Shown here in pieces: positions 1-32,000 of a DNA stretch of 32,000 nucleotides (its first letter is position 1; each line of letters starts with the position of its first letter). The stretch is from positions 61,786 through 93,785 of the forward strand of contig JAKSVZ010000001.1 of the NCBI GenBank assembly GCA_024407725.1. The letters run 5' to 3'. The position numbers and the translations under genes are program-made. Origin of the DNA: Opitutales bacterium. Its GTDB lineage: Bacteria > Verrucomicrobiota > Verrucomicrobiia > Opitutales > UBA9783. The notes below the pieces were generated by a model. The model was not told where the DNA came from. It was given only the letters and a program-made list of their open reading frames with translations, and did no database searches.

Positions 1-452
1 TTTTCAGGCACTTTTTGTTTGAGCTCTTCCAGCGTAGCTCCAGCATCACGCATCTCCTTAAGTTTACCAGCAATATCTCGAGCAATTGCAATCGTATTAT
101 GGATTTCGTGAATTACCCCAACAATCCATTTAACGTAAAACAGATACGCGTTATATCCTTCACGACAGTAATGATCGATAAAATATTTATCCTCTACTTC
201 GTGAGGTCCCGGCGGCAGGATAAAACGAGAGTTAACGATCAATTGGTCTATGGAAGTAATATCATACTTATATTCAACAATCGCATTTAAACGAGTAAAT
301 ATTTTCGCCTCCTCCTGATCAAAGGTTCCATTTACTTTAAACTTATCATAATAGTCATCAATAATATCGTTAGGGACAATAGGGTTATCGGGCTGAGGCG
401 CAGCAATAATCTGTGGATTCAAAATAGGATTAATCTCATTAATAATAGCCAT
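1..452 (-). CDS. hypothetical protein, N-terminal 150 codons only (gene runs off the left window edge)
   Basis: Absent from the ORF track because there is no stop in the window. Hand translation of the minus strand from ATG 452-450 gives 150 codons without a stop (MAIINEINPILNPQIIAAPQPDNPIVPNDIIDDYYDKFKVNGTFDQEEAKIF...KEMRDAGATLEELKQKVPE). The ATG lies 6 nt after the TAA (461-459) of the upstream 527-aa gene. No motif recognised. Confidence 0.6.
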   Translation of the reverse strand, partial: MAIINEINPILNPQIIAAPQPDNPIVPNDIIDDYYDKFKVNGTFDQEEAKIFTRLNAIVEYKYDITSIDQLIVNSRFILPPGPHEVEDKYFIDHYCREGYNAYLFYVKWIVGVIHEIHNTIAIARDIAGKLKEMRDAGATLEELKQKVPE

Positions 453-458
453 ATTATA

Positions 459-2042
459 TTAACTTATACGTTGTGCAATGCGTTCACATACGCCAGTCAC
501 CCAAGTATTAAAGGTATTATTGGCGGTATCAAACGTCGTCATTTGTTGATAAACATAATCAATATCGGTATGTAATGCCTCAATCGATTGGGTGCAAAAA
601 TTTACCTTCGACTGTAAAGCTTCCTGACACGACTTAATAACATCATCGGTCACTTTGTCTTTGTTATTGAAATCTTTATATGCTTTTACACTTTCAGGGG
701 TGACCAATTCACACTGAATTTGTTTGGGTAAAACAAATGTTGTTTTAAGATATTTCGCACTCCCAATATAAATTCCATCTGCATCAAGTGCATTTGAATA
801 GAAATACCTATCCGGAACTTCATAAGTTGTTAGATTCATAAGCCATTTATTACAATCAGTGTTCCAATTGGCTTTAGCATAACAATTGCCTCTATAATTC
901 TGCGTGGTTCCATCGTCTCCTAATAAAAAATTCATCCCTTCTTTATCTGCTTTAATCACCGAATATCTATTCGCGACAGGGGTTTTAATGACTAAACAGG
1001 TAACTCCATTATCCTTCAACAGCGTGTACATTGGCCCACCACACAAATACGTTAATGCAAAGCGAACCCCATTGGGTATGATTTGATTCTTAGTAGAAGA
1101 ATGAAGAACGTCTAATGCACGGTTTAAAAACTCTGTATAATAAGAAAACGTATCTAGCTGTATTTTAAGATCCGCCAAACTAGCTTGGATTGCTAATGCT
1201 TTCGTTTCTAACAATTTGAGAACCGTGGAATCAGATCCATTGCGGTCTGATATATATCCCCAATAAAAGTTTTCAATTTCCCATCGAAAAGCATCTGCCG
1301 CTTCTTTAACCCCAGGGTAACCCCTCGATACATCATTCGGGTAAACCGCATCGCTTTTTCCATTATCTATCTGGTAATAAACACGGATAGCGCGCAGCCG
1401 ATCCAGCAGGTTCACCTCCCGCATAATCTCTATCGGCTCCTTAACAATTTGATGGCGTTTCTTATCAACTGGGGTTTGACGTAAAGCCTCATAGGAGGGG
1501 TAATTGCCCTGAATTTGCTCATGCACCCCTGTACGATAATCATCCTGATAGACCGTCCAAGCCATGGCATCATAATCGTAAATGCAGCGCAGGCTAAAGT
1601 TATTTATAACCTCATTGCTAGACTTTTCGATCATTTCCAGCTCAGTAATCGTGGGAAGTGCTACCCCAGAATCGGTTGGGGTATCCTCAGGCAAGTCTCT
1701 CAATTGATCCAATAAGGCATCTGTTTGGAGGATATAATCACCTAGGCGGTTAAATTGATCAACGATCTTTCGACCGTAAAACTTATAAGCCCTATTGGCC
1801 TCTTCGCTATCAACGCAAATATTTTTTACAAAGTCATCGATAAAGGAAATATGCCGCTGCCTATCGTCGTATTTGATGGGCGTATTAAAAATATCATTTA
1901 ATTGCTTCAGTAGGTTATCCTGAATCGTCTTATGTTCAGCACTTAAATCAGCATATTTCTGAATAATTTCTGTTAAATTTGCATTAACAACGGCCCCAAC
2001 CGCACCGACATTGGGATTTACACCAATTGGAGGAATAGCCAT
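459..2042 (-). CDS. hypothetical protein, 527 aa, no signal peptide or TM segment, helical N- and C-terminal regions
   Basis: Long uninterrupted ORF. Its ATG (2042) lies directly after the stop of the upstream 130-aa ORF (2044-2046). The N-terminus MAIPPIGVNPNVGAVGAV is Pro/Asn/Gly-rich, like the next gene's MAIINEINPILNP. No catalytic motif recognised. Confidence 0.75.
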   Translation of the reverse strand: MAIPPIGVNPNVGAVGAVVNANLTEIIQKYADLSAEHKTIQDNLLKQLNDIFNTPIKYDDRQRHISFIDDFVKNICVDSEEANRAYKFYGRKIVDQFNRLGDYILQTDALLDQLRDLPEDTPTDSGVALPTITELEMIEKSSNEVINNFSLRCIYDYDAMAWTVYQDDYRTGVHEQIQGNYPSYEALRQTPVDKKRHQIVKEPIEIMREVNLLDRLRAIRVYYQIDNGKSDAVYPNDVSRGYPGVKEAADAFRWEIENFYWGYISDRNGSDSTVLKLLETKALAIQASLADLKIQLDTFSYYTEFLNRALDVLHSSTKNQIIPNGVRFALTYLCGGPMYTLLKDNGVTCLVIKTPVANRYSVIKADKEGMNFLLGDDGTTQNYRGNCYAKANWNTDCNKWLMNLTTYEVPDRYFYSNALDADGIYIGSAKYLKTTFVLPKQIQCELVTPESVKAYKDFNNKDKVTDDVIKSCQEALQSKVNFCTQSIEALHTDIDYVYQQMTTFDTANNTFNTWVTGVCERIAQRIS

Positions 2043-2043
2043 G

Positions 2044-2436
2044 TTAGATCATTCGTTTCATGGGCATCCGGCACTTCAACCGAGAAGTCCATTGCGTATG
2101 AGCCTTATCAGGATCCGACATAATCGGATCCTGATGGCCTGCTAATAGAATCTGTTTACCATTCAATCCTTCCGGAACCACGCCGACCGGCTGCTTATTC
2201 TGTTCCAATAACGAAGCCATACACTGTAATTCATTCAGCATATATTTTTCGTTGGGAGCAGTTTTTTGCAAAAAATCTATGAACGCATCGATATAGTCCT
2301 TTGTTAAATACTTTTCATCAAACGCATCTAATTTCAATTGATGAAAAACATTCTGCAAACGATCCAAACGCTCTTTCAATTCATCTATCTGGTGCAACAT
2401 CTGTTCCGGTTGAATCTCATTCGTTTTCATTCGCAT
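2044..2436 (-). CDS. hypothetical small protein, 130 aa, first gene of a three-gene orphan operon
   Basis: ORF track. The N-terminal half looks like an amphipathic helix or coiled coil (IDELKERLDRLQNVFHQLKLDAF) and the C-terminal tail is basic. Alternative ATG at 2430. The stop abuts the next gene's start. Confidence 0.6.
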   Translation of the reverse strand: MRMKTNEIQPEQMLHQIDELKERLDRLQNVFHQLKLDAFDEKYLTKDYIDAFIDFLQKTAPNEKYMLNELQCMASLLEQNKQPVGVVPEGLNGKQILLAGHQDPIMSDPDKAHTQWTSRLKCRMPMKRMI

Positions 2437-2444
2437 TTATGAAT

Positions 2445-2460
2445 AGCATATAGTGTGCCA
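2445..2460 (-). promoter_or_regulatory. candidate sigma-54 (-24/-12) promoter: TGGCAC-N5-ATGCT
   Basis: The minus strand reads atttgTGGCACactatATGCTattcataaATG. The GG-N10-GC spacing is exact, the -24 half is perfect and the -12 half matches TTGCT at 4/5. The predicted start falls at or next to ATG 2436. Confidence 0.35.
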
Positions 2461-2632
2461 CAAATACCCCAAAAACGCTTCAAATTGCGCTTTTTGCCCT
2501 CAAATCAATGATTATGAATAAATTTCCCCTGAGCTCAAAAAATTGCCGCTCGCCAATAGCATATTTTAGGCCATTAAGCGCTGCACTTTTAAATTGATTT
2601 TTGAGACAAAATCACCTTCATTATTAAGCATA

Positions 2633-5600
2633 ATGAACGCCAATAACTGCACAAAGGATGCTAACGAAGCAGTTGCATCTGTCGCTTATGCTTTTAGTGA
2701 ATTAATTGCCATCTATCCTATTACCCCATCTTCACCGATGGCCGAATGGTGCGACCAATGGTCCTCGGCAGGTGTGAAAAATTTACTGGGTGTAGTACCG
2801 GAAGTAGTTGAAATGCAGTCGGAAGGCGGAGCAATTGGCGCTGTACATGGAACGTTGCAAAGTGGGCTGTTAACCACCACCTTTACCGCTTCCCAAGGCC
2901 TTCTGTTGATGATTCCCAACCTTTATAAAATTGCCGGTGAATTGTTGCCTTTTTGTATGCACGTTACCGCGCGAGCCTTGTCCAATCATGCGCTGTCCAT
3001 CTTTGGCGATCACAGCGATGTTATGGGAATTCGCCAAACTGGTATGGCCTTATTAGCCTCAGAATCGGTTCAGGCTGCCCATGATTTAGCAGCATTGGCT
3101 CATACAACCACCCTTGAAGCCAAAATCCCCTTTGTCCATTTCTTTGATGGATTCCGTACGTCTCACGAAATCAACACCTATCAGCCGTTATCCGCTGAGG
3201 TATTGAATCAGTTGCTGGATAAGAAGGCGCTACAGGAATTCCGAAAACTAGGCATTACGCCGGATACGCCAACCGTTCGGGGGACCGCTCAAAACCCAGA
3301 TGTTTATTTTCAGGGTCGCGAAAAGAGCAATAGCCTTTATCAACAGCTGCCGGATATTTTAGAAGCCAAAATGCGGCAGTTTGAAAAGCTAACGGGGCGC
3401 AGTTATCATCCGTTTAATTACGTAGGTCACCCTCAAGCGGAACGTGGATTTGTAGCCATGTGTTCCGGAGCCGAAACACTTCAGCAGACCATTGAGTACA
3501 GAGGACAACACCAAGGGGAAAAAGTTGGTTTAATCAACGTACACTTGTACCGCCCATTCTCCTTAAAATATTTTTTAAAAGCTTTGCCCGTAAGCACTAA
3601 AGAGGTTATTGTGTTGGATAAAACCAAAGAATCAGGGTCTATAGCAGAACCGTTATGCTTGGATATCCAATCCGCTCTGCAGGCCGCTTACCAACAAGGG
3701 CAGTTGCCGCATATGCCAAAGGTGATTGGCGGACGTTATGGAGTGGGTATGAAGGAATTCAACCCCAGTATGGCGTACGCAATCTACGAGGCAGCTAAAA
3801 ATGACCAATTAAAACCCTCATTTACCGTTGGTATCAACGATGATGTGACGCACTTATCGGTTCCGGTTAACCATGCGCTGGATTTGGAAGACCCAAGCAG
3901 TTTTCGCGCGCTCTTTTTCGGTCTAGGCTCCGATGGAACCGTTGGTGGCAATAAAAACACCATTAAAATTATCGGTCAGGAAACCGGCAAATTTGCTCAA
4001 GCTTACTTTGTATATGATTCAAAAAAATCAGGCGCGATGACCGTTTCGCATTTAAGAATCAGCGATAATCCTATCCATGCGCCTTATTTAATTCAAAGCG
4101 CTAACTTTGTTGCCTGCCACCAATTTCAATTTGTCGAAACCTACGATGTACTAAAAACCTTGCAAAAAGGCGGCGTATTTTTGCTCAACGCTCCCTATGA
4201 ACCCGAAGCACTTTGGGAACGCTTGCCGCAAGAAATGCAACAAACCCTCATCGATAAGCAAATTCGTCTGTACGCCATTGATGCTTACAAAATTGCTCAA
4301 GCGTGCGGCATGGGTGGACGTATCAATACCATCATGCAAACCTGCTTCTTTGCCATCTCCGGAATTTTACCCAAAGATGAGGCAATTGCAGCCATCAAAA
4401 ATGCCATTAAGAAAACGTATGGTAAAAAGGGAGATGAGGTCGTAGCCAGTAACAATGCAGCGGTTGATGCAGCTTTGGCCAATTTACATGAAATTTCGCT
4501 TCAGGCTGTATCGAAAACCGCCCACAAACGTGCAACCTTGCAGCTTCACGGAGCATCCGAATTCATTCGGACAGTCACGCAAGCGCTGTTGGAACAAAAA
4601 GGCGATACGCTACCGGTTAGTGCATTACCGGATCATGGCATTTGGCCAACCGGAACAACCTGCTTGGAAAAACGCAACATGGCGCAATTTATTCCACAGT
4701 GGGATCCTTCGCTGTGTATCCAATGCAATCAATGCTCTTTGGTTTGCCCCCATGCTGCCATTCGCACCAAGCATTTCGATAATAGTAGTTTAAAACAAGC
4801 ACCAGAAGGCTTTCAGTCGGCACCCTTCCGTTCACCCAACAACCCTGATCAAGCGTTTACGGTTCAAGTATCGCCTGAAAATTGCACCGGTTGTGGTTTG
4901 TGCAGCGCCAATTGCCCCGCTAAAAGCAGAACCGATGCGAACAAAAAAGCGCTTACCATGGTTCATAAAGCCGAGGTTTTTGACCAAACCCATGCAAATG
5001 CCGAATTTTTCGACACCCTACCCTATCAAACGGAGCTTAATAATCCTATCGACGCGAAACAATCACAGTTCCGCCAACCGTTATTCGAATATTCTGGTGC
5101 ATGTGCGGGATGCGGAGAAACAGCGTACATTAAGCTTTTAACGCAGTTATTTGGGGATCGCCTCATCATGGCAAACGCAACAGGATGCTCCTCTATTTAT
5201 GGCGGACATTTGCCAACCACCCCGTATACGAAGAATTCAGACGGACGTGGACCTGCTTGGGCCAGTTCCCTATTCGAGGATAACGCTGAATTTGGGTTTG
5301 GAATGCGTATCGCAGCAGACAAAAAGACGCAAACTGCTCGTCAATTGTTAACTGAGCTACAACCGCAATTAACGCAGGATTTTTCCGAATTGTTACAACC
5401 GGCTAACGATGAGCAGCAATATACCAAACATCGGCAGTTGATTGATCAACTCAAGCAGCAATTAGCCTCCGTTAAGCACGAATCAGCTGATGCGCTCCTA
5501 GCAATTGCCGACTTTTTATTAACTAAAGCGGTATGGGCGGTCGGAGGAGATGGTTGGGCGTACGATATTGGATTCGGCGGCCTCGATCATGTGCTCGCAA

Positions 5601-6163
5601 CGGGTCGCAATTTAAAGGTACTGGTACTGGATACCGAGGTTTACTCCAACACCGGAGGTCAGCAATCCAAAGCAACTCCGTTAGGAGCGGTCGCTAAATT
5701 CGCTGCCGCCGGTAAAGCCAATGCTAAAAAGGATCTAGGCCTATTAGCCATGATGTACCGAAGCATTTATGTTGCTCAAATTGCTCTGCAAGCCAATCCA
5801 AACCAAGCAGTAAAGGCATTGCTCGAAGCCAATCGTTATCCTGGATCCGCCATTATTATTGCTTACTGCAATTGCATCGAGCATGGCTATGATTTGGTTC
5901 ACGGTAAAGAGCAGCAACGCTTAGCGGTTGACTCAGGTTATTGGCCTCTGTACCGGTATGACCCAAGCCTAACCGATCGTAATCCTTTACAATTGGATAC
6001 GGTTCACAGCAAAATCCCCTTCACGGATTACATAAAGCGTGAAAATCGTTTTAAGATGCTGGCAAAAACCAATCCAGAACGCGCGGCACAATTAGTCAAT
6101 GATGCTCAGGATTGGATCAACCGTCGGGTACAACTTTATCAGCAGCTGGCATCCAATCAATGA
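2633..6163 (+). CDS. nifJ: pyruvate:ferredoxin (flavodoxin) oxidoreductase, single-chain NifJ/YdbK type
   Basis: About 1176 aa. N-terminal AIYPITPSSPMAEW motif. Two ferredoxin-type clusters, CIQCNQCSLVCP and CTGCGLCSANCP. TPP-binding block GGDGWAYDIGFGGLDH. The track ORF starts at TTG 2594; the first ATG at 2633 (MNANNCTKDANEAVASVAYAF) fits the usual N-terminus better. Confidence 0.95.
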   Translation: MNANNCTKDANEAVASVAYAFSELIAIYPITPSSPMAEWCDQWSSAGVKNLLGVVPEVVEMQSEGGAIGAVHGTLQSGLLTTTFTASQGLLLMIPNLYKIAGELLPFCMHVTARALSNHALSIFGDHSDVMGIRQTGMALLASESVQAAHDLAALAHTTTLEAKIPFVHFFDGFRTSHEINTYQPLSAEVLNQLLDKKALQEFRKLGITPDTPTVRGTAQNPDVYFQGREKSNSLYQQLPDILEAKMRQFEKLTGRSYHPFNYVGHPQAERGFVAMCSGAETLQQTIEYRGQHQGEKVGLINVHLYRPFSLKYFLKALPVSTKEVIVLDKTKESGSIAEPLCLDIQSALQAAYQQGQLPHMPKVIGGRYGVGMKEFNPSMAYAIYEAAKNDQLKPSFTVGINDDVTHLSVPVNHALDLEDPSSFRALFFGLGSDGTVGGNKNTIKIIGQETGKFAQAYFVYDSKKSGAMTVSHLRISDNPIHAPYLIQSANFVACHQFQFVETYDVLKTLQKGGVFLLNAPYEPEALWERLPQEMQQTLIDKQIRLYAIDAYKIAQACGMGGRINTIMQTCFFAISGILPKDEAIAAIKNAIKKTYGKKGDEVVASNNAAVDAALANLHEISLQAVSKTAHKRATLQLHGASEFIRTVTQALLEQKGDTLPVSALPDHGIWPTGTTCLEKRNMAQFIPQWDPSLCIQCNQCSLVCPHAAIRTKHFDNSSLKQAPEGFQSAPFRSPNNPDQAFTVQVSPENCTGCGLCSANCPAKSRTDANKKALTMVHKAEVFDQTHANAEFFDTLPYQTELNNPIDAKQSQFRQPLFEYSGACAGCGETAYIKLLTQLFGDRLIMANATGCSSIYGGHLPTTPYTKNSDGRGPAWASSLFEDNAEFGFGMRIAADKKTQTARQLLTELQPQLTQDFSELLQPANDEQQYTKHRQLIDQLKQQLASVKHESADALLAIADFLLTKAVWAVGGDGWAYDIGFGGLDHVLATGRNLKVLVLDTEVYSNTGGQQSKATPLGAVAKFAAAGKANAKKDLGLLAMMYRSIYVAQIALQANPNQAVKALLEANRYPGSAIIIAYCNCIEHGYDLVHGKEQQRLAVDSGYWPLYRYDPSLTDRNPLQLDTVHSKIPFTDYIKRENRFKMLAKTNPERAAQLVNDAQDWINRRVQLYQQLASNQ

Positions 6164-6175
6164 TGCTGGCTGCAC

Positions 6176-6195
6176 TCCCCTAACGGATTAGGGGA
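6176..6195 (+). terminator. perfect 8-bp stem / 4-nt loop hairpin 13 nt after the nifJ stop (no U-tract)
   Basis: tcccctaa-cgga-ttagggga. A second GGGGG/CCCCC hairpin follows at 6204-6221. No T-run follows either one, so the terminator function is tentative. Confidence 0.35.
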
Positions 6196-6243
6196 TACAA
6201 TTAGGGGGTTGATTATCCCCCACAAAAAGTTATAGGTTAAGGG

Positions 6244-6930
6244 ATGAGCATGGATGCTCATGATGGACACAGGCAACGATTACGTGAACGGTTTCTAAAA
6301 ACGGGGCTGAATGGATTTGCCGAATACGAAATCGTAGAGCTATTATTAACTTTGTGTATTCCAAGAATGGATGTAAAACCGTTTGCAAAGGAACTCATCC
6401 AAAAATTCGGTACTGTCAAAAATATTATTGAGCAAAATCCCGAACGTCTGCTGGAGGTGAAGGGTCTAGGGGAACATTCCATTACCTGCATCAAAATTAT
6501 CAAAGCTTTATCGGATTATTACCTCTTTCAAAAGAGCAGTGAATTGCCAATTTTGCGCGATAATGCAACCTTGATAAATTTTTGGCGCGCAAAAATAGGA
6601 TTTTTACAAAGTGAAGTTTTTGAGGTCGCATTTTTAAATGGTTCCTATCAATTACTCCCCAATGGGGTTGAGCGCATAGAAGAAGGAATTGCTCATCAAA
6701 CCCATATATATCCCCAAAAAATTTTAAAATCGGCTATAGCACATAATGCGGTAAACATTGTGATTGCCCATAATCATCCGTCGGGGAATCCTCAACCTTC
6801 CGCCAACGATATAACCTTAACCAATGCGATTAAAACCGCCTGTTCTATTTTAGCGGTTCGATTAGTCGACCACGTAATTATTACCCATGATTCGTATTAC
6901 TCATTCCGAGAATCCGGATTGCTTGCGTAA
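6244..6930 (+). CDS. radC: RadC-family JAB/MPN domain protein
   Basis: 228 aa. N-terminal HRQRLRERF and helix-hairpin-helix region (LLEVKGLGE). C-terminal JAMM motif HNHPSGNPQPSANDITLT. Confidence 0.9.
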   Translation: MSMDAHDGHRQRLRERFLKTGLNGFAEYEIVELLLTLCIPRMDVKPFAKELIQKFGTVKNIIEQNPERLLEVKGLGEHSITCIKIIKALSDYYLFQKSSELPILRDNATLINFWRAKIGFLQSEVFEVAFLNGSYQLLPNGVERIEEGIAHQTHIYPQKILKSAIAHNAVNIVIAHNHPSGNPQPSANDITLTNAIKTACSILAVRLVDHVIITHDSYYSFRESGLLA

Positions 6931-7151
6931 GTCGATTGCAAATTTTCCTGAGGATGCACAATCGACACATGACGTTCGGTTAGGGTTTTAATCGAAGGCA
7001 TAATGGACATATCGGAATTCTGATCCAATGAACTTACCACTGAACCTTCCGCACGGGTAATCGTATGGCCATTAAAGGTACCTACTGCCCCATTATTATC
7101 GCTAATAGCAGCGGCGTTGGTTCCAATGTTTGTATTAATCCCTAACGACAT
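6897..7151 (-). CDS. possible small protein, 84 aa, Ser/Asn/Thr/Gly-rich, or a non-coding transcript
   Basis: This ORF fills the radC-sulP gap. Its ATG lies 10 nt downstream of a near-consensus promoter (7162-7190). Its 3' end overlaps the radC 3' end by 34 nt. No homology recognised, so coding status is uncertain. Confidence 0.3.
   Translation of the reverse strand: MSLGINTNIGTNAAAISDNNGAVGTFNGHTITRAEGSVVSSLDQNSDMSIMPSIKTLTERHVSIVHPQENLQSTYASNPDSRNE
6931..6966. terminator. 8-bp stem hairpin immediately after the radC stop
   Basis: gtcgattg (6931-6938) pairs with caatcgac (6959-6966) across a 20-nt loop. No U-tract on either strand. It sits where radC and the convergent small transcript from 7155 would both end. 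Confidence 0.3.
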
Positions 7152-7161
7152 ACTTTGTATT

Positions 7162-7190
7162 ATTATACGAACCTACCGCCTGACTATCAA
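7162..7190 (-). promoter_or_regulatory. near-consensus sigma-70-type promoter TTGATA-17-TATAAT
   Basis: Minus strand: TTGATA (7190-7185), a 17-nt spacer, TATAAT (7167-7162), then aatacaaagt, then ATG 7151. The -35 element begins 16 nt after the sulP stop codon. Confidence 0.55.
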
Positions 7191-7205
7191 CTCATTAACC
7201 TTACG

Positions 7206-8846
7206 CTAAACGCTACACGTTCGTACGTTTTTCGATAAGGTTAGCGCTTGCTCAATACTTCTGCCAAAGCGGCAATCCATACCGGCATCCATTAAACGCG
7301 CCTTGTTCATACGCGCTTCCACCAACTCATTCGCTTCGCAAAATACCACGTTGATCGTTTTCGATTCCGAAGCGCTAATAAAGGCACGCAAGGAATCCAA
7401 CGCACTCACGTCTATAAACGGAACGTGTTTTAAGCGAATAATCAACGTATGTACATCAGGATTTACCCCCGATAAAGCCGATTGAAAGGTTCCAATTGCA
7501 CCAAAGAAAAAGGGGCCTTCAATTGAATAAATGCCTATGTTTTTAGGGACATTGCTGATGTGTTCAATCTGTAAAGACGCTGACGTAGCATGTTCAATTT
7601 GAATTGAATGAGCCATACGCCTCATAAAAAACAAGGTAGCAAAAATAACCCCCACATTTACCGCTACGACTAAATCCACAAAAATCGTTAGGAAAAACGT
7701 GGTTAATAAGACAAAACGATCGGAATACGGTGCGGTCGATAATACCCGATAAAAGCGCTTATAATCGCTCATGTTATAACTTACAACGAACAAAACTGAC
7801 GATAAGGCTGTAATCGGAATAGCCGTTGCACAGGGTGCTAGCACTAAAATAAAGGATATCAACGTCACGCAATGGATTAAGCCAGCAATCGGCGCATTTC
7901 CTCCGGTTTTGATGTTGGTTGCAGTACGCGCAATCGCTCCTGTTGCCGCAAATCCTCCAAATAGGGGGGTAAATATATTAGCCAACCCCTGCCCTATCAG
8001 CTCATTATTCGAATGATGATGCGTTCCAATCATGCTATCTGCAACAGATGCCGACAATAATGATTCGATTGCCCCCAAAAGCGCAATGGTAAACGCAGGC
8101 CCTATCAGCTCTAGAATTAAAGGCAACGATGCATGCGGCAAATGAAACGACGGTAACGCTTGGGGAATACCGCCAAATACGCTTCCAATGGTAGCCACTG
8201 ATTGGAATTTGCAGATACTTTGGATAACCGTTGCTAACACCAAAGCCACTAAAAACCCAGGAATTGGCTTTAAGTACCGATTGGTTACAACAATTAAGAT
8301 TAAGCTCCCCAAACCTAACAAGGTAGTAGCTACATTCAAAGTGGATGCTGCAGGGTATAAATCCAAAATTTTGGTTACAAAACTCGTTCCATGGGTGGTA
8401 ACCGTTAACCCAAAGAAGTCTTTCAATTGACCCACGAAAATCGTTAATGCAATTCCCGAAGTAAATCCAATAATAACCGGTTCTGGGATATACTTAATCA
8501 TTGTCCCTAATTTCAAAAATCCCATTAAAATCAGGAAAATACCCGCCAAAAACGTTGCCAATTGTAGCCCATCGAATCCGTATTGTTGCACAATGGAATG
8601 AAGGAGGATAACAAACGCTCCTGTCGGCCCTGCAATTTGAACGCGGCTTCCCCCAAACAACGACACGAAAAATCCAGCAACAATTGCAGTATATAAGCCC
8701 TTTTCTGGAGCAACTCCACTGGCAATTGCAAAGGCCATTGCTAAAGGCAAAGCCACAACGCCAACCACAATGCCAGGCACCAGATTGGACAACCAACTTT
8801 GTTTCGAAAACAAATGGTTTTTAATAGCCTCTTGATATGCGAACAT
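7206..8846 (-). CDS. SulP-family inorganic anion (sulfate/bicarbonate) transporter with C-terminal STAS domain
   Basis: 546 aa. Many hydrophobic helices with Gly-rich SulP-like stretches (GGSRVQIAGPTGAF, FGGFAATGAIARTA). The soluble C-terminal ~120 aa resembles STAS (LIIRLKHVPFIDVSALDSLRAF). Confidence 0.9.
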   Translation of the reverse strand: MFAYQEAIKNHLFSKQSWLSNLVPGIVVGVVALPLAMAFAIASGVAPEKGLYTAIVAGFFVSLFGGSRVQIAGPTGAFVILLHSIVQQYGFDGLQLATFLAGIFLILMGFLKLGTMIKYIPEPVIIGFTSGIALTIFVGQLKDFFGLTVTTHGTSFVTKILDLYPAASTLNVATTLLGLGSLILIVVTNRYLKPIPGFLVALVLATVIQSICKFQSVATIGSVFGGIPQALPSFHLPHASLPLILELIGPAFTIALLGAIESLLSASVADSMIGTHHHSNNELIGQGLANIFTPLFGGFAATGAIARTATNIKTGGNAPIAGLIHCVTLISFILVLAPCATAIPITALSSVLFVVSYNMSDYKRFYRVLSTAPYSDRFVLLTTFFLTIFVDLVVAVNVGVIFATLFFMRRMAHSIQIEHATSASLQIEHISNVPKNIGIYSIEGPFFFGAIGTFQSALSGVNPDVHTLIIRLKHVPFIDVSALDSLRAFISASESKTINVVFCEANELVEARMNKARLMDAGMDCRFGRSIEQALTLSKNVRTCSV

Positions 8847-8909
8847 AGGCTTTCTAACCTATGCCAGAAATTGCCATTGTCAAGTAATCATTAACGCAAC
8901 GCGCAAAAG

Positions 8910-17984: not shown

Positions 17985-18974
17985 TTAGCAAGCTGTCACC
18001 AAATTATTCGCCACTTCACAGACCGAACAATTTTTGTAGAAAATTGCATATAAAGCATCTAAAATCGGGGCTTTTATAGAAGCTTTTTGCAACATAGAAG
18101 CTTTTTGCAACACATCATGGAAGTATAATAAGCTGCTATAGCCTTCTACGGTTCCTGATTGCAATAAATGCTCAATGGAATGGCCTTGGGCTATTTCAAA
18201 CCCTATTTGTCGGTTACGGCTCCAAGAACCCTGAGTGGTTGCGATTAAATCTCCTAAGCCGCTCAATCCATAAAACGTATCTTTTTTGCCGCCCAAATAA
18301 GTACCAATTTTGACCATTTCGGCCAAAGCAGACGCTAGATAGGCTGCTCGAGCATTATCGCCCAACTGCAAACCCTCAATAATGCCTGCGCCGATAGCGT
18401 AGCTATTTTTCAAGCAACCTCCAAGTTCGACCCCAATCCTATCTTCGGAAAAGGACACCTTTACAACGGAATTGCTGAAAAGAGGCGGTAAAAAGTTTAA
18501 CGTTTCATCGGCTCCTAAAACCATGGCAGCCGGTAATCCCTTAGCAAATTCCCGAGCATACGTAGGACCCGATAAACTTCCAATTAAAACTTGAGGTAAA
18601 AATGATTGAATTACCTGCGAAGGCAATTGGAGAGAGTCTTTACCCAAGCCTTTCATCAAAGAAATCACAGGAATTTTTGGCAAATGAATGCGTTGCAATT
18701 GAGCGCACAATTCCGCAAGTCCTTGGGTTGGACAAGCCAAGCACAGAATGGTTTCGGAGGTAATATGAACCGCAAAATCTGCATCGATCATTAACGATTC
18801 AGGTAAAGGAATGCCTGGCAAACGTTCGGTGTTTTCGTGCGCATCCCGTAAGGCTTTAGCTTTAGACTCATCGCGCGGGACCAATACAACATCATCATGC
18901 ATTTTTGCCAAATGAACCGCTACGGCTGTACCCCAAGCTCCTCCACCAATCACGACAAAATTGACTGCACTCAT
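17985..18974 (-). CDS. gpsA: NAD(P)H-dependent glycerol-3-phosphate dehydrogenase
   Basis: 329 aa. Rossmann start VIGGGAWGTAVA, plus the conserved blocks GCLKN and LSGLGDLIATT. Its ATG overlaps the fabI stop (ATGA). Confidence 0.9.
   Translation of the reverse strand: MSAVNFVVIGGGAWGTAVAVHLAKMHDDVVLVPRDESKAKALRDAHENTERLPGIPLPESLMIDADFAVHITSETILCLACPTQGLAELCAQLQRIHLPKIPVISLMKGLGKDSLQLPSQVIQSFLPQVLIGSLSGPTYAREFAKGLPAAMVLGADETLNFLPPLFSNSVVKVSFSEDRIGVELGGCLKNSYAIGAGIIEGLQLGDNARAAYLASALAEMVKIGTYLGGKKDTFYGLSGLGDLIATTQGSWSRNRQIGFEIAQGHSIEHLLQSGTVEGYSSLLYFHDVLQKASMLQKASIKAPILDALYAIFYKNCSVCEVANNLVTAC
18077..18112 (-). repeat. perfect 18-bp in-frame tandem duplication inside gpsA
   Basis: tagaagctttttgcaaca occurs at 18077-18094 and again at 18095-18112. 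It encodes LQKASM-LQKASI near the C-terminus. Confidence 0.9.
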
Positions 18975-19789
18975 GCAATTACCTTCTTTACAACGGCCTC
19001 ATCAAAATAATTACAATCCATACCGGCGTTAACAACCACCGTTTGGGCGTTGATTCCGCTCGATAAAGGACTGAGCAAAAATACAATGGCATTCGCAACC
19101 TCTTGCGTTTCCAAAGCACGCTTACGCAAGGTTAACTGTTCGGCGAATAAATAATTGGGCAAAAAGCTAGGAATACCCGCGGATGCACTGGTTTTTAAGG
19201 GACCCGCACCGACAGCATTGAACCGAACGCTGCTATCGCTGCTGAACGATTTAGCCAAAAAGCGAACGGTGCTTTCCAATGCCGCTTTAATAGGCGACAT
19301 ATAACCGTAATGAATCGCCGTTACTTGCGACGAAATGCCAACCGTAACCACTGACGCTTGTTCGGTCAATAAAGGCTTAAAGTAGCGTGCAATTTCAACC
19401 AATGAGAAACAGGAAATTTCAGCCGCCTGCAAGAAATCCGCCCGTTTGGTTTCATGGAATGGCTTAAATCCATCCGAAAAATTGGCAAAAGCAATTGAAT
19501 GTAAAATGCCATCAATGTGCGGATAACGCTGCTCAACAGCTGATTTTAGGCGCTCGATCTCTGATTCCTGCTCTACATCGCACACATAAATCTGTTCTGG
19601 TTGAATCCAGCGCGATAGCTCATTTTTTCTATCTTCTGAACGCACAGAATAAATAACCTTAGCGCCCAAAGCTTCCAAAACGCGGCTTACATACCACGCA
19701 ATGCTTTTACGATTAGCCAACCCAAACAACAGGAAGGTTTTCCCTTTAATTCCAAGGTAGGAATCCACTGAAAAAGATTCCTCACCCAT
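18971..19789 (-). CDS. fabI: enoyl-[acyl-carrier-protein] reductase (FabI-type SDR)
   Basis: KGKTFLLFGLANRKSIAW nucleotide-binding start and a Y-x6-K catalytic pair (YGYMSPIKAALE). ATG 19789 is preferred (8-nt overlap with the fabZ stop); the track start is 19807. Confidence 0.85.
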   Translation of the reverse strand: MGEESFSVDSYLGIKGKTFLLFGLANRKSIAWYVSRVLEALGAKVIYSVRSEDRKNELSRWIQPEQIYVCDVEQESEIERLKSAVEQRYPHIDGILHSIAFANFSDGFKPFHETKRADFLQAAEISCFSLVEIARYFKPLLTEQASVVTVGISSQVTAIHYGYMSPIKAALESTVRFLAKSFSSDSSVRFNAVGAGPLKTSASAGIPSFLPNYLFAEQLTLRKRALETQEVANAIVFLLSPLSSGINAQTVVVNAGMDCNYFDEAVVKKVIA

Positions 19790-20261
19790 GCGCCACCTCG
19801 GATACAATTCCTAATATAAAACGGATGGATACCAACAGCTGCTCCTCTTTGTGGACACAGCCATCGAAGAAAAAGAAATCCTGTATGCGATGGTCAAACG
19901 TAGCCGATAGCTGCAAACAATCCCCCGGTAACGCCATGCGTTTGAATTTAGCAGATTCGACCCGAACCAACACAGGAACTCGGTTATCCAACTCATCCGG
20001 TTTCATAATCTGCTGGCTCATTAAAATACCTGCGCTTTGAAAAACCGCTTCGCACAGCAGCACCCCCGGCATAATAGGTTGATTGGGATAATGCCCCTTG
20101 AAAAACTCCTCGTCTGAACGCAAACGCCGCTCGGTTTTAATACTCGTTGGCGTTATTTGAACCACCCGATCGACAAATAAAAAGGGCGGTCTATGAGGAA
20201 TCGCCTGAAGCACATTAGCCTCGGCAAAACTTTCAACAGGCTGCTTCTCGTTACTCATCAT
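19782..20261 (-). CDS. fabZ: 3-hydroxyacyl-ACP dehydratase (FabZ-like hotdog fold)
   Basis: IPHRPPFLFVDRV plus FKGHYPNQPIMPGVLLCEAVFQ (catalytic His and Glu). ATG-ATG at 20261/20258 is preferred over the track start 20315. Confidence 0.8.
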   Translation of the reverse strand: MMSNEKQPVESFAEANVLQAIPHRPPFLFVDRVVQITPTSIKTERRLRSDEEFFKGHYPNQPIMPGVLLCEAVFQSAGILMSQQIMKPDELDNRVPVLVRVESAKFKRMALPGDCLQLSATFDHRIQDFFFFDGCVHKEEQLLVSIRFILGIVSEVAHG

Positions 20262-20369
20262 ACGCTCAACATTTTCAACATTATAATCTAAAACGCAATA
20301 AAAACATAAAGGCATTTTTTACTTTACATTTTTTGCAGCTCATGGCTTTTTAAATAAAAAAAAGATCCT

Positions 20370-20471
20370 ATGGGTAATTTAAAGAAGAAGCGTCTTTTAA
20401 AGATGAACAAGCACAAGCGTCGCAAGCGTTCTAAAATGCATCGTCATCTAAAGCGCACTTGGGGATTATAA
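20370..20471 (+). CDS. 33-aa highly basic peptide, bS22 / AURKAIP1-COX24-family small ribosomal protein-like
   Basis: Below the ORF-track size cut-off. Hand translation gives [33 protein letters not shown]. Length and the MG..KKR...M.K.KHR pattern match bS22 peptides as I recall them. Confidence 0.65.
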
Positions 20472-20486
20472 AAATCAACAGCCCCC

Positions 20487-21167
20487 ATGAAGCGACAAAA
20501 TAGCCATGGGTTCATCAGTAAGATTAGCCTTATCGGTTTATTTTCATTATTAGGGGTATTCGTTTTAGCTTATCTAGCGAGTCAAGGGGAATACTTTAGC
20601 TATTTGCGCCAGCAATTAGCATTGTTTTACAACCTAATGAAGCATCATGCGGGACTGTTGCTCTTTTCCCTATTATTTCTCCCAACATTTGGTCTTCCCC
20701 TATCTCCCATGCTCGTGTGTGCTGGGGCTTTATGGCCTATCAAAAGCGCCTGCGTAATCAGTTTCTGCTGCATCGGGTTCAACCTTGTATTTTCCTACTT
20801 CTTTTACAAAAAGTGCCTCAATCGCTTTTTGTTCTCGCTCATCTTCCGACATACTAAATTGCCGGACATTCCAACCGATCGACGACTCACCAGCTTACGT
20901 TGGTGCTTCTTGATCCAACTGATTCCGCATATCCCCTACTCCATTCAATGTTATATCTTGGCGACCCTCAAAGATGTACATTTTTGGCACTATTTGAGCA
21001 TTAGTTGGCTGATGCAAGCTCTATGGGCAATCGGCTTTATTTGTAGCGGACAAGCCATCCTGTCGGGTCAATTAGGGTGGATCGTTTTCTCAGCGCTCCT
21101 CCTAGGAATTTACTTCACCTACCGTTACGGTTCCCGTTTCCGCAAAACGAATTCAACGGTATGTTAA
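20487..21167 (+). CDS. integral membrane protein, VTT-domain (DedA/TVP38-TMEM64-like)
   Basis: 226 aa with 5-6 hydrophobic helices. The segment LPTFGLPLSPMLVCAGALWPIKSA...FYKK resembles the VTT core. Family assignment is tentative. Confidence 0.6.
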   Translation: MKRQNSHGFISKISLIGLFSLLGVFVLAYLASQGEYFSYLRQQLALFYNLMKHHAGLLLFSLLFLPTFGLPLSPMLVCAGALWPIKSACVISFCCIGFNLVFSYFFYKKCLNRFLFSLIFRHTKLPDIPTDRRLTSLRWCFLIQLIPHIPYSIQCYILATLKDVHFWHYLSISWLMQALWAIGFICSGQAILSGQLGWIVFSALLLGIYFTYRYGSRFRKTNSTVC

Positions 21168-22495
21168 CCCCATTCATCAAAGGCCCACTGTCGGTGGAAG
21201 CCTTGTCGATGCACCTAAAAACCTGCATCCGTAACGCCTTTCCCTACGTTGCTGTTTATGGAGAAATTTCCAACCTACGGCGCGCGCAAAATACCACCTT
21301 TTTCACCTTAAAGGATGCGGCGAGTCAAATTCCGGTAGTTTTATTCAACAACGCGAGTAATACGCTTCTGCCGACCCTCACGAATGGGCAATTGATGCTC
21401 ATTGAAGGACGTGTGGATGTTTATATTGCATCCGGACGTTACCAAATTGTTGCCAATAAAATCCGCGAATTGGGATTGGGGGAACTCCAGCAGCAATTTG
21501 AAGCCTTAAAAACGAAGCTCAAAAACGAAGGGCTGTTTGACGCAGATAAAAAGTTACCGCTGCCGCCCCTACCGCATACCATTGGAGTTATTACCTCACC
21601 CGAAGCGGCAGCCTTGCAGGATTTTATCCATACCCTGCAGCGCGAAAACTGGCTTGGTTCCGTCCTATTGGCTCCTGCGCTTGTTCAGGGAAACGGAGCT
21701 GCAGCATCCATTATACATGCCTTCAAACAACTGCATAAGCGCTCGGATATCGAACTTATTGTGTTGATTCGAGGCGGAGGTAGCTTTGAAGATTTAAATG
21801 GCTTCAATCAAGAAACGCTGGTACGTACCTTAGCAACCCGCAAAAAACCATTGTTAACCGGCATTGGGCATGAAATCGATTACACCCTGTGCGATTTTGT
21901 TGCAGATAAGCGAGCAGAAACCCCAACGGCTGCTGCTGAATGGATTGCACGCACCTACCAATCGTACGCTCAACAGTATCAGCACCTAAGCACCCGATTT
22001 CAACAGACCGTCCAGTTCCGAACACATACCGTTCAACGTCAGGTTGTCCATCTAACCGAACGCCTTGCAGCGCTCAAACCCACCCAGTTGATTATTACGT
22101 ACCGAGAACGTTATGCGCGCTACACCCAAAGCCTCCAAGCAGCTTATCAAAGGCATTTAAGCGCAAAAACAGTACAAGTTAACCAATACGCCGAAGGTTT
22201 GAAGCACTTAAAACCATCCACAACCCTACAGAAGCGTTCTGAGCAATTAACGCAGCTCACACAACGGCTACGCACGTGTTTGCAGCAACAGTATACTCAA
22301 CAGCATCAACGCTGGACGCAAGCGACTCACCTACTACAAACGTTATCGTTAGAGCGCCAATTGAAACGCGGATTGTTGATTCCACTCGCTCGCAATCGAA
22401 CGCAGGTACAAAGTTTCTCTGCCGATCCCAACGGTCAATGGCTATGGCATCGAAGCGGAAAGTTTTTCGTACGTATCATTGACAAAGAACCCTAA
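21161..22495 (+). CDS. xseA: exodeoxyribonuclease VII large subunit
   Basis: N-terminal OB-fold region (VAVYGEISNLRRAQNTTFFTLKD), catalytic block GIGHEIDYTLCDFVADKRAETPTAAAE and a long Gln-rich helical tail. ATG 21161 overlaps the upstream stop (ATGTTAA); the track start 21077 is rejected. Confidence 0.9.
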   Translation: MLTPFIKGPLSVEALSMHLKTCIRNAFPYVAVYGEISNLRRAQNTTFFTLKDAASQIPVVLFNNASNTLLPTLTNGQLMLIEGRVDVYIASGRYQIVANKIRELGLGELQQQFEALKTKLKNEGLFDADKKLPLPPLPHTIGVITSPEAAALQDFIHTLQRENWLGSVLLAPALVQGNGAAASIIHAFKQLHKRSDIELIVLIRGGGSFEDLNGFNQETLVRTLATRKKPLLTGIGHEIDYTLCDFVADKRAETPTAAAEWIARTYQSYAQQYQHLSTRFQQTVQFRTHTVQRQVVHLTERLAALKPTQLIITYRERYARYTQSLQAAYQRHLSAKTVQVNQYAEGLKHLKPSTTLQKRSEQLTQLTQRLRTCLQQQYTQQHQRWTQATHLLQTLSLERQLKRGLLIPLARNRTQVQSFSADPNGQWLWHRSGKFFVRIIDKEP

Positions 22496-22550
22496 GCTTT
22501 CATACTAAGTCTGATGAACCGATGATGCGGTGATCCTTTAATAATTCTAA

Positions 22551-23576
22551 ATGACTATGCAAAAAATTACATTATCTGGAATCTTGTTCAGCCTGATTCC
22601 ACTACTGGCTTATGGGAATCCTTATGAGGTTAAACCTGATTGTAAAATACCCGTATTCACAACCAAAGACACGACTTTAGAATACGAAAAAAGCGCAAAG
22701 GGAACTGAATGCTCCGCTTTAGACGCAGTTTTGCTACCGGGAGAACAGATCAACATTTTAGATCTCGAAGCAAGACCTATCATCCCCGTTGAATATTTAC
22801 TAGGGAAACGCGTATTAAAAGGCTATATCCATCAAGATTTTCTGGAAAACGTCATTGATACTGAATCAAATAAGCCACTTCAACAACCGAAGGCAAAACC
22901 TTTGCCTCTAAAAGAATGTGACGCGATTTTGAAACGCTGCTTGGATGAACAAGTTCCGTATTGCTGGGGCGGAAACAACTTCGAAGCTATTCCCATGCCT
23001 GTTGATTATCAATTTACATCAAAAACATCTGAGGAAAACCCTGATGCCCTATTCGAACTCCGCGGATTTGATTGCTCCGGTATCTTGCACTACATCTCCA
23101 ATGGAACATTGCCTCACTGCACCAAGGATTTAAAAGACGCAGGTCAAATCGTACGCAAATTTGACTGCTCTAAGGTTTATCCCAAATGGCAACGGGAAGA
23201 ACGTTTGAGTAAACTCAAAAGCCTCGATTACATCCTTCTGTTAACTCCCAAAGGCGGTCATGTGTTAGTAGTGTACAATGGCGGGCTGTTTGAATTTAGA
23301 GACATCAAATCCGGCTGTACCTTCACCCCAGGAGCACGCGTCCTAGAACGTTTTAATGAATTGTTTGAGCAAGGGAAACAAGCAGGCAAGAGTGAAATTT
23401 ACTTCATTACTTGGCACTCAGAAGCCAAAACCCCTGAAGCTGCAGCCAAACCTCTTATGAAAGAGGAAAAGGCTAAAACGAGCTGGGATGGATCATTCAA
23501 AAAACCGAAACCTGTCTTTGGTAACAAAGAAAACAAAGAGGTAAAAGAAAATAAAGAAAGCAAAGATAACAAATAA
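22551..23576 (+). CDS. secreted NlpC/P60-family cysteine peptidase with Lys/Glu/Asn-rich tail
   Basis: Signal peptide (ITLSGILFSLIPLLAYG). Catalytic Cys context FDCSGILHYI, downstream GHVLVV His, and a low-complexity C-terminus KENKEVKENKESKDNK. Confidence 0.8.
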   Translation: MTMQKITLSGILFSLIPLLAYGNPYEVKPDCKIPVFTTKDTTLEYEKSAKGTECSALDAVLLPGEQINILDLEARPIIPVEYLLGKRVLKGYIHQDFLENVIDTESNKPLQQPKAKPLPLKECDAILKRCLDEQVPYCWGGNNFEAIPMPVDYQFTSKTSEENPDALFELRGFDCSGILHYISNGTLPHCTKDLKDAGQIVRKFDCSKVYPKWQREERLSKLKSLDYILLLTPKGGHVLVVYNGGLFEFRDIKSGCTFTPGARVLERFNELFEQGKQAGKSEIYFITWHSEAKTPEAAAKPLMKEEKAKTSWDGSFKKPKPVFGNKENKEVKENKESKDNK

Positions 23577-23614
23577 GGTTCGGCTTTTGTCGTTGAGCTG
23601 GATTAAACCCCAGC

Positions 23615-24109
23615 TTAACGTTCGCCAGCAATGCGATCCAGTTCCAGCATCGCTTCTAAGCTTCCCTTGGTAGCAATGCGATGAGCAGAATCCATATAGT
23701 GGCTGCATTGCTCTTCTTCTTCAACTTGCTCCGTAATAAACCACTGGAGGCAAACCTGCGTTGGGTAATCATGCTTTTTTACCGCCAATTCATACGCTCG
23801 GTGAATATTTTTCGTGTTTTTAACCTCCAAATCATAAGCAATCTTAAAAGCTTCGCATGGGCATTTTAGGGTGAAATTTTTAACCTTAAAATCCTGCAAT
23901 TTAACAACACCCTGACGCGATTGAATATAATCAATCAACCGATCCGCATGCTCTAATTCCTCGCGGTATTGCTTCCGCATCCAATGCGCAAAACCATCAA
24001 AATTTAGCGCGTTTAAGGCTGAATATAACCCTAAATACGCATAAGCCGACTCGAACTCATGGCGTACCTGCTCGTTTAGAATCAATTCTATATCCGTTTC
24101 AATCTTCAT
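23615..24109 (-). CDS. ftn: non-heme ferritin
   Basis: 164 aa. Ferroxidase-centre pattern EFESAYAYLGL...YREELEHADRLIDYI...QVEEE. Confidence 0.9.
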   Translation of the reverse strand: MKIETDIELILNEQVRHEFESAYAYLGLYSALNALNFDGFAHWMRKQYREELEHADRLIDYIQSRQGVVKLQDFKVKNFTLKCPCEAFKIAYDLEVKNTKNIHRAYELAVKKHDYPTQVCLQWFITEQVEEEEQCSHYMDSAHRIATKGSLEAMLELDRIAGER

Positions 24110-24117
24110 ACATAATT

Positions 24118-24146
24118 AGTATATACGCTCAAAAGGCTAATAGCAA
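24118..24146 (-). promoter_or_regulatory. sigma-70-type promoter TTGCTA-17-TATACT abutting the ferritin ATG
   Basis: Minus strand: TTGCTA (24146-24141), a 17-nt spacer, TATACT (24123-24118), then only 8 nt (aattatgt) before ATG 24109. Confidence 0.45.
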
Positions 24147-24240
24147 CCAACCGCCAACAACCAAAATCCATCGAACGTATCGCCTTAATGGAAGCATGCT
24201 AACCTCATCCTTTTAGCGCTAGAAGCGGCGTAGCTTCTAT

Positions 24241-24257
24241 CCCCCCCCCAAAAAAAA
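24241..24257. repeat. homopolymer pair C9 then A8
   Basis: ccccccccc (24241-24249) is followed directly by aaaaaaaa (24250-24257). It lies in the divergent ferritin/OMP intergenic region, 3 nt before a TTGCAA hexamer. Confidence 0.95.
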
Positions 24258-24286
24258 GCTTGCAATTTTCAAAAAACGCCCAAAAT

Positions 24287-24343
24287 CTTATAAGGAAACG
24301 CCTTATAAGGAAACGCCTTATAAGGAAACGCCTTATAAGGAAA
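24287..24343 (+). repeat. 15-bp tandem repeat x3.8 (cttataaggaaacgc), each unit carrying the 10-bp palindrome CCTTATAAGG
   Basis: Copies at 24287-24301, 24302-24316 and 24317-24331, plus a partial copy at 24332-24343 that ends at the first base of the OMP start codon (24343-24345). The last unit supplies the only SD-like AAGGA. Confidence 0.95.
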
Positions 24344-25200
24344 TGACTAAAAGAGTAAGTCTATTAATAGCCCTAAGTATTGCTTTGGGAATACACACCC
24401 CCTGTTATGGTTTGTACGTCATGGTACGTAGTGGTTTTGGAGAGTTGAAGGGGGAAAATCTAGGCGCATTCACAAGAGGAGCAACCCAAGCTCCCACTGT
24501 CATGGGTATTACTCACTATCGTGTTTTTCGTAATAACAACCGATGCGGATCCGAGGGCTTCAAATACAAAGATCACAAAAACTTATCGGTGGCTTTAGGT
24601 GGACGCTTTGATGTGTTTGACATCGGAGCATTAGGGTTAGAAGTAGAAATCCTAGGGGCTTATGCCAATTTTGATCGCAAAAACAGAAAGAAAATTAATT
24701 ATATGAATTGGGATGGATTAGCTAGTCCTGATCTTATAACAGTCGCAATGCGTAATTTGGATCCTAACCCCCGACTTCATACAGGTTTATTTAGATTAAT
24801 GTACCTTAAAAATCAACGTATTGCCGGAGCGCAGGTCAATATCTATTGGGAACACTATATCTTAGATTGGTTATCCGCTGGGATCGGTGTCGGTATTGGT
24901 GGCGCTTATGTCTGTACCAAATTTACTACGCTGGAATGGTTTTCGCGATATAATAGAGCAGCTGGTTGGCTCCCTTATACTAGTCTTAGCAACCGCCGTA
25001 AGTATGTCCATTCCGGCTCGTTACTATACAACTTTAGCCTGTTTGTACGTGCAGAGAAGTTTGAAACGCTATTTGAGGTTGGTTATCGCCATATCGGATT
25101 ACACCAGATGTTTGGTGCTAAATGTTATGGGTATGAAATTCCGAAGCTCGCTAATCTCCATTCCGACCAAATCTATTTGGGTGTAGGAAGAACGTTCTAA
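24343..25200 (+). CDS. outer-membrane beta-barrel protein (family unassigned)
   Basis: Signal peptide MTKRVSLLIALSIALGIHTPCYG. Alternating amphipathic strands, Gly/aromatic-rich. The C-terminus ends in Phe (YLGVGRTF), typical of BAM substrates. Confidence 0.65.
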   Translation: MTKRVSLLIALSIALGIHTPCYGLYVMVRSGFGELKGENLGAFTRGATQAPTVMGITHYRVFRNNNRCGSEGFKYKDHKNLSVALGGRFDVFDIGALGLEVEILGAYANFDRKNRKKINYMNWDGLASPDLITVAMRNLDPNPRLHTGLFRLMYLKNQRIAGAQVNIYWEHYILDWLSAGIGVGIGGAYVCTKFTTLEWFSRYNRAAGWLPYTSLSNRRKYVHSGSLLYNFSLFVRAEKFETLFEVGYRHIGLHQMFGAKCYGYEIPKLANLHSDQIYLGVGRTF

Positions 25201-25312
25201 GGCAAGCTCTGAGGGGCTAAAATCGAGCTATATTTTTGCCTTATTTTATTCATCTGCTAGCAATAAACCTTGACAGGCAGCCAATGCAAACGGTGAGATA
25301 AATAGGTATTAT

Positions 25313-25389
25313 CGGGTCATGGCGTAGTCTGGTAGCGCGCTTGCATGGGGTGCAAGAAGTCGCGAGTTCGAATCTCGCTGACCCGACCA
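25313..25389 (+). tRNA. tRNA-Pro (anticodon GGG), CCA encoded
   Basis: Hand-folded cloverleaf. Acceptor CGGGTCA/TGACCCG, D-arm GCGT/GCGC, anticodon stem CTTGC/GCAAG with loop AT-GGG-GT (G37), T-arm GCGAG-TTCGAAT-CTCGC, then ACCA followed by T6. Confidence 0.9.
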
Positions 25390-25507
25390 GTTTTTTCCAT
25401 TACTTTTACTTTTTCCATTACAGTCCTAAGGCGCATTAAAACCGCTGATAGCGGCGCATTACCTAGGTTTTGGTTTTTGGCATCGATTATGCTTTTAACC
25501 CCAAGCC

Positions 25508-26287
25508 ATGGTGTTACCCAAATCCCCATTGTCCTCAAAACAACCGCTGTCGGAACCATCCAATGACATACAGCGCCCCAACTGGGAACTGGTGAAACTC
25601 TACCTGCCCCTAGTAAAATCGATTACTAAAAAAACATTGGCGCACTTTCCGGATTCAATCGATCGGGAAAGTATCCATACCATTGGGCTGCTCGGATTAA
25701 TTTCCGCCAGCAAAAGTTATAATGCCCGCAAAGATGCACGATTTGGCGCGTATGCCGCCATTCGTATCCGTGGAGCGCTTCTAGACGAACTGCGTCGTCT
25801 TGATTGGCTTCCAAGGCATTTGCGGCAAAAAATCACTCGCTACAATAAAACGTTAAAGCATTGGGAACAGACGCTCGGTCGTCCCTTATCTGACGATGAA
25901 GCCTGTAATTACCTGCATTTAACCAAAAAACAGCTTAATCAGGTTAAACAATATTTAAAACCGTACGTATTTATATCAATAGATCAGCCGTGTGATTGGG
26001 ATCGGGAGAACTCATCCTTATTGATCGCCAATCAACTAGCCGATCACAACCAACAAACTGGTATCGACGCGTATGAACAAAAAGAATTGTACGAACTGCT
26101 TCATCACGAAGTGAATCAACTCCCCGAAAAGATGCAGCATATGTTCCAACTTCATTATCAACAAGGTATCCATTGGTCGCAAATCGCTACCCTATTTCAA
26201 TTGAGCAAATCCCGCATTTGTCAGATGCACACCTTGATGATCCAAAGGATACGCAAAAACCTAATGAAACACCTTTCTAATAACTAA
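25508..26287 (+). CDS. fliA: RNA polymerase sigma-28 factor (FliA/WhiG family; RpsD equivalent in chlamydiae)
   Basis: 259 aa. Region 2 FGAYAAIRIRGALLDELRRLDWLPR is characteristic of FliA. Region 4.2 HTH is WSQIATLFQLSKSRICQMHTLMIQRIRKNL. Confidence 0.85.
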   Translation: MVLPKSPLSSKQPLSEPSNDIQRPNWELVKLYLPLVKSITKKTLAHFPDSIDRESIHTIGLLGLISASKSYNARKDARFGAYAAIRIRGALLDELRRLDWLPRHLRQKITRYNKTLKHWEQTLGRPLSDDEACNYLHLTKKQLNQVKQYLKPYVFISIDQPCDWDRENSSLLIANQLADHNQQTGIDAYEQKELYELLHHEVNQLPEKMQHMFQLHYQQGIHWSQIATLFQLSKSRICQMHTLMIQRIRKNLMKHLSNN

Positions 26288-26319
26288 CTTATTCAAATCA
26301 ATCTAATCTACTACAATCT

Positions 26320-32000: not shown

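Follow-up and report, generated by a model that had tools for sequence, protein, structure and literature searches.

Upstream of an outer membrane protein (OMP) gene of this Opitutales bacterium lies a short succession of homopolymers and palindromic tandem repeats that we consider, with moderate confidence, to be the 5' control cassette of a family of predicted-barrel paralogues, acting as a contingency locus in which slippage tunes each paralogue. As judged from sequence comparison, the cassette is real and mutation prone and probably lets the expression of each copy drift up, down, or off. Its elements and neighbors in the window (the whole stretch of 32,000 nucleotides that was analyzed) are the following.

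23615 to 24109, minus strand: ferritin gene (Pfam PF00210, 1.3e-31), the divergent neighbor, outside the system
24166 to 24202, plus strand: relic of a ymdB-like 3' end including the stop codon (atccatcgaacgtatcgccttaatggaagcatgctaa), between ferritin and the cassette
24220 to 24239, plus strand: hairpin TAGAAGC ggcgta GCTTCTA with a 7-bp stem and a 6-nt loop, an optional upstream part of the cassette
24241 to 24249, plus strand: hypervariable poly-C tract, C9
24250 to 24257, plus strand: poly-A tract, A8, two bases 5' of the -35-like hexamer
24258 to 24265, plus strand: conserved block (AA)GCTTGCAA, containing the -35-like TTGCAA at 24260 to 24265
24266 to 24286, plus strand: semiconserved spacer of 21 nt, ending in a weak -10-like CAAAAT at 24281 to 24286
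24287 to 24342, plus strand: tandem array of the 15-bp unit CTTATAAGGAAACGC, with full units at 24287, 24302, and 24317
24332 to 24342, plus strand: partial array unit of 11 nt, abutting the ATG
24286 to 24295, 24301 to 24310, 24316 to 24325, and 24331 to 24340: 10-bp palindromes of the array
24343 to 25200, plus strand: OMP-family gene (285 amino acids, signal peptide, C-terminal ...GRTF), divergent from ferritin
25313 to 25389, plus strand: tRNA-Pro(GGG), a synteny marker between the OMP gene and the sigma gene
25508 to 26287: FliA-type sigma factor gene, 3' of tRNA-Pro

The cassette spans 24220 to 24342, in the order hairpin, C9, A8, GCTTGCAA, and 3.8 perfect copies of CTTATAAGGAAACGC up to the ATG, and the hairpin, both tracts, TTGCAA, and the palindromic array were each found where the first-pass annotation had placed them. 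Tandem Repeats Finder delimited the array at 24287 to 24343 (period of 15, 3.8 copies, 100% matches, score of 114). The palindrome reads CCTTATAAGG at 24301, 24316, and 24331 and TCTTATAAGG at 24286; with up to one mismatch allowed, it matched 6 times in the window versus 0.93 expected, a number reached by none of 100 shuffles. Over ca. 240 kb, comprising the window and the related loci, runs of C or G of at least 8 were confined to the leaders of the OMP family, indicating that the tracts are not due to chance. The motif AAGGA, first described as present in the last copy only, occurs in every unit of the array, and only the last one adjoins the ATG. Its reading as a Shine-Dalgarno sequence turned out to be weak, and we rejected it as a functional site, given that it lies 1 to 2 nt from the ATG and that most genes in the window have no such site. 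Also rejected were a leader peptide (although the repeats are crossed by a reading frame, PYKET..., that is open from 24223 onward, it has no ATG, GTG, or TTG before 24343) and an intrinsic terminator (the scan flagged the minus strand, on which nothing is transcribed toward the site, and the plus-strand hairpins have no U run).

The AF2 model of the protein encoded downstream is an all-beta barrel with 8 long strands (pLDDT of 89, pTM of 0.80). All fold matches of this model in the PDB were outer membrane barrels (OmpA, Ail, NspA, OpcA, and a porin), with TM scores that, for a predicted model, were 0.63 on the target for NspA and low, 0.3 to 0.4, on the query. Given the confident barrel model and the uniformly outer membrane fold matches, the label "outer membrane protein" used in the first-pass annotation holds as a supported prediction. 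The gene had no family in Pfam at an E value of ≤0.01 or in NCBIfam, and the profile of the family had no match among PDB sequences at an E value of ≤1. At least 14 paralogues were found in one metagenome-assembled genome (MAG), and a search of metagenome contigs using the profile of the family yielded a single, distant locus. This is a large, previously undescribed OMP family of tiny-genome gut and rumen Opitutales (Verrucomicrobiota); a genome of ca. 1 Mb is on record for the likely family of the organism (PMC12306168). Column conservation in the alignment was 0.41, 0.35, and 0.28 in loops L1, L2, and L3, respectively, compared with 0.72 in L4 and 0.70 to 0.90 in the strands. The coding region is diversified at three hypervariable loops, which are the predicted surface loops of the model.

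The same leader, AAGCTTGCAA-N20-21-CTTATAAGGAAA...ATG, was present in metagenomes of rumen and gut at 14 loci that are paralogues or orthologues. These are distinct cassette loci with differing genomic neighborhoods and come from at least 5 assemblies; L009/L010 and L016/L017 are identical between assemblies and may come from the same reads. The leader alignment comprises the 13 loci with readable promoter sequence, L004 being left out because the end of the contig leaves only its last two units, and the leader spacer measures 19 to 21 nt in it. On this comparison, most examined family members carry upstream a cassette of the form C tract-A tract-GCTTGCAA-N20-21-(CTTATAAGGAAAnnn)n-ATG. The numbers of units over the 13 leaders were 1, 1, 1, 1, 3, 3, 3, 4, 4, 5, 6, 6, and 7; a preference for one parity was considered and dropped, 9 odd versus 4 even numbers being uninformative. 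The existence of single-unit leaders indicates that the repeats are not needed for expression. The other leaders have a C tract of C9, C9, C8, C7, C6, C5, C5, or none; its absence from three leaders makes it dispensable, and the A tract varies from A5 to A8. Partly compensated homologues of the upstream hairpin were found in L002, L013, L014, and L018:1345, and the hairpin is absent from L003, L009, L011, L015, L016, and L018:10001. A scan of viral contigs for the two-unit pattern gave 0 matches, and a literature search on UBA3869 or the palindrome found nothing relevant.

The genes next to the cassette in other genomes are varied (tsf, ymdB, a TLC transporter gene, lpxI, mgsA, and ffh). Since the cassette stays with the OMP gene amid these varied neighbors, it belongs to the downstream gene and not to the ferritin/OMP intergenic region as such; the first-pass annotation had its position right, but not the tie to ferritin. 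The lineage also encodes a transporter of the ATP/ADP translocase type. Ferritin, which has a promoter-like site of its own (TTGCTA-17-TATACT, 24146 to 24118), adjoined no other family locus examined. The relic between ferritin and the cassette has the sequence of the end of the intact YmdB gene located directly 5' of the OMP leaders in L013, L014, and L018, and L018 shares the order OMP>tRNA-Pro>sigma with the window. By these gene orders, the relic is the footprint of an ancestral ymdB>OMP>tRNA-Pro>sigma arrangement. The ferritin link is thus lineage specific, which excludes an operator shared by ferritin and the OMP gene, as had been proposed earlier: the cassette travels with the OMP gene, the ymdB relic intervenes, and outside the OMP leaders the palindrome occurs once in 240 kb, inside dnaK.

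A different kind of operator array, in which a dimeric regulator dedicated to the OMP family would bind CCTTATAAGG and the number of units would set the strength of repression or activation, has the perfection of the 10-bp palindromes in its favor, together with the invariance of TTATAAGG in the 13 leaders alongside variable 5-nt spacers from unit to unit (CGC, CAC, AGC, and CAAC) and a last site overlapping the start codon, where a roadblock would be well placed. However, the 15-bp spacing puts neighboring sites on opposite faces of the helix, the number of sites (1 to 7) is not conserved, and the palindrome is broken in the single-unit leaders of L013 and L014 (CTTTATAAGG). In addition to the near confinement of the palindrome to these leaders, no regulator gene was consistently linked to them, the FliA-type sigma gene being adjacent to the OMP gene in some loci only. 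We regard such an array as distinctly unlikely.

The tracts and the number of units change quickly, both between paralogues and between orthologues of close strains. Orthologue pairs were drawn from genomes of organisms related to that of the window, and the strains compared differ by 1 to 2% in the flanks, so that the differences in length are not convertible to a mutation rate. The ffh<>OMP orthologues have 6 versus 3 units and T6 versus T7 within a nearly identical 200-nt upstream region, and the tsf>OMP orthologues have 1 versus 6 units and C6A8 versus C7A7 between flanks that are 98.2% identical. In the ymdB>OMP orthologues (L013 and L014), C9 in one corresponds to C5 in the other, with flanks 99.0% identical and 0 indels in 2.9 kb, while the OMP gene itself is only 89% identical. 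Hence, the check for polymorphism across strains that the first-pass annotation had called for came out positive, as both the number of units and the length of the C tract differ at orthologous loci with nearly identical flanks. Within an array the units are homogeneous, yet arrays have spacer variants of their own (all CAC in L011 and all AGC in L016), a pattern that indicates expansion in place. Some of the orthologue differences may represent replacement of the whole cassette by recombination between paralogues rather than slippage, as in L003 versus L009, where the middle of the gene is unalignable. The slipped-strand phase variation suggested at the outset is partly supported: the repeats and tracts are hypervariable, and a multicopy surface protein family with hypervariable loops is a characteristic setting of phase or antigenic variation, phase variation in the strict sense being putative here. 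Under the contingency-locus explanation, slippage of the array, favored by hairpins between the self-complementary units, would reset the expression of each paralogue individually.

The same instability could be a neutral by-product, that is, a hairpin-prone sequence that expands and contracts and is copied by recombination between paralogues without regulatory consequence. The self-complementary unit by itself accounts for the instability, genes with single-unit or tractless leaders look intact, and no parity or length class is favored among the 13 leaders. Nevertheless, most copies retain arrays, up to 105 bp long, despite a very small, compact genome (ca. 1 Mb, PMC12306168), and in a diverged paralogue another repeat, (AAAATA)5.5, has evolved in the corresponding place next to the ATG. 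Moreover, the predicted hairpin covers the start codon, and transcribed units would hardly leave translation unaffected. Neutrality therefore appears to us rather unlikely.

Recombination among the paralogues is itself evident from their sequences. Paralogues closely resemble one another in the leader and in the first ca. 110 nt of the gene, and the loop regions are unalignable; the paralogues are located at synteny breakpoints; and relics of upstream genes have moved with them (the 3' end of ymdB in the window and, in L002, L013, and L018, a 3' end that is tRNA-like). All of this would fit a leader that, with the conserved signal peptide codons, mainly serves as the 5' homology arm for recombination and gene conversion between paralogues, which would amount to antigenic variation through the exchange of cassettes, the number of repeats being incidental. 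That reading, very unlikely as a sufficient account, leaves the homopolymers and the perfectly homogenized tandem array unexplained and is compatible with the contingency-locus explanation rather than an alternative to it.

Turning to how such a contingency locus might act on transcription, AAGCTTG.AA was invariant in the 13 leaders, with the C lost in one, and TTGCAA was present in 12 of them. CA[ACG]AAT was found 14 to 15 nt after TTGCAA in 11 of the 13 leaders, those of L013 and L014 fitting only with a 1-nt shift. A consensus scan detected no canonical sigma-70 site on the plus strand of the leader, and the gap between TTGCAA and the -10-like element is only 15 nt, which makes the promoter assignment tentative. 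The position of A8 relative to TTGCAA matches that of the proximal UP subsite, AAAAAARNR, and from this we infer that the A tract resembles an UP element. Located beside the -35-like TTGCAA, it would act as an UP-like promoter element, with changes in C and A tract length modulating transcription. Other candidates were discarded: TATAAG in the unit as a -10 element (23 nt from TTGCAA, without the conserved final T, and with no -35 element in the array 17 nt before it), a leaderless mRNA from the last unit (TATAAG is 3 nt from the ATG), and a sigma-28 promoter, considered because of the nearby FliA-type sigma gene (TAAG...GCCTTATAA has a spacing of 5 or 20 nt, not 15).

At the RNA level, the minimum-energy fold predicted for the leader is one nested hairpin in which copies 1 and 4 and copies 2 and 3 pair (-30.6 kcal/mol, z = -4.2), while for single-stranded DNA two hairpins, 1+2 and 3+4, are predicted (-15 kcal/mol, z = -7.9). 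The 1+2/3+4 pairing proposed in the first-pass annotation is therefore predicted for single-stranded DNA and not for RNA. If all units are transcribed, the folding model gives the start region a probability of being unpaired of ca. 0 for two or more units and 0.18 for a single unit; with transcription starting inside unit 1, this probability is ca. 0.3 for even numbers of units and ca. 0 for odd numbers of 3 or more. An effect of leader folding over the start codon is thus plausible in these models, its outcome hinging wholly on the transcription start site. In the mechanism that we favor, the units would lie downstream of the transcription start as a 5' leader whose long, imperfect hairpin includes the unit abutting the AUG, and the number of units would set the extent to which the start region is occluded and possibly also whether a double-strand RNase can act on the leader. 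A stricter version, a parity switch in which the gain or loss of one unit would free or lock the AUG-abutting unit and so toggle translation without a frameshift or a change in promoter spacing, is suggested by the second set of folds and seems to us unlikely.

The predicted pairing of the start region would also suit an RNA thermometer, with a start codon hairpin that opens on warming. Known RNA thermometers are far less stable than a hairpin of -30 kcal/mol, and the hairpin predicted here consists of perfect 10-bp helices. Furthermore, the rumen and gut are thermally constant, single-unit leaders have no hairpin, and comparison of the leader with Rfam gave only chance-level matches (E values of ca. 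0.1 to 0.2, far below gathering scores). The thermosensor raised in the first-pass annotation is thus extremely improbable, on account of both the stability of the hairpin and the lack of an Rfam match.

As a contingency locus, the cassette invites comparison with known systems. The Neisseria Opa proteins are, as here, encoded by about a dozen scattered paralogues and form a small 8-stranded barrel with three variable loops and one conserved loop; each copy has its own tandem repeat and the paralogues recombine, although in our case the barrel and its loops are predicted and independent switching of the copies is a proposal. There is no sequence relationship between the two (no Pfam, NCBIfam, or PDB match), and phylum and lifestyle are different. 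In Opa, the CTCTT pentamer lies within the region coding for the signal peptide and shifts the frame, whereas the unit described here is upstream of the ATG and measures 15 bp, a multiple of 3, so that the frame cannot shift. AGAT repeats in the 5' untranslated region (5'-UTR) of Moraxella uspA2 exert graded posttranscriptional control. The G-repeat leader of Helicobacter pylori tlpB, with the RepG small RNA (sRNA), is likewise a variable repeat in an mRNA leader with graded posttranscriptional control (PMC8295292) and in this resembles what is proposed for the array. While tlpB and uspA2 involve a trans-acting sRNA or simple length effects, the unit found here is self-complementary.

A precedent is Haemophilus influenzae hmw1A, whose expression is under the control of a 5'-UTR hairpin transcribed from a 7-bp repeat (PMC12721329). 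In hmw1A and hmw2A, which are adhesin genes, as in the OMP family, a tandem repeat separates the promoter from the start codon, and expression depends on repeat number through a long 5'-UTR hairpin (PMC12721329), features that are predicted or proposed in our case. The hmw repeats, at least 11 units, pair with a separate G-rich arm (PMC12721329), whereas the palindromic units, 1 to 7 in number, would pair mutually. Strain-variable homopolymers beside surface gene promoters, as here, are found in Bordetella fim (poly-C), Neisseria meningitidis opc and porA, and the poly-T rheostat of H. pylori sabA (PMC4081817). Those tracts separate -35 from -10 or an activator site from the core promoter, whereas C(n)A(n) is located 5' of the -35-like hexamer, and often nothing is conserved upstream of it (in L009, it directly follows the stop codon of tsf). 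Any effect of C(n)A(n) would consequently be UP element-like and not spacing based.

Repeat-driven variation of surface proteins is textbook knowledge in a small number of cultured pathogens, among them Neisseria, Haemophilus, Helicobacter, and Campylobacter, and the same repeat logic now appears in Verrucomicrobiota of gut and rumen that are uncultured and have genomes of ca. 1 Mb. The unit itself, a 15-bp palindrome in a leader, is mechanistically unusual and could act via RNA pairing from unit to unit. If the parity switch were true, then together with at least 14 independently switching, recombining paralogues it would amount to an Opa-like system with a new switching principle, hosted by a nonpathogenic gut verrucomicrobium of ca. 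1 Mb. These MAGs contain contig breaks and rearrangements that the family likewise accounts for. That at least 14 genes, typically each with a mutable leader, are devoted to one OMP family points to strong, fluctuating selection at the cell surface, for which the host cell, a protist, phages, and immunity are candidate sources. The outcome of the proposed mechanism would be a population whose cells display differing subsets and levels of variable surface proteins, helping against recognition by host, predator, or phage, and the OMP family thus offers a handle on the lifestyle of this lineage.

Re-reading of the sequence confirmed, in the same places, every element that the first-pass annotation had described in the interval between a ferritin gene and the gene of a predicted outer-membrane barrel protein (OMP).

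Elements of the ferritin/OMP interval (window positions)
23615-24109, minus strand: ferritin gene, divergent neighbour
24220-24239: hairpin with a 7-bp stem
24241-24249: poly-C tract, C9
24250-24257: poly-A tract, A8, directly abutting C9
24258-24265: GCTTGCAA
Between GCTTGCAA and the unit array: spacer of 21 nt
24287-24343: array of 3.8 copies of the unit CTTATAAGGAAACGC, 100% identity (TRF score, 114)
24343-25200, plus strand: OMP ORF, 285 codons, with its ATG at the array end

The 10-bp palindrome CCTTATAAGG recurs every 15 bp, unit 1 carrying the version TCTTATAAGG; with up to one mismatch, it had six matches in the window (0.93 expected), a number reached in 0 of 100 shuffles. The motif AAGGA, originally assigned to the last unit only, is present in every unit. 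Three other perfect or near-perfect short tandem repeats were seen in the window, within annotated ORFs or close to them: 18 bp × 2.1 just upstream of the start of a gpsA-like gene (18076-18112), 9 bp × 5.7 coding for the K/E/N-rich tail of a 341-aa protein (23523-23573), and 12 bp × 2.4 within a 549-aa protein (26450-26478).

Upstream regions were taken from every family gene in the loci fetched, and the same leader was found at 14 of them. The 13 with readable promoter sequence were aligned, while at the 14th (L004) the contig end leaves only the last two units. In this alignment, AAGCTTG.AA and TTATAAGGAAA were invariant, with a semiconserved spacer of 19 to 21 nt in between.

Neighborhoods, tracts, and unit numbers of the leaders (L002 to L018, related loci from rumen and gut metagenomes; numbers after a colon, positions)
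Window: C9A8; 4 units
L002: C9A8; 4 units
L003, tsf>OMP: C6A8; 1 unit
L009 = L010, tsf>OMP: C7A7; 6 units
L013, ymdB>OMP: C9ACA6; 1 unit
L014, ymdB>OMP: C5ACA6; 1 unit
L018:1345, ymdB>OMP: C8A7; 1 unit
L011, TLC>OMP: C5GA6; 3 units
L015, lpxI<>OMP: A6, without C tract; 7 units
L016 = L017, mgsA<>OMP: A5, without C tract; 3 units
L018:10001, ffh<>OMP: A5, without C tract; 3 units
L009:18775, ffh<>OMP: A5, without C tract; 6 units
L008: tract lost at contig end; 5 units
L004: tract lost at contig end; at least 2 units

Judged by this distribution, the cassette goes with the OMP gene family and not with the ferritin intergenic region. Among the loci compared, ferritin adjoins a family gene in the window only. 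Moreover, a ymdB-like gene has left its 3′ end with the stop codon as a relic at positions 24166-24202, so the window locus descends from the arrangement ymdB>OMP>tRNA-Pro>sigma, still found in L018. Together, these two observations exclude the operator shared with ferritin that had been suggested for the palindromes. The ferritin gene has a promoter-like TTGCTA-17-TATACT (24118-24146, minus strand) ending only 8 nt before its ATG, so that the mRNA would have almost no leader. After the OMP gene come tRNA-Pro(GGG) (25313-25389) and a FliA/WhiG-type sigma factor gene (25508-26287; TIGR02479, 3.2e-54, just below the cutoff), and the block OMP>tRNA-Pro>sigma>546-aa>207-aa>LRR-protein also occurs in L009 and L018; FliP was found in L016.

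The cassette is absent from two diverged subfamilies. In the copies with 43% identity (L006, L007, and the minus-strand copy of L015), the leader is ordinary, and AGGA stands 8 nt away from the ATG. In a diverged 320-aa paralogue (L019), an independent repeat, (AAAATA)5.5 (L019:5969-6001), takes the place of the 15-bp units and abuts the ATG. This paralogue is part of a tsf>OMP>MFS arrangement and shares its contig with the L013 locus.

Unit number and C-tract length differ between orthologues with nearly identical flanks. The two ffh<>OMP loci (L009:18775 and L018:10001) have 6 and 3 units downstream of 200 nearly identical nucleotides, which is a clean in-place change of 45 bp; a T run close by differs as well (T6 versus T7). 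The ymdB>OMP orthologues L013 and L014 have C9 versus C5 between flanks that are 99.0% identical with 0 indels in 2,940 bp; between their OMP genes, identity drops to 88.9%, with 13 gap openings. Likewise, the tsf>OMP orthologues L003 and L009 (flanks 98.2% identical) differ in units (1 versus 6) and tract (C6A8 versus C7A7). Within an array the units are homogeneous, yet the spacers can be variants private to that array (CAC throughout L011; AGC throughout L016; CGC, CAC, and CAC in L002), as repeated in-place expansion and contraction would produce. Runs of at least eight C or G are confined to these leaders within ca. 240 kb. Since the lengths are not invariant across strains, the proposed hypervariability of tracts and repeats, of the slippage type, stands across the related strains compared.

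Predicted DNA hairpins between neighboring units (−15 kcal/mol; z = −7.9) are a plausible cause of replication slippage. The array could possibly be a neutral minisatellite driven by such hairpins, but two things speak for selection: the array is retained at most copies although the genome is compact, and an independent repeat takes its place in L019. It is also possible, although disfavored, that the palindromes form an operator array specific to the OMP family: the sites are phased at 15 bp and variable in number, L013 and L014, whose leaders have a single unit, show a broken palindrome, only one site lies outside the leaders in 240 kb (within dnaK), and there is no linked regulator gene.

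An effect of unit number on OMP expression at the RNA level is plausible from folding models. In our reading, the TTGCAA of A8-GC-TTGCAA looks like a −35 hexamer and the A tract before it like a proximal UP subsite. A weak −10-like CA[ACG]AAT lies 14 to 15 nt after TTGCAA in 11 of 13 leaders, a short spacer, and L013 and L014 match it only with a one-base register shift; a consensus promoter scan of the leader strand returned no site. Our uncertain guess for the transcription start is ca. 24292, inside unit 1. Changes in the C/A tracts would alter the UP-like element and not promoter spacing. Upstream of the tract there is often nothing conserved, and in L009 it begins directly after the tsf stop codon. 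We folded model leaders with 1 to 8 units in silico. With all units transcribed, the probability of an unpaired start region (−8 to +3) was 0.18 at n = 1 and ca. 0 at every n ≥ 2; with transcription from inside unit 1, it was 0.68 at n = 1, ca. 0.3 at even n, and ca. 0 at odd n ≥ 3. Under both assumptions, unit number is predicted to strongly alter start codon accessibility via a long nested hairpin (−30.6 kcal/mol and z = −4.2 for the window leader RNA). The pairing of units 1+2 and 3+4 proposed earlier is predicted for single-stranded DNA but not for RNA, whose predicted minimum-energy fold is nested (1:4 and 2:3), and the thermosensor reading found no support. Most window genes lack a Shine-Dalgarno motif; an unstructured start region is probably what initiation depends on here, which would make a hairpin over the start more consequential.

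The OMP protein had no match in Pfam or NCBIfam, and its family profile found nothing among PDB sequences. A search of public metagenomes and MAGs yielded 61 relatives; one “Opitutales bacterium” MAG (locus tags MJ218_*) alone supplied at least 14, which makes this a multicopy family. Features of their alignment are a signal peptide, near-invariant blocks, a C-terminal ...GRTF, and three unalignable regions. The model that AlphaFold built with this alignment is all-beta, has eight long strands, and is confident (pLDDT, 89.3; pTM, 0.80); the significant PDB fold matches were all outer-membrane barrels (OmpA, Ail, NspA, OpcA, OmpT/Pla, and Legionella porins), with modest TM scores. Column conservation was 0.70 to 0.90 in predicted strands and 0.41, 0.35, 0.28, and 0.72 in predicted loops L1 to L4. 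On these grounds, the protein is predicted to be an eight-stranded outer-membrane barrel, three of whose external loops are hypervariable.

The predicted layout, with many scattered small-barrel copies, variable loops, and a repeat for each copy, is functionally like that of Neisseria opa, although the family is not Opa by homology, repeat position, or mechanism. The closest mechanistic precedent is Haemophilus influenzae hmw1A, whose heptamer repeat is transcribed into a 5′-UTR hairpin that is processed by RNase III and controls not only expression but also the dynamics of the repeat (PMC12721329). In the OMP leaders, for which such an effect is predicted, each unit is itself a palindrome and would therefore pair with other units. 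Promoter homopolymers are known from Bordetella fim, meningococcal opc and porA, and the Helicobacter pylori sabA rheostat (PMC4081817), but the OMP tract lies upstream of the −35-like element. While this kind of system is known, nothing of this sort is known to have been described in this lineage or protein family.

Related contigs belong to “Verrucomicrobia bacterium UBA3869” and to rumen and gut assemblies (e.g., PRJEB21624), and genes neighboring the family loci include a TLC-type nucleotide transporter, PFOR, and PPDK. Gut Opitutales assigned to family UBA9783, to which the window probably belongs, are described in a 2025 paper (PMC12306168) as having genomes of <1 Mb and lacking biosynthetic pathways. 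The TLC-family (ATP/ADP translocase type) gene, directly upstream of one OMP paralogue (L011:8319-9851), hints at an energy-parasitic or host-cell-associated lifestyle of this reduced-genome lineage. Upstream in some cassettes (L002:2840-2890, L013:9925-9942, and L018:1270-1290) there is a tRNA 3′-end-like ggttcgaatcc...ctccgcca, in which ARAGORN called no tRNA and which may be a relic of an ancestral tRNA-adjacent position or of an integration site.

The leader surely doubles as recombination homology among paralogues, which complements the reading of the cassette as a probable contingency locus and does not replace it. Paralogues lie at synteny breakpoints (ymdB>OMP>sigma, ymdB>OMP<fmt, mgsA<>OMP<fmt, tsf>OMP>sigma, and tsf>OMP>MFS), and their loci bear relics of earlier neighbors. 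Two paralogues at different loci (L015:9780-9900 and L016:9860-9950) are identical over ca. 70 nt (ccttgcaagtagtattatccttgcatcctattttgtacctggcaactaaaaataactcat) upstream of the A tract, which again indicates that duplication or conversion took in more than the core cassette. In every genome compared, family genes occupied breakpoints. This suggests recombination between paralogues as a source of rearrangement in these small genomes and of the breaks in MAG contigs.
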